The notes below the pieces were generated by a model. It saw only the letters and a list, made by a program, of their open reading frames with translations, was not told the DNA's origin and did not search any database. 64,000 nt of DNA from a candidate division FCPU426 bacterium (GTDB taxonomy: Bacteria > Oederibacteriota > JAAXVQ01 > JAUVAV01), in NCBI GenBank assembly GCA_040756875.1, contig JBFLYH010000001.1, positions 96,001-160,000 of the forward strand, in the 5' to 3' direction. How positions within the stretch are numbered: the stretch's first letter is position 1; every line of letters starts with the position of its first letter. The position numbers and the translations under genes were made by a program. Positions 1 through 64,000 of the stretch are shown piece after piece.

Positions 1-5
1 CTGTC

Positions 6-350
6 ATGGCCAGCCATCCTGAGCAGCCGTTCAATTCACGGGCCTTTGCCGCCCTGACCCTGGCGCTGGCGGCCCTGGGCCTGCCGGTGACCGGCTATGT
101 CAATCATCTGCTGGCGTTCGATCCCATGTCCGGCGCGCGTCACGCCTGGATGGCGGCGCACAACGTCCTGGGCGTTCTCTTCGTGGTTTTCGGCTTGTGG
201 CACCTGGTTCTCAATTGGCGGCCCCTGCTCAAGCACGCACGGGGCATTTATGACCGGATCTTTGCCCTGAGCCGCGAAGCGGTATGGGCCGGCGTGGTGG
301 TGGGCCTGGCGTTGCTGGTGTTCGTGGGCCACGCTTTTCTGCTCAGATAA
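6..350 (+). CDS. DUF4405-like membrane protein
   Basis: Three hydrophobic helices with the pattern ..VTG..H..W..AH..LG..F....LWHL.LNW typical of DUF4405. Confidence 0.7.
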   Translation: MASHPEQPFNSRAFAALTLALAALGLPVTGYVNHLLAFDPMSGARHAWMAAHNVLGVLFVVFGLWHLVLNWRPLLKHARGIYDRIFALSREAVWAGVVVGLALLVFVGHAFLLR

Positions 351-374
351 AACGGTAACCAGGCGGGGGCGCGC

Positions 375-932
375 ATGGGCAGTGTAAAAGGCAGCATGTG
401 GAACGGCGTACTGGATTATATCGGCCAGGAATTCGGCCCGGAAGCCGCTGGCCGCGTGCTGAAGACCATGGACGTCAAGGATGCAGCACTGCTCTCCCAA
501 AAAATCCTGCCGATCAGCTGGGTGGATTACGGCGCCTATGTCCGGTTTCTGATCAAGGCGACCGAGGTGTTGAAAGGCGGAGACAGGGTTTTGCTCGAAG
601 AGTGCGGGGCCTACAATGCGCGCCGGTCGGTGAACGGCGTCTTTCAGGCGTTTCTGCGCATTCTCAATCCCTCCACCGTGCTCCACAAAACCGCGCAACT
701 CTGGCGCCATAGCATGAGTTCGGGCGTGATGACGGTCAGCGCCGAGTCCGACAACCGCGTGGAGCTCAAGGTTACGGATTTTCCGGACATGCCGGCCCAG
801 CATGATGTGGAACAGGGCGCTTTCATCGCCGAGGTGGCGCGGATGACCGGCATCGAAAGCGTCAAGTGCACGCATCCCCGCTGCCTGGGCCGCGGGGATG
901 ACCACTGTTTGTACGTCCTGACCTGGAAGTAA
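375..932 (+). CDS. DUF2378/TIGR02265-like (H-NOX/V4R-fold) protein, paralogue 1
   Basis: SVKG near the N-terminus, LPISW motif, C-terminal V4R-like HPRC..RGDDHC.Y..TW; similar to four other ORFs in the window. Confidence 0.6.
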   Translation: MGSVKGSMWNGVLDYIGQEFGPEAAGRVLKTMDVKDAALLSQKILPISWVDYGAYVRFLIKATEVLKGGDRVLLEECGAYNARRSVNGVFQAFLRILNPSTVLHKTAQLWRHSMSSGVMTVSAESDNRVELKVTDFPDMPAQHDVEQGAFIAEVARMTGIESVKCTHPRCLGRGDDHCLYVLTWK

Positions 933-988
933 CTCCGGCTCGGGTTTTCGGGCCGAATCTATTTAAAAAAAAAGATCTGGAGGGCTCC

Positions 989-1198
989 GTGTCGCAGCGG
1001 AACAGTCAAAATCCCGTTCGCAAAGAACTCAGTTTTAAGAAAGAAAGCAACCGCTTCCTCGGCCAGGCCGCCGGCCGGGCCGGTTCGGTGCCCGGAAGCA
1101 TGAACTGCCCGTCCTGCGGGGAGGTGGTGCCGCCCAAACCCGGGTTCAGAATGTCGTCCCTCAAGTGCCCGAAATGCGGTGCGGGCATGCACAAATAA
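989..1198 (+). CDS. small double-CxxC zinc-ribbon protein
   Basis: GGAGG RBS before the GTG; CPSCG and CPKCG motifs. Confidence 0.6.
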   Translation: MSQRNSQNPVRKELSFKKESNRFLGQAAGRAGSVPGSMNCPSCGEVVPPKPGFRMSSLKCPKCGAGMHK

Positions 1199-1345
1199 CC
1201 GCAAGGCGAAAACTCCCACTTTAAATGTGCCGGCCGCTTTTCTGCGGTCAAGACCAGGCAGATTAACCCGATAATTCATACTGACAGCCGGCGCAGGCGC
1301 AGAACACGGCCAGGTCACCCGGGTTGACACCAAGGAGGCGGGTCC

Positions 1346-1576
1346 ATGAACTGTTGGGAATTCAAAAAATGCGGCCGGGAAGCCGGCGGAGCCAAGGCGG
1401 CGGAATTGGGCGTTTGTCCGGCGTATCCGGACCACGGGCGGCAATGCGCGCGCATCGCCGGGACCCTGTGCGGCGGGATTGTTCAGGGGACTTTCGCCTC
1501 GAAACTGCACAATTGCATGAAGTGCGAGTTTTACAACAGCGCGCATTATCTGCTGGGTAAGACGGAACCAAAATAG
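1346..1576 (+). CDS. two-CW domain Cys-rich protein
   Basis: MNCWEFKKCGRE...CPA...C..IAGTLCGG.VQG.FA.K...C..CEFY signature; AAGGAGG RBS. Confidence 0.8.
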   Translation: MNCWEFKKCGREAGGAKAAELGVCPAYPDHGRQCARIAGTLCGGIVQGTFASKLHNCMKCEFYNSAHYLLGKTEPK

Positions 1577-1751
1577 GACGCCCGCCCCTCGGGAGGGTCG
1601 CCCCGCTTGGGCGGATTAAAACCGTGGCGCGAAAGGCCGGCGTATTGATGATGCGGGGTCGCCGGGTAAATCTTGAAAAAGCAAAGAAACCTGTCATAAT
1701 GCTCTTCCTGCTGGATATCTCAATGACAATCGCTCGGGAGGACTGGCGATA

Positions 1752-2576
1752 ATGAAGAAAATACTATGGATGACAATCATGGCCGTTCTTTATGCAGCCT
1801 GGGGAGCGCTTCCATTGCCTGCCGACGAAGGGAGCGAAGTCATTCAAGCTCATCCCATGAAGGTCTATTCCAACGCGGAACGTCGGCACGCCGGAGACCG
1901 GAACCAGTTGCTGACCAGGGATGCGATTGCCGTTGTCAGGCGGTTTTACGAAACCAATCCACAAGCCGGCGACCGGATCGAACCGTACCAAGCCGAGGGC
2001 GAGAAGGGTTTTCAGGTGGTTTTCCATCGCACCATCGAGGGAAAGGAACAGTCGGTGGCGGAATTGATGGTTACCGAGCGCGTGCCGGACGGGACCATCC
2101 TCCATCCTGCGCTGGGCGAGCTCAAAGGCTTGGTCATGAAAGGCCTGCATTCCGAGGACGAGTTCAAGGCGATGGAAAAACAATATAAAAGATTATCCGC
2201 TGCCTTCTACCGCCAGGTGGATGACGGCGAAGGCGGCCTGGTTGACGAGGGGGAGCGGATTTACCGCCAGGCCCGGGACCAGGCCCATGCAGGGGAGAAA
2301 TTCGAGGTGGATAAGACCGAATTGGCCGAAGGCAAGGCCAAAGCCAAGGAACTGAAAAAACAGATGAAAGCGCTGAAAGCCAAGGGCGATATTGCCGGCA
2401 TGATGAAGCTGGCCCAGCAGAGCCGGATGGCTCCGCCCAAGGTCGCGGGCGAGGCCATGCAGGCCGCGGCCAAGGACACCTGGGACATCTGGGTCGGCTG
2501 CCTGCGCGACCTCAAGGCCGCGGCGTACTGGACCAAGTTGCAGTACCCCGACGCGGTCCTGCCCGCCGGGGAATGA
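1752..2576 (+). CDS. secreted hypothetical protein
   Basis: N-terminal signal peptide (MKKILW...ALPLPA); GGAGG RBS. Confidence 0.7.
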   Translation: MKKILWMTIMAVLYAAWGALPLPADEGSEVIQAHPMKVYSNAERRHAGDRNQLLTRDAIAVVRRFYETNPQAGDRIEPYQAEGEKGFQVVFHRTIEGKEQSVAELMVTERVPDGTILHPALGELKGLVMKGLHSEDEFKAMEKQYKRLSAAFYRQVDDGEGGLVDEGERIYRQARDQAHAGEKFEVDKTELAEGKAKAKELKKQMKALKAKGDIAGMMKLAQQSRMAPPKVAGEAMQAAAKDTWDIWVGCLRDLKAAAYWTKLQYPDAVLPAGE

Positions 2577-2962
2577 CCGGAGGCGCGCCCGTGCTTTCGC
2601 TGATCAAACGCTATGGTTTGTACCTGCTGCGCTGGCAGCTGTCGACGCCGATCCTGGCCGCGTGCCTGATTTATTTCCGCCCGCTGGGCAGCTTGTGGGC
2701 GACCGTGCTGGCCAACCTGGCCGGCGGCCTGGTGTTTTTTTGGGTGGATCGCTTCATCTTCACGCACCACTGCCTGGGGAACCTGTGGGAAGTGGAAGAA
2801 CAGGTCCGCTGCGCCGACTGCGGCAGCGTGGAGCGGGGATACCGCCTGGTGTGCGCGGATTCAGGCAGATATGACAAGCGCCAGGACCCCAAACCCGAGT
2901 TCCGCTGCCAGCGGTGCTCGGAAAAAAAACGGCAGGCCCTGGCCGCTGCGGGTAAAATCTGA
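2573..2962 (+). CDS. membrane protein with C-terminal zinc finger (GtrA-like N-terminus)
   Basis: Two TM helices, then CADC and CQRC; ATGA overlap with the upstream gene. Confidence 0.65.
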   Translation: MTGGAPVLSLIKRYGLYLLRWQLSTPILAACLIYFRPLGSLWATVLANLAGGLVFFWVDRFIFTHHCLGNLWEVEEQVRCADCGSVERGYRLVCADSGRYDKRQDPKPEFRCQRCSEKKRQALAAAGKI

Positions 2963-3020
2963 CCGAACATCCGGGCCGGCGCGGCCAGAATCGCGGGGCA
3001 GGGGATGGCGCGGGTGACGC

Positions 3021-3569
3021 TTACCCCAAGTGAATGAGCCATTTCCAGGCTTGGGGGTTGGAGTCGTCGCGCGTGACGCGGGTGTTTTTCGCGCCGGTCA
3101 AGTCCACCAGGCCGGCGATATAACCGTTGAGCAATTCGCGAAAATGGAGTGGAAGCTCCGGATACTCCTCGACCACGAACGCGATTTCCTTGTCTGCGAG
3201 CCGTTTCACCGAAGGCCGGCCCTGGTCGTGATAGGTTTTCCAGATCACGGCCGTCTGCTTGATGATCATCTCCACGGTGAAGATCTTGAGCAAAACGTGG
3301 TAAATGCCCTTCATATTGTCCCCGGCCCCGTCATAGCCGATTTGCCACAGGCCCTCGCGCAGCGGTTTGCCGGGGTACAGCCAGGGCACGAGCAGTTCGA
3401 AAAAACGGGTCGATTGTTCGATGGGCAGCTTGCTGGAAGGCAGCAGCTTGAAGAACAGCTTATCCTCTTCCGGAGTCAGCGATTTGCGGAAGTTTTCCAG
3501 CGCGGACGAACCCAGGGCGCTGAGCCGTTCCCGGGCAAAGATGAGCACCGTGGCTTTGGTTTGACCCAT
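3021..3569 (-). CDS. DUF2378/TIGR02265-like protein, paralogue 2
   Basis: Clear similarity to 20241..20786 (GIYHVLLKIFTVEMIIKQ..IW..YHD.G, YPEL, LTGA); GAGG RBS. Confidence 0.65.
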   Translation of the reverse strand: MGQTKATVLIFARERLSALGSSALENFRKSLTPEEDKLFFKLLPSSKLPIEQSTRFFELLVPWLYPGKPLREGLWQIGYDGAGDNMKGIYHVLLKIFTVEMIIKQTAVIWKTYHDQGRPSVKRLADKEIAFVVEEYPELPLHFRELLNGYIAGLVDLTGAKNTRVTRDDSNPQAWKWLIHLG

Positions 3570-3640
3570 GTCGCACCTCTCGTTGGTTCAGGCTCCTGGC
3601 GGCGTTTGTCGGGGGGTCCTGCGGCTGCGCCAGGGCCTGG

Positions 3641-4471
3641 TTACTGCTTTCGTTCCTCCGCGATCAGCGCGGCGATGGCCTTGAGGCCGGACATGCCGGG
3701 CAGGGAAAGATAGCCCGCATATTTTTTCTCCAGGGCCGCCCACCTTCCGGGGTCTCCCGCCGCCTCGGTTATGTCGGCGAAAAAAGCCCTTTGGCTTTCC
3801 AGGGCGCTGCGGCCGGAGACGTCTCCATGGCCTGGAACCACCATGACCGCCGGGTAAGCCGCAAGCATCCCGTCCAGGGCCTGCATCCATTTGCCGATGT
3901 GCGTTCCACCCTGTTTCATGGCCACCGGAATCCAGCGGTTGAACACCAGATCACCCGTAGCCAGGAGCTTGCGGTTCTCCAGATAAACCACCAGGTTGTC
4001 CCAGGCGTGCGCCTGGCCCAGGTTGCGGATTTTCACGGTTTCGTCGCCGATGGCGAGCGCCGTCTCCTCGCCTGCGGCCAAACGGGTCGTTTGTTCCCCG
4101 GCGACCCCGGAATCTGCGCCCGGGCCGGTGATCAACCGGGCCCCCGGATACAGCGGGTTGCCGCTGATGTGATCCGCATGCTCGTGGGTGTTCACGATCA
4201 CCACCCGGGCCCCGGGCGCCCAGGAATCCACGTAGGCTTTGAGCCGTTTGGCTCCGGAACCGACCTTGGTGTCCACGATCAGGACGTCGCGGTTGTCCGG
4301 GGATTTGAGCAGGACCGTGTTTCCGCCTCCGCCGAGCATGATGACCAGGTTCGGATCAGGCTGAACGAGGGAAATGCTCAGGAATTTGGACATGACCGGG
4401 CCCAGATACAAACCCGCTGCCGCGCCGATCAGGATCAAAACGCCTGCGGTCCATAAAAGGATTTTTTTCAT
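3641..4471 (-). CDS. MBL-fold metallo-hydrolase with N-terminal membrane anchor/signal
   Basis: THEHADH (HxHxDH), TGDLVF and VPGHG motifs. Confidence 0.85.
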   Translation of the reverse strand: MKKILLWTAGVLILIGAAAGLYLGPVMSKFLSISLVQPDPNLVIMLGGGGNTVLLKSPDNRDVLIVDTKVGSGAKRLKAYVDSWAPGARVVIVNTHEHADHISGNPLYPGARLITGPGADSGVAGEQTTRLAAGEETALAIGDETVKIRNLGQAHAWDNLVVYLENRKLLATGDLVFNRWIPVAMKQGGTHIGKWMQALDGMLAAYPAVMVVPGHGDVSGRSALESQRAFFADITEAAGDPGRWAALEKKYAGYLSLPGMSGLKAIAALIAEERKQ

Positions 4472-5055
4472 TTCAGCCTCCTGGCGGGAATGGAAGGAGC
4501 GGGGTTCGGGGTTTGCTCCATGAGCGAAAGGATTTCGCCGGCAGCGCGCCGGACGTCAGGATCAGGGTCGGTTGCGGCGTTCCTGACCTCGGCTGCGACC
4601 GGGGCTGGCAGGAGCAAGACCCCGGGGCTGGCCCGGCGGATCCGGGCCTTCAGGAACGGCAGCAGCGTTGAAATCAGTTCGGTTTTGGCGCGGCCTTGGG
4701 ATGCGCCCAGGGCCGCGGCAAAATCCGGCGCCAGGCGCTCCAGCACGGCTGGCGCCTTGCCTTTGAGCCAGACAGCCGCCTGCAGGCGCTCGGCCGGGTC
4801 TCCGCTGCGCAGTTGCGCGGCCACGGCCAGTTCCTTTTTCCGGTAGCTGTTCGCCATCCTCGGCACGATGGTCGCGCCGACTAGGAAGGCCACGGCCACG
4901 AAAATCCAGAAAAACGACAGATCAGGCTTGCTCCGCAGGCTCTCGGTCCGGCGCTCGAAGTCGAAACGCAGGCCGCAGTGGGGGCATTTGTCCCCGATCC
5001 GCGTGGACAGGGGAACGACCCGCCCGCAATTTCCGCAGCGTTTGAAACTTGCCAT
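4468..5055 (-). CDS. zinc-ribbon + TM + HEAT-repeat protein
   Basis: CGNC and CPHC, one TM helix, DPDPDVRRAA HEAT motif; start moved to MASFKRC. Confidence 0.65.
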   Translation of the reverse strand: MASFKRCGNCGRVVPLSTRIGDKCPHCGLRFDFERRTESLRSKPDLSFFWIFVAVAFLVGATIVPRMANSYRKKELAVAAQLRSGDPAERLQAAVWLKGKAPAVLERLAPDFAAALGASQGRAKTELISTLLPFLKARIRRASPGVLLLPAPVAAEVRNAATDPDPDVRRAAGEILSLMEQTPNPAPSIPARRLK

Positions 5056-5263
5056 CGCGCACCCGCCTGTCCGCAAACCGGGTAGATGATAGGGGTATTG
5101 TAATATGCTGCGGGAAATCAGGCCACAAAAACGATCGTCCGCTTTCGGGAAGTGGCGACGGACGCCGGCGGTTTTCGTGTAATAAACAGGTGTCAATCGG
5201 ATCAAATCATTATAAAATCCGTTTCGCGATGAATGGGAATCATGCTGCATCCGAAGGAGAGCC

Positions 5264-5854
5264 ATGTCCCTGATATCCCCCGAACTGATCGAAATGTTCA
5301 ACCAGGCGGCGAAGCTGGCGCGCGAGGAGCATTATGAGGAATCGCTGGCCCTGTGGGAGCAGATCCTGGACCCCAAAAAGCGGCCGGGCCATCAGGCCTC
5401 GGACGAGCGCATGGTGGTGACCGGCGATTTCCTCGGCCAGTCCATGCTGAGGAAAGCCTGGGTCCTGATGGACCTGGAACGGTACCCTGAGGCCAGGGAG
5501 GTCTTCGCGAGCGACCTCATGGAAGCCTGCCTGGGGCAGTTCGAACTGGACATACTCTACGAATATTTTTTCAGCTTTGGCAACACCCTGGGCTCGCTGG
5601 GGGACATCGAGGGCATGGACGACAAGCTTTCGCGGGCCATGAGCATTGCCGCGGAGGAGCTCGGTGACTATCAGAAGCTCCGCCAGTGCTGGCTCAACCT
5701 GCTCGACCATGCGGCCAGGAACCGGGACTGGAAATACATTCTCCGGGAAAGCGATGTCTGCCTCAAACTCGCCCAAAACTACAAAGACGAGGAATTGGCC
5801 GAGACCGCCGAAAACGCGCGCGAACAGGCCCGGAACGGCCTGAAAGGCCGGTGA
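5264..5854 (+). CDS. TPR-like helical hypothetical protein
   Basis: AGGAG RBS; acidic all-helical sequence with TPR-like periodicity. Confidence 0.65.
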   Translation: MSLISPELIEMFNQAAKLAREEHYEESLALWEQILDPKKRPGHQASDERMVVTGDFLGQSMLRKAWVLMDLERYPEAREVFASDLMEACLGQFELDILYEYFFSFGNTLGSLGDIEGMDDKLSRAMSIAAEELGDYQKLRQCWLNLLDHAARNRDWKYILRESDVCLKLAQNYKDEELAETAENAREQARNGLKGR

Positions 5855-5889
5855 GCGGGCGGCACTTTTTGCATTCGGGGAGGTGGAGG

Positions 5890-6336
5890 ATGGAACGCGA
5901 ACTGCTTCTGCGGCAAATGGCTCCCTGCGGCCTGGATTGCGGCCGCTGCGTGCGTTACCAGGAGGGGACGGTCGCCCGGGCGGCCCGGAAACTGGCGGAA
6001 AGCCTGGAAGGGTTCGGCCAGGCGGCGCCCCGTTTCGCGAAGGGGATGCCGGCGTTGGAGCGTTACCCGGAGTTCGAAGCGGTGTTGGGCCTGTTGGCCG
6101 GCGCGGATTGCCCCGGGTGCCGGCAGGCGCCGGAGAAATGCTTTCCGGTTTGCGCGGCCAAGGACTGCCACAGCGACCAGGGCGTCGATTTTTGCGCGGA
6201 GTGCGATGAATTCCCCTGCCAGCGCAACCAGTATCCGGAAATGTTCAAGCAGCGCTGGCAGGAGATCAATAACCGGATCAAGGAGATCGGCGCCGAGGCT
6301 TATTACCACGAGCAACTGCGGAAACCGCGGTATTGA
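5890..6336 (+). CDS. DUF3795 domain Cys-rich protein
   Basis: APCGLDCGRC, CPGCR and CAECDEFPC motifs; GGAGG RBS. Confidence 0.8.
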   Translation: MERELLLRQMAPCGLDCGRCVRYQEGTVARAARKLAESLEGFGQAAPRFAKGMPALERYPEFEAVLGLLAGADCPGCRQAPEKCFPVCAAKDCHSDQGVDFCAECDEFPCQRNQYPEMFKQRWQEINNRIKEIGAEAYYHEQLRKPRY

Positions 6337-6406
6337 AGGTCAGAAGCAGCGGCCGCCTTTCATGGCTGGGCGCATTTTTTATTATCTTTTTGAAAGGGAG
6401 AATTCC

Positions 6407-7537
6407 TTGAAACCATTTATTTGGGCGGGACTATTGGCGGCGTGGCTGATGCAGCCGCATTCCGCGGCCGCGCTGACCCCGGCTTTTCATATTGCCGTCA
6501 ACGGCGAGGAATCCAACACCGTGACCGTGGAAGCCGCGCCCAACACCTTCGCGGTTTATGTTACGGTCAGGGACGAGGACACGGGGTTCCTTTTAAACGC
6601 CAATGTGGCGTTTGTTTTGGAAGCATTTCAAGCCGACCTCTCCGGCCCGGGCCTGGGAACCTTGCAGATTAATTTCGGGGCGACCATCAACGGCGAATGC
6701 CTGATTTACAACCAGTATACCCAGGCGGAGAATATCCGCATCCGGGTCAGAGATGCTTCGGGTCTGGGGACGCCCCTGCCGGCTTATTCCGCGGAACTCC
6801 AGGTGTTTCCTTCGGCACCGGCGAACAGTCTGATGTGGGCTGATCCTCCGGCGCAAAACATGGGCGGTTTTATCTATGCCGTTCCTTCCAATGTCACGGC
6901 CCTGGTCAAGGTCATGATTCTGGATGCCAACAACAATCCCATTGCCGGCCTGCCCGTGGATTTCGCCATTCTGGCCGCTCCGGTGGGCAGCACCCTGGCA
7001 GCCGCGGGGTCGAACACCACGGACGCCACGGGCCTGGCCGCGGCCTGGCTGCAAACCGGCCTCCTGTCCGAAAGCTTTGACCTGCAAGCTGCAGCCGGTT
7101 CTTTGACGCCTGCATTGCACATCGGCGTATTTGTGCCCACGGCCACGCCCACGATCACGCCGACTGCCACAATGACCCCCACGAGCACCGCAACGCCTGC
7201 GGCGACTTCGGTCCTGGCGCTGACAGCCACTGCCACGCCTACTCCCACCTCCACCCCAACGCCAGCCAATCCGGCCCAGGGCATCGGCGCCTATCCCAAC
7301 CCGGCTGCGGGCATAGTGCATTTCACCTGGACCGGGCAGGCTGACCGCGTCCGCATCCTGGTTTACAACCCGGCCGGCGAGCGCGTGGCCGAGGTCAGGT
7401 CCGAACCCGGCGCCAACTCCGCGCGCTGGGACGTCGGCGGCATGGCCAGCGGCGTTTATCTGTACCAAATCATCTTTGACCGCAACGGGAGCACCACCCG
7501 GACTTCCACCCGGAAAATCGCCATTGTGAGGCATTGA
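6407..7537 (+). CDS. secreted Ig-like protein with Thr/Pro linker and T9SS-type-A/FlgD-like C-terminal domain
   Basis: TTG start after GGAG; signal peptide; TPT repeats; AYPNP...W...ASGVYLY...KIAIVR tail. Confidence 0.7.
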   Translation: MKPFIWAGLLAAWLMQPHSAAALTPAFHIAVNGEESNTVTVEAAPNTFAVYVTVRDEDTGFLLNANVAFVLEAFQADLSGPGLGTLQINFGATINGECLIYNQYTQAENIRIRVRDASGLGTPLPAYSAELQVFPSAPANSLMWADPPAQNMGGFIYAVPSNVTALVKVMILDANNNPIAGLPVDFAILAAPVGSTLAAAGSNTTDATGLAAAWLQTGLLSESFDLQAAAGSLTPALHIGVFVPTATPTITPTATMTPTSTATPAATSVLALTATATPTPTSTPTPANPAQGIGAYPNPAAGIVHFTWTGQADRVRILVYNPAGERVAEVRSEPGANSARWDVGGMASGVYLYQIIFDRNGSTTRTSTRKIAIVRH

Positions 7538-7571
7538 TCAGGGGCTGCGACGGCAAGGTCGCTGTCTGTAT

Positions 7572-7608
7572 AAAAAAATCCCCGGGCTTCCAGGCCCGGG
7601 GATTTTTT
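7572..7608. terminator. bidirectional intrinsic terminator
   Basis: AAAAAAATCCCCGGGC-TTCCAG-GCCCGGGGATTTTTT between convergent genes. Confidence 0.85.
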
Positions 7609-7675
7609 GTTTTAAAAAGAGGGTTCAAACCGGGGGGGATGTTCGCGGAATACGAGCCGTAATCATTTCAGCAAA

Positions 7676-9754
7676 TCATTTGACCGCCAGCTTGCCTGAT
7701 TGGGTCTTTTGGCCGTTGACGTAAATAACATAAAAATAGAGGCCGCTGCTCAAACCCTGTGTTTTCCAGACCAGGTCAGGCTGGCCGGGGCTGAGATCCC
7801 CGCTCAGCCGGCTGACAAACTTTCCCGCGACATTGAAGAATTTTACTTCGGCCTTCACGGGCCCGGAGGCCGCAAACCTGAATGTGACTTGGTCCCCGGC
7901 CGGCTGGGGGAAGGCTTTTTGCAAAGTGACGGTCGCGGGCAGGACGCTCTGGGGAACGCCGTAGGTATAGGTCAGGGTCGAGGATTTGATGGGGCGGGTG
8001 TCGGCGAACCGGGCGTAGGCCCTGGCGGTCAGCACGTAAGGTTTTACGGTGGTGCCTGAATTCCAGGTGCAGGCAAAAGGATAGGCCGTCACTTTGGCCA
8101 GCAACAACCCGTCGACGTAGAACTCCACCCAGCGGACATTGTCAGGATTGCCGATGCCGGCTTCCAGCCGGATCACGCCCGGCGACGTGATGGCAGGGTA
8201 AAGCAGATTGACGGCATAGGAATAATCGGATTTGTATTCAAAAGCGCCGATGGCCGGGGTGGCGGCCTGGTAGCCCAGGACCACGGGGTCGCCTGTGTTC
8301 CAGGAAATGGCCGCTTGCACGGTAATGGAATTGGCGGCGAAATCAATGCTGGCAATGGCCACCGGGCTGCCGGCGCCGACTTTAATCACGTCGCCTTCGA
8401 TCAGGCCCTGCCCGTCGGTGAAGAACCCCGCGTCCGCCACGGAAATAACCGTGCCGCTGCCTGAGGCTGAGTTGACCGTGGTCATGGCCTGGCCGGCGTT
8501 GAGGCAGTTGGACGAAGAACTCAAATGCAGGTCGTCCTGGCCGTAATCGGCGAAACGGATGCCGCTGGTCACCGCGCAACTGGGATCGCTGCCGGTTTCT
8601 TCGCAGGCATTATGGCTGGCCGCGGCCTGGTTGCCAGCCACGATGCCGATGATGTTGCTGGTGTCCGTCCGGGTCACCCGGTAGAAGATGTTGTTGAAGA
8701 CGTGGTTGTTGAGGCTGTAGTCCGTGCCGGACGGCCAGGGCTCCTGGGTGAAGCCCACGGTGCTCCATTGTTTGGGCGAACTGGCCAGGGAGAAGTCGGC
8801 AAAGGTGTTGTTGTACAGCCGGACGTAATCAATGGCCCCGAACTGCGCCACGTAACTGCCGTGCCGCAGGCCGACATTGCCCCGGATGATGAAGTCCTTT
8901 TCGCCCAGCAGGCTCTCGTCGCGTATTTGGTTGAAGTGGGAGTTGGCCTCGAGGTTGTCCGCCAGCCAGTTGTATTCGAAGATGTTCCGGTCGTTGTAGG
9001 AGCCGGCGTAGGGGTAGGGCTGCCAGCCGTCCACGTGGGCCGAGTCGCCCGAGCCGTCGGGAAAATCCGAGTTCCGGAAATCGTGCAGGTAATTGTTGCG
9101 GATGATGTTGCCGCCGCCCGTGGTGTCCACGAAGTCCAGGGTGTGGGAGATGTCGTTGTATTCGATGAGGTTGAACGTGCCGAGCAGGTTGACGCCGTTG
9201 GCGCCGACCGCCTGGCCGGCCACCCCGGTCGGGCAGCCGGTCCACATGATGGTGTTCCCGCGAATGACGTTGTAATCCGAATTTCCGTAGTAATTGCTGT
9301 TCCGTATGCCTTGCCCGTAAATGTGGTGGATATAATTATGGAGGATTTCGCAGTGGGTCGTGCCGTTGATCTGCACGGCGTGGGTGAAGCCGATGCCGTT
9401 GTGGGTGATTTCAAAGCCCATGACCCGGATGTAATCCCTGTTCGTCAGCAGGACCTGCCGGATGACGACCTGCACGTTGGGCTGGGCGGCATAGGTGATG
9501 AAATTCCCGGCGGTTCCATTGGCCGAAGGCTGTATGGCTTCTTCGTAGACGCCTGGGCCCACCATCACGGTGTCGCCGGGGAGCAGGGCGCTGTTGGCCT
9601 TGGCCAGGCTTTGCCAGGCGGTTTCAGACGACGTGCCGGGGTTGGAATCCTGGCCGGTCTGGGAATTGACGTAATAGACCGCAGCCTGGCTAAAGGCCGG
9701 GAGGAGAAAGACCAGGCCGCAGAGCAGGGTGAAAGACAAGCCGCGTGTTTTCAT
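7676..9754 (-). CDS. secreted right-handed parallel beta-helix protein (DUF1565/polysaccharide-lyase-like) with Ig domain and T9SS-like CTD
   Basis: Signal peptide; YYV...G.DSNPGTS...W..L..A...PGDTV....G.Y start; Asn-rich beta-helix repeats; IGAFEY; V.FYVDG Ig motif; AFPQP...SSGLYFY tail. Confidence 0.8.
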   Translation of the reverse strand: MKTRGLSFTLLCGLVFLLPAFSQAAVYYVNSQTGQDSNPGTSSETAWQSLAKANSALLPGDTVMVGPGVYEEAIQPSANGTAGNFITYAAQPNVQVVIRQVLLTNRDYIRVMGFEITHNGIGFTHAVQINGTTHCEILHNYIHHIYGQGIRNSNYYGNSDYNVIRGNTIMWTGCPTGVAGQAVGANGVNLLGTFNLIEYNDISHTLDFVDTTGGGNIIRNNYLHDFRNSDFPDGSGDSAHVDGWQPYPYAGSYNDRNIFEYNWLADNLEANSHFNQIRDESLLGEKDFIIRGNVGLRHGSYVAQFGAIDYVRLYNNTFADFSLASSPKQWSTVGFTQEPWPSGTDYSLNNHVFNNIFYRVTRTDTSNIIGIVAGNQAAASHNACEETGSDPSCAVTSGIRFADYGQDDLHLSSSSNCLNAGQAMTTVNSASGSGTVISVADAGFFTDGQGLIEGDVIKVGAGSPVAIASIDFAANSITVQAAISWNTGDPVVLGYQAATPAIGAFEYKSDYSYAVNLLYPAITSPGVIRLEAGIGNPDNVRWVEFYVDGLLLAKVTAYPFACTWNSGTTVKPYVLTARAYARFADTRPIKSSTLTYTYGVPQSVLPATVTLQKAFPQPAGDQVTFRFAASGPVKAEVKFFNVAGKFVSRLSGDLSPGQPDLVWKTQGLSSGLYFYVIYVNGQKTQSGKLAVK

Positions 9755-9774
9755 GCCGCCCTCGCGCTGTTTGG

Positions 9775-10278
9775 TCATAGCTTGGCGATGATCTCCTGCA
9801 GGCGCACGACAAATTCCCGGTATCCTTCCTTGACCCGCTCCAGCATCCGGATGACCGTTTGGCGCTCGGATTCCTGTTTCAGGAAATCGTCGTCTTTCGC
9901 GTACAACTGCTGGACGCCGGCCATGATAATTTGCGCCGTGCGGATTTCGTGGAAGATCCTCACCAGCTGGTCGAGGAGTTCGCGCTTCAAAAAAGCATAG
10001 CTGGTCATGTTCCGGTAGAAGGTAATGTCAGGCTCGATCTCGGTTTTAAAAAACAAATCACTTTTGCGGCCTTCCTTGAGGCCCTGGACGCATTCCTCGA
10101 TTTCGCCGATTTTATCCTGCCGGTATTTCAGCATTTCGCCCAATTCGGCCTTTAACGCCACACGCAGGGCTAGGTTTTTTTTGGATTTTTCGATCAACTG
10201 GGGGAAGAAGGAAAAGCAAAACCCCAACACCGCGCCAAAAGCGATTTGCACGAAGGAGATGTCATACCAGGGTTTCAT
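9775..10278 (-). CDS. hypothetical protein with N-terminal TM helix
   Basis: Open frame with AAGGA RBS; N-terminal hydrophobic segment followed by a helical domain. Confidence 0.6.
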   Translation of the reverse strand: MKPWYDISFVQIAFGAVLGFCFSFFPQLIEKSKKNLALRVALKAELGEMLKYRQDKIGEIEECVQGLKEGRKSDLFFKTEIEPDITFYRNMTSYAFLKRELLDQLVRIFHEIRTAQIIMAGVQQLYAKDDDFLKQESERQTVIRMLERVKEGYREFVVRLQEIIAKL

Positions 10279-10458
10279 GGCGGTCTGTCCTTTTGCGGAC
10301 GCGCTATTAATTCAAAAGCAATGGATTAATGATAGATAACTTTACGCCGGGTGACAAGGGCTTTCCAGGATGGAAGGCAAGCCGGGCATCATCTGACAGT
10401 TCTTTTATACCCGCTCGTCATCATCGTGCATCCTGGGATGCGGACAGTACTTGAAGCC

Positions 10459-10980
10459 TCAGAACCAGGTTTGCCGCTTATAAACCCGGTACGCCTCCCC
10501 GAACTGGGCTTCCAGCGCGGTTTCCTCCAGGCGCTGCCAGAAAAGAATGCCAGGAACGCACACCAGTCCGAGGGCCAGGCTGATAGCCGCGCCGTTGAAT
10601 ACCACCCAGCCGGCGATCCACAGGATGAAGCCCGCATACATGGGATGGCGGAACTTGGAGTACAAACCCGTAGTGACCAAATGATCGATGTTTTCCACTC
10701 CCCGCAATTGAATTAACCCTCCCACTGCCAGGACCAATGCCACTGCCACCAGAACCAGCCCGGCCCGGCTCAGGACCGCGGGGAGGGCGATGCGCCAGGG
10801 GTCCAAAGGGCAAAAGAAAGGCCAGCTCATCAGGAAGACGCCCATGGCCGTGGCGATCGCGGCAAAGACCACCGGATTCTTGGTGTCCACCCTGCCGGCT
10901 TGCTTGAGGAGTTCATAGCCCGTGCGGGCGAGAAAAGCGAGCAGGCACAGGCCGGCGATGATCAGATAGGTTTTATCCAT
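10459..10980 (-). CDS. isoprenylcysteine carboxylmethyltransferase/PEMT-family membrane methyltransferase
   Basis: LVTTGLYSKFRHPMY and EE..L...FGE.Y..YK motifs. Confidence 0.85.
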   Translation of the reverse strand: MDKTYLIIAGLCLLAFLARTGYELLKQAGRVDTKNPVVFAAIATAMGVFLMSWPFFCPLDPWRIALPAVLSRAGLVLVAVALVLAVGGLIQLRGVENIDHLVTTGLYSKFRHPMYAGFILWIAGWVVFNGAAISLALGLVCVPGILFWQRLEETALEAQFGEAYRVYKRQTWF

Positions 10981-10987
10981 GGCAGGC

Positions 10988-11392
10988 CTATCTCCAGACC
11001 GCGAGCAGGGCGCCGACCAGACCCATGGCCACAAAATGGCAGCCAACTCGGATCCCGAACAGTTTGAACGGGATCTTTTCCCAGATCAGCTCTCCGACCT
11101 CCAAGGGCACTACGAAGCCGACCCAAGCCAGGATTCCGATCGCGATCCCGCCGGCCACGGTCGTGGCTTGCGCGAGGGCAATAAACACCGCCAGTACCAA
11201 AGCCACGAGCAAATGGCCGAGGATGCCTGCAGGCATCCAGCGGACCGCGGGCTTGGAATCGGACTTGGTGAGCTCGGCCCAGGCTTTGCCGAAAAGCAGG
11301 GGCGAGAACCAGAGCAGGTTCGAAACCATGTGGATCAAGCCCGCGACCAGAACTGCCGGATAATTCAATTGCGACCAGACAGACGCCAGCAT
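10988..11392 (-). CDS. DUF1761 membrane protein
   Basis: NY.AVLVA...LWFSP.LFGK.W pattern with four TM helices; AAGGAGG RBS. Confidence 0.8.
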   Translation of the reverse strand: MLASVWSQLNYPAVLVAGLIHMVSNLLWFSPLLFGKAWAELTKSDSKPAVRWMPAGILGHLLVALVLAVFIALAQATTVAGGIAIGILAWVGFVVPLEVGELIWEKIPFKLFGIRVGCHFVAMGLVGALLAVWR

Positions 11393-11542
11393 GAGGCCTC
11401 CTTGAGGTGGAGAAATGATGTTATAGGCGAAATTATACCTTGTGCGGCCCTGGGCAGGTGTTTTTTGTGTAATAAATGCGTGCATTCCCAGTCAAATAAT
11501 TATAGAATCCGCTTTATATAACCCCCCCAGGAGGAACCCTCT

Positions 11543-12067
11543 TTGCCTCCTACTGCAATCAAGACCATCCGCGATCTGATCTTCTGGGAATACGCCAAAC
11601 TCATATCCCAATCCGCAGGCAAAGGCCGGGACAACTTTGCCTTTGTGATGTTTAAATTCAAGGAACTGCAAAGCAGGGCGATTTCCTGGTCCACGATCCT
11701 CAGGGAAGACCTCAAAACCTCCCGCGATGAATGCGCGTACTGCGGGGCCAAGTCCAACCTCAGCCACGACCACATCGTTCCCAAGCGGGAATGCCACTAC
11801 GACGAGATCCACAACATCGTGGCTGCTTGCAAGTCCTGCAATTCCTCCAAGGGGGACAAGGATTTGATCGAGTGGTATGGCCTTGACCGCCGCGCCGAAA
11901 TCCCCAGGATCGTAATGGGGAAATATCTGAAAATGCTGTACATCTGCCACGAATGCCGGGGGACATTGGCGAAGCGGGATATCAATAAGGATGGGAAGGT
12001 CGATTTGCTGGATTTGGGGTGGATATTCAAGGAGACGTGCGGGGAGAAGGGGAGTGCGCTTAAGTAA
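11543..12067 (+). CDS. HNH endonuclease with C-terminal dockerin/EF-hand-like loop
   Basis: CAYCG, DHIVP and HN.V.ACKSCNSSK motifs; DINKDGKVDLLDL; AGGAGG RBS before the TTG. Confidence 0.85.
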   Translation: MPPTAIKTIRDLIFWEYAKLISQSAGKGRDNFAFVMFKFKELQSRAISWSTILREDLKTSRDECAYCGAKSNLSHDHIVPKRECHYDEIHNIVAACKSCNSSKGDKDLIEWYGLDRRAEIPRIVMGKYLKMLYICHECRGTLAKRDINKDGKVDLLDLGWIFKETCGEKGSALK

Positions 12068-12142
12068 ATAAGTTAACTCCTGGAGTTCCCCTGATCATAG
12101 AATTCATAAAAAACGTAAGGGCGGAAAATTAGGAGGTCTAGA

Positions 12143-13015
12143 GTGAGTGAACGGCTTGAGGAAATATTTAAACTGCCAAAAGACACGCCGCCAAAAGCCC
12201 TTTACCACTACACTTCGCGAGAGGGTCTGCTGGGTATTTTAAAGGAACGGGCTATTTGGGCGACAGATATCATGTGTCTTAACGATTCGATGGAATTTAC
12301 TTATGCGGTCGAAATTGCGCGACCACTTGCACTAGAAATGATTAATAATTGTACGGATGAACAAGAGAAAAATGGATACAGAATGATAAGTAGTTTACTT
12401 GAAGAGAGGAATATAGGGCAATTCCGATCATACATTGTTTCCTTTTCAGAAGAAGGAGATTTATTAAGCCAATGGAGGGGCTATACCCGCGCAGGTGATG
12501 GTTATGCTATTGAATTTAACCCGGATATACTTGAACAACTGATTAGAACTAATATTTTGGAGAACAAGGAGTTCTATCTTGCAAAATGCAGGTATGTATT
12601 AAATGAACAGAAGAAAATTGTGGAAGAAGTACTCGAAAATGCACGAAAGATATCCAAAACTGAGGTAGAAGCAGGAATTCCAATTTATGCGGCTATCGTT
12701 AAAAATTTTCTTATTCCTTTTTTATTCATTGCACCTCTTATCAAACACCCGACCTTTAAGCAAGAACAAGAATGGCGGCTTATTGCCTTCTTAGCTGATG
12801 CGACTAACATACTTCAGTTTAAACCGGGCAAGTCAATGCTGATTCCATACATCTCCTTTAAGTTTGATGAAACGGGGTTGCCTTTTAATAAAATAATACT
12901 TGGCCCAAATCCTCATCCGGAACTTAATCGACGAGTAGTTTTGGAACTTTTAGACAAATATGGTGCTACTAATGCAGTATGCACAAGTTCTTCAATACCA
13001 TATAGGGATTGGTAA
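12143..13015 (+). CDS. DUF2971 domain protein
   Basis: LYHYTS, LND..E, SFSE.GDLLSQWRGY, K.P.F..EQEWR and I.LGP motifs; AT-rich. Confidence 0.85.
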   Translation: MSERLEEIFKLPKDTPPKALYHYTSREGLLGILKERAIWATDIMCLNDSMEFTYAVEIARPLALEMINNCTDEQEKNGYRMISSLLEERNIGQFRSYIVSFSEEGDLLSQWRGYTRAGDGYAIEFNPDILEQLIRTNILENKEFYLAKCRYVLNEQKKIVEEVLENARKISKTEVEAGIPIYAAIVKNFLIPFLFIAPLIKHPTFKQEQEWRLIAFLADATNILQFKPGKSMLIPYISFKFDETGLPFNKIILGPNPHPELNRRVVLELLDKYGATNAVCTSSSIPYRDW

Positions 13016-13109
13016 TAGAAACAAAATGGGATTAATAAATTTAAAGATGCCGTAATGAATGGGGACGGAGTGGCCCCGTTCACACGGGAGGAAGAATGAC
13101 TGATGAACC

Positions 13110-13146
13110 GGGACGTTGTTTAAATGTCAAAATGACCCGCGGCCTC
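13110..13146 (+). repeat. GGGAC hairpin repeat, copy R1
   Basis: GGGACGTTGTTTAAATGTCAAAATGACCCGCGGCCTC. Confidence 0.85.
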
Positions 13147-13148
13147 CC

Positions 13149-13184
13149 CAATTGTGCAAGAGGTGCTTGCACAAATTGCTTAGT
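13149..13184 (+). repeat. extragenic copy of the yhcG internal palindrome
   Basis: CAATTGTGCAAGAGGTGCTTGCACAAATTGCTTAGT matches 13755..13790 at 33/36 nt. Confidence 0.85.
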
Positions 13185-13405
13185 GTAAATGGGGACGTTG
13201 TTTAAATGTCAAAATGTTTACAGTGCTGATATTCACCTGACACCTCCGCCTTTTGCTGGTTGAGCTGCCGGGCTGCTTTCTGGTGTCCCTTTTCCCGCAG
13301 ATGTTTTAACGCCCAATGCCAGTCGCCTGTCCTTCACGACTTATCTCATAAAACCTTTCTCAACTGATGAAAAACGCATTGAAATCCCTCGCCACCGGTC
13401 TAATG
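13184..13405 (+). repeat. 222-bp direct repeat, copy 1 (contains R2; leader of yhcG-1)
   Basis: Two mismatches to 14789..15010 by eye alignment. Confidence 0.9.
13192..13216 (+). repeat. GGGAC hairpin repeat, copy R2
   Basis: GGGACGTTGTTTAAATGTCAAAATG, identical to the R1 core. Confidence 0.85.
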
Positions 13406-13432
13406 GATCAAGAATGTGCGAGGGGGAATATT

Positions 13433-14014
13433 ATGCCCGGCGAAAAAAGAAAGACGCACTTCCAAACCCAGCTCCATAGCCTGCCGTATGATTATGCGCA
13501 AATTCTTGCTGAGATAAAACACAGAATCCATAGTGAACGGTTGCGTGTTGCACGGGCGGCGAATTCTGCCCTGGTTATGCTGTATTGGGACATTGGCAGG
13601 TTAATACTAGGCCGCCAGAAACACGAAGGCTGGGGAACACGTGTCATAGACCGGCTTTCGGCGGATTTAAGGACGTCTTTCCCGGAAATGAATGGTTTGT
13701 CCCCGCGAAATCTTAAATATATGCGTGCGTTTGCCTCGGCATGGCCGAATAGATCAATTGTGCAAGAAGTGCTTGCACAAATTACTTGGTATCATAATCT
13801 TGCTTTGTTGGAAAAATTGAAACCATCAGAAGAAAGGCTGTGGTATGCCCGAAAAAGCCTTGATAACGGGTGGAGTCACAATATACTTGTAATTCAAATC
13901 GAAAGCGGCGCACGCGAACGGAGCGGAAAGGCGCTGCATAATTTCAAAACTACCCTGCCTGCGGAGGATTCGGATCTGGCGGGCCAGGTATTTAAGGACC
14001 CATATGGGTTTTGA
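13433..14014 (+). pseudogene. yhcG: YhcG/DUF1016 N-terminal domain only (3'-truncated, lacks the PD-(D/E)XK nuclease domain)
   Basis: Colinear with 15038..16093 up to FKDPY, then stops (FKDPYGF*). Confidence 0.75.
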
Positions 14015-14076
14015 TCGGGGCCGGAGTTAACTTGTTAACATAGCCAAGAATGGTGCCAGCCGCCATTTCTCTGTTT

Positions 14077-14115
14077 ACTGTGCGGGAAATACTTGCGCAA
14101 ATGACTTGGTACCAT
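14077..14115 (+). repeat. second, degenerate extragenic copy of the yhcG palindromic segment
   Basis: Reads TVREILAQMTWYH versus IVQEVLAQITWYH; 31/39 nt identical to 13757..13795. Confidence 0.7.
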
Positions 14116-14221
14116 GGAGATGCGGGACACTGTGTCCCTGAGATTCATTCAATCAAAACAGCAGGCGTGCTATTATGGGGAATATATTAATTATATTTAG
14201 GCACGGGCTTTATTAAATAAA

Positions 14222-14692
14222 ATGGAGATGAGAATGGAAATACAAATAGAGCCATTGTCTTCCGGAGAACAAGCTCCGCTGGATTTACTGAAGCTTGCTG
14301 ATCCATCTGAAAAAATGGTCGCTTTCTATTTAAGCCAGGGAGAGTGCTTTGTTGCTAAAGAAAGTAATGCTGTGGTGGGAGTTATTATTAGTATGAAAAC
14401 GAAGCCGGATACTTTTGAAATAATGGCCATAGCTGTAAAAACAGAGATGCAGAATAAGGGTATTGGTAAAAGGTTGATTGCTTTTGTACGGGAAAAGGTG
14501 AAAAAAACGGGCGCGAAATATTTGGAAATTGGGACAGGCAATCCCGGTGTGCAACAAATGCTGCTTTATCAAAAATGTGGTTTTAGAATAGTTGGCGTGG
14601 ATTTGGATTATTTCAGAAGAAATCACGATGAAAAAATAATGGTAAATGGCATTGAATGCCGGGATATGATTCGCATGCAAATGGAATTATAA
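14222..14692 (+). CDS. GNAT family N-acetyltransferase
   Basis: QNKGIGK acetyl-CoA motif, IGTGN, YQKCGF; the start may be 14234. Confidence 0.9.
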   Translation: MEMRMEIQIEPLSSGEQAPLDLLKLADPSEKMVAFYLSQGECFVAKESNAVVGVIISMKTKPDTFEIMAIAVKTEMQNKGIGKRLIAFVREKVKKTGAKYLEIGTGNPGVQQMLLYQKCGFRIVGVDLDYFRRNHDEKIMVNGIECRDMIRMQMEL

Positions 14693-14698
14693 AGACTA

Positions 14699-14726
14699 GG
14701 GACGTTTTTTAAATGTCAAAATGTCC
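14699..14726 (+). repeat. GGGAC hairpin repeat, copy R3
   Basis: GGGACGTTTTTTAAATGTCAAAATGTCC, 6 nt after the GNAT stop. Confidence 0.85.
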
Positions 14727-14788
14727 TGCGCTCCAATAATCACCCCCTTTACTCCTCCCTGAATACTTCTGCCCTAAATGTTAATAAT

Positions 14789-15010
14789 TGTAAATGGGGA
14801 CGTTGTTTAAATGTCAAAATGTTTACAGTGCTGATATTCACATGACACCTCCGCCTTTTGCTGGTTGAGCTGCCGGGCTGCTTTCTGGTGTCCCTTTTCC
14901 CGCAGATGTTTTAACGCCCAATGCCAGTCGCCTGTCCTTCACGACTTATCTCATAAAACCTTTCTCAACTGATGAAAAACGCATTGAAATCCCTCGCCGC
15001 CGGTCTAATG
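14789..15010 (+). repeat. 222-bp direct repeat, copy 2 (contains R4 at 14797..14821; leader of yhcG-2)
   Basis: Near-identical to 13184..13405 (offset 1605). Confidence 0.9.
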
Positions 15011-15037
15011 AATTAAAACTGTGCGGAAGGGAATTAT

Positions 15038-16093
15038 ATGCCCGGTGAAAAAGTGAAGGCGCGCTTCCATACCCAGCTCAATGGCCTGCCGTATGATTAT
15101 GCGCAAATTCTTGCTGAGATAAAACACAGAATCCAAAGCGAACGGTTGCGTGTTGTGCGGGCGGCGAATTCTGCCCTGGTCATGCTGTATTGGGACATTG
15201 GCCGCCTTATACTTGGTCGGCAGAAACATGAAGGCTGGGGAACACGCGTGATAGACCGGCTTTCGGAGGACTTGAAGGCGGTTTTTCCGGAAATGAGGGG
15301 TTTGTCCCCGAGAAACCTCAAGTATATGCGGGCTTTTGCCTTGGCCTGGTCTAATAAGGCAATTGTGCAGCAGCTTGCTGCACAATTGCCCTGGTATCAT
15401 AACTGCATGCTTTTGGAAAAAATTAATGCGATCCCCCTGCGTCTATGGTACGCCAAGATGGCGCTCACCCAAGGATGGAGCAGGAATATACTTTCACTAC
15501 AGATCGAAAGCGGTGCATACGAACGGAGCGGAAAAGCGCTGCATAATTTTAAAACTACGCTGCCGGCGGAGGATTCGGACCTGGCGAACCAAGTATTTAA
15601 AGACCCTTATTTATTTGACTTTCTCGGCATGGCTGAGCTTAAAAGAGAAAAGCAGGTCGAACAAGCTTTGGTGGATCATATTCAGAAGTTTTTGCTCGAA
15701 TTGGGCGCGGGGTTTGCTTTTGTCGGGCGGCAGGTTAGATTGGACGTTGGCGGCCAGGATTTCATCATTGACCTGCTTTTCTACCATCTTGCGCTCAGGT
15801 GTTATATCGTTATAGAACTCAAAGCCGTGCCATTTGAACCGGCGTTTGTTGGCCAAATGAACCTATACCTATCCGCTGTTGATGATCGTATGCGGCACGC
15901 GGAGGATAAGCCGACGATCGGGTTGCTGCTGTGCAAAGCAAAAAATCGCTTGATCGTGGAATATGCCCTCCGCGATTTGAAAAGGCCGATCGGTGTGGCG
16001 CGATGGGAAACGAAGATCGTCAGGTCGCTACCTAAAAAGTTTGCTGGGATACTGCCTTCGATCGAGCAGATCGAGGAGGAGTTGAAACGTTAA
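15038..16093 (+). CDS. yhcG: YhcG/DUF1016 family PD-(D/E)XK nuclease
   Basis: LYWDIG, GLSPRNLKYMRAF, KDPYLFDFL, FLLELG.GFAFVGRQ, IDLLFYH, VIELK, GQMNLY and TIGLLLC motifs. Confidence 0.92.
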   Translation: MPGEKVKARFHTQLNGLPYDYAQILAEIKHRIQSERLRVVRAANSALVMLYWDIGRLILGRQKHEGWGTRVIDRLSEDLKAVFPEMRGLSPRNLKYMRAFALAWSNKAIVQQLAAQLPWYHNCMLLEKINAIPLRLWYAKMALTQGWSRNILSLQIESGAYERSGKALHNFKTTLPAEDSDLANQVFKDPYLFDFLGMAELKREKQVEQALVDHIQKFLLELGAGFAFVGRQVRLDVGGQDFIIDLLFYHLALRCYIVIELKAVPFEPAFVGQMNLYLSAVDDRMRHAEDKPTIGLLLCKAKNRLIVEYALRDLKRPIGVARWETKIVRSLPKKFAGILPSIEQIEEELKR

Positions 16094-16164
16094 AGCCTTC
16101 GACAGTAGGTTTATACCAACCCGATTCCCCTGCCTCTCCCATACCCCGTATGCTAAAATGCCTG

Positions 16165-16192
16165 GGGACGTAGTTTGAATGTCCGGATGTCC
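16165..16192 (+). repeat. GGGAC hairpin repeat, copy R5
   Basis: GGGACGTAGTTTGAATGTCCGGATGTCC. Confidence 0.85.
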
Positions 16193-16284
16193 AGCAGTCT
16201 CTCCTGCTCTTTGTGGACTAAAAGATGTCGTATTATTTTAAGATTAAAAGGTTAAAACAGCCGATGAGCATTATAAATATACCA

Positions 16285-17112
16285 ATGAAACATCCCTTGG
16301 TATCTATTTTAGTTTTCCTAATGCTGATCTGTTTAGTCTCAATTACCCCTTCCTCTGCCCGCGACTGGCCTGAGTCCCGCACTGCGACTATCTACTCCCA
16401 AGGCGCCCGCATTCCTTATCTCCCATCCGGCGGCACGGAAAGCAAACCATCCACCTGCCAAGGCGCTTCCACGCAATTGCGGATCACCCAGGTTCTGGCA
16501 AAAATGCCCCGGCACGACGTGGACCTGGGCCGGACTACGCTGACCTTGCTTTCTTTGGATGGCAAGAAGGAGCTGCTTAAAGAGACCTTTACCGAGGTTT
16601 GGGAATGCCTGGGGTACAATCCAACCGCCAAGCGTTATGTCCTGATCACCAAGAATGAACACGGCACCAAAGTCACTTTGCGCGGCTTGGTCTATTTGGA
16701 AGAGAACCCGGCGAGGTTCAAGGATTCGGTGTTTGGAGAAAAACAGTTTGAAGCTGCGGCGTCCTTGCCCGGGCCGGATGGGAACTATCTGGCGCTGATC
16801 GGCGCTCCGGAAGGGGAAGACACCTACAAGCTGTATGTCCTGAATCTGGTCGCGGACAAACTGCAACTCCTGGGCGATGCGCCTGGCCCTCCGCCTCTGA
16901 CCAAGGAAGATTTGGAATGGCCGGAAGCCTTGGACATGATGGCAGCCTGGGAAGCGCCGGAACGGCACTACACTGAGCTGGAACCAGGCATCTGGTCCTT
17001 CACGAACCCGTCCACCCTGCAAGTCAGCTATGGCAAAGACACCTATAAAGCCCGCAATAAAAAGCGCAGCATAAAAACCTGGGATTTAAAAAGCCTGTTC
17101 AAACCAATTTAG
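16285..17112 (+). CDS. secreted hypothetical protein
   Basis: Signal peptide MKHPLVSILVFLMLICLVSITPSSA; the stop codon overlaps repeat R6. Confidence 0.7.
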   Translation: MKHPLVSILVFLMLICLVSITPSSARDWPESRTATIYSQGARIPYLPSGGTESKPSTCQGASTQLRITQVLAKMPRHDVDLGRTTLTLLSLDGKKELLKETFTEVWECLGYNPTAKRYVLITKNEHGTKVTLRGLVYLEENPARFKDSVFGEKQFEAAASLPGPDGNYLALIGAPEGEDTYKLYVLNLVADKLQLLGDAPGPPPLTKEDLEWPEALDMMAAWEAPERHYTELEPGIWSFTNPSTLQVSYGKDTYKARNKKRSIKTWDLKSLFKPI

Positions 17113-17161
17113 GGACGTTGTTTGAATGTCCGGATGTCCCGCGGCCTCGCCTTTTCTCCTC
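17112..17161 (+). repeat. GGGAC hairpin repeat, copy R6
   Basis: GGGACGTTGTTTGAATGTCCGGATGTCCCGCGGCCTCGCCTTTTCTCCTC; 44/50 identical to R7. Confidence 0.85.
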
Positions 17162-17370
17162 AAACTTGAACCCGTAAATGTTCGATTTCCTTTAAGCATG
17201 GGCGCTTCATCCCGGACCCTTTGCGAAAAAGCCGGGAAGGGGAAAAGAACCAAGGGGATTGAGGGTTGACACTGAGAGCGTAATCTTTTATTAATAGTGA
17301 AAACGGGCTGTCCTCGATATAACCTCCGAATCAAACCGGCTGGCCGTAATCAAAGCGCGCGAGGTATAGG

Positions 17371-18474
17371 ATGAGAAAAAATATCTGGGTCATGGGCATG
17401 ATCATGTGGTTGGCCCTTCCTGCCATGGGGCAGGCGGTCACCTTCGGGGAAACCGGCACTGGCACAGCCGGCAGCACGGTGAACGGTTATCTGATGCTGT
17501 GCCAATTCACCTGCCCGGCGGATGGAACCATAAACCGGATAAACTTGAGAGTTGATTATACGAACGGCAGCGGCCGGGTGGCCATTTACTCCAATGCCGG
17601 GGCCGATCAACCCGGCGTGCTGCTGGCTGAAAGCGCTTCCCAGGGCGTCAGCACCGGCTGGAACACTTTTACCGTCGCTTCTACGGCCGTGAGCAATGGA
17701 GCAACCTATTGGCTGGCCTTTCAATTGAATTCCAGCATTACCGGCGTCCGCTATTACACGGATTCAAACCTGAATAAACAGCGGTATTACAATTACGCCT
17801 ATGCCGCTTTTCCGGCCAACTTGTCCGGCAGCCCGCCCAACGGCTCCCTGGCGGCCCGGACCTGCATCTATGCCTTTGACGTCGAAACGCCGACGCCGAC
17901 GCTCACAGCTTCGGCGACCGCGACGCTCTCCGCCACCATTTCCCCCACGGCGACCATCACTCCCACTGTTACTGACACGCCCACCCTGACCTCCACGGCC
18001 ACGCCCTCGGATTCGCCGACCCGCACCGTCACCACGACCACAACGCCCACAGGCACGATCACCCCGACCGCGACCATCACCTTGACCTCCACCATCAGCC
18101 CGACTTTTACGATCAGCCCGACCGCAACCGTTTCCCCGATGGTCACGGCAACCGTGTTGCCCGCCTCCAGCCTGACCTCCACCCCGAACCTCCTGGCGGA
18201 GGTATTGTTAAACGGGAAGCAGGCGATGGTTTTCCCCAACCCCGCCCGGGATGAGGTCCGGTTCCTGGTGCATCTGGACCGGGCGGCAACCCTGCGGCTG
18301 GACCTGTTCAATTCGAACGGTGAAAGGATCGCGGGCCTGGACGCCGCTTTGCCGGCCGGCCGGGGGCAGGTCATTCAATGGGATTGCCGCGATGTGGCGC
18401 CCGGCGTATACCACGTCCGCCTGCTGAAGGACGGGCAGGCCTGGGAAAAGCTAAAAGTGGCGGTCGTAAGGTAG
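17371..18474 (+). CDS. secreted protein with long Thr/Pro linker and T9SS-like CTD
   Basis: Signal peptide; beta-sandwich N-domain (PG.LLA, YWLA); TPT/TISPT repeats; VFPNP...W...VAPGVY...KVAVVR tail. Confidence 0.8.
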   Translation: MRKNIWVMGMIMWLALPAMGQAVTFGETGTGTAGSTVNGYLMLCQFTCPADGTINRINLRVDYTNGSGRVAIYSNAGADQPGVLLAESASQGVSTGWNTFTVASTAVSNGATYWLAFQLNSSITGVRYYTDSNLNKQRYYNYAYAAFPANLSGSPPNGSLAARTCIYAFDVETPTPTLTASATATLSATISPTATITPTVTDTPTLTSTATPSDSPTRTVTTTTTPTGTITPTATITLTSTISPTFTISPTATVSPMVTATVLPASSLTSTPNLLAEVLLNGKQAMVFPNPARDEVRFLVHLDRAATLRLDLFNSNGERIAGLDAALPAGRGQVIQWDCRDVAPGVYHVRLLKDGQAWEKLKVAVVR

Positions 18475-18512
18475 AGAAACAGGGTGGTGAATAGAGACGT
18501 AGTTTCTGAATA

Positions 18513-18562
18513 GGGACCTGGTTTGAATGTCCGGATGTCCCGCGGTCTTGCCTTCTCCCCTC
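18513..18562 (+). repeat. GGGAC hairpin repeat, copy R7 (preceded by a partial copy at 18494..18505)
   Basis: GGGACCTGGTTTGAATGTCCGGATGTCCCGCGGTCTTGCC; upstream GAGACGTAGTTT. Confidence 0.8.
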
Positions 18563-18674
18563 GTGTCTAAATCGGGAACTCCGGTAGTACAAAAAATCGG
18601 GAGACACCAAGATTGAGAACAGAGTCTGTTTGCTGGTTTAGAAGAAGCGCGTGGAAATGAGCGGCGCGGGGGGA

Positions 18675-19280
18675 CTAGCTCCAGGTGAATTCGAGGACGC
18701 AATGCGATTTGCCCTGCCGGATGCATTGCAATTGCCGGGCCCGGACGCTCTCGGCGCCGGAGTATTGCAGCGCCGTGGAGACCCAGCCTTCGCAACCCAC
18801 GCAGACGGATTGTTTCCAGACCTGCGTATCGTGCATGTGATATACCACCCGTTTGTCTGCGACCTCGGCCACGCTCATGCTTCCGGGCGTGAAATAGCGT
18901 TTGAAAATAGCCGGCACCCGTTTGGCGATGAACAGGGGAGTGCCGATCTTTAAAAAAATCGTCAGGACCGTGCTGAGATCGTGAAAAGCCGAAAAAGCGG
19001 CGAGTTCCCGAAAAAGTCGGGGATCCCCGTCATTTAAGGAAGCCAGGTAGTCGTAGGTTTGAAGAAAGAGGCGGCCCGGCAAACGGGAGACAGACAGCAC
19101 CTTGTCCGAGGACCAGTACTCGGCGTCCTGCGGGGGCAGTTGGGCCAAAAAACGTTTATACGCCTCCTGGCCCAGGCTTTCTTGAAACCAATGCCTGCCC
19201 CCCAGGAGCAGGGTGGCGCGAAAAAGCGGGTCTGCCATAGGCGGCGGCTTTCCCTTCTCTGCAGTATCTGCCTTATTCAT
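18675..19280 (-). CDS. DUF2378/TIGR02265-like (V4R-fold) protein, paralogue 3
   Basis: C-terminal QCIRQGKSHCVLEFTW; FLKIGTP.F..KR...F..YF.PG. Confidence 0.6.
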   Translation of the reverse strand: MNKADTAEKGKPPPMADPLFRATLLLGGRHWFQESLGQEAYKRFLAQLPPQDAEYWSSDKVLSVSRLPGRLFLQTYDYLASLNDGDPRLFRELAAFSAFHDLSTVLTIFLKIGTPLFIAKRVPAIFKRYFTPGSMSVAEVADKRVVYHMHDTQVWKQSVCVGCEGWVSTALQYSGAESVRARQLQCIRQGKSHCVLEFTWS

Positions 19281-19387
19281 AGTAACGTACGCGCGGATGA
19301 AACTTAAACAGATAATCTTTGTTAATTATTTACGTCTCCCTTAATCCGCCTGCCCCTAAAATACACAAACCTAAATCAAATGCAGTC

Positions 19388-19873
19388 TCACCGGAGCTTA
19401 AGCAGCTTTACGATATCTCCTTCAATCTGGAGCGGCCGGACAGCCGGGGCATAGCGCTTGAACGGCTTGCCGTCCCGGCTGATCAGGAACTTGGTGAAGT
19501 TCCACTTGATCCTGCCTCCGAAGGGGCCTCCGGGCAGGGCTTTTTTCAGGTAGGCGAACACTGGGTGGGTCTTCTTGCCGTTCACGTCAATCAATCCGCT
19601 CAACTGGAAAGTCACCCCGAAATTCACTTTGCAGACCTGCACGACGGTTTTATTGGTCTCGGGTTCCTGCCCGAGAAACTGGTTGCAGGGAAACCCGAGC
19701 ACGACCAGGCCGTGGTCCTTATATTTTTGGTGCAACTGCTCAAGTTCGACGAACTGGGGGGCCAGGCCGCATTTCGTGGCTGTATTGACCACCAGCACCA
19801 CCTTGCCCTTGTACTCGCTCAGGTTTAAAGTCCTGCCGATCGTATCGCGGAAAGATAAATCGTAGAATTCCAT
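19388..19873 (-). CDS. gpx: glutathione peroxidase (Cys-type)
   Basis: GKVVLVVNTATKCG, LGFPCNQF..QEP and IKWNFTKFLI motifs. Confidence 0.95.
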   Translation of the reverse strand: MEFYDLSFRDTIGRTLNLSEYKGKVVLVVNTATKCGLAPQFVELEQLHQKYKDHGLVVLGFPCNQFLGQEPETNKTVVQVCKVNFGVTFQLSGLIDVNGKKTHPVFAYLKKALPGGPFGGRIKWNFTKFLISRDGKPFKRYAPAVRPLQIEGDIVKLLKLR

Positions 19874-19996
19874 GGTTAACACCCCGGTTGGTGATGGTTG
19901 TATGCAATAGCCTGTAATACTTGGACACCCATTATATGCCTTGGCCGTGATTTAAACCGCGTTATTCCGCCGGAAGGGTGCCGGCGTTGATAAACC

Positions 19997-20035
19997 GGGA
20001 CGTTATTTATGCGTCCGCATGACCCGTGTTTCGCC
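19997..20035 (+). repeat. GGGAC hairpin repeat, divergent copy R8
   Basis: GGGACGTTATTTATGCGTCCGCATGACCCGTGTTTCGCC. Confidence 0.7.
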
Positions 20036-20240
20036 TGCTGAAAATTAGCCGCAATTAAAGAGGAGGGGCATGGATAAGTAAATAAAAAAATGAGATACTC
20101 TGATGGAAATGCTTATATAATTATCAACGTTCCCAAGTGCTCACTAACGCAGGTATGGGTGGGCAGCCAGAACTGGCGCAAGCCGAAAGCGGCAGATCAG
20201 CGGCTTGAGGCGCTGCGATTACGCTCCGGGAGAAGAGGGC

Positions 20241-20786
20241 ATGCCTAAGAACAAAGGAACCAACTATTACTTCACCACCACCAAACTGCTCGAAAAAAGC
20301 GGCCCCAGTGCCCGGCAAAAATTCCTGGAGCAGCTGACCCCGGCGGAGCGGGCTTTTCACGAGAAGGCCCTGGAAATCAGCTGGCTGGATGCTGCCATGG
20401 TTTCCGCCAATCTGGCCAAGGCGGCCAGGATCATCTTCCCGGGCAGGGACCATCCGCTGCAGGAATGCGGCCGCCTCGAGGCGCTGGACCACCTGACCGG
20501 CATGTACCGCATCTTCTTGAGATTCGTTTCGGTCGAGATGGTGATGAAACAGGCCGCGAAAATATGGCGGCAGTACCACGACGCCGGCGCTGCCTATGTC
20601 AAGAAAACGGGTGATAAGCGCCTGATTCTCTTCGTGGAAGCATACCCCGAGCTGACCCCGGAGTTGCGGGACATCGTGGCCGGGTACTGCCAAGGGACCA
20701 TTGAACTGACCGGCGCGCGCGAAGTCGTCATTGCCATCAATGACAAAAATCCGGCGCAGTGGCAGTTCGAAGTGAGCTGGAAGTAG
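20241..20786 (+). CDS. DUF2378/TIGR02265-like protein, paralogue 4
   Basis: KNKG, ISW, LTGMYRIFLRF, KQAAKIW.QYHD.G motifs; ends VSWK. Confidence 0.65.
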   Translation: MPKNKGTNYYFTTTKLLEKSGPSARQKFLEQLTPAERAFHEKALEISWLDAAMVSANLAKAARIIFPGRDHPLQECGRLEALDHLTGMYRIFLRFVSVEMVMKQAAKIWRQYHDAGAAYVKKTGDKRLILFVEAYPELTPELRDIVAGYCQGTIELTGAREVVIAINDKNPAQWQFEVSWK

Positions 20787-20871
20787 CGCGGCGCGAGCCC
20801 GCCAGGGAGCGGAAAATCCGCTCGTTTTATGTATAGATAGGAAAACGCCACACCTAGCTTGCGAGGAACGC

Positions 20872-21285
20872 ATGGCTGCGCCCACCACCATTACAGCCCC
20901 TCTCATCGCCCCCTGCGGAATGAACTGCGCCATCTGCCTGGGGCATTTGCGCGAGAAACGCCATTGCCCGGGCTGCACTCTCCTCAACCAAACCGAAGAT
21001 GTGTATGTGCGTAAATGCGTCCTCCGCCTCTGCCAAAAGCGGGGCAAGCGGAAACACTGTTTTGCCTGCGGGGATTATCCCTGCCGCCGGCTCAAACAGC
21101 TGGACAAGCGCTACCGCCTGCGCTACGGCATGAGCATGCTCGAAAACCTGGCGTTCATCCGGGAACAGGGCATCCGGGCGTTCGTGCGGCAGGAGCGGGT
21201 CCGCTGGCAGTGCCGCAGCTGCGGAAACCTAGTGTGCGTGCACCGGGAAAACTGCCTGTCCTGCGGCGCCGCGCGGCGACCTTAG
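20872..21285 (+). CDS. DUF3795 domain Cys-rich protein
   Basis: IAPCGMNC..C, CPGC, CFACGDYPC and LDKRYR.RYGMSMLENL motifs. Confidence 0.85.
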   Translation: MAAPTTITAPLIAPCGMNCAICLGHLREKRHCPGCTLLNQTEDVYVRKCVLRLCQKRGKRKHCFACGDYPCRRLKQLDKRYRLRYGMSMLENLAFIREQGIRAFVRQERVRWQCRSCGNLVCVHRENCLSCGAARRP

Positions 21286-21293
21286 GAGGAGTC

Positions 21294-21698
21294 GTGGGAA
21301 ACGTCATTTATCACATCCTCACGCGCAGCGACCTGAAGGAATCAGTCAAAAACAACTCCTACCAGCCCGCCCGGTATGAAAGCGACGGCTTTATCCACTG
21401 CGCCGCAGACCCCGCGACCTCCCTGCAGGTGCTGGAAGATTATTTTGCGGGCCTGGCCGAAAGCCGCGAAATATTGATTTTGGAAATTGACGTAACCAGA
21501 GTGAAAGCCGAAGTGAAATTTGAAGCGCCGGCCCCGGTCGCGGGCCTTGGCCCGGGCCATGCGGACAAGCACGTTTTGTTCCCGCATATTTACGGGCTCC
21601 TGAACCTGGACGCGGTTGTCGGCATCGGGAAAGCCGCAAGAACCGGCGATGCCTTTGTCTGGCCGGAAACCTTCGAGGATCCGAACCAATACTTCTAA
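21294..21698 (+). CDS. DUF952 domain protein
   Basis: IYHI, DGFIHC and FPHIYG.LN.DAV motifs; AGGAGG RBS before the GTG. Confidence 0.85.
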   Translation: MGNVIYHILTRSDLKESVKNNSYQPARYESDGFIHCAADPATSLQVLEDYFAGLAESREILILEIDVTRVKAEVKFEAPAPVAGLGPGHADKHVLFPHIYGLLNLDAVVGIGKAARTGDAFVWPETFEDPNQYF

Positions 21699-21827
21699 TC
21701 AACCCCGCCAAGCGGTGTTGCCGTCCTGTGGAAATTCCTTCGAAAAGACCGATTGCGCATATAGGGGTCAGCCGGAAACAGCCGATACTGGAAGGGAAGG
21801 GATAACTCCGCCGGGGGGCGCCTGCCC

Positions 21828-22820
21828 ATGGCCGGAAAAACCGAAGATTATTTCGTCTATTACGTGGAAGTGTCGGGGCTTTGCAATTACCGCTGCCCCT
21901 CTTGCCCGAACGGCAACTATCCCCGGCCCCAGGCCAAGGGCTACATGCCTTTGGACCTTTACGGGGCGATTTTGGAAAAAATCGCCAAAACCTCGCCGGG
22001 CCGCTCCACCATCCTCTACCTTTTCAACTGGGGCGAACCGACCCTGCACCCCGAACTGCCGCGGATGATCGAAATGGCGCGGGCGCTCGGCCTGGCGCCG
22101 CATTTATCCAGCAACCTGGGGGCCCCCAAAAACCTGAGGGAAATCGTCCGGGCGCGGCCGGCTTCGTTCCGCATATCCCTTTCCGGTTATTTTCAGGAAA
22201 CGTACGCCCAAACCCACCAGCCCGGGGACATTGAACAGGTCAAGGCCAATGTCCGGGCCCTCCACTCGCACCTGGACGAGCAGAGGGGCGGTTTCCCGGT
22301 GGAATTTTTCTACCATAAATACCGGCACAACCTGGGCCGGGATTTGCTGAAAATGAAAGAGTGGGCCGCCGAGCTCCGTTTTGCCCTGACCGCGCTGTGG
22401 GCCCAATACATGCCCGTGGAAAAACTGCTGGCGTACTACGACGGAAATCCCGATCCCAAGGACCGTCCGCTCCTGGAACTGCTGGCCATTACTCCAGAGG
22501 AGTTCCGGCAGGTCTCCCTGGCCCTGCGGCCCGGGCATCCGGACTGCGACCTGCGGGCCCGCCAAATGTGCATTGATTTCGACGGCGCGGTGTCCCTGTG
22601 CTGCGCGTCCTATGACCGGAGCAATTTTCTGGCCGGCGGGTACCTGGATTGCTCCCACGAGGAGCTGCAGCAGCAGAAATACCGGCATCCCCTGTGCGCC
22701 CGCTGCCTGCGCGAGGGGTGCGACGTGACCTATGTCTACGGCGGCTTGAAGGAGTTGGACGCTTTGGTCGAACGCAAATGGGGGTCAGAGACGGCTTGCC
22801 CCCATCCCTCCGCCTGCTGA
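21828..22820 (+). CDS. radical SAM protein with SPASM/twitch-like C-terminus
   Basis: CNYRCPSC, NWGEP.LH; C-terminal C...I..DG.V.LCC...C..C. Confidence 0.85.
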   Translation: MAGKTEDYFVYYVEVSGLCNYRCPSCPNGNYPRPQAKGYMPLDLYGAILEKIAKTSPGRSTILYLFNWGEPTLHPELPRMIEMARALGLAPHLSSNLGAPKNLREIVRARPASFRISLSGYFQETYAQTHQPGDIEQVKANVRALHSHLDEQRGGFPVEFFYHKYRHNLGRDLLKMKEWAAELRFALTALWAQYMPVEKLLAYYDGNPDPKDRPLLELLAITPEEFRQVSLALRPGHPDCDLRARQMCIDFDGAVSLCCASYDRSNFLAGGYLDCSHEELQQQKYRHPLCARCLREGCDVTYVYGGLKELDALVERKWGSETACPHPSAC

Positions 22821-22834
22821 TATCCTTCTGTGAG

Positions 22835-24415
22835 TCAATTGCCGAGTTGATACAGGGCCAGATGGCTGACAGCGATGGAAAAAGGGCCGGGATCTCCGGG
22901 AGCAAGCGCGGCCAGGCGCACGCGCACCCTGCCCTGGCCGGCCCGCAGCCAGGCCGGGTCCAAGGGCGCTTTGAACAGCGCGCTCTCGGGCTGGTAAACC
23001 GCGTGCCGGCACAGCTCGATCCCGCCTGCCGAGAGGTCCAGGCTGAAAAAGTGCTCTTCGGTTTGGGCGCAGAAAATCCTGAAGACCAGCAGTGTGGGCG
23101 TTTCCAGGGCGACGGCCGGGAGCTGCAGCCAGGCTTCAGACGAAAGGTTGATGATGGACCGCAGGTCATGGGTCAGGCCGTCCATGGCGATCAGCGGAAA
23201 TTCGCCCTGGAGCATGTTCCAGCTTTCAGCCGGGAACACGTTGCGGAGGTCCTGCTCTGACGCGGACTGCACGTCCGGCACCAGGGAGGGCCGGGTCAGG
23301 AAAGGCCTGAGCGCCTCGGGAAAGCCGTCGTAAACCCCCTCCGCCTGGCGGCAGGTCCGATTGAAAGTTTCCTCGCTCTGCTTCAGGGCGTGCTGCGGAA
23401 CAGCCGCCCCTTTTTTTCGCGCCACCATCTGCAGGGGCGCGCCGAAAATTTGCGCCAGCTTCAGGATGAAGTCCCCGTCTTCGCGTTCGGGCAGGGCGTG
23501 GAGTTCCCGCCCCACGCGCTGGGCCAGGGCGCGGATCTCGGTCTCGTTCGGCAGCGAACGGCCGGCCCCGGCTTCCCGCGGGGTCAGCAGGGGCAGGGTT
23601 TCCCGCGCGCCGGCGAGCAGGTGCGCTTCCAGGCCGGCCGCGATTTTCCAGGCCGGCTCCTGCCGCTGCTGCATCAGGCTTTTTTCCCAATCTCCCATGC
23701 ACGAGGCAGTGGAGAGGAACACTGAGAGGATGTCGCAGCTTTCCTCGGTGATCTCCAGCAGGGTGGGCAGGGGCATGCTTTGGTTTTCCACCATGCCGAA
23801 GAGGCTTTCGGGCCGGCTTCCCAGGTAGGGTTCGGCCACGGTGGTCAGCAGGCCCAGCTGGTTAAGCTTGGATTCCAGGGGCGAAAATTCGTGCGGCCGG
23901 TTGCAGCGGAACTTGTAAAAGCACAGGGAACGGAGCGTGGGTTCGTTCTCCAGAAACAGCAGGCCGCCCGGTGTCAGGACCCGCATCATTTCGCGCAGCA
24001 CTTGCGGATAGTTCCAGGTGTGGTGCAGGGCCGAACAGATGAAGGCCACGTTGAAGGAGGCGTCGTCAAAGGGCAGGGAATGGAAATCGCCGGTCACCCG
24101 CCTGGGATTGTCCGGGGCCGCGCCCGGGGTTTCGCCCAGTTTCTGCCCGAGGCGCAGGGAGTGGCGGGACAGTTCGAACAGCGTGACCCTGGCGCCCAGG
24201 CGCTGCGCCAGGGCATACCCCGTGGTGTGGGCGTAGCAGGCCACTTCCAGGATATGCAGGGACCCGGAGGCGCCGGCGCCGTGCTGGCGGATGATTTGCG
24301 CCACTTCCTGGTAATGCCGCTCGCTCTCCGCGGCAATGCGCGGGTCCACGATCAACGAATGCCAGGCGGATTCACCCAGCAAGGGCAGCAGTTGCGTTCC
24401 CAAGGTTGTCGGCAA
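22835..24415 (-). CDS. class I SAM-dependent methyltransferase with long C-terminal extension
   Basis: GDFHSLPFDDASF, ALHH and L.EM.RVL.PGG motifs; start uncertain. Confidence 0.75.
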   Translation of the reverse strand: MPTTLGTQLLPLLGESAWHSLIVDPRIAAESERHYQEVAQIIRQHGAGASGSLHILEVACYAHTTGYALAQRLGARVTLFELSRHSLRLGQKLGETPGAAPDNPRRVTGDFHSLPFDDASFNVAFICSALHHTWNYPQVLREMMRVLTPGGLLFLENEPTLRSLCFYKFRCNRPHEFSPLESKLNQLGLLTTVAEPYLGSRPESLFGMVENQSMPLPTLLEITEESCDILSVFLSTASCMGDWEKSLMQQRQEPAWKIAAGLEAHLLAGARETLPLLTPREAGAGRSLPNETEIRALAQRVGRELHALPEREDGDFILKLAQIFGAPLQMVARKKGAAVPQHALKQSEETFNRTCRQAEGVYDGFPEALRPFLTRPSLVPDVQSASEQDLRNVFPAESWNMLQGEFPLIAMDGLTHDLRSIINLSSEAWLQLPAVALETPTLLVFRIFCAQTEEHFFSLDLSAGGIELCRHAVYQPESALFKAPLDPAWLRAGQGRVRVRLAALAPGDPGPFSIAVSHLALYQLGN

Positions 24416-24525
24416 GAGGCCCCCCTCCTCACGGCACGCCTGGCAGCAGGCTGAAGTTCTGTTTAAATTTTCGGCTGCCCTTGGGCTATAATGAAGCGCA
24501 ATTTATCCCCGTTCCAAGGAGCGCC

Positions 24526-25098
24526 ATGCCTGCCATCCCCCCTGTCCTGGCTTTTCCTGACGCCAAAACCTTCCGCGCCTGGCTGGCCAGGCATCACACC
24601 CTGGCCGAGGGTATCTGGCTCAGGTTTTTCAAGAAAGACTCAGACAAAAAAAGCGTTACATATGATCAGGCCTTGGACGAAGCCTTGTGCTTCGGCTGGA
24701 TCGACGGCCAGGCCAAATCCCATGACGAAAAATCCTGGCTCCAGAAATTCACGCCGCGCCGGCCCCGGAGCGTGTGGTCCAAACGCAACCAGGAGCGCGT
24801 GGAACGGCTGCGGAAAGCCAAACGCCTGATGCCGCCCGGCCTGGAGGCGGTGGCCGCGGCTAAGGCTGACGGCCGCTGGGCAGCTGCCTATGATTCGCCC
24901 CAGAATATGCAGGTGCCCAAAGACTTTCTGGCCGCCCTGGCCAAGCATCCCAAAGCCGTGAAATTTTATCAAACCCTCAACCGCGCCAATACGTACGCTA
25001 TTGCCTGGCGACTGCAGACCGCCAAGAAACCCGAAACCCGCCAGAAACGGCTCGCCGCACTGCTGGAAATGATGAAACAGGGCAAAAAGCTCCATTGA
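24526..25098 (+). CDS. YdeI/OmpD-associated family protein
   Basis: ALCFGWIDG, FTPRR..S.WS..N, G...V..AKADGRW and AKKPETR motifs. Confidence 0.9.
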   Translation: MPAIPPVLAFPDAKTFRAWLARHHTLAEGIWLRFFKKDSDKKSVTYDQALDEALCFGWIDGQAKSHDEKSWLQKFTPRRPRSVWSKRNQERVERLRKAKRLMPPGLEAVAAAKADGRWAAAYDSPQNMQVPKDFLAALAKHPKAVKFYQTLNRANTYAIAWRLQTAKKPETRQKRLAALLEMMKQGKKLH

Positions 25099-25312
25099 TA
25101 CGCCCTTCGCGGTCCCTTGCCTTGATCCCTCTGGAACAGTGCGCAGGACTATCCCTGTTTCGCCGTTGAACAGCCTGCTGTTTTCACTCTTTTCAAATTT
25201 ATATTTCGGCCGATACTCTCTGTAAGGGGTCTAATATTATTGTGTCCCTTGCATCATCTATGGGATTGCCTGCCTGGTACGTGCGGTCCAAACCACTCGG
25301 GAGGGACAAGCC

Positions 25313-25750
25313 ATGGAAAAAAACCAGAGGTGTTATCCCCGCAAGGCCTTCAGGTTTCCGGTCCACTATAAATACTTTGAAAACGGAAAAATGTTCCATG
25401 CCCTGACCGGCGAAGCGATGAACATCGGGGCCAAGGGCCTGGCCATGCGGAACGACCACCCGATCCAGCACGGCCGGAAACTGCTCGCCACCTTGTGGCT
25501 CCCCCTGTCTGAAATGCGCGGGAATTTCTACGGGCCTGAGGGCGAGATGCGGGACAACCTTCCGGTCATGGTTTTCTCGCAAGTGGCGTGGTGCCAGCGC
25601 CAAAGCCAGGACCAGTATCTCACCGGCCTGCAATTCCTGGCTTTGGACATCAGCCACCAGCGCCGTCTGCGGCAATTCCTGGACAACCACGACATTTACC
25701 GCCAGGCAGCCTACGACGATTTTCCGGTCAGCGACGAAAACGAACCTTGA
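25313..25750 (+). CDS. PilZ domain (c-di-GMP-binding) protein
   Basis: RCYPR (RxxxR) and NIGAKGL ([D/N]xSxxG-like) motifs, V.W, GLQF. Confidence 0.75.
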   Translation: MEKNQRCYPRKAFRFPVHYKYFENGKMFHALTGEAMNIGAKGLAMRNDHPIQHGRKLLATLWLPLSEMRGNFYGPEGEMRDNLPVMVFSQVAWCQRQSQDQYLTGLQFLALDISHQRRLRQFLDNHDIYRQAAYDDFPVSDENEP

Positions 25751-26015
25751 CTTCAGGGCGCCAAGACGCCCGAGCCTTCCAGCCCAGCCTGTTTCCTGCA
25801 ACTCGCACCGACGGTTTCATTCCTTGCATCGCATAAACGGCCTTTGAGTTGCATTGAAAACTTCGCCAAGAAGCATTCCTGAAAAAACCGGGGCCCTTCT
25901 TTTTTGCCTTCCTTGATTCACGGGTACTGGATAAAATATGTTCATATCCGGGCGGCTGTCGCATGGTTTGGACGGCTCGCAGGATGCCCGAAAGAGGGGA
26001 GCGGGTTTTAGGCTC

Positions 26016-26543
26016 ATGGACAAACTCCTGCCCGGGGCGCGCCTGGCAGCCAGGTTCCTGGCCGCCGGCTTGGCCCTGTTCATTGCGCTGTTCGCTGCGG
26101 ACGAAATCAAAACGCCTTTTTCCGCCCTGGCGCTGCTGATGCATCTGCTGCCTGCCCTGGTGCTGGCCGCATTGGCCTGGCTGGCGTGGAAAAGGCAGTA
26201 CCTGGCCGGCGTCGTATACCTGGGGTTGGGCTGCGTATTTTGGTTTTTCTTTGGCAGCCGGGCTTTTTTCGTAATCAGCGGCCCGGTGCTTTTTCTGGGC
26301 GTGCTTTTGGTCGCGACAGCGGAAAACGGTTCCGGACGCCTGCGGGAAACGCTTGTGGGCGCGGCGGTAGCCGGATTGCTGGCCGTGGATTTTGCGGCGC
26401 TCCACGATATTGCAAAATCCGAACCGGACCCGACCGCGGAATATATCGTGCTGATATTGTCAGCAGCCCTTTTGCTGGCGGCGCTGGTCAGGGAGCGATT
26501 CCGGATATCTCCGCCGGTGGCCGGCAAAAAAATAATATATTAG
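26016..26543 (+). CDS. multi-pass membrane protein
   Basis: Five to six hydrophobic helices; LFA.D...LMHL.P pattern. Confidence 0.6.
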   Translation: MDKLLPGARLAARFLAAGLALFIALFAADEIKTPFSALALLMHLLPALVLAALAWLAWKRQYLAGVVYLGLGCVFWFFFGSRAFFVISGPVLFLGVLLVATAENGSGRLRETLVGAAVAGLLAVDFAALHDIAKSEPDPTAEYIVLILSAALLLAALVRERFRISPPVAGKKIIY

Positions 26544-26569
26544 ACAAAACTAATATGATGTGCTAGACT
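26541..26569 (+). promoter_or_regulatory. putative sigma70 promoter of the FmdB-MFS-MFS unit
   Basis: TAGACA-17 nt-TAGACT with an extended TGn motif. Confidence 0.45.
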
Positions 26570-26633
26570 GCCGCCGGCCTGGGAAACAGGCCGGCTTCCC
26601 GCCGGCAAGGCGGGAGGGGAAAGGAAACTCGCC

Positions 26634-26861
26634 ATGCCGCGTTACGTTTACCACTGCCCGCAGTGTTCGCAGTCCTTTGAAGTGGAAAAATCCATGTCCC
26701 GGGTGCTCGAACCCGAGGCCTGCCCGGCCTGCGGCCAGTCCGGGACCCGCGTGTTCACTCCGCCGGCGGTTTCAGCTACTAAGTTTGGCGCTCCGGCTGC
26801 CGCCGGCCAGGCGGACAGCGGCTGCACCTCGTGCTGCGCCAACGGCGCCTGCGGATTGTAA
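26634..26861 (+). CDS. FmdB family zinc-ribbon protein
   Basis: MP.Y.Y.CPQC...FE, CPACG and C-terminal CTSC...C. Confidence 0.85.
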   Translation: MPRYVYHCPQCSQSFEVEKSMSRVLEPEACPACGQSGTRVFTPPAVSATKFGAPAAAGQADSGCTSCCANGACGL

Positions 26862-26928
26862 ACCGATTCTCCCTGCATTTTCGGGTTGAGTTCGCGGCCT
26901 GCGGCTGTGATAATCCTCGGAAATCCAT

Positions 26929-28356
26929 TTGTTTCGCGAGGCTGCCATCAACCCTGCTAGCCCTGTCAACTCCAAATCCGAACAGTCCGTCCGGCGCGCG
27001 GCCCTGACCATCGCGGTGTTGGGCGGCTTTTTGACGCCTTTCATGGGTTCGGCCGTGAACATCGCCCTGCCGTCCATCGGCCGCGAATTTTCCCTGCACG
27101 CCGTGGGCCTGGGCTGGGTGGCCACGGCCTATCTGCTGACCGCGGCCACGTTCCTGCTGCCTTTCGGCCGGCTGGCGGACATCATCGGACGGAAAAAAAT
27201 CTACGCCTGGGGCCTGGCGCTCTATACCCTGGCTTCGCTGTTGTGCGGGCTGGCGCCTGCGGCCCCCCTGCTGATCGGCTTCCGCGCGCTGCAGGGGCTG
27301 GGCGGGGCCATGATATTCGGCACGGCCGTGGCCATCCTCTCCTCGGTGTTTCCCGCGCAGGAGCGGGGCCGGGTGCTGGGGATCAGCGTGGCCTCCACTT
27401 ACCTGGGCCTGTCCGTGGGGCCGGTGGCCGGCGGCCTGCTGACCCAATTCTTGGGCTGGCGCTCCATTTTTTACGCCAACGTGCCCATCGGCCTGCTGGT
27501 GTTGTTGCTGCTGGTATGGAAGCTGAAAGGAGAGTGGGCCGAAGCCAGGGGCGAACGCTTCGATTTGTCCGGCTCCGTGCTTTATGGCCTGGCTTTGATC
27601 GCCCTGATCTACGGTTTTTCCCGCCTCCCCGGCTGGCTGGGCGCTGCCTGCCTGCTGGCCGCGGGTTTCGGATTTTGGGCTTTCGTGCGCTGGGAGCGGG
27701 CCACGCCCCAGCCGGTCCTGCACCTGGACCTTTTCCGCAACCGGGTGTTCGCGTTTTCCTCCCTGGCCGCTTTAATCAATTACAGCGCCACTTTTGCCGT
27801 GGGCTTTCTGCTCAGCCTCTATCTGCAATATATTAAAGGACTGCCGCCGCAAACCGCGGGCCTGGTCCTGATCGTGCAGCCGGTTTTCATGGCCGTGTTT
27901 TCACCCCTGGCCGGCCGGCTGTCCGACCGGATCGAGGCCAGGTTGGTGGCTTCCCTGGGCATGGCGTTCACGGCCGCGGGCATGCTGCTGCTTCTGCTGC
28001 TGGGGCAGGGGACTCCCTTGTGGTTCGTCCTGGTCAGCCTGGTGTTCATGGGTTTCGGCTTCGCCCTGTTCTCCTCGCCCAACACCAACGCGGTCATGGG
28101 CTCCCTGGAGCGGCGGTTTTACGGCGTGGGCTCGGCCACCCTGGGCACCATGCGCCTGACCGGCCAGATGTTCAGCCTGGCGATCACCATGCTGGTCATG
28201 GCCCTGTATTTCGGCGACGCGCCGATCACGGCCGAGTCGCACGGCTTGTTTCTGGCGAGCATGCGCGCGGCCTTTGCCGTGTTCTCGGCCCTGTGCGCGG
28301 CCGGGGTGCTGGCGTCGCTGGCCCGGGGTTCGAACAGCGCCGGTAAACAGACATGA
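26929..28356 (+). CDS. MFS transporter, DHA2/EmrB-QacA (14-TMS) type
   Basis: VNIALP, GRLADIIGRK, RALQG.G and FSSPN motifs; start uncertain. Confidence 0.9.
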   Translation: MFREAAINPASPVNSKSEQSVRRAALTIAVLGGFLTPFMGSAVNIALPSIGREFSLHAVGLGWVATAYLLTAATFLLPFGRLADIIGRKKIYAWGLALYTLASLLCGLAPAAPLLIGFRALQGLGGAMIFGTAVAILSSVFPAQERGRVLGISVASTYLGLSVGPVAGGLLTQFLGWRSIFYANVPIGLLVLLLLVWKLKGEWAEARGERFDLSGSVLYGLALIALIYGFSRLPGWLGAACLLAAGFGFWAFVRWERATPQPVLHLDLFRNRVFAFSSLAALINYSATFAVGFLLSLYLQYIKGLPPQTAGLVLIVQPVFMAVFSPLAGRLSDRIEARLVASLGMAFTAAGMLLLLLLGQGTPLWFVLVSLVFMGFGFALFSSPNTNAVMGSLERRFYGVGSATLGTMRLTGQMFSLAITMLVMALYFGDAPITAESHGLFLASMRAAFAVFSALCAAGVLASLARGSNSAGKQT

Positions 28357-29609
28357 CCGTTCCGGCCGCGCCCCGCCGCGCTCTCCCGATTTTATTATTC
28401 ACAGTTTTCATCGATATTATGGGGTTCGGCATCATGATCCCCATCATTCCGATTTTACTGGCCGACCCCAAATCCCCGTTTTTCCTGCTGCCGCCGGGCA
28501 TGACCGTAAGGCAGGGTTATATGTTGCTGGGATGCCTGGCTGCCAGCTTCGCCTTCATGCAATTTTTAGCCGCGCCGGTTTTCGGGCAGCTTTCCGACCG
28601 CTACGGGCGCAAGAAAATTTTGGCCATCACCCGCGCCGGTACCAGCGTTTCGTATTTCCTCTTCGCCCTGGGCATTGTCTGGAAAAACCTCCCGTTGCTG
28701 TTCGCCGCCAGGGCGCTGGATGGCGCCACCGGCGGCGTGGTCGCCGTGGCCCAGGCCGCGATCGCCGATCTGACCGACCCGGGCAAGCGCGTGCGGCGTT
28801 TTGCCCTATTGTCCGCGGCTTTTGGCCTGGGATTCATCGGCGGTCCGCTGCTGGGAGGCAAGCTTTCCGATCCCAGCCTGGTTCCGTGGTTCAATGCCAC
28901 TACGCCTTTCTGGGTGGCCGGCCTGCTGGCTTTGGCCAACACGCTGTTCATCAGCCTGTTTTTGCCGGAAACCTTGGCGGCTCCGGCGGCAGCGCGCGGG
29001 GCGATCCGCTGGGACCAGTCCTGGCGGAACGTGCTGCAGGCTTTTTCCCATCCTTCCCTGGGCGTTCTGTTTCTGACCGCGTTCCTGTATCACGCGGGTT
29101 TTTCCTTTTACGCTTCGTTTGCCAGCGTGTTTATGATCAACCGTTTCGGATTCAACCAAGGGCATATCGGCGATTACTTCGCTTTTCTGGGCGGAGTCGG
29201 ACTTCTGACCCAATTGGTTGTCGTGCGCCGGTTGGCCCTGGTGTGGCCGCCGCAGCGGATTCTGCGCGTTATGTTCTGGCTGGCCGGGGCTTTCATGTTT
29301 CTGGCCAGTCTGGCGGCGGTATGGTGGATTTTTGTCGGCATCATGTTCTTGTTCGCGGTCAGCAGCAACCTGATTCAAACCAACAGCACGGGCCTCATCA
29401 GTTCCAGCGCCGGCGGTGCGGTGCAGGGCGAAGTGATGGGCATCTCCTCAAGCCTGGCGTCTCTGGCCATGGGCATCACGCCCCTGTTGTCCGGCTTTTT
29501 GGCGGCGGGCGTTTCTCCGGAGGCGCCCTTGCGTGTGGCGGCGGTTTTGATGTTCGGCGCGGCCTTGATTTTTGCGCGGAAGTTTGGCATCGCTTCCAAC
29601 CCGGGGTGA
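28353..29609 (+). CDS. MFS transporter, DHA1/TetA-like
   Basis: GFGI.IP..P, GQLSDRYGRK, R.LDG.TGG and FGLGFI.GP.LGG motifs. Confidence 0.9.
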   Translation: MTVPAAPRRALPILLFTVFIDIMGFGIMIPIIPILLADPKSPFFLLPPGMTVRQGYMLLGCLAASFAFMQFLAAPVFGQLSDRYGRKKILAITRAGTSVSYFLFALGIVWKNLPLLFAARALDGATGGVVAVAQAAIADLTDPGKRVRRFALLSAAFGLGFIGGPLLGGKLSDPSLVPWFNATTPFWVAGLLALANTLFISLFLPETLAAPAAARGAIRWDQSWRNVLQAFSHPSLGVLFLTAFLYHAGFSFYASFASVFMINRFGFNQGHIGDYFAFLGGVGLLTQLVVVRRLALVWPPQRILRVMFWLAGAFMFLASLAAVWWIFVGIMFLFAVSSNLIQTNSTGLISSSAGGAVQGEVMGISSSLASLAMGITPLLSGFLAAGVSPEAPLRVAAVLMFGAALIFARKFGIASNPG

Positions 29610-29723
29610 AGCGTTTCCACCAGGCCGGTTGCCAAAAAAGCCCCAAAAGACCTGCCCAGACAGACTGGGTCCTGGTACAATAACCACTCGACCGGCAGTT
29701 CATCCCCACAGGGGGCTTCGCGC

Positions 29724-30281
29724 ATGTCCAACCTCAAAGGCACGGATATCCTCAGCATCCTGAAACTGGTAAAAAAAGCGGGCGACAGCTTTGAACGCGA
29801 TCTCCTGCAGTCCCTGTCCGAGGAGGCCCGCCGGCTCGCCACCACGGTGATCCCGGTTTCCTGGGTGCCGGTCAGCCTGGCGAGCGAGCTCATGGACAAA
29901 GCCTCCAAACTGCTGTATCCGGCGGAAAAGCTGCCGGTGGCCAAACTGGCCGAGGAGTGCGCCTACGACCACTACCACGGCGTGTACCGCGTGCTGCTCT
30001 CGCTGCTGACCACGCCCGAAGGGCTGATGCGGCGCGGCGCCAAGCTGTGGCAGACCTTTTACGACCGGGGCGAGGGCCGGGTGGAGGAGCTGCCCCCTGC
30101 GGGCGACCGCAAGGTGACGGCGTTCGTGGTGACCAGCATCCCCGATTTGACGCCCGTGAACCGGGAATTCATCGGCCACTGGATCATGACCCTGGCCCGC
30201 ATGGCCGGCATGAAGGATGTGCAGTACCGGCACGACGGATCCAACCCGGACCGCTGGGTCTGGACCTACACCTGGAGATAG
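29724..30281 (+). CDS. DUF2378/TIGR02265-like protein, paralogue 5
   Basis: NLKG, PVSW.P, GVYRVLL, AKLW.TFYD.G motifs; ends YTWR. Confidence 0.65.
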   Translation: MSNLKGTDILSILKLVKKAGDSFERDLLQSLSEEARRLATTVIPVSWVPVSLASELMDKASKLLYPAEKLPVAKLAEECAYDHYHGVYRVLLSLLTTPEGLMRRGAKLWQTFYDRGEGRVEELPPAGDRKVTAFVVTSIPDLTPVNREFIGHWIMTLARMAGMKDVQYRHDGSNPDRWVWTYTWR

Positions 30282-30291
30282 GGGGCCTCCC

Positions 30292-32169
30292 GTGACGCCC
30301 AAAAGCCTGGCTGAAGTGGATTTTGCCGGATTGACGCAGGGCGCTTTTTTTCCTTCGCCCGCGGCCTGGGAAGACCAGGTGCTGTACTTCATGCTGGTGG
30401 ACCGGTTTTCCGACGGCCGGGAAAAAGATTACACGGACAACGACGGACGGCCCGTGACCCAGGGCCAGACGCCCCGCTTCGCGCCGGCTGACCGGGGCAA
30501 TGCCCTGGCCACGCCCCAGGAGCAACAGGCCTGGTTCGACGCCGGCGGAAAATTCGTCGGCGGCACGCTGTCCGGCTTGCGCGGCAAGCTGGGCTACCTG
30601 CAGCGCCTGGGCGCGACCGCCATCTGGATCAGCCCGGTGTTCAAGCAGGCGGCGTGGACCGATTCCTACCACGGCTACGGCATCCAGAACTTCCTCGACG
30701 TAGACCCCCATTTCGGCACGCGCGAACAGCTCCGGGAAGTCGTGGCCGAGGCCCACCGCCTGGGGATCTATGTGATTTTGGACATCATTCTCAACCATAC
30801 GGGCGACGTGTTCGAGTACGCGCCCGACCGTTACGAAGTCAGGGACGCGGAAGGCCGCCTGACGGGCTTTGATGCGCGCTGGGACGGGCGTCCTTACGCG
30901 GTGGCCGGATTCAAGGACGCCTCGGGCCAGGCCAGCCTGCCGTTCGGGCCCGTGGGGGCGCAGGCCTGGCCCGACGCAGCTGTATGGCCCGCGGAGTTCC
31001 AGGCGCCCGAGACTTTTTCGCGGCTGGGCCGGATTTCCAACTGGGACTATGACCCGGAATTCCGCGAGGGCGATTTCCTGAGCCTGAAGGACGTGCATCT
31101 GGGCCGGGGCGGCGCGGATGACTACCGGCCTTCGCCGGCCTTGCGGGCTTTGTGCGAAGTGTACAAGTATTGGGTCGCCTACGCGGACCTGGACGGGTTC
31201 CGCGTGGACACGGTCAAGCACATGGACGCCGGGGCGGCCCGCTTTTTCACCTCGGTCATCCACGAGTTCGCGCAGAGCCTGGGCAAGGAGAACTTCTACC
31301 TGGTGGGCGAGATCACCGGCGGCCGCCAGCGCGCCTTTGAAACCCTCGAGACCACGGGCTTGAACGCCGCCTTGGGCATCGACGACATTCCGGACAAGCT
31401 CGAATACCTGGTGAAAGGCTGGCGCAATCCGCAGGAATACTTCGACCTGTTCCGCAACTCGCTGCTGGTGCAGAAGGAATCGCACGTGTGGTTCCGCAAC
31501 CGCGTGGTCACGACGTTTGACGACCACGACCAGGTGCGCAAGGGCGGGAACAAGGCGCGCTTCTGCCACAACGAGGCGCCGGGGCAGGACAACGCCCGGC
31601 TCGTGTTGAACGCCCTGGCCCTGCTCGCCACCACGCTCGGCATTCCCTGCGTGTACTACGGCACGGAGCAGGGCTTCGACGGCCACGGGGACAACGACCG
31701 GTACTTGCGCGAAGCCATGTTCGGCGGCGCGTTCGGGCCCTTCGGCAGCCGCGGCCGCCACTGCTTCGACGAATCCCAGCCCGTGTATTGCGAGCTGGCC
31801 AAGATCCTTGCCTTGCGGCGGACTCATCTGGCCCTGCGCCGGGGGCGTCAGTACCTGCGCCCCGTTTCCGGCAATGGCGTGGATTTCGGGCTGCCCGTGC
31901 GCTGGGGCGAGGGGCCCATGCGTTCGCTGGTGGCCTGGTCGCGGATATTCAACGACCGGGAAATGCTGTGCGCGCTCAACACCGACCCGGCCGGCGAGCA
32001 GAGCGCCTGGGTCACCCTGGACGATTCGCTGCACGCGGCCGGCGAAAAGCTGAAGTGCCTCTATTCCACGGACCCCGGCCAGATCAACGGCCAGGCGGCC
32101 GTGGAAGCGCGCAACGGCAAGGCCGTGCGCCTGAAGCTGCCTGCGGCCGGGTTTGCGATCTGGGCCTAG
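30292..32169 (+). CDS. alpha-amylase family glycoside hydrolase (GH13)
   Basis: DRF.DG, YHGY, LDIILNH, DGFRVDTVKH, VGEI, DDHD and GIPC.YYGTEQ motifs. Confidence 0.92.
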   Translation: MTPKSLAEVDFAGLTQGAFFPSPAAWEDQVLYFMLVDRFSDGREKDYTDNDGRPVTQGQTPRFAPADRGNALATPQEQQAWFDAGGKFVGGTLSGLRGKLGYLQRLGATAIWISPVFKQAAWTDSYHGYGIQNFLDVDPHFGTREQLREVVAEAHRLGIYVILDIILNHTGDVFEYAPDRYEVRDAEGRLTGFDARWDGRPYAVAGFKDASGQASLPFGPVGAQAWPDAAVWPAEFQAPETFSRLGRISNWDYDPEFREGDFLSLKDVHLGRGGADDYRPSPALRALCEVYKYWVAYADLDGFRVDTVKHMDAGAARFFTSVIHEFAQSLGKENFYLVGEITGGRQRAFETLETTGLNAALGIDDIPDKLEYLVKGWRNPQEYFDLFRNSLLVQKESHVWFRNRVVTTFDDHDQVRKGGNKARFCHNEAPGQDNARLVLNALALLATTLGIPCVYYGTEQGFDGHGDNDRYLREAMFGGAFGPFGSRGRHCFDESQPVYCELAKILALRRTHLALRRGRQYLRPVSGNGVDFGLPVRWGEGPMRSLVAWSRIFNDREMLCALNTDPAGEQSAWVTLDDSLHAAGEKLKCLYSTDPGQINGQAAVEARNGKAVRLKLPAAGFAIWA

Positions 32170-32341
32170 CAGGCTGATGACTATAGTCGATTGCGTTGCA
32201 TGGAATACCCCATGAAAAATAAGAGATTTTTCATGGGGTAGCAGGTGCTGGCAGAACATATATGGTTTTTTTAGCACCCTGCTAGCCCAAGCGCGGGCGG
32301 TCTGATATACTGGAAAAAATTCCGACAGGGAGGGCAAGCGA

Positions 32342-32965
32342 GTGAAAAAAATATTGGTTGGCGCCATGGTGTTGGGCCTGGCTGCGGGCCAGGCCGGCTT
32401 TCTGCAAGCCGGACAGGCCAAGGGACCGATTCTGGCCCAGGACATCATGCAGTGCGCCCTGGCCGGCACGACCGTGGGCTTTTCCGCGGGCATGATCGCC
32501 TACGGTGACAGCGGCAACACCGAGCCCCGGACGATCCTTGTGGATTCCATTTACGGCTTCCTCGGCGGTGCGGTAATGGGCACGGGCCTGGGGGTCTATG
32601 AGATCACCAACAACGGCACGGGCGTGGGTTCGACCATCGGCGGGTATGTGGCGGCCGGGACGTTTATCGGGGCGTTCATGGGAATCATCTATTCCTTCAT
32701 CCCCTACGCGCTGGACGACGAGAACAACGATGCGAACAATTTCGCCGTGGGGTCCGTGGGCCTGGGACTCGGCGGCCTGATCGGCGGCGGCCTGGGGCTG
32801 GGCGTGGCGATTTTGGACCTGAGCCTGCGGGAACCCGGAGGCAAGCAGGACGACCTGCTGTTGTCAGGCACCGTGGGCCTCCAGCCCGAGACCCGCTGGC
32901 TGTCCGTGACCGGCGAACAGCCGCCGGCCATTTGCTGCCGGGTGCTGGAACTTCGCTACCGGTGA
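32342..32965 (+). CDS. Gly-rich secreted/membrane hypothetical protein
   Basis: Signal peptide followed by GxxxG-rich hydrophobic helices; GGAGG RBS before the GTG. Confidence 0.6.
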   Translation: MKKILVGAMVLGLAAGQAGFLQAGQAKGPILAQDIMQCALAGTTVGFSAGMIAYGDSGNTEPRTILVDSIYGFLGGAVMGTGLGVYEITNNGTGVGSTIGGYVAAGTFIGAFMGIIYSFIPYALDDENNDANNFAVGSVGLGLGGLIGGGLGLGVAILDLSLREPGGKQDDLLLSGTVGLQPETRWLSVTGEQPPAICCRVLELRYR

Positions 32966-32987
32966 GCGGGGAGAAGGGGGCAGAGAG

Positions 32988-33629
32988 ATGAAACGGATAC
33001 TGGGCCTTCTGGTTGCGGCCGCCCTCGCGGGCTGCGCGGCGACCGTGCTGGTAAAACTGCCGCCTGCGGTCGAACTGGGCCAATACGGCATCGTGGGCAT
33101 CGTCCAGTTCGAGGCCAGCGGCGGCGAAAACGAGGACCTCGGCCTCCTGACCACGCGACGGTTCATGCAGGCCGTGCAGGAAGCCCAGCCCGGGACCGCG
33201 TTCCTGGAGCTGGGGACCGAGCGGCAGGTGCTGGAGGCCATGAAGAGCGGCCAGTTCGACTTTGACACGGTCAAGGCAATCGGGGAGAAGTACAAGATCG
33301 GCGCGTTGGTGGTTGGCGGTCTGGACGTTTCACCCGTGAGGCCGAAGATTAAAGTGGCGCTGGATTTAAGCGCGCTCAACGCCCAGGCCCAGGTCAACGC
33401 GGCCTTGAATTCGCGCCTCTTCGACGCGTCTACCGGGGCGACGGTGTGGACCGGGTCGCGCTCCGGGACCTGGACCCTGGCCAGCATGCGGGCCGGGGAC
33501 CGGGGAGGAATCGGCGTGAACGTGAGCGATCCGGAGGGCAAGTACCGGGAAATGGTTGTGGATCTGGTCCGCGCCGTGACCAGGGATTTCAATCCGCGCT
33601 ACGAGCGCCGCAAGGCCGTGCAGGAATAA
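32988..33629 (+). CDS. lipoprotein (CsgG/TolB_N-like fold possible)
   Basis: LAGC lipobox; RLFDASTGATVW motif. Confidence 0.7.
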   Translation: MKRILGLLVAAALAGCAATVLVKLPPAVELGQYGIVGIVQFEASGGENEDLGLLTTRRFMQAVQEAQPGTAFLELGTERQVLEAMKSGQFDFDTVKAIGEKYKIGALVVGGLDVSPVRPKIKVALDLSALNAQAQVNAALNSRLFDASTGATVWTGSRSGTWTLASMRAGDRGGIGVNVSDPEGKYREMVVDLVRAVTRDFNPRYERRKAVQE

Positions 33630-33657
33630 TTCCGTCCGGCTTGGCGCCGGCGGCGCT

Positions 33658-34059
33658 TCATTTCGCGCTTTGATGCCACCAGGCCGCGGCAATCCCGCCG
33701 GCCGCGTTGGCCGCCAGCACGACCAGCGGCGCCAACTGGCCCCAGTTCAGCCCAAACATGCCGGCCGTGGTGTGCTGCGGAAAGACATAGATCAACTGCA
33801 CCAGGGTGGGAAACAGGGAAAGCACCAGGCCGCGCCAAACCGTGCGGGACTTGAGGATGGGCAGCCAGAGCAGGAAACCCCACAAACCGCCCCACACCAC
33901 CTTGCCAAATAGAAATGAAACGGTCAGCGCCGGCGCAATGGCCACGTGCAAGACGCGGGAAATGCCGAGCTGGCCCAAAGCCCACAGGGTCAGGCCGGCG
34001 GTCAGGCCGCCCAACGCGCCTGCGGCGAAAGATAAAGAAGTATTGCGGCTGAAGCTCAT
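33658..34059 (-). CDS. four-TM membrane protein
   Basis: AGGAGG RBS; FAAG.LGG, VWGGLWG and PTLVQL..VFP pattern. Confidence 0.7.
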   Translation of the reverse strand: MSFSRNTSLSFAAGALGGLTAGLTLWALGQLGISRVLHVAIAPALTVSFLFGKVVWGGLWGFLLWLPILKSRTVWRGLVLSLFPTLVQLIYVFPQHTTAGMFGLNWGQLAPLVVLAANAAGGIAAAWWHQSAK

Positions 34060-34191
34060 GGTAAAGACCTCCTGAAATGGGAAACCGTGGTTGCTCTCTT
34101 TGGCAGCGAGGGCTTTATTATAAAGCGCGGCCAACCGGGCGCCAAATACATTTCTCGTCCCGCCCAGGCGGGCCGGAAAAGGAGGCGGGAG

Positions 34192-34953
34192 ATGAAGACG
34201 AACCTCAAACGCTGTCCGTGGTTGATGTTGCTTTTCGCGCTGCTGGTCCCGGGTCAGGGCTGGGGCCGGTCCCTGGAAGGCAAGGTGGCTGTGTCCCTGC
34301 AGGGAGGCGGGAACTGGGTATGGATGCAGGACGTCAACCGGCTGATCTCGGACCGGCACTATGTCTTCATCGACAGCGAACCCAACGAAGCGCTGGCGCC
34401 GGTCGGTTCCGCTTTTTCCGGCGGTTTGGGAGCGTATTTTGGCCTGATGCGCGACTGGCTGGTGGGGTTTCAGGTCAATGCCATGCTCCCTTTCACCGAG
34501 ATCCGCATTGGATCCGCCCTGAACCCGGACCGGGTCTACACCGTGGACCTGGGCGCCCTGGAATACGGCATGGGCGCGAAATACGCCTGGCTGCATGATT
34601 CCTCTTGGCTCTTGACCGCGGGCGTGGAGTTCGTGTACCTGGTGCTCAACAACGCCGGCGAAGTCCGCAAAGTGAGGAACGCTCTGGGCCTGCCGGGCAG
34701 CATGACCGCCACGGACCGGATCGATTACCACGGCTCCACGCTGGGGTTCAAAGTCAGCGGCAGCGCGGACCTGTACCTGTGGGACTTTTGGAGCGTGGGC
34801 CTGCAATTGGGATACCGTTACGCCCGGATCGAACGGGTGAAGGGCATTGATTTGAACGGGAAGTCCTATACGCTGAAAAACCCCGGCGGCTCCGATTTTT
34901 CCCTGGATTATGGCGGGTTCTTCCTGGTCGCCGGCAGCACGGTCTGGTTTTGA
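34192..34953 (+). CDS. outer-membrane beta-barrel protein
   Basis: Signal peptide; alternating beta strands, GYRYA, C-terminal aromatic (VWF). Confidence 0.75.
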   Translation: MKTNLKRCPWLMLLFALLVPGQGWGRSLEGKVAVSLQGGGNWVWMQDVNRLISDRHYVFIDSEPNEALAPVGSAFSGGLGAYFGLMRDWLVGFQVNAMLPFTEIRIGSALNPDRVYTVDLGALEYGMGAKYAWLHDSSWLLTAGVEFVYLVLNNAGEVRKVRNALGLPGSMTATDRIDYHGSTLGFKVSGSADLYLWDFWSVGLQLGYRYARIERVKGIDLNGKSYTLKNPGGSDFSLDYGGFFLVAGSTVWF

Positions 34954-35066
34954 CCCCGGGCTCCGGGCGGTCGCAAAAAGACGGTGTCCAATGGATGGTA
35001 ATTATGGTATAAGAATACCTTAATTAAGGGCGCGCCGCGGGCAAGCGGCGCTGGAAAGGCTTGATC

Positions 35067-35303
35067 ATGACGTTGCTGGATTTAAAGTGCGGCGAGACCG
35101 TGAAAGTCAAGACCGTGGGCGGCGGCAAGGCCCTGTTGGAGCGCCTGCGCGGTTTCGGCGTTTTCGTGGGACGGAGGTTCCGGCTGGTCAAATGCGGGCC
35201 CTTTGCCGGACCCCTTCTGCTCGAGGACGCGGCCAACGGCGCGCGGGTGCTGCTGGGACGAGGCATGGCGGGGAAGGTTGAGGTCGAGCGTGAATCCCTT
35301 TGA
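35067..35303 (+). CDS. feoA: ferrous iron transport protein A
   Basis: L.DL..G, RL...G, GP...L, LGRGMA.K pattern; directly upstream of feoB. Confidence 0.88.
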   Translation: MTLLDLKCGETVKVKTVGGGKALLERLRGFGVFVGRRFRLVKCGPFAGPLLLEDAANGARVLLGRGMAGKVEVERESL

Positions 35304-37236
35304 ACCCGCCCGCGGCCGCGGCCACGAGCTTGTCATCGCCCTGGCCGGCCAGCCAAACTGCGGCAAGTCCACCATCTTCAACACGGTCGGCGGCTTCAAG
35401 GTCAACACCGCCAATTTCGCGGGCACGTCCGTGTCGTATGCCGAGACTACGGTTTGCTTCCACGGGCGCACCTTCCGCCTGATCGACCTGCCTGGCACGT
35501 ATTCGATTTCCTCCTTCGACCTGGCCGAAAAAGTCACGCGGGACTTTTTGCTCTCCGGGCAGGTGGACGTCATCATCAGCGTGGCCGACGCCTCGCTCCT
35601 GTCGCGGTCCCTGGAATTCACCCTGCAGCTCCAGGAAATGGGCGTGCCCATGGTGCTGGCGCTCAACATGATCGACGAAGCCCACCGCAAGGGCATGCAA
35701 TTTGACGTGGAGCGGTTCCGGGAACTGACCGGCGTGGCCGCGTTGGAAGTGACGGCGGTCCAGGGCAAGGGCATTCCGGAACTCTTCGCCGAGGCCATCC
35801 GCCTGGCCGAGGCGGACTACCGGCCCATCCTGCCCCAGTACGACCGCGATGTGGAGCAGTGCCTGGCGGGGATCCTGGGCCGGTATCCGGCCGCCCTGGC
35901 GACGCCGAACTTGAGCCCGCGGTTCGTGGCCATCCGGCTGCTGGAGATGGACGAACATTTCGGCCGCCTGGCCCGGGAGGCGGACCCGGCTTTCGCCGAT
36001 TTCGTCGACGATCAGCGCCGGCAGTTGGCTGAATTGCACGGCTGGCCCGAAGCCGGGGTGCTGGCCTCGCACCGGCATGCGGTCGTGCTCGACCTCTACG
36101 AACAAATCGCCACGCACCGCCGCGGCAGCAGCGAGGGCCTGCGCGAGCGCGTGGACGCGTTCATCACCTCTCCCCTGGGCGGCTTGGCCACCCTCGCGGT
36201 TTCGCTGCTGGCCATGTTCTATTCGGCGTTCTGGCTGGGCGACGTGATTTCCGGCTGGCTGGAGGGGCCGTTCGCCCGGCTGAGCGGAGCCATTCTCGCC
36301 CTCGGCGCCGGTCCGTTCGAATCTATCCTCATGGGTCTGGCGCAGGGCGTGGAAGCCGGGGCGGGCATTATTTTGCCCTATCTGATTCCGCTGCTGGTCC
36401 TGCTGGCCCTGTACGAGGACACGGGCTTCCTGCCGCGCCTGGCTTTCCTGCTGGACGGCCTGCTCCACCGCGTGGGCCTGCACGGCAAGTCCATCGTGCC
36501 GCTCATCATCGGCTACGGCTGCAACGTGCCCGCGATCATGGCCACCCGCAACCTGGACAATTGGCGCGACCGCATGATCGCCATGCTCGCCATCCCCTTC
36601 ATCACCTGTTCGGCCCGGACCGTGGTCATTTTGGCGCTGGCGGGGAAATACTTGGGCGCCGGCTGGACGGCCTTCATGTACCTGCTGGGCCTGGCCGGCG
36701 CCATGCTTCTGGCCTTCGCGCTGTCGCGGACCAAGGCCGGGTCCCTGCTCGGCGTGATCATGGACATGCCGCCCCTGCGCCGGCCGTACCCGGGCATCAT
36801 CGTCAAGAAAATCTGGCTGCGCCTGCGGGAATTCCTGGTGGTGGCCTGGCCGGTGATTGCAATCGCGAGCGTGGTTCTTTCGGTGCTGTCGTTTTATGGG
36901 TTTGACCGTTATGTCAACGCCGCCCTGGCCCCGCTCACCTCGGGCGTCATGCACCTGCCGGCTTCCACGGGCATCGCTCTGTTTTTGGGCGTTTTCAGGA
37001 AGGAACTGGCCTTGGCGATTCTCGGGACGGCTCTGGGAGGGGACATCGGCGCCGTGCTGTCGCACCAGCAAATCCTGGTGCTGGTGGTTTTTACCACCCT
37101 CTACATCCCCTGCCTGGCCACCCTGGCCGCGTTGTGGAAAGAGGGCGGATGGAAGACCTGCCTGGCTTCGGCGGCCCTGAATTTGCTGGCGGCCCTGGCC
37201 GTGGCCGGCCTGTTCGCGCGCCTGGCGCTGATTTGA
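35290..37236 (+). CDS. feoB: ferrous iron transport protein B
   Basis: GQPNCGKST, DLPG.YS and NMID GTPase motifs; G.GCNVPA, CSAR and LYIPCLAT. Confidence 0.95.
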   Translation: MNPFEPARGRGHELVIALAGQPNCGKSTIFNTVGGFKVNTANFAGTSVSYAETTVCFHGRTFRLIDLPGTYSISSFDLAEKVTRDFLLSGQVDVIISVADASLLSRSLEFTLQLQEMGVPMVLALNMIDEAHRKGMQFDVERFRELTGVAALEVTAVQGKGIPELFAEAIRLAEADYRPILPQYDRDVEQCLAGILGRYPAALATPNLSPRFVAIRLLEMDEHFGRLAREADPAFADFVDDQRRQLAELHGWPEAGVLASHRHAVVLDLYEQIATHRRGSSEGLRERVDAFITSPLGGLATLAVSLLAMFYSAFWLGDVISGWLEGPFARLSGAILALGAGPFESILMGLAQGVEAGAGIILPYLIPLLVLLALYEDTGFLPRLAFLLDGLLHRVGLHGKSIVPLIIGYGCNVPAIMATRNLDNWRDRMIAMLAIPFITCSARTVVILALAGKYLGAGWTAFMYLLGLAGAMLLAFALSRTKAGSLLGVIMDMPPLRRPYPGIIVKKIWLRLREFLVVAWPVIAIASVVLSVLSFYGFDRYVNAALAPLTSGVMHLPASTGIALFLGVFRKELALAILGTALGGDIGAVLSHQQILVLVVFTTLYIPCLATLAALWKEGGWKTCLASAALNLLAALAVAGLFARLALI

Positions 37237-37240
37237 AAAC

Positions 37241-37277
37241 AAAAAGCGCCGGGCGGAGAAGCTCCGCCCAGCGCCTT
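37241..37277. terminator. intrinsic terminator hairpin between convergent genes
   Basis: AAAAAGCGCCGGGCGGAG-AAG-CTCCGCCCAGCGC; U-tract on the minus strand. Confidence 0.7.
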
Positions 37278-37293
37278 GAGGAAGACCGCCGGT

Positions 37294-37863
37294 TTATTTC
37301 GCTGACTTGGCCAGTTTGGCCAAATCCATTTTGTTGACCAGCCGCTGCAGCAGGGCAACGTCGTCCATACCGTTGGCCGTCAGCTTCACGGTGAAGCGTT
37401 TGGCCACCAAGATCACGATTTCGGCCGTGGGGCTTTCGCCCCGTTCGACCCGTTCCGAACCCTGGAAGCCCTGGATGGTCACGTTTTTATAATACCCGGC
37501 GTCGGATTCGGCTTCCATGCCTTGCATCATGGTGGAAGCCATTTCGCTCATGTCCACGCCGCCGTAATTCATGGTCGCGGCATTGTCCTCGATCCTCACC
37601 TCGATGGTCTGCAGGTTTTCGTCGCCGCCTTTTTCATAGGTGACCGAGGCGAAGGACATGGACATGCCGAACGCGGTGTCCGTGGAACCTTCCACAGGCA
37701 GGCGCTTGAAGCCGGCCAGTTCCAGCGTGGGCAGAATGGCTTGCAGGGTCTTGTAGTTGACGGCTTTGGGCGTCTTGGCCGCTTTCGCGGCTGCGGCGGG
37801 AGCGGACGCGGCCAGGCCCAGAAGACAGGTTAAAACCACGGCATACGATACGGCTTTTTTCAT
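37294..37863 (-). CDS. secreted hypothetical protein
   Basis: GGAGG RBS; signal peptide MKKAVSYAVVLTCLLGLAASA. Confidence 0.7.
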   Translation of the reverse strand: MKKAVSYAVVLTCLLGLAASAPAAAAKAAKTPKAVNYKTLQAILPTLELAGFKRLPVEGSTDTAFGMSMSFASVTYEKGGDENLQTIEVRIEDNAATMNYGGVDMSEMASTMMQGMEAESDAGYYKNVTIQGFQGSERVERGESPTAEIVILVAKRFTVKLTANGMDDVALLQRLVNKMDLAKLAKSAK

Positions 37864-38041
37864 GCTTGCACACCTCCGGGGACGGGATGGGCGTTCGGAT
37901 GAGCGGAGGTAGCATAGCACAAAAACCGGCTGCGGAGAAGCCGCCACCCGCGGGTTTCGGGCTTCAAATCAGCCGCGTTCTGTTGTATAACCCAAGTACC
38001 CGGCCCCAGGCCGGGGAGTAAATATGCGGATGGGCGGAACC

Positions 38042-39469
38042 ATGACCAGCCTTGCGGGCGAACGCGTTGAAAAAGATCTGCTCGGAGAGCGGAGCCTTCC
38101 GGCTTCGGCCTTGTGGGGCATCCACAGCCTGCGGGCCCGCGAGAATTTCCCCCTGCCGCTCAATCCCGTGAACCCGCGCCTGATCCACGCCCTGGGCGAA
38201 GTCAAGCTCGCCTGCGCGCAGGTCAATCTCGACCTCGGGTACCTTGAACCTATCCGGGCCAAGGCCGTGCTGCAGGCCTGCCGCGAGCTCGCGGACGGGA
38301 TGCTCGACGAACACATCATCGTGCCCGCCCTGCAGGGCGGGGCCGGCACCAGCCTGAACCACAACGTGAACGAGGTCATCGCCAACCGCAGCCTGCTTCT
38401 GCTGGGGCGCCAGCCAGGCGACTACGCGCACTGCGATCCGCTCGAGGACGTGAACCGCCACCAGTCCACGAACGACGTGTTTCCCACGGCTCTGCGGGTC
38501 GCCGCTTACCGCGCCCTGATCGAACTGGAGCAGGCCGTGACCCGGCTGCAGGAGGCGCTGCAGCGCCGGGAGCGGGAGTTCGACTCCGTTCCCAAGCTGG
38601 GGCGCACCGAGCTCATGGACGCGGTGCCTGTCACGCTCGGCCGGGAGTTCGGCGCCTGGGCCGAGGCCCTGGCCCGCGACCGCTGGCGGCTGTTCAAGTG
38701 CCAGGAGCGGATCCGGGTGGTGAACCTGGGCGGCACGGCCGTGGGCACCGGGCTGGGCGCCCCCAAGGACTACATCTTCCGGGCCGTCGAAGCGCTTAAG
38801 CGCACGACCAACCTGCCTCTGGCCCGGGCCGAGAATCTGCTGGAAGCGACCCAGAACCAGGACGCTCTGGCCGAAGTCATGGGCATGATCAAGACCCATG
38901 CCTTGAACCTTTTAAAGATGGCCCGGGACCTGCGCCTGCTGGCCATGGGCCCGGCCGGCGGCCCGGCGGAAATCAAGCTCCAGCCCCTGCAGGGCGGCTC
39001 CACCATCATGCCCGGCAAGACCAATCCCGTGATCCCGGAAATGCTCTGCCAGGTGGCCTTCCAGGTGATCGCCGCCGATGCCGCGCTGGCCTGGGCCGTG
39101 GGCTCGGGCGAGCTGGAACTGAACGCGTTTCTGCCGGCCGCGGCCGACAACCTGCTGCGCAGCCTGGATCTGCTGATAGCCGCCAACCGCGCGGCCGCGG
39201 ACAAGTGCATTGACCTGCTCTCGGCCGATCCCGCGCAGTGCGGCCGCCTGCTGGCGGCCGCGCCCTCCGCGGTGACCGTGCTCGTGCCGGAGATCGGTTA
39301 TCACCGCGCCGAAGCCATTGCCAAGGCCATGCAGGAGCAGGGGCTCGACCTGCTGCAGGCCTGCGAGCAGGCCGGCGTGCCGGCCGAGCGGGTGCGGCAG
39401 CGCCTGTCGCCGCAGGCGGTGAATGCCCTGGGCTCCGAACCCGCGCCTCCGGAAAGGGCCAAACCGTGA
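38042..39469 (+). CDS. aspA: aspartate ammonia-lyase
   Basis: QGGAGTS.N.N.NEVIANR, HQSTND.FPTA, GRT.L.DA.P and GSTIMPGKTNPVIPE motifs. Confidence 0.92.
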   Translation: MTSLAGERVEKDLLGERSLPASALWGIHSLRARENFPLPLNPVNPRLIHALGEVKLACAQVNLDLGYLEPIRAKAVLQACRELADGMLDEHIIVPALQGGAGTSLNHNVNEVIANRSLLLLGRQPGDYAHCDPLEDVNRHQSTNDVFPTALRVAAYRALIELEQAVTRLQEALQRREREFDSVPKLGRTELMDAVPVTLGREFGAWAEALARDRWRLFKCQERIRVVNLGGTAVGTGLGAPKDYIFRAVEALKRTTNLPLARAENLLEATQNQDALAEVMGMIKTHALNLLKMARDLRLLAMGPAGGPAEIKLQPLQGGSTIMPGKTNPVIPEMLCQVAFQVIAADAALAWAVGSGELELNAFLPAAADNLLRSLDLLIAANRAAADKCIDLLSADPAQCGRLLAAAPSAVTVLVPEIGYHRAEAIAKAMQEQGLDLLQACEQAGVPAERVRQRLSPQAVNALGSEPAPPERAKP

Positions 39470-40722
39470 GCGCCTCCCTGCACGAAGCGCCGGCCGGCGT
39501 GCGCCTGCACATCGGCCTGTTCGGCCGCCGCAATGTAGGCAAGTCCTCCCTGATGAACGCCCTGGCCGGCCAGGCGGTGTCCATCGTCTCTCCGCAGGCC
39601 GGCACCACCACGGACGTGGTGAGCAAGGCCGCCGAACTTCAGCCCCTGGGCCCTGTGCTGTTTCTGGATACGGCCGGCCTCGACGACGAGGGCGAGCTGG
39701 GCCAACAGCGCGTCCGGTCCAGCCGCAAGGCCCTGGAGCGCACGGACTTGGTGCTGCTGGTCGCGGAAGGGAAGTGGACGCCTTTTGAGGAGGCGCTGGT
39801 CGCGGAGCTCAAGGCCCGCAACCTGCCTGTAATCGCCGTGCTTGCCAAAAGCGATCTCCACCGCGCGGACGAGGCCCTGCGGCTGGCGGCCGGGCGCGGG
39901 GCAACCGAGGTTGTGGAGGTGTCGGCCCTCACCGGCGAAGGCCTGCTGGCGCTTAAGGAAGCCGTTATCCGCCACGCGCCCCGCGAATCCCTGGAGCGCA
40001 GTTCGATCCTGAGCGGGCTGGTGGGGCCGGGCGACTGGGTGGTGCTGGTGGTGCCGATCGACCTGGAAGCCCCCAAGGGCCGCCTGATCCTGCCCCAGGT
40101 GCAGACCCTGCGCGAGGCGCTGGACTGCGATGCCAAGGCTGTGGTGGTCAAGGAGCGCGAATTGTCCGACGCCCTGCGCCAGCTGGGCAGCCGGCCCAAA
40201 CTGGTGGTGACAGATTCGCAGGCCATCCTGAAAGTCGCCGCGGACGTGCCGGACGACGTTCCGGTGACCGGGTTTTCGGTGTTGTACGCCCGCTGGAAGG
40301 GCGACCTGGCGACGTTCGTAGAGGGCGCCGGCGTCATTGACCGGTTGCAATCGGGCGACGCGGTGCTGATCGCCGAAGCGTGCACGCACCACGCCATCGC
40401 CGACGACATCGGCCGGGTCAAGATCCCCCGCTGGCTGGCCCAATACACGGGCGCGCAGCTACGTTTCGAACACAGCGCGGGCCATGATTTTCCGCCCAAC
40501 CTGAAGGACTTCCGGCTGGTCATCCAGTGCGGCGCCTGCATGACCAACCGCCGCGAAATCCTGTCGCGGATCCTGGCCGTGCAGACGGCCGGCGTACCCA
40601 TCACGAATTACGGCCTGGCGATCGCCAAATGCCAGGGCGTACTGGAGCGCATGTTGTCGCCTTTCCCGGAGTTTTCCGGACAGTTGCATTCCCGGGCGGG
40701 TGTGCTAGAATACGGAGCTTAG
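39466..40722 (+). CDS. hydF: [FeFe]-hydrogenase H-cluster maturation GTPase HydF
   Basis: GRRNVGKSS, GTTTD, DTAG, APKGRLILPQVQ, EACTHH, DIGRVKIP, CGACM and TNYG motifs. Confidence 0.95.
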   Translation: MSASLHEAPAGVRLHIGLFGRRNVGKSSLMNALAGQAVSIVSPQAGTTTDVVSKAAELQPLGPVLFLDTAGLDDEGELGQQRVRSSRKALERTDLVLLVAEGKWTPFEEALVAELKARNLPVIAVLAKSDLHRADEALRLAAGRGATEVVEVSALTGEGLLALKEAVIRHAPRESLERSSILSGLVGPGDWVVLVVPIDLEAPKGRLILPQVQTLREALDCDAKAVVVKERELSDALRQLGSRPKLVVTDSQAILKVAADVPDDVPVTGFSVLYARWKGDLATFVEGAGVIDRLQSGDAVLIAEACTHHAIADDIGRVKIPRWLAQYTGAQLRFEHSAGHDFPPNLKDFRLVIQCGACMTNRREILSRILAVQTAGVPITNYGLAIAKCQGVLERMLSPFPEFSGQLHSRAGVLEYGA

Positions 40723-40761
40723 CAGGCAGAATACGGCCGTGAGCCGGGCAGGAGGCTGGTT

Positions 40762-41034
40762 ATGGATCGCGATTCGCGGTATTGGGAAGCCCGCAACTGG
40801 GTGGTGGCGCTTAAAATTTTCTACATTCACCTGATCGCCTACGTGGTGGTGAATTTCGGATTGATCGTACTCAACCTGACCACGTCGCCCAAACAGCTGT
40901 GGTTCTTCTTCCCGCTGTTCGGGTGGGGCATCGGCATCCTGGCCCACGCGCTGGCGGTTTTCGGCTTGGGCGGCTTTCTGGGACGCAGCTGGGAAGATAA
41001 AAAGATCCAGCAATACCTGGAAAGGAAAAAATAA
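40762..41034 (+). CDS. 2TM domain protein
   Basis: FY.HL..Y..VN, WF.FP..GWGIG...H and WED.KI motifs. Confidence 0.85.
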   Translation: MDRDSRYWEARNWVVALKIFYIHLIAYVVVNFGLIVLNLTTSPKQLWFFFPLFGWGIGILAHALAVFGLGGFLGRSWEDKKIQQYLERKK

Positions 41035-41133
41035 GCGCCTGCCCGCGCATGGTTTTTTGTTCCCTCTGGTCTAAGGTAAGGGAGGCCCGGCTGGCCGGAT
41101 GCGCCGGACCCCTTACCATCAGGGGGCGAAACC

Positions 41134-41724
41134 ATGACCGAAGAAGGAATGATCAGCATGACCGAATTTAAAACCGTGGTCGAGGAATTCCGCTCGGATC
41201 TCCGCAAAGTGGTCGAAGTCATGAACTTTCGTTTTGACCGCCAGGACCGCCGGATGGACGGGATGATGGAGCAGATTGCCTCGCTGCAGGAAGGGCAGAC
41301 CTCGCTGCGCCAAGGCCAGATGACTTTGGAGCAGGGTCAGGTGCGATTGGAACAACGCCAGGGCAAGCTGGAAGAACGCCAGGGCAAGTTGGAAGAGCGC
41401 CAGGGCAAGCTGGAAGAACGCCAGGGCAAGTTGGAAGAGCGCCAGGGCAAGCTGGAAGAGCGCCAGGGCAAGCTGGAAGAACGCCAAGGCAAACTGGAAG
41501 AACGCCAGGGTGGTTTGGAAGGACAGGTAATGCTCCTGCAGGAAGGACAGATATCCCTGGAATGGAAAATCGGGCAAGTGCAGCAAAGCCAGGAGGAAAT
41601 GAAGGCCCAAATTTCACTCTTGCAGGAAGGCCAGGCGGCCATCCGGGCTGACCTGCGCTATAAAGCCTCCTACGAAGACCTTGATCAACTTGAAAAACGC
41701 ATGAAAAGCAAAAAGAGCGAATGA
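41134..41724 (+). CDS. coiled-coil protein with heptad tandem repeat
   Basis: (LEERQGK)n heptads; the start may be 41149 or 41158. Confidence 0.7.
   Translation: MTEEGMISMTEFKTVVEEFRSDLRKVVEVMNFRFDRQDRRMDGMMEQIASLQEGQTSLRQGQMTLEQGQVRLEQRQGKLEERQGKLEERQGKLEERQGKLEERQGKLEERQGKLEERQGKLEERQGGLEGQVMLLQEGQISLEWKIGQVQQSQEEMKAQISLLQEGQAAIRADLRYKASYEDLDQLEKRMKSKKSE
41347..41514 (+). repeat. 8 x 21-bp coding tandem repeat
   Basis: Consensus (C/T)TGGAAGA(A/G)CGCCAGGGCAAG, encoding LEERQGK. Confidence 0.95.
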
Positions 41725-41776
41725 ACGGCGGCTTTTGGACGTGCGCGTTCCCGCCTCGCTCGTCCCGCTCCTCCCA

Positions 41777-42607
41777 CTAAGGAAGCAAAGGCGCCCCTGT
41801 GCCGGCTTGTGTATCTCCGCCTGCTTCGGGAATTTCGGTGCCTGCTTGCGCGGTGGAGGTTAAAGGCAACAGGGCTGTCACCGCCACGATGGGTGAAGGC
41901 GGCAGAATGCCTTTTTCCAGCAGCCGGTGGTTGATCCAGGTTTTCCTGAACTCGGTGAAACGGTCCGGCGCGAGCGGCGAATGCCGCAGCGGGGAGGGCA
42001 ACACCGCGGCCAGGGCCACCGCCTCCTCCCAAGAAAGGTCAGCCGCTGACTTTTGAAAATAGTGCCGGGCCGCGGCCTCGGCCCCGAAGACGCCGTGGCC
42101 CCATTCGGCGATATTCAGGTATAATTCCAAAATCCTTCGTTTTCCCAGCCGCTTTTCCATGCGTTTGGCCAGCATCGCTTCCTTCAATTTTCGGAACGGG
42201 GACTTTTTTGGCGAGAGAAAGAGATTTTTCGCGGTTTGCTGGGTAATGGTGCTGGCGCCGCGTCGGAACCTGCCGCGCTGCAAGGTTTCTTTCCAGACAG
42301 CGCGGATTTCCTCCCAGTCCAGGCCGTCATGTAGGTAAAACATGTCATCCTCGGCCACCAGCACGGCCTGGCGCAAAGCCGGGGCGATCCGGCTGAGCGG
42401 CACCCATTGATAATGGATGCGCAAGGGCCGGTGCCGGCGTTTGGCTTCCTGCTGCCGCAAATCCATCAGGCGGGATCTGGCTGGCGGTTGGGAAACGAGC
42501 CGGTTGAAGCCCGGAGCCCACCACAGCCAGATTCCGAAAACCACGGCAGCCGCGCCGGCTGCGGCGGCACCTGCGCGCCAGGTTGTTTTGAGGGTGACAT
42601 TTAACAT
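41777..42607 (-). CDS. mtgA: monofunctional biosynthetic peptidoglycan transglycosylase
   Basis: AEDD.FY.H.G, RGASTITQQTAKNLFL, RK..E, KRRILELYLN.AEWG and A.LP.P motifs. Confidence 0.9.
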   Translation of the reverse strand: MLNVTLKTTWRAGAAAAGAAAVVFGIWLWWAPGFNRLVSQPPARSRLMDLRQQEAKRRHRPLRIHYQWVPLSRIAPALRQAVLVAEDDMFYLHDGLDWEEIRAVWKETLQRGRFRRGASTITQQTAKNLFLSPKKSPFRKLKEAMLAKRMEKRLGKRRILELYLNIAEWGHGVFGAEAAARHYFQKSAADLSWEEAVALAAVLPSPLRHSPLAPDRFTEFRKTWINHRLLEKGILPPSPIVAVTALLPLTSTAQAGTEIPEAGGDTQAGTGAPLLP

Positions 42608-42730
42608 TCGGCTTTGCCTCCGAGGTGGGCACTGTATTCTATAATGAACTGGATGTCAACCTTCCCAGTACTAATGCCATAAAACTGCTGGGTTTTTATT
42701 TAGAACGGTTCTATAATCAGGGACCGGAGG

Positions 42731-43858
42731 ATGATGATACCTATTATGATCACGAAACGTTATGCCGCCTGGACCTCGGTCCTTGCCGCAGGCTTGCTGG
42801 TGTTATTGAAACTGGTCGTGGGTCTGGCCACCAACAGCCTGGGTATTTTAGCGGAAGCAGCCCATTCTTTTTTGGATTTAGGCGCGGCCTTGATGACCTT
42901 GGTGGCGGTTTCCATTTCTGACAAACCCCCGGATGAAAGCCATCATTACGGGCACGGCAAGGTTGAAGGTTTGTCTGCTTTTCTCGAGGTTCTGCTTCTG
43001 CTTCTGACCTGTGCATATATCATGTATGAGGCGTTCGAGAGGATCCTAGGTAAGGGCGGACATGTGGAAGTCAATGTGTTTTCTTTTGCCGTGATGGTCA
43101 TTTCCATCGTTGTGGATTATTCCCGCTCGCGGATGTTGTACAAGGTGGCTCGCCAAACTAAAAGCCAGGCCTTGGAAGCCGATGCCCTGCATTTTTCCTC
43201 GGATATTTTCAGTTCCCTGGTCGTTATCGTCGGCTTGGTGGGATATCGCTTTTTCCATCTGCCTCTCGCGGATCCCCTGGCGGCTCTGGTGGTATCGGTG
43301 CTGGTGATCGTGATTTCCATCCGTCTGGCTAAACAGACCTTCGACGTACTGCTGGACAAGGCGCCGGCCGGATTGCGCGAACAGGTGGCAAGCACAGTCA
43401 TCCGGCTGCCCGGGATCCGGCGCATCAACAACCTGCGCGTCCGCACCACAGGCGCGCAGACTTTCGCCGACATCCGGGTGGAATTGGTCGGGAGCCTGTC
43501 GTTTGAAGAAGCCCACGCCCTGGCCGAACAAGTGGAAGCCAAGGTGGCGGAAATCATTCCCGGCGCGGACATCATCGTGCACGCGGACCCGGCGGACGGT
43601 TCCCGGGACCTGGAATGGATCCGCAAGGAAATCGGGAACCTGCTCCGCGCGCACACCGGATTTTTCCAGGGGTATCACAACCTGCACATTTTCAAGCATT
43701 TCGATCAATACTACGTCAGCTTTCATTTGTGCATGTCCGGGCAGACCCAGTTGGAAGACGCGCACAAAGTGTGCGACCACCTGGAAAACGAAATCAAGCG
43801 CAAGTTCAAGAAGGTCAAAGTCTCCATTCACTGCGAACCGGCCAAAACCGAGGCGTAG
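42731..43858 (+). CDS. cation diffusion facilitator transporter with duplicated C-terminal dimerisation domain
   Basis: A.HS..D, PPD..HHYGHGK.E and ADALH..SD motifs; two AH...E...IH.[DE]P domains. Confidence 0.9.
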   Translation: MMIPIMITKRYAAWTSVLAAGLLVLLKLVVGLATNSLGILAEAAHSFLDLGAALMTLVAVSISDKPPDESHHYGHGKVEGLSAFLEVLLLLLTCAYIMYEAFERILGKGGHVEVNVFSFAVMVISIVVDYSRSRMLYKVARQTKSQALEADALHFSSDIFSSLVVIVGLVGYRFFHLPLADPLAALVVSVLVIVISIRLAKQTFDVLLDKAPAGLREQVASTVIRLPGIRRINNLRVRTTGAQTFADIRVELVGSLSFEEAHALAEQVEAKVAEIIPGADIIVHADPADGSRDLEWIRKEIGNLLRAHTGFFQGYHNLHIFKHFDQYYVSFHLCMSGQTQLEDAHKVCDHLENEIKRKFKKVKVSIHCEPAKTEA

Positions 43859-43909
43859 TCCCTCCGCGAGAGTCCGCAAACATCGCTCCGGCGAAAGAAA
43901 ACAGGGATT

Positions 43910-45073
43910 TTAAACGGACGGCTGAACCGGTTTGCCCGTGACGCGCAGCAGGACCAGGCTGGCCAGCAGTCCCAGGCCCATGGCCCACCACAGCGGCGCC
44001 GAGGGATCGATCCGGTCCCATAGCAGGCCGGCCAGGAACGAGGCCGGAAAGGCGCACAACCCCATCACCATTTGGAACCCGCCCAGAAGGCTGGCGCGAA
44101 ACGCCTGCGGCACTAGTTCGGCGATGAAGGCTTTCTGCACGGTTTCCAAACCCGCCAGATGCAACCCGTACAGCAAAAAGGCCGACACCACGGCCACCGG
44201 GGAATGGGAGAACAGCAGCACCGAGGCGGTCAGCACCCAGACGAGGTAACTGAGGAGCAGCACGGGCTTGCGTCCGATGCGGTCGGAAAGCCGTCCGCAG
44301 GGCAGGGACAGCAGTGCGCCGGCGGCCGTGAAAATCAGATAGAGCAGGGGCAGCGTGCCCACGCGGAAGCCGAACGATTTGGCGTACAGCAGCAGGAAGG
44401 AGTAGCTGAAGGAACCCAACGAGAAAATCGCCGTGGCGGCCAGGAGCCAGCGGAGGTTGGGCGTCAGCTGCGCGAAGGAAACGCCCTTGTACACCTTGTC
44501 GCCGTCCGACGGGTCGTGGGTTTTGAACAGGATTAGCAGCGCGCTGAGCAGGGAAGGGGCCGCGGCCAGCATGAACAACGCCCGGTAGCCCAGACGTTCG
44601 AACAGCAGCAGGCAGATGACAATGCCCACCAGGGCGCCCAGGTTGTCCATGGTCCGGAGCAGCCCGAAATGACGACCGCGGTTCCGGTCGTTCGAAAGGT
44701 CCGCGACCATGGCGTCGCGCGGCGCACCCCGCATTTTTCCGGCGCGGTCGAGAATTCGCAGGGGGATGATCGGCGGCCAGGAAGAAGCGAGCCCGTAGCC
44801 CAGGCGGGACACCGCCCCGAACAAGTAGCCGGTCCATACGAACACCTTGCGCTTGCGCAGGCGGTCGGACCAGTAGCCGGAGACCGCCTGGGAAATCGAG
44901 ACGATGGCGTTCCCCAGCCCGTCGATCAGGCCCAGCACGGCCACGTTCGCGCCCAGAATGCTGGTGATGAACACCGGCCAGATGGGATAGATCATATCCG
45001 ACCCCATGTCGTTGAAAAAGGAGGCCCAGGCGAAAGTGCCCACACCTTTGGCGCGAGGTTCGGTCGTTTTCAT
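43910..45073 (-). CDS. MFS transporter
   Basis: SFFNDMGSDMIYP, G..SDR..KRK, DR.GK.RGAPRDA and FG..RTMD..GA motifs; overlaps the stop of the upstream gene. Confidence 0.88.
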   Translation of the reverse strand: MKTTEPRAKGVGTFAWASFFNDMGSDMIYPIWPVFITSILGANVAVLGLIDGLGNAIVSISQAVSGYWSDRLRKRKVFVWTGYLFGAVSRLGYGLASSWPPIIPLRILDRAGKMRGAPRDAMVADLSNDRNRGRHFGLLRTMDNLGALVGIVICLLLFERLGYRALFMLAAAPSLLSALLILFKTHDPSDGDKVYKGVSFAQLTPNLRWLLAATAIFSLGSFSYSFLLLYAKSFGFRVGTLPLLYLIFTAAGALLSLPCGRLSDRIGRKPVLLLSYLVWVLTASVLLFSHSPVAVVSAFLLYGLHLAGLETVQKAFIAELVPQAFRASLLGGFQMVMGLCAFPASFLAGLLWDRIDPSAPLWWAMGLGLLASLVLLRVTGKPVQPSV

Positions 45074-46857
45074 GGAGCGGTCTCTTTCTCCCGTTTGGCG
45101 GGTGTGGATTCGGCCGCGGCCTCGGGGTGGACCCCGTGCCACAGCCCTTCGAGGAAATGCCTGACATTGACGCCCAGATTACGGGTGTTGTATCCGCCTT
45201 CCTGGACGATCAAAGTGGGCAGGCGCAGGTCGCCGATCATACGGCCGTGCCGTTCGAAATCGCCGGGCAGCCATTCCCAGGTTCCGGTCGGATCGCCGCG
45301 CCCCGTGTCCGCGCCGAACGCCACCACCAGGAACTGCGGCCCGAATTTCTGCACGTGCTTGAGGGCCGTGGCCAGAACCGGCGTATAAGCCGTGGGCTCC
45401 AGGCGTTCGGGCAGGGGAAAGTTTAGGTTGAAGCCCTGGCCAGGGCCTTGCCCGGTTTCGTCCCGGAAACCCGAAAAGTAGGGGTAGGCGAAATTAGGGT
45501 GGGCGTGCAGCGAAACCGTGAAGACGTCGCTGCGCTGATAGAAAATTTCCTGCTGCCCGTTGCCGTGGTGGTAATCCACGTCCAGGATCGCCACCTTGCC
45601 GTAGCGGCTGAGGTAATGGGCGGCAATGGCCGCGGAATTGAAGTAACAGAATCCGCCGAAGGCCCGGCGTTCGGCGTGGTGGCCCGGCGGCCTGACCAGC
45701 GCATAGGCGAGGTGGCGGGTGTTGAGGATGTGGTGCGCGCCGGTGAGGGCGCAATCCACCGCGCGTTTGGCCGCGATATAGGCGTTGCGGTTCAGCGGGG
45801 TGAAGGTGTCGATACCGTAGTAACCGGCGCAAACCGACAACTCCCGCGGCGGGCGCGTGAGGTTGCGGACCGGGAACACGTACGGGTAAACGGACTCGTT
45901 TTCCGGCAGGGACTGGCACACCCGCCGGAAGTAGCGCACATACTCCTGGTCGTGCACTTCGTTGATGTACTTGTCCGCCACGCGCCAGGCTTTCCAGTGC
46001 TGGAAGAGGCCGGTTTTGTCGATTTCCCGGAGGATGGCCGGAATGCGGACCGGCGCTTCGACGTATCCGCTTTCCTTGACGTGGTGGATTTCGTGCTCTC
46101 GGTTCATGAGCAGGGCGATCTGCTGGGCGGCCGGGACCGGCGTCCTGGGCTGCGTGCGCGGTTTTTTCAGATAGCGCGGTTCGCGCACCTGCACCGGGTC
46201 ATCCTGGATGGACGCCACCACCATTTGTAGGTAATCCTTGGGCACCACTTCCGGGTACTTGCGTTCCAGGATCGCCCGCACGATGCTCTTGGCCATCTCC
46301 CGGTGCAGCTTGGTGCCCTGGCCCAGGTCGTCGAACAGCAGGTAGGGGGGATTGTCATCCTCGGCGGTCAAGGGGGTTTCGTAGCGGGTGTTCGCGATCG
46401 GCCGCGCGCCGTAATACTCGTAGAATTTGAGGCGCGCCATGTTTTCCTTCAGCACCTCGGGGTCCCGGCACAGCTTGGGATCGTCGGGCAGGCACTCCAG
46501 AAACAGGCCTACGCTTTTCAGGTTCGACGCCTCCTCGCGGACTCGCTCGTAGAGGGCGCTGCCGATGCCGCGGCCCATGGTCTGCTTGCTTGTGGCCAGG
46601 AGGTCCAGATAGCAAAAATTCAAGTCCGGCGCGTGCAGCAGCAAGGCGAACGCCTCGACCCGGCCGTAGAAATTTTCGCCCACAAACAGAATGGTCCGGA
46701 AACGGTACTTGAGCGGGTTTTTCAGGCGGGCCGGGATTTTGGCGATTTCCTTTTCGGGCAGGGCGGAGAACTGGCTGCGGATGATGGCCTGGACCTGCTC
46801 GATGGCCTGCTTTTCCGCCGGCGTGGCCGCGTCGTAGATGGGGAAGATGCGAAACAT
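45070..46857 (-). CDS. GNAT acetyltransferase-like + histone deacetylase/acetylpolyamine amidohydrolase fusion
   Basis: N-terminal GRGIGSALY and FYE.YGA; C-terminal RPPGHHA, GGFCYFN, LDVDYHHGNG, G.D...DP and QEGGY. Confidence 0.9.
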   Translation of the reverse strand: MFRIFPIYDAATPAEKQAIEQVQAIIRSQFSALPEKEIAKIPARLKNPLKYRFRTILFVGENFYGRVEAFALLLHAPDLNFCYLDLLATSKQTMGRGIGSALYERVREEASNLKSVGLFLECLPDDPKLCRDPEVLKENMARLKFYEYYGARPIANTRYETPLTAEDDNPPYLLFDDLGQGTKLHREMAKSIVRAILERKYPEVVPKDYLQMVVASIQDDPVQVREPRYLKKPRTQPRTPVPAAQQIALLMNREHEIHHVKESGYVEAPVRIPAILREIDKTGLFQHWKAWRVADKYINEVHDQEYVRYFRRVCQSLPENESVYPYVFPVRNLTRPPRELSVCAGYYGIDTFTPLNRNAYIAAKRAVDCALTGAHHILNTRHLAYALVRPPGHHAERRAFGGFCYFNSAAIAAHYLSRYGKVAILDVDYHHGNGQQEIFYQRSDVFTVSLHAHPNFAYPYFSGFRDETGQGPGQGFNLNFPLPERLEPTAYTPVLATALKHVQKFGPQFLVVAFGADTGRGDPTGTWEWLPGDFERHGRMIGDLRLPTLIVQEGGYNTRNLGVNVRHFLEGLWHGVHPEAAAESTPAKREKETAP

Positions 46858-46979
46858 GCTCGGACCTCGGGAAAGAAGGAATGACGAAGCATTATAAACC
46901 CTCGGTTAGGTGGGGCTGTAAAAAAAACGCAGAAAAGGTTGGCCGCCCTCCCCAAACCACCTCAAGGCCTTCGATGTGG

Positions 46980-47016
46980 TTTTCCGGATTCGGAATACAA
47001 ATCCGAATCCGGAAAA
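46980..47016. promoter_or_regulatory. perfect 15-bp inverted repeat in a divergent intergenic region
   Basis: TTTTCCGGATTCGGA-ATACAAA-TCCGAATCCGGAAAA. Confidence 0.5.
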
Positions 47017-47439
47017 AGGCTTTGCAGTGGATAGGATGGTGAGTTGCTTTTGGGAGGGCGGCCAACTTCGGCGAGGAGCGCGGAGCATGTTTCGTGGACG
47101 GGAAGAGACCTAAAAAAAAACAGCTGCAAAAAAATAATGATGGACAAAAATCGGGATAAGCTCTATAAAAAAAGCAGCAGCCCGGGCTTGCTGCCTAATC
47201 GGCGGGTTCCCGGGGCGGCCCGCGCGGCCGCCCGCCCGCGTGAGGTGTGATTCAACCACTCATCCATGAAGACCGCAAATGGGTCTTGCCTGACTTTCCA
47301 GCCTGCTTTCCTCCGCCCGGATGCCAGCCCCGCGCACAGGAGTGTGATGACGGTGTAAAACCAGCGCCACGCGTTGGGCAACCGCACCGCAGGCCTAGGG
47401 CCGCGGTATCTCATCCACCCCCTGAGGGGAGAGGACAGC

Positions 47440-48840
47440 ATGGAAAACGAACTGTTGAAGGAAAACGACGAGCCTCCGCTGGAAAGCCTGGCCGGCCTCC
47501 CGTCCCTGCTTGACGGCCGCCATTTGGCCGAAGGTGTCCTGTTTAAAAACGACCGTCTGATCCGGCAGTTGTGGCCGGACGTGACGCCCGAGCAATGGAA
47601 CGACTGGCGCTGGCAGATGGCCAACCGCCTGCGGACCGTTGAGCAGCTGATCGACCTATTAAACCTCAAACCCTACCAGGTTTCCAAATACCGCCGCCTG
47701 CTGGAAGTTTTTCCTTACGCGGTCACGCCGTACTATTTTTCGCTCATCGACTGGTTCAACCCCGAAGATCCCATCCGCAAGCAGTGCCTGCCGGACATCA
47801 AGGAACTGGATTACCAGGTGGTCGGTGACATGGATCCCCTGGAGGAAGAGGAGGACATGCAGGTTCCGGGCCTGGTCCACCGCTATCCGGACCGGGTGCT
47901 GGCCGTGGTCACCAATGCCTGCAGCATGTACTGCCGCCACTGCACCCGCAAACGCGTGTGGCGCGGGGGCGAGGCCGCCTGCTCCAAGCTGGACCTGCTG
48001 AAAATGCTCGAATACGTGCGCGCCACGGCCGAGATCCGGGAGGTCATCGTATCCGGCGGCGATCCGCTGACCATGAACCTCGACCTCCTCGACTGGTTCC
48101 TGGGAGAACTCCAGCGCATCACCCACATCGAAGTCCTGCGCATCGGCACCCGGGTGCCCGTGGTGCTGCCCATGCGCGTCACCGACGAGCTGGTGCGCAT
48201 GCTGGCCAAGCACCGGCCGCTCTGGGTCAACGTGCAGTTCAACCATCCCAACGAGATTACGCCCGAGTCGCGCGAGGCCTGCGACAAGATCCTGCGCGCC
48301 GGGATACCGCTCTCCAACCAATCCGTGCTCCTGCGGGGCGTGAACGACACGGTGGAGACCATGCGCGATCTTTGCCACGATCTGCAGCGCATCATGGTCC
48401 GGCCCTACTACCTCTACCAGTGCGATCCGGTCAAGGGCGTGGAGCACTTCCGCACCAACGTCTGGAAGGGCGTCCAGATCATCGAGATGATGCGGGGCTA
48501 TACGGGCGGCCTGTGCGTCCCGACCTTTGTGGTGGACGCGCCCGGCGGCGGCGGGAAAATCCCGCTGCAGCCGTTTTACCTGCTTTCGGCCACGGAGCGC
48601 GACGTGCTGCTGCGCAACTACGAAGGCATGATCATCAAGTACCACAACCCGCACGAGCTTGACCTGGACCGGGGCCGGCGCCAGAACGGCAACGGCAAGG
48701 AAGGCGGCACGGCCAACCTGATCCGGGGGAACGAAAAAGCGCTGGTGCCGGAAGCCACGCCGCGTTACCGCCGCCGCAACCAGAAAAAGTCGCTGTTGAA
48801 GTTGAAGGGGGCCGGCAATGCGGATCGGCCTGACCTATGA
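47440..48840 (+). CDS. kamA: KamA family radical SAM lysine 2,3-aminomutase
   Basis: HRYPDRVL, CSMYCRHCTR, SGGDPL, FNHP.E, NQSVLLRGVND, YYLYQCD and VDAPGGGGK motifs. Confidence 0.92.
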   Translation: MENELLKENDEPPLESLAGLPSLLDGRHLAEGVLFKNDRLIRQLWPDVTPEQWNDWRWQMANRLRTVEQLIDLLNLKPYQVSKYRRLLEVFPYAVTPYYFSLIDWFNPEDPIRKQCLPDIKELDYQVVGDMDPLEEEEDMQVPGLVHRYPDRVLAVVTNACSMYCRHCTRKRVWRGGEAACSKLDLLKMLEYVRATAEIREVIVSGGDPLTMNLDLLDWFLGELQRITHIEVLRIGTRVPVVLPMRVTDELVRMLAKHRPLWVNVQFNHPNEITPESREACDKILRAGIPLSNQSVLLRGVNDTVETMRDLCHDLQRIMVRPYYLYQCDPVKGVEHFRTNVWKGVQIIEMMRGYTGGLCVPTFVVDAPGGGGKIPLQPFYLLSATERDVLLRNYEGMIIKYHNPHELDLDRGRRQNGNGKEGGTANLIRGNEKALVPEATPRYRRRNQKKSLLKLKGAGNADRPDL

Positions 48841-49837
48841 CCTCAAAGCCGACTATCTCGCGCGGGGCCTGACGCACGAGGCGGTCGCGGAATTCGACAG
48901 CGAGGAGACCATCGCCGCCCTGGCAGAGGCTTTGACCGGCGCGGGGCACGAACCGGTCCGCGTGGGCAATGTCTTCGCCCTGGTCAAGGCCCTGGAGCGG
49001 GGCGAACGCTGGGACCTGGTCTTCAACCTGTGCGAGGGCTTGTGGGGCCGCAGCCGCGAAGCCCAGGTGCCCGCCCTGCTGGAAGCCTATGGCATCCCCT
49101 ATACCTTCAGCGACCCCCTGGTCCTGGCCCTGACCCTGGACAAGGCCATGGCCAAGCGGATCGTGCGCGACGCGGGCTTGCCCACGCCTGGATTCTTCCT
49201 GGCGGCAACGGTCGAAGAGATCCGCGCCCTGCACGGCGCTTTGGATTTTCCGCTGTTCGTCAAGCCCGTGGCCGAAGGCACGGGCAAGGGCGTGACTCCG
49301 CACTCCCTGGTCCATGACCGCGCCGCCCTGGAGCGGCAGGCCGGGCGCCTGCTGGAGGAATTCCGGCAGCCTGTGCTGGTGGAGAATTATTTGCCTGGCC
49401 GGGAAGTCACGGTGGGGATTCTCGGCACGGGTCGCAAGGCCCGCAGCCTGGGCGTGCTGGAAATCCACCTGGGCGAAAAAGCGGAGCCGGGCCTTTATTC
49501 CTACAGCAACAAACAGCTCTACGAAGACCGCGTGACCTACGCGCTGGTCGCCGACCAGGCCCTGGCCCGGGAAGCCGAAACCCTGGCCCTGGCTGTGTAT
49601 CAGGCCTTCGGCTGCCGGGATGCGGGCCGCGTGGACCTGCGCGCGGACCAGGACGGCCGGCTGCACTTCCTGGAAATCAATCCCCTGGCCGGAATCCATC
49701 CCGTGCATTCAGACCTTCCCATCCTCTGCCGGCTGCTCGGCGTGCGCTACGCCGAGCTCATTGCCGGCATCCTGGAGTCGGCCTGCGAAAGGCTGGGCCA
49801 GGTTCCCGAGGTCGTCGGCCGCGTGGCCGGCGCCTGA
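48818..49837 (+). CDS. D-Ala-D-Ala ligase-like ATP-grasp protein 1
   Basis: VFN.CEG..GRSRE.QVP..LE, DK, FVKP..EG.GKG, GRE.TV, GRVD.R and LEINPL.G motifs. Confidence 0.88.
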   Translation: MRIGLTYDLKADYLARGLTHEAVAEFDSEETIAALAEALTGAGHEPVRVGNVFALVKALERGERWDLVFNLCEGLWGRSREAQVPALLEAYGIPYTFSDPLVLALTLDKAMAKRIVRDAGLPTPGFFLAATVEEIRALHGALDFPLFVKPVAEGTGKGVTPHSLVHDRAALERQAGRLLEEFRQPVLVENYLPGREVTVGILGTGRKARSLGVLEIHLGEKAEPGLYSYSNKQLYEDRVTYALVADQALAREAETLALAVYQAFGCRDAGRVDLRADQDGRLHFLEINPLAGIHPVHSDLPILCRLLGVRYAELIAGILESACERLGQVPEVVGRVAGA

Positions 49838-49846
49838 ACCCCTCCC

Positions 49847-50824
49847 GTGAAGGTCGCTCTCCTCTATAATCAGCCGCTGGCCCAGGCGCCGGATGCGGCC
49901 GACGTCCTGGACCAGGTCAAACTGGTGGAATCCGCCCTCAACCAGACCGGAACCGCCTGCCGCGTCTTCGCCCTGCCGCCGGACTGGCCGGGCGTCAAGC
50001 GTGAATGGGACGGTCTGACGGCTTATGCGCCGGATGTGGTGTTCAATCTGGTCGAAGCCCTGGGCGCGGACGCCCGCGGCCAGGCGCGCATCGCCGGCCT
50101 GCTGGAGTTAAGCGGATGGGCGTTCACGGGATCAGGCTCGCAGGCGCTCGTGCAAACCACGGACAAGGCCCTGACCAAGTCCGTGCTGGCGGCTTGCGGG
50201 TTGCCCACGCCCGCCTGGCAGGTCGTCCGCGAACTGCCGGGGCGGACCATCGTACCCGGCCCCTGGATCATTAAACCCCTGGCCGAGGACGCTTCCGTGG
50301 GCATCGATGAAGACGCGGTCGTCAGGAACGCTGGGGAGCTGATCCCGCGCCTGACCGACAAACTCAGCCGTTTCAGCGGCCAGGGCCTGCTGCTGGAAAC
50401 GTTTTTGGAAGGCCGGGAGTTCAATGTGTCTTTGCTGGAGCGCGTCCCCGGCCGGGTGGAAGCCCTGCCTCCGGCGGAAATTAAGTTCGAAGCCTGGCCC
50501 GCGGGCCAGCCGCGGCTCTTGACCTACCGCGCGAAGTGGGACCCCGCGGCATTCGAATACAGGCATACACCGCGCGCTTTCGTGCCGGCCGGCGCCCTGG
50601 CTGCCGAATTGCAGGACTTGGCCACCGCGTGCTGGCGTGCGTTCGGATTGAGGGGTTATGCGCGGGTGGATTTCCGTCAGGATCAGTCCGGGAAATTGTG
50701 GGTGCTGGAAGTGAACGCCAATCCCTGCCTGTCGCCGGATGCGGGCTTCATGGCTGCGGTCAAAGAACGGGGCTTAAGCCCGGGTGAGGCCATTCAAACG
50801 ATAATGGAAGCGGCCGCCTATTAA
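49847..50824 (+). CDS. D-Ala-D-Ala ligase-like ATP-grasp protein 2
   Basis: VFNLVE, FTGS, IKP..EDASVGI, GREFNV, GYARVDFR and LEVNANPC motifs. Confidence 0.88.
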   Translation: MKVALLYNQPLAQAPDAADVLDQVKLVESALNQTGTACRVFALPPDWPGVKREWDGLTAYAPDVVFNLVEALGADARGQARIAGLLELSGWAFTGSGSQALVQTTDKALTKSVLAACGLPTPAWQVVRELPGRTIVPGPWIIKPLAEDASVGIDEDAVVRNAGELIPRLTDKLSRFSGQGLLLETFLEGREFNVSLLERVPGRVEALPPAEIKFEAWPAGQPRLLTYRAKWDPAAFEYRHTPRAFVPAGALAAELQDLATACWRAFGLRGYARVDFRQDQSGKLWVLEVNANPCLSPDAGFMAAVKERGLSPGEAIQTIMEAAAY

Positions 50825-51681
50825 TTCCCAAAAGCGATGTCGTCGAAGGTGAACGTGCCGGGATTGATCACCCGGAGATAGATGCTTCTGATCCGTGACA
50901 GGTCCACATCGGTGAAATCGCCCAGTTTCCAATGGACTTGTTTCCAGTTGTTCCGCGAGCTGGTGTCCACGGAAATCTGGGTCTGGCTCTTTCCACCGTC
51001 GTCCCACAGCGTCAGGTAGATCGGATCGTCCCCCTGCTCGTCGTAAACCCACACCCAGAACTCGTTCGCGCCCGCTAATTTAATGGTCAGGGCGCAGGGG
51101 AACACTCTGACCGTGCCGTTGTTGTCCTTAGGCATGATCTGCAGGGCCCGCTTGCCTTCGCTGACAAAGGTGGAGAAGTCCGGGCTGGAGCCGTTGACGT
51201 CCTGATAATACAATTCCGGCGTGCCGTTGCCTTCCTCGAAATTCTGGAAGCTGACCGGCGTGGGAGTAGGCGTGGGGGTGAGCGTGTTGGTGACGACCGG
51301 TGTAAAAGTGGCCGTGCGTGTCGCGGTGCGCGTGGCCGTGCGGGTGGTGGTGGCCGGCGGAGTCGATGTGCGCGTGGAAGTGGCCGTGGCTGTGGCAATG
51401 CCCGCCGGGGTGGGGGTGCCTGTGACCGGGACCGCGGGAGTGGCGGTGCTGCTCATGATGCCCGCCGGTGTGGACGTGGCAGACCGCGTGGCAGTAGACG
51501 ACGACCCTGGCAACGCCGGGACGGGCGTGCAGGAGGGTGTGGCCGTGGCCGAGACGATTGGCAAAGGCGCGATCGGCAGTTTGGGCTGCAACGGCGCTTG
51601 AATCTTGCTGCATGCCGCCACGGCCAGCAGGCAGGCGCAGGCCAGCACGCTGGTCAGACGCAATTGCTTGAGATTCTTCAT
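50821..51681 (-). CDS. lipoprotein with Thr/Pro linker and CBM11-like carbohydrate-binding domain
   Basis: VAAC lipobox; T-rich linker; FQNFE..., W.QV.W.L..F, DLSRI and TF.FDDI.F motifs. Confidence 0.7.
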   Translation of the reverse strand: MKNLKQLRLTSVLACACLLAVAACSKIQAPLQPKLPIAPLPIVSATATPSCTPVPALPGSSSTATRSATSTPAGIMSSTATPAVPVTGTPTPAGIATATATSTRTSTPPATTTRTATRTATRTATFTPVVTNTLTPTPTPTPVSFQNFEEGNGTPELYYQDVNGSSPDFSTFVSEGKRALQIMPKDNNGTVRVFPCALTIKLAGANEFWVWVYDEQGDDPIYLTLWDDGGKSQTQISVDTSSRNNWKQVHWKLGDFTDVDLSRIRSIYLRVINPGTFTFDDIAFGN

Positions 51682-51692
51682 GGTGCGTCCTC

Positions 51693-52352
51693 TCAGAAAC
51701 TTCCAAATCTTACGTCGTCAAAACGGAACGTGAGTCCTTGCGAATAGGGTTGGATCGTGAAATAAATGATATCGGTCAGATCGACGTCAAAGGGGCCCAG
51801 GTTCCAATAAATCATCGTCCATCCGCCGGGATTGGTGGCGGAAGCGGAGCCTACCATCTGCGATGATCCGCTCGAACTGGTCAGGATCATGTTGAAGCCC
51901 TGCTCGCCCACGGAATCGTTGACCATCATCCATATATTGGTGTGGCTGGACAGGTCGAGCGGCGAACTGGCCGGATAAATCCGCACCTGTCCGGGGGCGC
52001 CCACGCCGAATGAAACTTCCAGCGCCCGTGCGCCTTCATAGACCGTGGTGGTGAAGGCGGCGGTGCAGTTGACCAGGGAACCGTAATACGCTCCCTGGGT
52101 GCCGTTGCCGATTTCGAAATTTTGGAAATGGCCGACCGGCGTGGGCAGCGGAGTCGGGGTGTTGGCTGGCGTGGGAGCAGGCGTGCGGGTGAGGGTGGGC
52201 GTGGCCGTGCCCGGCGTGGCGATAGGCAGTGGGGTCAGGGGCACGGGCGCCAAGGGGGCAGGCACCCGCGTGCAGGACAAGGCCGTGCAGAAGACCAAAA
52301 CCGCACTGGCCAGGATGAAAAGCCCGGCTTGGATGAATGCGCGCCTATTCAT
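51693..52352 (-). CDS. lipoprotein paralogue (possible Tat signal) with CBM-like domain
   Basis: NRRAFI twin-Arg-like motif, ALSC lipobox; C-terminal domain similar to 50821..51681. Confidence 0.7.
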   Translation of the reverse strand: MNRRAFIQAGLFILASAVLVFCTALSCTRVPAPLAPVPLTPLPIATPGTATPTLTRTPAPTPANTPTPLPTPVGHFQNFEIGNGTQGAYYGSLVNCTAAFTTTVYEGARALEVSFGVGAPGQVRIYPASSPLDLSSHTNIWMMVNDSVGEQGFNMILTSSSGSSQMVGSASATNPGGWTMIYWNLGPFDVDLTDIIYFTIQPYSQGLTFRFDDVRFGSF

Positions 52353-52572
52353 TATATATCACCTCGCAAAACAGATGGGTTGGCGGGGAAAAATAGGAGA
52401 GGGAAAGCGGCGTCGTTTATTGGACTCTATTCTATCAAATTGCGTTCCTGTTTCCCAATGGGAAAACAGGCTTGGGTAGCGTATCCTGGGACCGGTCTTT
52501 TTCGGAACTCTCCGGATTGCTTTGCGCCGGAGTTTGGATATAATACAGGAAAACCCGGACAGGAGAGCCAAT

Positions 52573-53169
52573 ATGCCCAGACGCCTTGCGATCGAATCCG
52601 CCCCGCTGCCTCCGTTTTCGCCGGACACGGCTCCGCGGTTGCGGCCCGTGTGGTTTCTGGCCGCTGCGGCCGGGCACGCCGTTTACCTGGCAGTGTTTTA
52701 TTATCTGCTTTCAGTGGAAAACGCCTTCAATTTCAACAACAACTACCCGGTGCTGGGATTTCTCACCTGTCTGACGGTTTTAATCGCCCTGGCGATCCTG
52801 GTCCTGGCCGTGTCCGAGGCCCGGCCGTTGGCCGAAGGCCGCCCGGACCACTCCCAGACGACGTTTTTTTTCGTGGCCTCGCTGTCCCTGGTGGCCTTCC
52901 TCGTGCTGCCGGTCGTCTATTATTTCATGCTGCTGGATGATTTCGCCGTGACCGCCCGGCAATGGCTCTCAGCCGGCCTGGCGCTGGCCGCGATGTGGCT
53001 GGCCTGGCGGGGATGGTGGCGCCACCTGGCCTCGCCCCGCGGCCTGCTGGTCCGGGCCGGGTTCGGCCTGTTATGCGTAGTCTTGGTTTTGCTGATGATG
53101 AACATGCTCTGCGACGTGATCCCGACCCCTGCCGGCAACATTAAGGAAAACGTCCTGCTGCCGCTCTGA
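52573..53169 (+). CDS. multi-pass membrane protein
   Basis: AGGAG RBS; about five TM helices. Confidence 0.65.
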   Translation: MPRRLAIESAPLPPFSPDTAPRLRPVWFLAAAAGHAVYLAVFYYLLSVENAFNFNNNYPVLGFLTCLTVLIALAILVLAVSEARPLAEGRPDHSQTTFFFVASLSLVAFLVLPVVYYFMLLDDFAVTARQWLSAGLALAAMWLAWRGWWRHLASPRGLLVRAGFGLLCVVLVLLMMNMLCDVIPTPAGNIKENVLLPL

Positions 53170-53191
53170 ACCGGCGGCGAAAGGAAGACCC

Positions 53192-53329
53192 ATGGAACCG
53201 AACGACGACAGCCGGGCCTGGCGGCGGCGCCAGATCATCGAAGGCGTCCAAAAGATTCTTTCCGGCCTCTTCCGGCTGGGGCTGATGGCCCTGCTCCTGT
53301 ATTTGATCTTCAAGTATTTCGCCAAATGA
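53192..53329 (+). CDS. small (45 aa) single-TM protein
   Basis: AAGGA RBS; MEPNDDSRAWRRRQIIEGVQKILSGLFRLGLMALLLYLIFKYFAK; ATGA overlap with xerD. Confidence 0.55.
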   Translation: MEPNDDSRAWRRRQIIEGVQKILSGLFRLGLMALLLYLIFKYFAK

Positions 53330-54246
53330 AGGCGCCCGCTTCCGAATCCCGAAGAACCGCTTCTGATCCCGCCTGGCTGCAGGACTTTTTCAATTATTTG
53401 CGCGCGGAAAAAGGCTTGGCGCCATTGACCCTCTCGGCTTACCGGCAGGACATCGACCACTACCTGGGTTTTCTGGACGCCCGCCGCGTGGCGTTTGATC
53501 CCTGTCTGCCTCCGGACCGGGAGACGATCCAGCTTTTTCTGGCGCAACTTCAATCCCAGGCCAAGGCGTCGGCCACCATCGTGCGCGCGTTGGTGTCCCT
53601 GCGCTCCCTGCACCGGTTTCTCAAGGAGGAAGGCGTGGCGGAGCGAGACCCTACCGAGGATTTCGAGTCCTATCGGCTGTGGAAAAAACTGCCCTCGGTC
53701 TTGAGCGTGGACGAGGTGGGGCGGCTGCTCCGGGCGCCGGAACTGACGGCGCGCAACGGCTTGCGGGACCGGGCCATGCTGGAGCTGCTCTACGCCACCG
53801 GTTTGCGCGTTTCCGAACTGGTGTCGCTCCGGTCGGGCCAAATCAACTGGGAAGAAGGCTTCCTGCGCGTCCAGGGCAAGGGGCGCAGGGAACGGCTGGT
53901 GCCAATCGGAAGGCCGGCCCTGCTCCTGGCGCGGCGGTATCTGCAGGAACGCCCGCCGGCCGGAGACGAGGCGCCGTTGTTTATCGCCCGCGGCCAGCGC
54001 GGTTTCTCGCGGGTTGGTTTTTGGAAGCTGCTGCGCCGCTATGCCCGGCTGGCCGGAATCGAAAAGCACCTGTCACCCCATACGCTGCGGCATTCTTTTG
54101 CCACCCATTTGCTGGCAGGCGGAGCTGACTTGCGCCTGGTCCAGGAAATGCTCGGCCATGTCAACATCAGCACCACCCAGATCTACACCCACGTGGACCG
54201 CCGTCGCTTGCAGCAGGTGCACAAACAGTTCCATCCGCGACCATAG
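53326..54246 (+). CDS. xerD: site-specific tyrosine recombinase XerD
   Basis: EKGL...T..AY..D, RDRAMLELLYATGLRVSEL, SPHTLRHSFATHLL.GGADLR.VQEMLGH..ISTTQIYTH, FHPR. Confidence 0.92.
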   Translation: MKAPASESRRTASDPAWLQDFFNYLRAEKGLAPLTLSAYRQDIDHYLGFLDARRVAFDPCLPPDRETIQLFLAQLQSQAKASATIVRALVSLRSLHRFLKEEGVAERDPTEDFESYRLWKKLPSVLSVDEVGRLLRAPELTARNGLRDRAMLELLYATGLRVSELVSLRSGQINWEEGFLRVQGKGRRERLVPIGRPALLLARRYLQERPPAGDEAPLFIARGQRGFSRVGFWKLLRRYARLAGIEKHLSPHTLRHSFATHLLAGGADLRLVQEMLGHVNISTTQIYTHVDRRRLQQVHKQFHPRP

Positions 54247-54281
54247 TATACCGGGACAACGGGTGGATCAGAGAGGGCCTG

Positions 54282-55445
54282 ATGAAAACCAAACCGTCCC
54301 ATCGCGAATCCGCCGATCTTGCCCCCCTGATGCGGGAGCGCTTGTCCGGCCCGGTTCTGGGACGGCTGCGCGCGGCCGGCAGGACAGCCGAACGCCAGGG
54401 CCTGAAAATTTATGCGGTGGGGGGATTTGTCCGGGACCTGCTGCTGGGCCGCCAGAACGAGGACGTGGATCTGGTGGTGGAAGGGCCGGGCATTGCCCTG
54501 GCCCGGCACTTTGCCCGGCAGTGGCGCGCAGAGGTGCGGGTCCATGAACGCTTCGGCACCGCCGCGCTCCGGCTCCCAGGAGGCGGGAAAGTGGATGTGG
54601 CCACGGCCCGCGCGGAAAGCTATCCCCAACCCGCGGCCCTGCCCCAGGTTTCAGCCGCGGGTCTCGAGCGGGATTTGCGCCGCCGGGATTTCACCGTCAA
54701 TGCCATGGCCATCCGGCTGGTTTCCGCGGCTTTTGGACAACTGGTCGATCCCCTGGCCGGAGCCGAGGACCTGGAAGCCGGCCTGATCCGCATTCTTCAT
54801 CCGCAAAGCTTCATCGACGATCCGACCCGCATCTTCCGGGCCGCGCGATTCGAACAGCGGTTCGGCTTCCGGCTGGAAGCGGAAACGGGCCGCTGTCTGG
54901 CGGCCGCCGTGGGCCTGGTCAGCCGGCTGTCCGGGCCGAGGGTCTTGCACGAAGTGCTGCTGGTGCTGGACGAGGCGCAGCCCGCCGGGATTCTCCGCCG
55001 CCTGTCCCAGCTCGGCGTGCTGGGACAAGTGCGTCCGGCCCTGGCAGACCCCGGCCGGCTGGCCCGGGGCTTCGACGCGGCGCTTCGGTCTCTTACGTAC
55101 GCGGACCGGCATCTGGGCCGGCCCGTGGACCGCCGCCTGGTGCTGCTGATGGCGTTGCTGGACGACCTGACCGTGGCCGAGGCCGAGGCCTGGGCGGCGC
55201 ATCATCAGCTTCCGCGCGGCCTGAAGTCCGTCCTGCTGCGGGAAAAAAGCCGGGGTGCTGCGGCCCGGCAGCAGCTGGCGTCCGGGCGCGAGGACGAGGT
55301 TGCCCGGGGCGCCGCTGTTTTCAAAACCCTGCCGGAAGAAGTGCTTCTCTTCGCAATGGCCAAAACCAGCGCCCTCCGGCCCGCCGAGCTTCTACGGAAA
55401 TTGCTGCGTGAACGCGGCGCAGTCCCTGCCCGCACGCATGCTTGA
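54282..55445 (+). CDS. CCA/A-adding tRNA nucleotidyltransferase (poly(A) polymerase family)
   Basis: VGGFVRD, DVDLVV, DVATAR.E.Y, DL.RRDFT.NAMA and SF.DDPTRI.RA.RF motifs. Confidence 0.88.
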   Translation: MKTKPSHRESADLAPLMRERLSGPVLGRLRAAGRTAERQGLKIYAVGGFVRDLLLGRQNEDVDLVVEGPGIALARHFARQWRAEVRVHERFGTAALRLPGGGKVDVATARAESYPQPAALPQVSAAGLERDLRRRDFTVNAMAIRLVSAAFGQLVDPLAGAEDLEAGLIRILHPQSFIDDPTRIFRAARFEQRFGFRLEAETGRCLAAAVGLVSRLSGPRVLHEVLLVLDEAQPAGILRRLSQLGVLGQVRPALADPGRLARGFDAALRSLTYADRHLGRPVDRRLVLLMALLDDLTVAEAEAWAAHHQLPRGLKSVLLREKSRGAAARQQLASGREDEVARGAAVFKTLPEEVLLFAMAKTSALRPAELLRKLLRERGAVPARTHA

Positions 55446-56598
55446 TCCGCGTCTGGTCCGATGGGTGCCGCGGCGCCTGCTGGCCTGGTTCCGCCGCCAC
55501 GCCCGGAAGCTTCCCTGGCGGTCCCATCCCCATCCCTACCGCGTTTGGATTTCGGAAATCATGCTGCAGCAAACCCAGGTGGCCACGGTCTTGCCGTATT
55601 ACCGGCGCTGGCTGCGCCGTTTTCCCACGGTTCGCAGCCTGGCGCAGGCCAGCCAGGGCGAGGTGCTCAAAGCCTGGGAGGGATTGGGTTATTATTCCCG
55701 CGCCCGGAATCTGCACCAGGCCGCCTGCCGCCTGGTCCGCACTAACCAGGGACGGCTGCCGGATACGGCCGCCGGGTGGCAAATGCTCCCGGGCATCGGT
55801 CCCTACACGGCCAATGCCATCGCGAGCATCAGCCGGCAGGAGCGCGTGCCCGTGGTGGACGGGAACGTGTCGCGCGTCTGGGCGAGATTCTTCAAGCTGG
55901 CCGGGAACCTGGAAGAGCCGGCTGTCCGCCGGCGATTGTGGGATCTGGCGGAGCGGCTGCTGCCGGCCGGGACTCCGGGCGATTTCAACCAGGCGGTCAT
56001 GGAACTGGGCGCCCTGGTCTGCCAACCCCGGAACCCCCGCTGCGCCGTCTGCCCGCTCTCGGCCCGCTGCCGGGCCAGGATCGCGGGGCAGCAGGAACGC
56101 TATCCCCGGCGCCGTCCGCGGCGCGCAGTTCCGCACCATGAAGTGGCGGCTGCGGTGATCAAACGCGGCGACCGCTATCTGCTCGGCCGGCGGCCTGACC
56201 GGGGGCTGTTGGGCGGATTGTGGGAGTTTCCGGGAGGCAAAACAGAGCCGGGCGAAACCCTGGGCCAGGCGCTCGAGCGGGAGCTTGAAGAGGAACTGGG
56301 GGTGCGCGCGCGGGCGGGCAGGGAGCTGGTGTCCGTGGACCACGCCTACACCCATTTCACCGTGACCGTGCACGCCCTGGCTTGCACGCTCGGCCGCCAA
56401 AAACCGCGGCTGAAGTTTCATCACGCCCTGCGCTGGGCCACGCTCGCGGATATGCGGCGGCTGGCTTTCCCGCGCGCCAACCATGCCATTATAGCTTTTC
56501 TACGGAAGGAACCTCGGAAGCGGAGTGCCCGGATCCGGACAACTGGCGTTCGGCCAGAAAGCGGTCATAGTCGGTTTCATTCGGCAAAGAGAGTGTAA
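55438..56598 (+). CDS. mutY: A/G-specific adenine glycosylase with C-terminal NUDIX domain
   Basis: WISEIMLQQTQV, WEGLGYYSRARNL, LPGIGPYTA, VDGNV.RV, C..C..CP...C Fe-S loop, GLWEFPGG. Confidence 0.93.
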   Translation: MLDPRLVRWVPRRLLAWFRRHARKLPWRSHPHPYRVWISEIMLQQTQVATVLPYYRRWLRRFPTVRSLAQASQGEVLKAWEGLGYYSRARNLHQAACRLVRTNQGRLPDTAAGWQMLPGIGPYTANAIASISRQERVPVVDGNVSRVWARFFKLAGNLEEPAVRRRLWDLAERLLPAGTPGDFNQAVMELGALVCQPRNPRCAVCPLSARCRARIAGQQERYPRRRPRRAVPHHEVAAAVIKRGDRYLLGRRPDRGLLGGLWEFPGGKTEPGETLGQALERELEEELGVRARAGRELVSVDHAYTHFTVTVHALACTLGRQKPRLKFHHALRWATLADMRRLAFPRANHAIIAFLRKEPRKRSARIRTTGVRPESGHSRFHSAKRV

Positions 56599-57772
56599 AG
56601 GTCGCCCCCCGGCCGGGCAGGGATTCGACCTGCAACGCGCCGCCGTGGTCTTCGGCGATTTTATGGCAAATGGCCAGGCCCAGGCCCGTGCCCTGGCCCA
56701 TAGGTTTGGTGGTAAAGAGCGGGCTCCAGATTTTATCCAGGGCCTCGGATGGGATGCCCGGCCCGTTGTCCTGCACGCTCAGGTGCAATTGGTTCTTGCT
56801 CGCGAAAATGCGGGCGGTAATCGACGGATCGGGGGTGCCGGCCAGGGCGTCCGCGGCATTGGCGATCAGATTGACCAGAATCTGGGTCACCTGCACGGGG
56901 TTGGCCTTGACCTGGAAGGGGATGTCCTGGGCTTCAACCTGGACTTGGCAGAGATGCTTGGTCTTGGGCAGGCAAATTTGGATGGCGTCGGCCAGGCATT
57001 GCTTGGGATCGAGCGCTTCGATCTTGCCGCCCTGGCCGTGCGACAGGGAGCGCATGCCATCCACGATGGCCCGCAACCGGCGGACCGCTTTTTCGGCATT
57101 CTCGATCATCTCCGCCACGTCCTGCGCCTGCGGTTGGTAACCGCCGCCCGGCTCGGGCAGTCCGGCCAGTTGCTGAAAAATCTTGCCCCCGAATTGGCGC
57201 CAGAAATGCTTCAGCAGGCCGAGGTTGCCCTGCACGATGGTCAGGGGATTGTTGATCTCATGGGCGATGCCCGCGGCCATGGTCCCCAGCACGATCATGC
57301 GGTCCGCGCGGACCAGTTGCTGGGCGCGCTCCTGGGCCAGTTGCTCCAGGTCCTGGGAATACTGGGTCAGGCGTTCGTTCGTGATTTTCAGGGCGTTTTC
57401 GTAATTCGCCACCCGCACGCCCACCGAAATCCTGCTTTTCAGTTCGTCCTTGTTGAATGGTTTGGTGATATAATCGTTCGCGCCCGCGTCCAAGCCGATG
57501 GTGATGTCTTCGGGGCGGTCGTTCGAGGTCACGAGGATGATATAGACGAAATTGCTGTCCTTGCGGGCGCGCTGGCGGCGGCAAATTTCGAGGCCGTCCA
57601 GTTCGGGCATCATCCAGTCCAACAGGGCGACATCCGGCTGAGGCGAGGTCGTCAGCAATTGCCAGGCTTCCGGACCGTTGTGCGCCAGTACGATTTCATA
57701 GCCGGAGTTTTTAAGTGAATTCTCCAGCAGGCGCAGGGTGATGGGATCATCATCGGCCAACAGTATTCGCAT
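56489..57772 (-). CDS. hybrid response regulator-histidine kinase (REC-HisKA-HATPase)
   Basis: ILLADD, LDWMMP and DYITKPF; AHEINNPL, NL..NA.DA, DNGPGI, FTTK and GTGLGL. Confidence 0.92.
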   Translation of the reverse strand: MRILLADDDPITLRLLENSLKNSGYEIVLAHNGPEAWQLLTTSPQPDVALLDWMMPELDGLEICRRQRARKDSNFVYIILVTSNDRPEDITIGLDAGANDYITKPFNKDELKSRISVGVRVANYENALKITNERLTQYSQDLEQLAQERAQQLVRADRMIVLGTMAAGIAHEINNPLTIVQGNLGLLKHFWRQFGGKIFQQLAGLPEPGGGYQPQAQDVAEMIENAEKAVRRLRAIVDGMRSLSHGQGGKIEALDPKQCLADAIQICLPKTKHLCQVQVEAQDIPFQVKANPVQVTQILVNLIANAADALAGTPDPSITARIFASKNQLHLSVQDNGPGIPSEALDKIWSPLFTTKPMGQGTGLGLAICHKIAEDHGGALQVESLPGRGATFTLSLPNETDYDRFLAERQLSGSGHSASEVPSVEKL

Positions 57773-58072
57773 GCTTGTTTCTCCCGGGAGTGCAAAGATC
57801 TCCCTCGTGAGTATCGGCCTAAACCGCCACGGACTAATGCTCCGTAATTGCGCCCAGGGTAGCCAAAGGCGGGATGTTGGAACGGAATGAAAGAGGCATA
57901 GCCTTTTGGCGAGTTGCAATTTGTAACAAGGTTAATTATAATCAGCAAAAATAAGGAAAGCAAATCGCGGTGGCCGTTTTTGGGCCATTCTGCGGGGGAG
58001 AACGGAAAACGATTTAGAAATAAGAGCTTTTCAGGTGAGCTGCAAAAAAATAATTCCCCCAAATGAATGAAC

Positions 58073-58121
58073 TTCACAAATTAAGATTGGTCTAATATAA
58101 TTGAATACTTATATTTGAACC
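58073..58121 (+). promoter_or_regulatory. sigma70 promoter of nifUS overlapped by an imperfect inverted repeat
   Basis: TTCACA-17 nt-TATAAT; GGTCTAATATAA-N8-TTATATTTGAACC dyad. Confidence 0.55.
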
Positions 58122-58160
58122 AGAAGCGTTCCCGAGGGAACGGAACCGGAAGGAGCGGCC

Positions 58161-59012
58161 ATGTGGGAATATAGCGAAAGCGTTAAAGAACACTTTCTTC
58201 ATCCGCATAATGCCGGCGAGGTGCAAAACGCCAACGCCGTGGGCGAAGTGGGCTCTTTGGTCTGCGGCGACGCCTTGCGTCTGTCGCTGCGCGTAGATCC
58301 CCAAAACGAGAAGATCCTGGAAGCCAAATTCAAGACCTTCGGCTGTGGCAGCGCCATCGCCTCCTCAAGCATTCTGACCGACATGGTGCTGGGCAAAACC
58401 CTGGATGAAGCCAGCCGGATCACCAACCGCGACATAGCGGACGCATTGGGGGGGCTGCCGCAGGAAAAGATGCACTGCTCGGTCATGGGCATGGAAGCCC
58501 TGGAAGCGGCCATTGCGAACTACCGCGGCCACGGCCAGCCCCAGGCCCACGAGGAGGAAGAAGGCGAGATCGTGTGCAAGTGCTTCGGCGTGACCGACAA
58601 GAAGATCGAACGGGCGATCCGGGAAAACCACCTGACCACCCTGGAACAGGTCACCAATTACACCAAAGCCGGCGGCGCCTGCGGCAGCTGCCACTGGCGC
58701 ATCGAGGAAATTCTCCGCAAGGTGCTCGCGCAGGCGCAGCAGGCCGCCGGCGCGCCCAAGCCCGGTGGATTGACCAACCTGCAGCGCATGAAGCTCGTGC
58801 AGGAAACCCTGGACCGCGAGGTGCGGCCGCAGCTGCAAAAAGACGGCGGCGACCTGGAACTGGTCGACGTCGAAGGCAAAAAGGTCAAGGTGAGGCTGCT
58901 TGGCATGTGTTATGGGTGCCAGGTGGCGACCTTCACCCTGCGCGACCTGGTGGAAGGGAAACTGCGCGAATTTGTGGAACCGGACATCACGGTGGAGGAG
59001 ATCAGAGCATGA
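58161..59012 (+). CDS. nifU: Fe-S cluster assembly scaffold NifU (three-domain)
   Basis: CGD, FKTFGCGSAIAS and KMHCS; BFD-like CKC...CGSC; C-terminal DGGD...G.CxxC. Confidence 0.95.
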   Translation: MWEYSESVKEHFLHPHNAGEVQNANAVGEVGSLVCGDALRLSLRVDPQNEKILEAKFKTFGCGSAIASSSILTDMVLGKTLDEASRITNRDIADALGGLPQEKMHCSVMGMEALEAAIANYRGHGQPQAHEEEEGEIVCKCFGVTDKKIERAIRENHLTTLEQVTNYTKAGGACGSCHWRIEEILRKVLAQAQQAAGAPKPGGLTNLQRMKLVQETLDREVRPQLQKDGGDLELVDVEGKKVKVRLLGMCYGCQVATFTLRDLVEGKLREFVEPDITVEEIRA

Positions 59013-60190
59013 ACCCGGTCATTTACCTGGACAACAACGCCACCACTGCGGTCGCGCCCGAGGTCCGCGAAGCCATGCTGCCGTATTGGGGGGAGAAATA
59101 CGGCAACCCTTCCAGCATGCACACTTTCGGCGGGCGTCTGGCCCGCGATGTGGCCAAAGCCAGGTCCCAGGCGGCCGCGCTGTTCAACGCCCGCGACACG
59201 GAGGTCATTTTCACGAGCTGCGGCACTGAGTCCGATAATGCCGCCATCCGCGGCGTGCTGGAAGCCCTGCCTGACCGGCGGCACATTGTCACCACCCGCG
59301 TGGAGCATCCGGCGGTCCTCAACCTCTGCAAGCACTTGGAAAACCGGGGCTACCGCGTGACCTATCTTCCCGTGGACGCCAAGGGCCGGCTGGATTTGGA
59401 GGCCCTGAAGCTGGCGTTGACGCCGGACACGGCGCTGGTTTCGATCATGTACGCCAACAACGAGACCGGCACGGTTTTCCCGCTCGCTAAAATCGCCGAA
59501 CTGGTCAAGGAACGCGGGTTGATCTTGCACACGGACGCCGTGCAGGCGGCCGGCAAGCTTTCCCTGGACATGGAGGCCATTCCCGCGGACCTGGTGTCCA
59601 TTTCCGGGCACAAGCTGCACGCGCCCAAGGGCGTGGGCGCCCTGTACGTGCGGCGCGGCACGCGTTTCGTGCCGTACCTGATCGGCGGGCACCAGGAAAA
59701 CGGCCGGCGCGGCGGCACGGAAAACATGGCCGGCATCGTGGGGTTGGGCCTGGCCGCGGAACTAGCCCGCCTGCATCCGGAGGAAGCGGCGCAGCAGGCG
59801 AAGCTCCGCGACCGGCTGGAGCAGGGCATATTGCGGGCCGTGCCGTATACCCGCGTCAACGGCGATCCGGAACACCGCCTGCCCAACACCACCAACATCA
59901 GCTTCGAATACATCGAGGGCGAAGCCATCCTGCTCAAGCTGGACGAAGCCGGCATTTGCGCCTCGTCCGGCTCGGCTTGCACCTCCGGTTCCCTCGAACC
60001 GTCGCCGGTCCTGCGGGCCATGGGCGTGCCGTTTACGGCCATCCACGGCTCCATCCGGTTCTCCCTTTCGCGTTACACCACCGAGGCCGAGATCGACCGC
60101 GTGCTCTCCGTCCTGCCGCCCGTCATCGCCGGACTGCGCGAACTGTCGCCTTTCTGGGCGCGGAGGGAAGCGAGCCCCGCAAAACCCTAG
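59009..60190 (+). CDS. nifS: cysteine desulfurase NifS
   Basis: YLDNNATT, GNPSS.H, NNETG, HTDAVQ, SGHK and SSGSACTS motifs. Confidence 0.95.
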   Translation: MNPVIYLDNNATTAVAPEVREAMLPYWGEKYGNPSSMHTFGGRLARDVAKARSQAAALFNARDTEVIFTSCGTESDNAAIRGVLEALPDRRHIVTTRVEHPAVLNLCKHLENRGYRVTYLPVDAKGRLDLEALKLALTPDTALVSIMYANNETGTVFPLAKIAELVKERGLILHTDAVQAAGKLSLDMEAIPADLVSISGHKLHAPKGVGALYVRRGTRFVPYLIGGHQENGRRGGTENMAGIVGLGLAAELARLHPEEAAQQAKLRDRLEQGILRAVPYTRVNGDPEHRLPNTTNISFEYIEGEAILLKLDEAGICASSGSACTSGSLEPSPVLRAMGVPFTAIHGSIRFSLSRYTTEAEIDRVLSVLPPVIAGLRELSPFWARREASPAKP

Positions 60191-60341
60191 GGGCCTGGCT
60201 GTTCGCCCTGCGAGCCCCGGGTGTCACTGCCCGTCCGCTTTTCCTCCGCCTCCACTCAGTCGCAGATTCCGTGGACTTCATATTTAATCCGCTGTTTTAC
60301 CTGCCGATACTTTCCCTGCATCCTTCGCAGGGGGGACCAGC

Positions 60342-61439
60342 ATGGGAAAACGCGTTTTAGTGCTGACCGGCGGCGGCGACTGTCCGGGTTTGAACGCCGT
60401 GATCCGCGGCATGGTCAAGCGCGCGGGGCAGTTGGACGCTTGGGAGCTCATGGGGTCCGTGGAAGCTTTTCACGGCATGCTCCGCGAACCCATGGAATTG
60501 GTCCGCCTGACCCGGGAGACCGTGGCCGGCATCCACGTGCGCGGCGGCACGATCCTGGGCACGACCAACAAAGGGTCGCCCTTCGCCTGGCCGGTCAAAC
60601 GCCCGGACGGGACCTGGGAAAACGTGGACATCTCCGACGACCTGATCCGCAAGCTGCAGATCCAGCAGATCGATGCGGTGGTAAACATCGGGGGCGACGG
60701 CTCGCAATCCATTTCCCAGCGCCTGTACGAAAAGGGCGTGCCGATCATCGGCGTGCCCAAAACGATCGACAACGACCTGTCGTGCACGGATTTCACTTTC
60801 GGCTTCCAAACCGCGGTGGAAGTGGCCACGGACGCCGTGGACAAGCTGGTGACCACGGCCGCCTCCCACAGCCGTCTCATGATTTTGGAAGTCATGGGGC
60901 GGGACGCGGGCTGGATCGCGCTTTCGTCCGCCGTGGCCGGCGGCGCGGACGTGGTGCTTATCCCGGAAATCCCTTTTGACATCGAAAAAGTGGCGGTCAA
61001 AATCCGGAGCCGCATGAACGGCCGCAAAGGCTTTGCCATCGTGGTGGTGGCCGAGGGCGCCCGGCCCAAGGACGGCGGCCAGGTGTCCAAGCAGAGCGGG
61101 GAAGCGGGTTATCAGAACGTGCGCTTGGGCGGGGTGGGGTACGCGCTGCAGGAGGCTCTGCAGGCGGTTTTTCCCGAGCTCAGCATGCGCGTGACCGTGC
61201 TGGGGCACCTGCAGCGGGGCGGCACGCCCTGCGCGTATGACCGCATCCTGGCCACCCAGTTCGGCGTCAAAGCCGTGGAGCTGATCCGGGACGGCCGGTT
61301 CGGCCGCATGGTCGTGTACCGCCATCCGGACATCGTGGACGTGCCCCTGGCCGAGGCGGTCGGCACCTACAACCTGATCCAGCCGCAGCATTACCTGCTG
61401 CAAACCGCCCGCGGCAACGACATCTGCCTGGGGGATTAA
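60342..61439 (+). CDS. pfkA: 6-phosphofructokinase (probably ATP-dependent, group III-like)
   Basis: TGGGDCPGLN, GGTILGT, GGDGS, PKTIDND, EVMGR.AGWI and LGHLQRGG motifs. Confidence 0.9.
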   Translation: MGKRVLVLTGGGDCPGLNAVIRGMVKRAGQLDAWELMGSVEAFHGMLREPMELVRLTRETVAGIHVRGGTILGTTNKGSPFAWPVKRPDGTWENVDISDDLIRKLQIQQIDAVVNIGGDGSQSISQRLYEKGVPIIGVPKTIDNDLSCTDFTFGFQTAVEVATDAVDKLVTTAASHSRLMILEVMGRDAGWIALSSAVAGGADVVLIPEIPFDIEKVAVKIRSRMNGRKGFAIVVVAEGARPKDGGQVSKQSGEAGYQNVRLGGVGYALQEALQAVFPELSMRVTVLGHLQRGGTPCAYDRILATQFGVKAVELIRDGRFGRMVVYRHPDIVDVPLAEAVGTYNLIQPQHYLLQTARGNDICLGD

Positions 61440-61445
61440 AAGAGA

Positions 61446-61537
61446 GGGCGGCTCGCAGGCTTTTCTAGCTGCGGAACTCGCCCTTCGGCAGGCTCAGGCT
61501 CAGACAGTCCTCGCTGCGAAAAGCCTGCGAGCCGCCC
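61446..61537. repeat. long stem-loop / REP-MITE-like palindromic element
   Basis: Perfect 20-bp terminal inverted repeats GGGCGGCTCGCAGGCTTTTC / GAAAAGCCTGCGAGCCGCCC around a 52-nt core. Confidence 0.75.
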
Positions 61538-61673
61538 CTGGGGTGAGGTTGGGAAGGAAAAACTCCTGCCCACCAGGCTCCCCACCCCTCTTTTCTATGG
61601 CAATTCCCGGTTTATTTCGCTAAAATACCCGCCGTTTTTAGACCGTTCCCAAAGCTCAGGAGGAAACCGCGTT

Positions 61674-63503
61674 ATGTCCCAACCAACGTCCGCCCATCCG
61701 GATATGATCCGCACGTGGGAAGCCACGGAAAAGAACCATTCGTTGTTCGAGGACCAGATCCGCCAGCTGCCCCTGCCCGTGCTGGCCACGTTCCAGGACC
61801 AAGGCGCGCTGGCGCCGGCCGGGTTCGCGCCGGCCGCGGACCTGCGACTGACCACCAGCCACGATCCCAAGGCCCTGCAGGCCCATTTCCCGAAACTGTA
61901 TCCCAAGATCGGCGAGCAGGTGCTTGAGGCCCGGCCCGCGGACCGCCCCCGGGCCGAAGGCAAGCGCGTGGCCGTGCTCTTTTCCGGCGGGCCGGCGGCC
62001 GGCGGCCACAATGTGCTAGCCGGCCTGAAAAAAGCCCTGGGCGCGAAGAACACCTTGCTCGGCGTCCGCCAGGGTCCCAAGGGACTGTTGAACGGGAAAA
62101 TCTTCGAAGTCACGGACGCGGACATGGCGCGGGTCTTCAACACGGGCGGCTTCGATTTCCTCGGCTCCGACCGCACCAAGATCAAGAGCCACGAGCAATT
62201 TAAGCAGGTCAAGGCCGTGTGCCAGGAACACCGCCTGGACGCCCTGGTGATCGTGGGCGGCGACGATTCCAACACCAACGCCGCGCTGCTCGCGGAGTTC
62301 CTGGCTGACAACGTGCATCCAGACGGCCGCGGCGTGCAGGTGATCGGCGTGCCCAAGACCATTGACGGCGACCTCCAGGCCGACGGCCTGCTGCCCATTT
62401 CCTTCGGCTTCGACACGGCCACGAAAATTTATGCGGAACTGGTGGGCAACATCCTGCAGGACACGCCCTCGTCGCGCAAATACTGGCATTTCGTGAAGCT
62501 GATGGGGCGCAGCGCCACGCACGTGGGGCTGGAAGTCGCGCTGCAGGCCAAACCGTCGGTGGCCTTTGTGTCCGAGGAGATCGCGGACAAGAAGCTTTCG
62601 CTCTCGCAGATCGTGGACATCCTGTGCCGGGCCATCGCCCGCCGCGCGGCCAAAGGCATGGATTACGGCGTGGTGCTGATCCCCGAGGGCCTGATCGAGT
62701 TCATTCCCGAGATGCGCAGCCTCATCCAGGAACTCAACGAGATCATGGGCAAGTACGCCAAGGTGCTGGCGGACACGCGCACGCTCGCGGAAAAGAAGGA
62801 TTTCATCTTTGGCAAGATTTCCCCTCAGTCCGCCAAGCTCATGGCCTCCTTGCCCGATGAATTCGAGGACATGCTGCTCCTGGACCGGGACGCGCACGGC
62901 AATCTCCAGGTCTCCCAAATCCCCACGGAAAAACTGCTCATCGAGATGGTCCAGACCCGGCTGCACGAGATGAAGGTGGATCCGTCCGGTTTCGTCGGCC
63001 AGGAGGCCGGGCAGGTGGACCTGACTCCGGCGGAAGTGGAGCGTTTCCAGAAATCCAAGTTCGCGACCAACAACCACTTCTTCGGCTACGAAGGCCGCTG
63101 TGGCGCGCCCAGCCGGTTCGACGCCGCCTATACCTTCAACCTGGGGCTGACAGCCGGCTCCCTGGCCCTTTCCGGACACACCGGCTACATGGTGGCTGTC
63201 CGCAACCTGGACCAGGGCGGGCAGGCCCTGGCCCTGCCGCTGACCGGCCTGCTGCACCAGGAGCGCCGGCATGGCGAGGATGAAATGGTGATCGAAAAGG
63301 CGTTGGTGGAGGTCGGCTCTCCGGCGTTCAAATATTTCCTGGCGGTGCGCGAGCGTTGGGCCCAGGAGGACCGCTTTGCCTCGCCCGGTCCCAGGCAGGC
63401 GTGGGGCCCGGTTGCCAACCAGATGCCCGTTACCGTGGCTATGAACCAGGGATACGCCGGGTTGAGTTTTGACCTGGGTCCCGAAGTGAAGGTGGTTTTT
63501 TAA
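61674..63503 (+). CDS. pfp: pyrophosphate--fructose-6-phosphate 1-phosphotransferase (long-clade PPi-PFK)
   Basis: GGDDSNTNA, PKTIDGD, KYWHFVKLMGR, PEGLIEF, RD.HGN and HFFGYEGRC motifs. Confidence 0.92.
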   Translation: MSQPTSAHPDMIRTWEATEKNHSLFEDQIRQLPLPVLATFQDQGALAPAGFAPAADLRLTTSHDPKALQAHFPKLYPKIGEQVLEARPADRPRAEGKRVAVLFSGGPAAGGHNVLAGLKKALGAKNTLLGVRQGPKGLLNGKIFEVTDADMARVFNTGGFDFLGSDRTKIKSHEQFKQVKAVCQEHRLDALVIVGGDDSNTNAALLAEFLADNVHPDGRGVQVIGVPKTIDGDLQADGLLPISFGFDTATKIYAELVGNILQDTPSSRKYWHFVKLMGRSATHVGLEVALQAKPSVAFVSEEIADKKLSLSQIVDILCRAIARRAAKGMDYGVVLIPEGLIEFIPEMRSLIQELNEIMGKYAKVLADTRTLAEKKDFIFGKISPQSAKLMASLPDEFEDMLLLDRDAHGNLQVSQIPTEKLLIEMVQTRLHEMKVDPSGFVGQEAGQVDLTPAEVERFQKSKFATNNHFFGYEGRCGAPSRFDAAYTFNLGLTAGSLALSGHTGYMVAVRNLDQGGQALALPLTGLLHQERRHGEDEMVIEKALVEVGSPAFKYFLAVRERWAQEDRFASPGPRQAWGPVANQMPVTVAMNQGYAGLSFDLGPEVKVVF

Positions 63504-63524
63504 GCACGGGCTGAAAACCGCCCG

Positions 63525-64000
63525 TCAAGGCGTTCCGCCGGCCGCCGGCGTTTCAAGATGCCGTTCGAGCCTGCGGCCGGAAACAGCCAGTTCCGCCAGC
63601 ACGGCCTCGAGTTTGGCCGCGCCCTGGCGGGTTTTGGCTAGTTCCTCCAGCTGCTGGGCATTGGCCGCCACGTGTTCGCACGAGAGGTTCGCCGCCGTCC
63701 CCTTGAGGGTATGCGCCAGCTGCCTCACTTCATCGTGGCGTTCGGACTGGGCCGCCGCCTGGAGCTTGGGCAGGGTGTCGCGCATCTGCCGAATGAAGTC
63801 CTGCAGCAGTTCCCGCAGCAAATCGCTGTTGCCGTCCGCGCGTTCGAGGGCCACGGGCCAGTTGACGACCGTCGGTTTCGCCGACGGACCGGCCGCCGAC
63901 GGGCCGGCCGGCTCGGCGGTCGTTCCGGCCTGGCGGCCGTAGCGGTCCAAAAGCGCATACAATTCCCGGCGGTCGATCGGCTTGGAAAGGTAATCATCCA
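63525..64000 (-). CDS. C-terminal part of a hybrid sensor kinase (end of REC + Hpt), 5'-partial
   Basis: DDYLSKPIDRRELY at the window edge; AHTLKGTAANL Hpt motif. Confidence 0.85.
   Translation of the reverse strand, partial: DDYLSKPIDRRELYALLDRYGRQAGTTAEPAGPSAAGPSAKPTVVNWPVALERADGNSDLLRELLQDFIRQMRDTLPKLQAAAQSERHDEVRQLAHTLKGTAANLSCEHVAANAQQLEELAKTRQGAAKLEAVLAELAVSGRRLERHLETPAAGGTP

Follow-up and report, generated by a model that had tools for sequence, protein, structure and literature searches.

The closest described systems are TIRtrons. These are one-gene IS-like units encoding a TIRYT (a TIR-associated tyrosine transposase, TIR standing for terminal inverted repeat). TIRYTs are little-studied, RAYT-like Y1/HUH transposases that act on single-stranded DNA; they make up TnpA_REP subclass 2.1 and carry a DnaA_C-like helix-turn-helix (HTH) at the C terminus. 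In the parts of the original description drawn on here, TIRtrons and TIRYTs are associated with a GGGGWSAS motif and with 'moderately abundant families of TIRs' that occur single, dimeric or grouped (Di Nocera, De Gregorio & Rocco 2013, PMC3733652), while the Bac_DnaA_C/HTH tail of TnpA_REP subclass 2.1 is given in the corresponding part of Quentin et al. 2018 (PMC6006769). REPs, as the relevant section of PMC8266576 has it, are stable palindromic hairpins with a GTAG or CGTC tag that are recognised as folded single strands. Subclass 2.1 TnpA_REP genes also lie beside prochlorosin (procA) arrays in marine picocyanobacteria, for which Laurenceau et al. (bioRxiv 10.1101/2020.03.09.984088) proposed diversifying recombination and found no inverted repeats; their post-submission note withdraws any causality claim. 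The eight repeats described below are probably orphan (solo) TIR copies of a TIRtron, with the gene Y1-A as its TIRYT. They lie in the window, which is the whole 64,000-nt stretch of DNA that was analysed, and are listed here with their neighbours as family A copies, together with copies of a second family, B.

12064..12084, − strand: weak family B-like copy with 4 mismatches, immediately 5' of the DUF2971 gene
12143..13015, + strand: DUF2971 protein, cargo in a 40% GC stretch
13110..13134, + strand: R1, family A solo TIR, GGGACGT + TGTTTAAA + TGTCAAAA + TG, left flank GATGAACC
13192..13216, + strand: R2, family A solo TIR, 8 nt into the yhcG-1 duplicated unit from its start
13367..14014, + strand: yhcG-1, cargo, only the DUF1016 N-terminal domain left, gene cut short 14 nt ahead of the family B copy
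14019..14039, + strand: family B solo TIR GGCCGGAGTTAACTTGTTAAC, repeat of the second TIRYT gene, at the yhcG-1 truncation point
14222..14692, + strand: GNAT acetyltransferase, cargo
14699..14723, + strand: R3, family A solo TIR, GNAT stop 6 nt before
14797..14821, + strand: R4, family A solo TIR, 8 nt into the yhcG-2 unit from its start
15038..16093, + strand: yhcG-2, cargo, full-length DUF1016/YhcG PD-(D/E)XK nuclease
16165..16189, + strand: R5, family A solo TIR, TGTCCGGA variant, yhcG-2 stop 71 nt before
16225..17112, + strand: 295-aa protein without Pfam match, cargo
17112..17136, + strand: R6, family A solo TIR, first G being the last letter of the TAG of ORF 16225-17112
17371..18474, + strand: Thr/Pro-rich protein with a T9SS C-terminal sorting domain, cargo
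18513..18537, + strand: R7, family A solo TIR, 2 mismatches, stop of 17371-18474 38 nt before
19388..19882, − strand: glutathione peroxidase (GSHPx), between R7 and R8, opposite strand to the repeats
19997..20021, + strand: R8, decayed family A copy, 4 core mismatches, upstream of the minus-strand GSHPx gene

The family A unit GGGACGTWGTTTRAATGTC occurs in seven + strand copies with 0-2 mismatches (13110, 13192, 14699, 14797, 16165, 17112 and 18513) against 0.03 expected in the window, and none of 100 shuffles reached seven. The eighth repeat counted by the first-pass annotation (R8, 19997) is a decayed copy with 4 mismatches and an nhmmer E of 6 when taken singly; it is accepted as an old member of the family because both its flanks, GATRAACC on the left and ATGACCCG on the right, are shared with R1. 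The statement that all copies are on the + strand with none elsewhere in the window was borne out, as a motif scan and nhmmer found no further family A copies there, and the distances given to gene ends match as well (6 nt for GNAT, the overlap with the TAG of 16225-17112, then 38, 71 and 94 nt), so that five copies lie 0-94 nt past a gene end. The CCCGCGG tail placed in the earlier consensus is confined to R1, R6 and R7 and does not belong to the remaining copies. The conserved unit is about 25 nt long and the TIR roughly 25-33 nt.

A hairpin with maintained pairing, which the first-pass annotation took to be the recognised structure, is unsupported. DNA folding of the eight copies gives energies of -2.1 to -4.8 kcal/mol and z values between +0.24 and -2.21 (below -2 in one copy), which is no better than shuffled, and the predicted pairings vary from copy to copy. 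Covariation over 26 copies is absent (two-sided change at none of 7 pairs; score 0.102 against a shuffled mean of 0.103), and the G:T to G:C change of R8, formerly read as a sign of kept pairing, alters only one side. What the repeat shares with many related TIR families is a head and two direct 8-mers instead. Of the 32 Y1 loci examined, 26 have TIRs on their flanks that match over 20 bases or more, and a period-8 direct repeat of at least 75% identity is contained in 14 of these 26 TIRs (P ≤ 0.05 against shuffles in 12 of 26); a GGGRMCG head plus two direct 8-mers is the TIR build in about half of the related enzymes. Counted against the TIRtron reading are the 12 of 26 TIRs without evident direct repeat and the 5' TIR of Y1-A itself, with a box identity of only 5/8 (P = 0.19).

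The genome, 100% complete by marker genes, contains two Y1_Tnp genes. Y1-A (C1:1033649-1034659; L001 7650-8660, minus strand; 336 aa) is intact and lies on the same contig as the array, about 920 kb from it. Its domain matches are Y1_Tnp (E 8e-11) and Bac_DnaA_C (E 5e-6), the latter under the Pfam cut-off (26.9 vs 31.5 bits) and therefore counted against the TIRtron reading; the NCBIfam model REP_Tyr_transpos gives 79.8 bits (cut-off 80) and the IS200 model 16 bits (cut-off 55). The protein contains the motifs NHVHLLL and RYIHLNP, and its gene is bracketed by inverted family A copies, one 50 nt before the ATG and one over the last codons. The earlier proposal of an HUH Y1 enzyme serving the repeats in trans is supported in that the repeat is the TIR of this distant Y1_Tnp gene, while the action in trans itself is inferred. 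The second enzyme, Y1-B, is 42% identical to Y1-A and has its own family B repeat on its flanks, which is also present in the window. Homologues of the Y1 genes were found in 30 of 41 related genomes, each related enzyme with its own TIR.

Whole-genome nhmmer yielded 28 family A copies at E ≤ 0.13 in about 9 clusters. Local GC is 0.40-0.56 in 28 of the 29 rows of the copy table, and just 18.3% of 3-kb genome windows are that low; copies strewn through core operons, which had been named as the contrary pattern, were not seen. A co-oriented ORF ends at most 216 nt upstream in 18 of 29 rows (gene calls by a crude longest-ORF rule, the R8 row being corrected from the gene calls of the window). With its roughly 28 copies, family A is almost confined to low-GC accessory islands, where most members closely follow the 3' end of a gene in the same orientation. 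Copy orientation agrees with GC skew in 5 clusters and disagrees in 4, and because it does not track the skew, replication-strand targeting of the IS200/IS605 kind is unsupported. At C2:196-199.6 kb, 5-6 copies and all genes are on the minus strand, the cargo comprising BrnT/CopG, Gp49/HI1420, a zinc-type alcohol dehydrogenase (ADH) and a 265-aa gene.

This distribution also bears on a quite improbable explanation, by which the repeats are passive REP-like elements with an RNA-level or structural role (3'-UTR stabilisers, weak terminators or protein-binding sites) that spread long ago and no longer take part in moving genes; that they cluster in islands would merely reflect a preference for AT-rich targets in a 60% GC genome. 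Most copies do lie 0-94 nt past the stop of a co-oriented gene, and just after stop codons is the usual place of REPs according to the part of PMC3733652 concerned; the repeat is AT-rich with every cluster low in GC, its downstream tails are mildly pyrimidine-rich (0.57 vs 0.47 upstream), and in the sister genome G001 orphan copies remain without a close Y1-A orthologue. To act as terminators or stabilisers, however, the repeats would have to do without structure, given so weak a hairpin; Rfam has no match in the window, copies coincide with duplication and truncation breakpoints, and in 11 of 29 rows the copy does not follow a co-oriented gene, a figure that counts against the TIRtron reading too.

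The cargo of the array is mixed in composition (40-60% GC per kb), and the DUF2971 gene has no homologue among 14 other genomes of the order. That the genes between repeats are unrelated holds except for the yhcG paralogues of two units, which share 85% identity over 830 nt. A divergent integron array or CALIN (an attC cluster lacking its integrase) recombined by a tyrosine recombinase could be suggested by the co-oriented repeats at the 3' ends of genes, by the toxin-antitoxin and small accessory cargo, and by a tyrosine recombinase gene in the window (53326-54246), which encodes XerD. Integron attC sites are about 57-141 nt long and carry RYYYAAC and GTTRRRY boxes; the conserved unit here is shorter, no such box was seen in the 26-copy alignment read by eye, and a stable or covarying hairpin is absent. 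The only two tyrosine recombinases of the genome, XerD and a XerC-like protein, score 125-136 bits against an integron-integrase cut-off of 265. With no IntI in the complete genome, no attC boxes and a repeat that is demonstrably the TIR of a Y1 gene, this explanation is effectively refuted, and the earlier statement that the repeats are not attC sites is upheld.

As orphan TIRs of a TIRtron, the repeats appear to mark joints between imported accessory genes, and several indirect signs are consistent with recombination at them. The duplicated yhcG stretch begins 8 nt ahead of R2 and of R4 and stops 14 nt short of the family B copy, and at C1:1273194-1274131 there is a 466-nt tandem unit exactly as long as one period from repeat to repeat. 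In G001, of the same genus, the GSHPx sequence ends about 30 codons in, at a TIR doublet adjoined by a family-A-like copy. That genome has 5 family-A-like copies and a best Y1-A match of only 42% identity, so copies can outlast the enzyme and may be inert; its own TIR family forms about 9 co-oriented copies, and G003 has a co-oriented trio. The G006 homologue of ORF 16225-17112 (62% identical, homology limited to the gene) follows a TIR doublet of another family at a distance of 54 nt, in a genome that has only about 11 TIR places; the G013 homologue of the 265-aa gene (75% identical) has a TIR doublet about 120 nt away, with no neighbour synteny around this gene in 5 genomes; and the best GNAT match in G003 sits within the G003 TIR array. 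TIRs were found at 3 of the 16 cargo-homologue loci examined; the loci without one include all 7 of yhcG and, for the 265-aa gene, those in G001 and G006, where the TIR families are known.

These data invite a stronger claim, which is rather unlikely, that the array is an HUH-driven integron-like platform in which every TIR-to-TIR unit is a mobile cassette. Two TIRs in the same orientation would be nicked by Y1-A on one strand, and the unit would leave as a single-stranded circle with one TIR and be rejoined at another TIR. Arrays would then be built and shuffled cassette by cassette, with sites as species-specific as those of sedentary chromosomal integrons; such two-site nicking is how tandem origins are resolved by HUH Rep proteins. 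All eight window copies on the + strand with spacing of mostly one gene, the co-oriented arrays at C2:196-199.6 kb and in G001 and G003, the tandem duplications of unit length, the single-gene modules beside lineage-specific TIRs in G006, G013 and G003, and the mixed base composition of the cargo would all be expected of it. However, no cassette is common to two of the genome's own arrays, only 3 of 16 cargo-homologue loci have a TIR, and the G001 array (genes on both strands, and as gene fragments an IS3-type integrase piece and a 98-aa T9SS tail) resembles debris rather than tidy cassettes. R7-R8 holds two minus-strand genes, and a GSHPx remnant is recognisable at the matching G001 locus. 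The enzyme gene is not adjacent to the array, and a circle or empty-site junction was not seen, the contigs examined giving one joint with only 25 letters on one side. Hints of cassette mobility come from the duplications of unit length, from other TIR families that form co-oriented arrays in relatives, from the gene cut at a TIR in G001 and from single cargo genes beside different TIR families in other genomes, but integron-like gene movement by the repeats is unproven, and the array may best be described as a TIR-studded accessory island rather than as a demonstrated cassette-capture platform.

For the preferred TIRtron reading, a mechanism modelled on the chemistry of RAYT/REP and IS200/IS605 can be proposed, in which Y1-A acts in trans on family A copies. 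Its HTH would read the two 8-bp boxes, and its HUH/Tyr centre would nick and rejoin one strand next to the head. Such nicking and joining would seed copies at the joints of imported DNA. Co-oriented copies would then provide the breakpoints for duplication, deletion or replacement of TIR-to-TIR units, whether through the enzyme or through ordinary homologous recombination. That Y1-A binds the repeat, nicks it and works in trans is what we infer, since the parts of the TIRYT literature surveyed hold no biochemistry.

Among known systems, TIRtrons, as far as the portions of their description used here go, share with this one a RAYT-like Y1/HUH protein ending in a DnaA_C-like HTH, inverted repeats on the gene flanks (the first 50-120 nt ahead of the ATG, the second lying across the 3' end), a TIR head (GGGGACGT) near the published GGGGWSAS motif, and a TIR that is also a moderately abundant dispersed family of singles, pairs and groups. 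The head here fits GGGGWSAS at 6/8 positions, almost every copy is solo, accessory islands hold the copies in co-oriented arrays spaced at about the length of a gene, and the layout of a head plus two direct 8-mers is not mentioned in those portions of the TIRtron text (PMC3733652). REP/RAYT systems (REPtrons, REPINs) likewise have a domesticated-looking Y1/HUH gene flanked by inverted copies of a short dispersed intergenic repeat, with one repeat family per enzyme and repeats mostly just past stop codons. Unlike REPs, family A shows no hairpin beyond chance; its copies number tens, not hundreds, and the enzyme is twice as long, with an HTH tail. Sedentary chromosomal integrons and CALINs resemble the array in co-oriented species-specific repeats at gene 3' ends, mostly single-gene units, common toxin-antitoxin cargo and mixed cargo composition; here there is no IntI, attC box or folded bottom-strand structure, the enzyme is of the HUH/Y1 type and not a tyrosine recombinase, and the arrays lie away from its gene. 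The TnpA of IS200/IS605 elements is about 130-150 aa long. These elements share the Y1/HUH catalytic domain and presumably the single-strand nick and join, and co-oriented one-strand sites are the geometry used for their left and right ends, but those ends are subterminal hairpins without TIRs, whereas inverted repeats are found here and a hairpin is unsupported. The procA arrays combine the same enzyme subclass with co-oriented, regularly spaced accessory genes, the link here being made via dispersed TIR copies and not via adjacent transposase genes.

The eight repeats of the window (R1 to R8) are a new example of a known, barely studied class, namely orphan copies of the terminal inverted repeats (TIRs) of a TIRtron, a one-gene unit whose product is a RAYT-like Y1/HUH transposase (TIRYT); they are spread through accessory islands and behave as rearrangement breakpoints. 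The 19-nt core GGGACGTWGTTTRAATGTC is present at 13110, 13192, 14699, 14797, 16165, 17112 and 18513, always on the + strand and with 0–2 mismatches, giving seven matches where 0.03 are expected by chance, and none of 100 shuffles reaches seven. The copy at 19997 (R8) is decayed, with 4 mismatches and E = 6 alone in nhmmer, but is accepted as an old member of this family (family A), as its flanks are those of R1 on both sides. Core and profile searches of the window found no family A copies beyond R1–R8; of the eight co-oriented copies described in the first-pass annotation, seven stand as clear and one is admitted through its flanks. The neighbouring genes are those originally claimed (DUF2971, a truncated yhcG, GNAT, a full yhcG, a 295-aa protein without family and a T9SS-tail protein), and the distances from upstream stops to repeats agree as well (94, 6, 71, −1 and 38 nt); the opposite strand of the array region carries a 201-aa ORF and a glutathione peroxidase gene (GSHPx). 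Between 10 and 21 kb the window has 40–57% GC, save the 18–19 kb bin (59.5%), as compared with 59–65% in the surrounding DNA. At the gathering threshold, Rfam gives 0 matches in the whole window.

The left side of this low-GC island contains an HNH endonuclease gene (11543–12067, +) directly before a weak copy of family B, which is the TIR of a second TIRtron in the same genome. Both yhcG (DUF1016) genes possess a near-perfect 11–12 bp palindrome (13757–13787 and 15361–15392) within a stretch coding for the conserved IVQQ..AQ.PW, where the stem sequence is unlike between the two gene copies; short fragments of precisely this stretch are found at 13149–13178, in the R1–R2 spacer, and at about 14088–14120, just past a family B copy.

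The source genome (G000; contigs C1, C2 and C3) encodes two Y1_Tnp proteins, whose genes are about 6 kb apart on C1:

C1:1033649–1034659, Y1-A, 336 aa, Y1_Tnp at E 8e-11 (Pfam)
C1:1039783–1040793 (13784–14794 of extracted locus L001), Y1-B, 336 aa, Y1_Tnp at E 4e-11 (Pfam), 42% identical to Y1-A

These two proteins contain the visible motifs NHVHLLL/NHIHLLL and RYIHLNP, within which we take the catalytic residues (HUH motif and tyrosine) to lie. Y1-A is bracketed by inverted family A copies (24/26 match), one at −74 and ending 50 nt before the ATG, the other over the last codons, while the inverted repeat on either side of Y1-B is a different one, GGGGCCGGAGTCAACTTATCAACTTAAG. The bracketing of Y1-A bears out the early guess of an HUH enzyme acting in trans: the gene is distant from the array, and its product would be the enzyme serving the repeats there. 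Residues 247–302 of Y1-A match Bac_DnaA_C (E 4.8e-6; 26.9 bits, under the Pfam cut-off of 31.5), and NCBIfam DnaA models match the same C-terminal stretch weakly. With NCBIfam REP_Tyr_transpos, Y1-A and Y1-B score 79.8 and 75.6 bits, respectively, against a cut-off of 80; among PDB sequences, phmmer found no match to Y1-A at E ≤ 0.01.

The same 89-nt segment (98% identity) follows both TIRtrons (about 7576–7664 and 13672–13760 of L001, or C1:1033576–1033664 and 1039672–1039760) and is itself followed by a T9SS-tail protein gene, as if a module of Y1 gene plus surface protein had been duplicated. In the related genome G003 (locus L045), tandem T9SS-protein paralogues are likewise preceded by TIR copies.

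The term TIRtron was given to RAYT-like genes with long flanking inverted repeats, their products being TIRYTs, in Di Nocera et al. 2013 (PMC3733652), where, in the parts of the paper used here, a GGGGWSAS motif is common to TIRs, and some TIRs are moderately abundant dispersed families occurring as single, dimeric or grouped copies. As far as the corresponding parts of Quentin et al. 2018 (PMC6006769) go, most TIRYTs belong to TnpA_REP subclass 2.1, with a Bac_DnaA_C/HTH tail, and the GGGG motif is unlike a DnaA box. These parts of the two papers place TIRYTs in many phyla and report no TIRYT biochemistry. The head (start) of family A reads GGGGACGT, sharing 6/8 positions with GGGGWSAS, and that of family B reads GGGGCCGG, while several homologous TIRs fit the motif fully or nearly (e.g. 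GGGGTCAG and GGGGACAT).

Flanking TIRs of at least 20 matched bases, in the same layout as at Y1-A, are present in 26 of the 32 homologous Y1 loci examined from related genomes, representing about 23 independent TIR families, as three locus pairs are near-duplicates. Nearly all 26 start with GGGGAC, GGGGTC or GGTGCC; 14 of them contain two direct 8-mer copies (boxes) at ≥75% identity, with P ≤ 0.05 against shuffles in 12/26. Family A has the layout GGGACGT-TGTTTAAA-TGTCAAAA-TG, although the box identity in the 5' TIR of Y1-A itself is only 5/8. Head and 8-mers together offer a concrete candidate for the sequence read by the DnaA-like HTH: judged from sequence, the HTH tail would read the two 8-bp boxes and the HUH centre would cut near the head. 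The hairpin that had been regarded as a maintained feature can be drawn, yet it is at chance level, as the eight copies fold at −2.1 to −4.8 kcal/mol with inconsistent pairings and z < −2 in one of eight. Nor does its pairing appear maintained, since 0 pairs are changed on both sides in the 26-copy alignment and the covariation score equals the shuffled mean. With chance-level folds, no covariation and 0/26 related TIRs folding better than shuffles, the hairpin was rejected as the functional core. In G006 (contig C136; locus L067, 7–71 and 1338–1402), 65-nt 'empty TIRtron' doublets (paired TIRs), each of two inverted TIRs 11 nt apart and with three near-identical copies in the genome, would be predicted to form long hairpins resembling REPINs.

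An nhmmer scan of the 3.22-Mb genome with a profile from 24 clear family A copies recovers 28 copies at E ≤ 0.13, distributed over about 9 clusters and both strands. Local GC is 0.40–0.56 for 28 of the 29 tabulated rows, a level as low as this being found in only 18.3% of the genome's 3-kb windows, and a co-oriented ORF ends within 216 nt upstream in 18/29 rows by a crude longest-ORF rule; the R8 row was corrected, as Pfam puts the real gene there on the other strand. A second co-oriented array comprises 5–6 family A copies on the minus strand, and its genes all lie on that strand too:

C2:196–199.6 kb, minus strand, cargo (genes between repeats) of BrnT/CopG, Gp49/HI1420, a zinc-type alcohol dehydrogenase (ADH) gene and a 265-aa gene

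Other clusters adjoin reverse transcriptases, a SLATT protein, a type I restriction system, HigB/HTH, Fic, DUF4238 and T9SS-tail proteins. Among the neighbours of family A copies are genes of defence type, at L002 8758–10905 (a reverse transcriptase adjoining a SLATT_5 protein) and at L007 10954–14345 (a pair of adjoining reverse-transcriptase genes encoding 692 and 439 aa). Family B, with about 12 copies, is co-localised with the family A clusters; one family B copy is at window 14019–14039, where yhcG-1 ends prematurely. The two families abut directly in two places (C2:199669/199638 and C3:164305/164327), and in L004 (C1:826472–828981) three copies of one family-A-like variant (GGGACGTAATTAAAATAAC) alternate with three of family B, among several further short repeats. 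Self-comparison of island regions also reveals other repeat families of 60–120 nt with many copies each (e.g. C3:165770–165876, 168032–168139, 175414–175653 and 291289–291361). There is a mild pyrimidine excess downstream of the family A repeat (0.57 vs 0.47 upstream). Replication-strand targeting of the copies was considered and dropped, as the comparison of cluster orientation with GC skew is uninformative (5 concordant, 4 discordant).

Of the 41 related genomes searched, 30 carry homologous Y1 genes (TIRYTs). A sequence model from 26 family A copies has 27 matches in G000 and few elsewhere (5 in G001, the only same-genus genome; 5 in G004, 2 in G005, 1 in G006 and 3 weak matches in G035, the remaining 35 of the 41 genomes having none), and the family has therefore expanded in this lineage. 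G001 is already divergent, as tblastn of the window ORFs against a 20-kb G001 locus gives one clear gene match (70% aa identity) and DNA matches are sparse; no DUF2971 homologue was found among 14 other genomes of the order. The family A core has 7 single matches in metagenome contigs, which have no conserved NNNATG tail and no adjoining Y1 homologue. A further 7 single matches are in reference genomes whose titles point to unrelated taxa; both sets are treated as chance. No other carriers of the repeat were found in public collections, by scans that may omit records of or very near G000. Sequencing run X1, possibly the source sample, contains the window stretch, of which two more runs from the same study hold next to none; contigs from X1 break off at the repeats, with loose ends that match copies located elsewhere in G000. 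One X1 contig joins 12080 to 13106, skipping DUF2971 between the weak family B copy and R1, but this joint was not counted, since it is seen in one contig only, with 25 letters on the shorter side, and may be an alignment artefact.

A cassette system, in which the Y1 enzyme actively moves TIR-to-TIR units, is an unlikely account of these arrays. Within G000, the yhcG duplication starts 8 nt before R2 and R4 and at C1:1273 kb a 466-nt tandem repeat corresponds to precisely one unit from repeat to repeat, as expected of such a system, but no unit is common to the genome's own arrays and copy orientation does not track GC skew. The G001 array speaks for such a system with about 9 co-oriented copies of its own TIR family, and against it with gene fragments and genes on both strands. 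Also in favour, G003 has a co-oriented TIR trio in addition to inverted doublets, and its best GNAT match (only 31% identity) is inside its TIR array. At the G001 locus matching the island's right edge, the GSHPx sequence is cut off after about 30 codons, precisely where a TIR doublet lies, and a family-A-like copy adjoins the doublet; however, the R7–R8 interval carries minus-strand genes, one of which, GSHPx, has a recognisable remnant at this matching locus.

The cargo homologues are similarly divided. The 295-aa gene has a 62%-identical homologue in G006, where only the gene itself is homologous and its surroundings are different, with a doublet of G006's own TIR family 54 nt upstream of it in a genome of only about 11 TIR places, while the 265-aa gene of the C2 array has no neighbour synteny in 5 other genomes and a TIR-like doublet about 120 nt upstream in G013. 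However, no TIR was detected at the 265-aa gene in G014, G011, G006 and G001, or at the 295-aa gene in G075 and G059; with detection covering the roughly 26 TIR families extracted from Y1 loci, a TIR was found at 3/16 cargo-homologue loci and 0/7 yhcG loci.

The wider proposal that TIRYTs and TIRs are an HUH-based counterpart of integrons, with co-oriented solo TIRs as nick-and-join sites, units excised and reinserted, and single-gene arrays, is equally doubtful. Under this proposal, the DnaA-like HTH on the two 8-bp boxes would position the Y1 enzyme at co-oriented solo TIRs, TIR-to-TIR units would leave as single-stranded circles and re-enter at other TIRs, and the outcome would be species-specific arrays of single accessory genes; it would account for the finding of the same orphan genes next to different lineage-specific TIR families across genera. 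The literature searched on RAYT, TnpAREP and HUH together with cassettes, integrons and genomic islands does not describe arrays of TIRYT repeats as junctions of cassettes. A preprint (10.1101/2020.03.09.984088), in the portion used here, links TnpA_REP subclass 2.1 to prochlorosin gene arrays, though its authors later retracted any claim of causation.

For testing TIRYTs biochemically, G000 is a clean system, with one intact enzyme gene, about 28 near-identical target copies and, within the same cell, a second enzyme and repeat orthogonal to the first. The repeats recur at the boundaries of duplications, truncations and single-gene modules, so accessory-gene shuffling by Y1 transposases becomes testable. 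If Y1 transposases do not shuffle accessory genes, the repeats are a further REP-like family, and such arrays should no longer be annotated as integrons.

Integron attC sites contain the boxes RYYYAAC and GTTRRRY, arranged as R''/L''...L'/R' and folding into a bottom-strand hairpin, whereas family A has neither the boxes nor a supported hairpin; on reading, the 26-copy alignment holds no RYYYAAC or GTTRRRY box. Only two tyrosine recombinases (Phage_integrase) are encoded by G000, XerD (341 bits; TIGR02225 cut-off 329.6) and a XerC-like protein (326 bits), which score 125–136 bits on TIGR02249 (cut-off 265), and no integron integrase was found in the genome. XerD lies in the window (53326–54246, +) and looks like the housekeeping enzyme. 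The first-pass annotation rightly held that the repeats are not attC sites, given the 26-copy alignment, the unsupported hairpin and the missing integrase, and an attC/integron array is rejected on these three grounds. Members of IS200/IS605 have a small TnpA and subterminal hairpin ends without TIRs, unlike Y1-A and Y1-B, which are 336 aa with inverted-repeat ends; on NCBIfam transpos_IS200, Y1-B scores 16.2 bits against a cut-off of 55 and Y1-A has no match. For REP/RAYT, the expected repeat is a stable imperfect palindrome tagged GTAG or CGTC, whereas family A has no stable fold, and no GTAG is found at either end of its copies in the alignment. Of the features of the TIRtron/TIRYT class, Y1-A and family A show the Y1_Tnp domain, the TIR-flanked gene and the TIR as a dispersed family, with the GGGGWSAS motif matched at 6/8 positions and the Bac_DnaA_C-like tail scoring under the Pfam cut-off.

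Follow-up and report, generated by a model that had tools for sequence, protein, structure and literature searches.

The yhcG genes of the window

Two yhcG genes lie in the same orientation in the window, by which we mean the whole 64,000-nt stretch of DNA analysed here. yhcG-2 (15038..16093, + strand) is an intact YhcG/DUF1016 nuclease gene, listed by PADLOC as candidate PDC-S02 (E 1.6e-147), and its product carries PF17761 and PF06250 (E 3.8e-42 and 1.4e-62), corresponding to DUF1016_N and the YhcG_C PD-(D/E)XK domain. The gene yhcG-1 (13367..14014, +) is truncated, matches Pfam PF17761 alone, and its resemblance to yhcG-2 stops at 14005. Judged from their sequences, yhcG-2 is thus a full member of the YhcG/DUF1016 family and yhcG-1 a fragment comprising the N-domain. 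Alignment of the two modules revealed a common leader (13217..13433, + in the copy before yhcG-1), with a single nucleotide difference between 13203-13382 and 14808-14987. Both genes contain an internal palindrome: in yhcG-1 it spans 13755..13790 (+, codons IVQEVLAQITW) with stems of 9+4 bp, and in yhcG-2 it spans 15358..15390 (+, codons AIVQQLAAQLP), with perfect 15-bp arms around a 3-nt loop and a predicted fold of -18.9 kcal/mol (z -6.0) that was equalled by 0 of 200 shuffles. When the genes are aligned, their similarity is lowest at the palindrome stretch.

Genes of this family are often found within type I restriction operons, as described in the available passages of PMC9881135; the two genes of the window differ from these in residing in an island punctuated by REP-like repeats. 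The present order of the array is an orphan palindrome, the truncated yhcG-1, a second decayed relic and the intact yhcG-2. Comparison of the DNA around the island with four relatives gave no usable match and hence no empty-site comparison. An AlphaFold model of yhcG-2 (mean pLDDT 65) was confident and helical in the N-domain and poor in the C-domain, with 38 sequences. A Foldseek search of this model against the PDB returned nothing at E <= 0.001 and named no DNA-binding fold for the N-domain; the best matches, all at E > 0.001, were the PD-(D/E)XK nucleases NucS/EndoMS, Cas4 and Hjc. A sequence search of the PDB gave 0 matches.

A repeat-spacer-repeat unit upstream of yhcG-1

The preliminary description had drawn attention to a repeat-spacer-repeat unit at 13110-13216, and its layout was reproduced: R1 (13110-13134) and R2 (13192-13216) are identical at 25/25 nt and enclose 57 nt. 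A contig produced by a different assembler, from what is probably the source run and the same sample, covers 13108-13213 at a depth of 54, compared with 46-57 in the flanks. Of the 57 nt, 14 are repeat tail, 36 form an orphan palindrome and 7 read GTAAATG. Here the first 14 nt are part of a longer form of the repeat, which in R1 (core 13110..13134, +) extends over ~13105-13148 with the tail ACCCGCGGCCTCCC and belongs to a genome-wide family, and the last 7 nt are part of the duplicated module that begins at 13184, so that GTAAATG plus R2 (13185..13216, +) forms the opening of a duplicated R-leader-yhcG module. A second pair lies upstream of yhcG-2 (14699..14821, +) and consists of R3 (14699-14723), a C/T-rich spacer and R4 (14797-14821). 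As had been stated, its spacer is 73 nt long and has no kinship to the palindrome in alignments; it is similar to the tail sequences found behind other R copies. Relative to the 25-nt core, R4 has 0 mismatches and R3 has 1, and a search for the core with <=3 mismatches yielded 4 matches, compared with 0 in 100 shuffles.

REP-like repeat families and their RAYT-type genes

R1 and R2 are only two of ~27 copies in the genome, eight of which lie within the window. This count was derived from a genome scan with a 19-nt core at <=4 mismatches, which gave 31 matches; four GC-rich coding matches were removed by eye and 27 were kept. At <=1 mismatch, 18 copies were detected here, whereas 38 of 40 relatives have none and the remaining two a single copy each; a reversed-pattern control gave 0 matches. 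With a core of ~30 nt, the repeat is therefore short, multi-copy and specific to this genome, as is typical of REP sequences. An exact scan of a genome contig collection for the 25-nt degenerate repeat returned 0 matches, in a collection from which the records of the genome itself may be absent.

All eight copies of the window are situated between ORFs or at ORF ends. Beyond R1-R4 they include copies downstream of yhcG-2 (16165..16183, +), touching the stop codon of ORF 16225-17112 (17112..17130, +), at 18513..18531 (+) and, where the low-GC island ends, at 19997..20015 (+), the last being divergent (4 mismatches). Across the genome, R copies occur in low-GC accessory islands together with toxin-antitoxin, restriction, reverse-transcriptase and Fic genes. 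The repeat can form a 6-7-bp stem (GGACGTT...AATGTCC), which with z values of -1.2 to +1.4 folds no better than shuffles. Copies close to one another point the same way, at distances of 82, 98, 81 and 86 nt, and inverted doublets (REPINs) were not found except for a pair around a transposase gene.

Two genes exceed the Pfam cut-off for Y1_Tnp in the genome. The first is a 336-aa ORF with HUH and Y motifs recognizable by eye, which scores 79.8 bits, over residues 3-135 of 336, against the NCBIfam model 'REP-associated tyrosine transposase' NF047646 (cut-off 80). It lies ~0.9 Mb from R1/R2 on the same contig, between inverted R copies at C1:1033667(+) and C1:1034713(-); the RAYT-type ORF itself spans C1:1033649-1034659, which in the coordinates of the extracted locus is L005:4650-5660 (-), with R copies at 4668(+) and 5714(-). 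A Y1 gene with two inverted R copies around it is the signature of a REP/RAYT pair. The second gene is 42% identical to the first and is likewise flanked by an inverted pair of repeats, here of a second family with 10 copies in the genome, one of which (14019..14039, +; GGCCGGAGTTAACTTGTTAAC) directly follows the point at which yhcG-1 is cut off. On the grounds of these sequence features, R1 and R2 are copies, pointing in one direction, of a REP-like repeat that is specific to this genome and has a cognate RAYT-type gene.

The arrangement parallels the REP/RAYT systems of Pseudomonas fluorescens SBW25 and E. coli, as the available parts of PMC3337134 present them, in several respects: short extragenic repeats of a single genome, an HUH Y1 gene with inverted copies of its own repeat on both sides, and two paralogous transposase genes, each with a repeat family of its own. 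It deviates in that the families are small for REPs (only ~27 and 10 copies), the hairpin is weak, no REPINs were seen and copies do not occur outside low-GC accessory islands. Furthermore, the transposase has 336 aa with a C-terminal extension, whereas typical RAYT genes measure ~500 bp according to the same passages (Bertels and Rainey, PMC3337134). Nor is the spacer palindrome itself a REP.

The orphan palindrome and a second relic

The orphan YhcG coding palindrome occupies 13149..13184 (+) and reads TTGTGCAAG-AGGTG-CTTGCACAA plus AATT arms. Its reported identity of 33/36 (92%) to yhcG-1 13755-13790 was confirmed, as was the observation that only the palindrome has been copied: the common part comprises the palindrome and 6 nt on its 3' side, which also agree with yhcG codons, and the flanking DNA is unrelated. 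A blastn-short search of the whole 3.2-Mb genome recovered yhcG-1 (28/29, E 1.2e-7) and no further copy of the orphan. The orphan has a predicted fold of -9.8 kcal/mol (z -2.3). Among 82 palindromes compared, that of yhcG-1 is the closest to the orphan; however, yhcG-1 need not be its source, as judged from alignment, because 'VQEVLAQ'-type palindromes from other phyla reach 29-31/36.

A second decayed yhcG relic is located at 14075..14118 (+; VREILAQMTWYH) and corresponds to the same codons. It is 67% identical to the orphan over 36 nt and matches yhcG-1 at 27/36, it is weak when taken alone in tblastn (10/15, E 2.0), and its palindromic symmetry is lost. The orphan and this relic both retain the same ~40 nt out of a 1056-nt gene.

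A palindrome at fixed codons throughout the YhcG family

We compared 82 YhcG genes, consisting of those at 80 loci from many phyla and both genes of the window, and found a palindrome at the same codons (VQxxxAQ, N-domain) with co-varying arms. Over 15 pairs, 79.8% of the cells are paired, compared with 31-37% when the partners are slid, and double-sided changes number 69 versus 29 +/- 5.5 in shuffles, with 0 of 500 shuffles as high. Mismatched cells at the ten inner pairs comprise 6 of G-T type and 50 others. The synonymous sites of the palindrome are fixed, with Val encoded by GTG in 65/65 cases (34% elsewhere), Ala by GCA in 65/68 (17% elsewhere) and Gln by CAA in 64/65 (34% elsewhere), in genes ranging from 36% to 66% GC. 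In yhcG of E. coli K-12, the homologous codons form a 15-bp stem. Among the passages, abstract starts and titles of the literature searched, we found no mention of a palindrome in YhcG/DUF1016 genes.

Extragenic copies are not peculiar to this genome. The preliminary description had made their enrichment near other DUF1016 genes a test of whether the orphan was more than a one-off decayed fragment, and self-matching extragenic palindromes were indeed enriched: 12 extragenic matches to the motif occur in 81 sequences (the 80 loci and the window stretch), compared with 0-3 in total per shuffle. By this test, the operator bound by the N-domain that had been proposed as one alternative was not refuted. 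Besides this genome, four lineages and E. coli have orphans adjoining yhcG. At three loci (L041, L056 and L019) the orphan copies lie upstream; at L056, hsdM is replaced by a 54-nt gene fragment and a PIN gene, with the orphan in between. Copies at or directly after the stop codon occur at 18 of 79 loci, all from Bacillota, and E. coli K-12 has, besides the internal one, a related palindrome 16 nt past the yhcG stop. Among the flanking ORFs of the 80 loci, 14 of the 143 scanned (147 were picked) are HsdM-type genes immediately upstream, 8/143 are HsdS and 9/143 carry serine-recombinase domains. Since nine neighbours carry such domains, we considered whether the Bacillota stop-codon palindromes are serine-recombinase att sites and set this reading aside; the site has an odd length, and the pattern is missing in other phyla.

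Breakpoints at the palindrome were seen in E. coli. In one variant, IS1 adjoins the left arm of the homologous palindrome, and in a second class, homology is lost 4 nt before the palindrome ends. These are 2 of ~6 truncated classes among 40 of 5415 records, a small count. In relatives, partial DUF1016_N matches have one of their ends at HMM positions 77-97, the position of the palindrome, in 7 of 14 cases; contig ends are included in this number, so we did not count it as evidence. Shorter YhcG proteins, among 120 listed of 3561, are mostly C-terminal pieces from short contigs and are uninformative as to whether fragments stop at the palindrome.

Origin of the repeat-enclosed palindrome

Since R1 and R2 belong to a genome-wide repeat family and enclose a stray YhcG palindrome, the enclosed piece is most likely a leftover of rearrangement rather than a guide or a captured spacer. 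We consider it probable that the orphan is a fossil of rearrangements within a REP-punctuated array of yhcG paralogs, in which the palindrome served as the point of breakage or copying. At replication, the palindrome would form a hairpin on single-stranded DNA, and replication may stall, break or switch templates at the hairpin edges, so that rearrangements would end at the palindrome or copy the palindrome alone. Copying from arm to arm would at the same time keep it symmetric, and the orphan would then have no dedicated function. The hairpin, stalling and template-switching step is modelled on published quasipalindrome work (for example PMC7202029). Of the explanations put forward in the preliminary description, a scar at a hairpin-prone palindrome fits best, because the orphan is bounded on either side by junctions with repeat sequence, a second relic exists and E. 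coli has breakpoints at the palindrome. The accompanying proposal that a recombinase cuts at the palindrome found no support; an HUH Y1/RAYT transposase is encoded, but its repeats are R1/R2 and not the palindrome.

The available passages of PMC7202029 describe template-switch hotspots in E. coli that, on the reading favoured here, would share with the YhcG palindrome a hairpin-capable inverted repeat at replication, an arm-to-arm copying that equalises the arms without wobble pairs, and a proneness to mutation and rearrangement. Those hotspots are sites in reporter genes, whereas the YhcG palindrome is kept at the same codons in one gene family throughout many phyla, and these passages describe no orphan copies adjoining the gene. 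Another comparison is offered by the coding inverted repeats of organelles reported in 2019 (PMC6649704), which, in the parts of that paper available, are likewise perfect, encode conserved residues with both arms and strike a balance between what the protein needs and the symmetry of the DNA. The organelle repeats are many, long (up to 284 bp) and spread over several genes of one lineage; by comparison with the account in those parts, YhcG has one short element (~23-33 nt) at one fixed place, with extragenic copies.

Several observations run counter to a fossil. Orphans elsewhere remain palindromic, including one with a two-sided change (GTGAAAC...GTTTCAC, locus L019), and this persisting symmetry fits a maintained site as well as it fits arm-to-arm copying. 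Extragenic and internal copies of one locus often share their inner arms (GCAGAC in E. coli, two Bacillota groups, and 33/36 nt in the window), which could reflect two sites working together. Finally, unrelated DNA on both sides calls for two junctions within ~40 nt, which makes a simple deletion awkward. On the side of the repeats, the weak fold, the low copy number, the REPINs missing away from the transposase gene and the NCBIfam score 0.2 bits below its cut-off also count against the explanation. The persisting symmetry and the shared inner arms are what would be expected if the orphan were a working partner site and the YhcG palindrome a cis element recognised by a symmetric protein or in the form of a hairpin, a possibility that we regard as rather unlikely. 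Within this possibility the recogniser would most simply be the N-domain of YhcG itself, and the extra and internal copies would act jointly; examples would be a roadblock or a loop through which the gene represses itself, or a marked substrate on which the nuclease acts. The enrichment of extragenic copies beside yhcG, seen in E. coli and at least five lineages, and the fixation of synonymous sites across phyla speak for it, as do the intergenic position of the L041 orphans just upstream of yhcG and that of the L056 orphan upstream of a PIN-yhcG pair. However, the symmetry reaches right up to the 3-nt loop (pairs 24-32, 25-31 and 26-30), as is seen more typically in hairpins or under templated copying than in sites bound by dimers, and the placement of orphans is variable (~100-500 nt upstream, at the stop codon, or 700 nt downstream). 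Moreover, the partner in the window is the truncated yhcG-1, whereas the intact yhcG-2 has the same leader and no orphan; the relic at 14075-14118 is no longer symmetric, the orphan type at L041 and L056 is unlike the internal type, and the N-domain is simply helical in the structural model, with no DNA-binding fold named for it. The stronger claim, that YhcG recognises the palindrome as a real cis element, as a symmetric duplex or an extruded hairpin, and that copies such as 13149-13184 are its working partners, appears doubtful to us. Under it, the element would be built into the gene so as to travel with it, the two sites together would determine expression or permit cutting and recombination, and proneness to breakage would come as a side effect of the activity of YhcG at sites of its own.

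The layout of the island also invites two readings that centre on the repeats. Over 8 kb of mixed to low-GC DNA, each gene is followed by one repeat in the same direction, the genes are cassette-like (GNAT and DUF genes here, toxin-antitoxin pairs at other clusters) and partial nested copies adjoin several R repeats, as in an integron-like cassette array that has no integrase, with attC-type repeats and R1-orphan-R2 as an almost empty cassette. We consider this very unlikely. The best match to the integron integrase model TIGR02249 in a genome rated 100% complete scores 85.7 bits against a cut-off of 265, and the only two tyrosine recombinases found in this genome are Xer-like; integrase-less arrays exist, however, and an absent integrase alone does not exclude attC sites. 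The repeats, with their weak folds, are not long imperfect palindromes, RYYYAAC...GTTRRRY boxes could not be placed by eye, and attC sites do not explain why the same repeat forms inverted pairs around a RAYT gene. That the unit adjoins a gene for a PD-(D/E)XK nuclease, and that the weaker PADLOC matches of yhcG-2 include a CRISPR-associated PD-DExK model, could instead suggest a CRISPR-like mini-array, a guide RNA or a captured spacer serving that nuclease, as had been proposed. This proposal found no support and is, in our estimation, extremely improbable: the R repeats are mostly dispersed, REP-like singles with irregular spacing and no units beyond two repeats, Cas1 is absent from the genome, and an Rfam search of 11500-21000 identified no family, with one chance-level match (E 0.83). 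The suggested search of the R3-R4 spacer against phages and plasmids gave 0 matches, and what R1 and R2 enclose as a 'spacer' is self DNA, similar pieces of which adjoin yhcG genes without R repeats.

Implications

A repeat-spacer-repeat unit beside a nuclease gene resembles a guide or capture system. The unit presented here is made up of two ordinary components: the repeats are of REP type and come with a transposase gene of their own, and between them lies a stray palindrome copy. The case is a caution against reading too much into such layouts. The genome contributes two matched RAYT-repeat pairs, with an unusually long transposase, from an uncultured candidate division. The stray copy is a clean case of a pattern for which we found no published description in the titles and abstract starts searched: YhcG/DUF1016 genes, including yhcG of E. 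coli K-12, keep a palindrome despite its cost in codons and even in residues, and copies of the palindrome alone recur beside yhcG genes and at rearrangement junctions. The family is a widespread candidate defence nuclease, common in restriction operons and defence islands. Whether enzyme substrate, control site or self-perpetuating fragile site, the palindrome provides an experimental handle on this uncharacterised family.

Results

The spacer of the R1-R2 unit holds a piece of yhcG between two repeat junctions

As first described, the REP-like repeats R1 (13110–13134) and R2 (13192–13216) agree across 25 nt and enclose 57 nt, while R3 (14699–14723, one mismatch) and R4 (14797–14821, no mismatch) enclose 73 nt. 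The segment at 13149–13184 between R1 and R2, here called the orphan, is identical at 33 of 36 positions to 13755–13790 in the truncated gene yhcG-1 (13367–14014, + strand). Shuffled sequence gave zero matches to the R repeat, and in a short-word BLAST of the whole 3.2-Mb genome the orphan matched yhcG-1 at E 1.2e-7, with no further orphan copies found. The unit (13108–13213) is also spanned by a contig that a different assembler built from the probable source run, with a depth close to that of the flanking sequence; the unit is thus not an artefact of the present assembly, although the sample is identical. The earlier claim that only the palindrome was copied stands as far as the sharp edges at 13148/13149 and 13184/13185 are concerned, but six bases past the palindrome also match. 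The first 14 nt of the spacer (ACCCGCGGCCTCCC) extend the repeat into its long form, as at 17110 and 18511, and its last 7 nt (GTAAATG) form the start of a module of repeat, 215-nt leader and yhcG that is present twice in the window, so that the remaining 36-nt yhcG piece is directly bordered on each side by a junction with repeat DNA. At 13061–13100, 48 nt ahead of R1, a partial repeat start (AATGGGGACG) is followed by a small hairpin, and nested partial copies like this one stand ahead of several other R copies in the genome.

A symmetric DNA element inside YhcG genes

We fetched 80 loci whose encoded relatives are 52–67% identical to the intact yhcG-2 (15038–16093, + strand), from Latescibacterota, Acidobacteriota, Spirochaetia, Planctomycetota, Bacillota, Proteobacteria, Elusimicrobiota and others. 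The same codons carry the longest perfect inverted repeat of the gene at most of these loci, with arms of 6–15 bp and a loop of 3–5 nt; E. coli K-12 yhcG, a distant family member, has a perfect palindrome with 15-bp arms at the homologous codons. In an alignment of 57 nt and 82 sequences (68 distinct), 79.8% of the cells in the 15 palindrome pairs were paired, compared with 31–37% for slid partners, and two-sided changes occupied 69 cells, a value that none of 500 shuffles (29 ± 5.5) reached. The encoded residues vary along with the DNA (VQRxVAQ, VQQAAAQ, VQEVLAQ; AI...LP versus EF...IP). Synonymous sites within the palindrome are fixed, with GTG for valine in 65/65 cases (34% elsewhere in the same genes), GCA for alanine in 65/68 (17%) and CAA for glutamine in 64/65 (34%), across genes of 36% to 66% G+C. 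Among the ten inner pairs we counted 6 G-T against 50 other mismatches; that G-T pairs are unfavoured speaks for symmetry of the DNA or templated copying and against an RNA hairpin. No account of a palindrome in YhcG/DUF1016 genes appeared in the titles and abstract openings of the literature covered. On that coverage the palindrome is an unreported element of YhcG genes, of which the R1-R2 spacer is one instance.

In the AlphaFold model the N-domain is confident and all-helical; residues 107–118, encoded by the palindrome, form a short helix and the loop after it. The nuclease domain is poorly resolved; its best Foldseek matches are PD-(D/E)XK enzymes, none of them at E ≤ 0.001. YhcG is the PADLOC single-gene candidate PDC-S02. 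Of 147 flanking ORFs picked around yhcG in the 80 loci, 143 were scanned: 14 were HsdM-type methylases immediately upstream of yhcG, and others were HsdS (8), zeta-like kinases (6) or carried serine-recombinase domains (9). The HsdM and HsdS neighbors agree with the enrichment of DUF1016 genes in restriction loci reported in PMC9881135. Within the window's phylum yhcG occurs patchily, in 20 of 41 genomes and often in several copies; the same-genus genome yielded none.

Orphan palindromes and breakpoints in other genomes

A motif scan of the 80 loci and the window stretch (629 kb, 81 sequences) gave 33 palindromes within genes and 12 outside, whereas shuffles gave 0–3 matches altogether; the window orphan itself was too imperfect for the filter. 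Because orphans recur in other loci, the lack of enrichment near other DUF1016 genes that, in the preliminary description, would together with no binding and no transcript have marked a one-off decayed fragment was not what we observed. In the Vicinamibacterales locus L041, two intergenic copies lie directly upstream of yhcG, and in L019 (Pirellulales) there is one upstream copy in which both arms have changed together. In L056 (Latescibacterota) the orphan is flanked on one side by a PIN gene and on the other by 54 nt copied from the start of the downstream zeta-like gene, and this patchwork (L056:3388–3884) stands upstream of yhcG where the related L062 (1698–3884) has hsdM. The L056 palindrome is of another type, and the likely start codon of the PIN gene is inside it.

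In 18 of 79 loci, all Bacillota and perhaps stemming from only one or two origins, the yhcG stop codon is overlapped or shortly followed by a YhcG-type palindrome. In nine Bacillota loci (L024, L035, L043, L044, L047, L050, L059, L083, L084) the TAA stop of yhcG opens a palindrome with 12–14-bp arms, and several of these genes adjoin large serine recombinase genes. K-12 has a palindrome 16 nt past the yhcG stop that has its inner arms (GCAGAC/GTCTGC) in common with the internal copy. E. coli M24, which is without the whole yhcA-yhcG stretch, has a single orphan palindrome in the 68-nt gltD-nanQ spacer (L103:1457–1483), and the yhcG allele of E. coli PEC1021 contains two in-frame tandem palindromes (L102:730–791) with different arms and a common center (CAGAC-NNN-GTCTG).

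Breakpoints were sampled in 40 rows spread across 5415 E. coli records. In one variant an IS1 end abuts the left arm of the internal palindrome; in a class of at least five sampled genomes the likeness to K-12 ends four bases short of the palindrome's end and, after 470 nt of other DNA, resumes 18 nt beyond the downstream palindrome. That two of about six kinds of truncation lie at a 33-nt target within the 1.1-kb gene is suggestive of truncation at the palindrome, though not a statistic.

Probable remains of yhcG paralogs in the window

The low-GC island (36–50% G+C at ~12–16.5 kb, 60% for the window) begins with an HNH endonuclease gene (11543–12067; weak PADLOC matches to PtuB and PDC-M01B) and a DUF2971 gene (12143–13015; weak matches to PDC-S31); a DUF2971 gene also adjoins yhcG in L034. 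Only the N-domain remains of yhcG-1, and sixty bases past its end lies a decayed relic of the orphan's codons (14075–14118, VREILAQMTWYH), 67% alike to the orphan and by itself a weak match (tblastn E 2.0). Given the 36-nt orphan, the truncated gene and this relic, the order orphan, yhcG-1, relic, GNAT gene, yhcG-2 reads as what is left of several yhcG paralogs. Orphan and relic retain the same ~40 nt of the 1056-nt gene, which random decay would rarely be expected to produce. The leaders (13203–13382 and 14808–14987) differ at one position in 180 nt, whereas the coding parts of yhcG-1 and yhcG-2 are 53–95% alike in 30-nt steps and least alike at the palindrome stretch; this would point to recent copying from one paralog to the other, sparing the palindrome.

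The R repeats are a new, incompletely fitting member of the REP/RAYT kind

Eight R copies, all on the + strand, follow almost every gene of the window at 13.1–20.0 kb. The 19-nt core gave 31 genome matches at ≤4 mismatches, of which 27 in about seven clusters were kept; four in GC-rich coding DNA, without the 3′ extension, were discarded by eye. Accessory DNA of low G+C likewise makes up the other clusters, whose genes include toxin-antitoxin pairs, a type I restriction system, reverse transcriptases and a Fic gene. At ≤1 mismatch the genome has 18 copies; of 40 relatives, two (the same-genus genome and a same-family one) have a single copy each and 38 have none. Three tandem units, 81 and 86 nt apart (C2:398517–398770; L008:13518–13770), adjoin a type I restriction operon, and their mutually related spacers share a conserved small hairpin (CCCTGCACCGCAGGG).

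The genome encodes neither an integron integrase nor a resolvase; its only tyrosine recombinases are two Xer-like ones, and it has two Y1 (IS200-like, HUH) transposase genes. The first gene (C1:1033649–1034659, L005:4650–5660, minus strand; 336 aa; HVHLLL and FQNRY motifs by eye) scores 79.8 bits on the NCBI 'REP-associated tyrosine transposase' model, 0.2 bits below the cut-off; an R copy overlaps its 3′ end and an inverted one lies 54 nt ahead of its start. The second (C1:1039783–1040793, L098:1284–2294, minus strand; 336 aa, 42% identical to the first) likewise lies between inverted copies of a second family, GGCCGGAGTTAACTTRTTAAC, with 10 genome copies, one at 14019–14039 directly past the truncation point of yhcG-1. 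A Y1 transposase gene between its own inverted repeats is the recognition sign of REP/RAYT systems (PMC3337134), and the R repeat resembles them in this; unlike a typical REP it has a weak 6–7-bp hairpin and a low copy number, and no inverted doublets of it were found. The R repeats are a new member of the REP/RAYT kind, with an incomplete fit.

The two genes, each between inverted copies of its own family, are 6 kb apart, and both proteins have a ~190-aa C-terminal extension with a weak DnaA-domain-IV-like match (E 2e-4). Inverted second-family copies at 12061–12085, overlapping the HNH gene stop, and 14019–14039 bracket the DUF2971 gene, R1-orphan-R2 and the truncated yhcG-1, their outer ends facing away from the bracketed segment.

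Discussion

The R1-orphan-R2 locus is most likely a relic. On balance we favor two REP-type singlets around the fossil of a lost yhcG paralog that ends at a break- or switch-prone palindrome. By analogy with quasipalindrome hotspots, the palindrome may be a place where replication stalls, breaks or switches template, which is why fossils would end there, and the same arm-to-arm copying would account for its strict Watson-Crick symmetry. The main rival, in which the palindrome serves as a working site with the orphans as its partners, would explain why orphans remain symmetric and often have inner arms in common with the internal copy of their locus; we nevertheless consider it rather unlikely, as the symmetry reaches a minimal loop, orphan positions vary, the partner gene in the window is truncated, the intact yhcG-2 has no orphan and the relic at 14075–14118 is no longer symmetric. 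Membership in an integron-like array, whose defining parts are missing, is highly improbable, and the guide-like RNA or mini-cassette of the preliminary description fares worse still, a guide-RNA system without its defining parts being barely credible. Read as two singlets around a yhcG fossil, the locus adds evidence that the YhcG palindrome behaves as a single unit in copying and breakage, and YhcG function is therefore testable in E. coli K-12.
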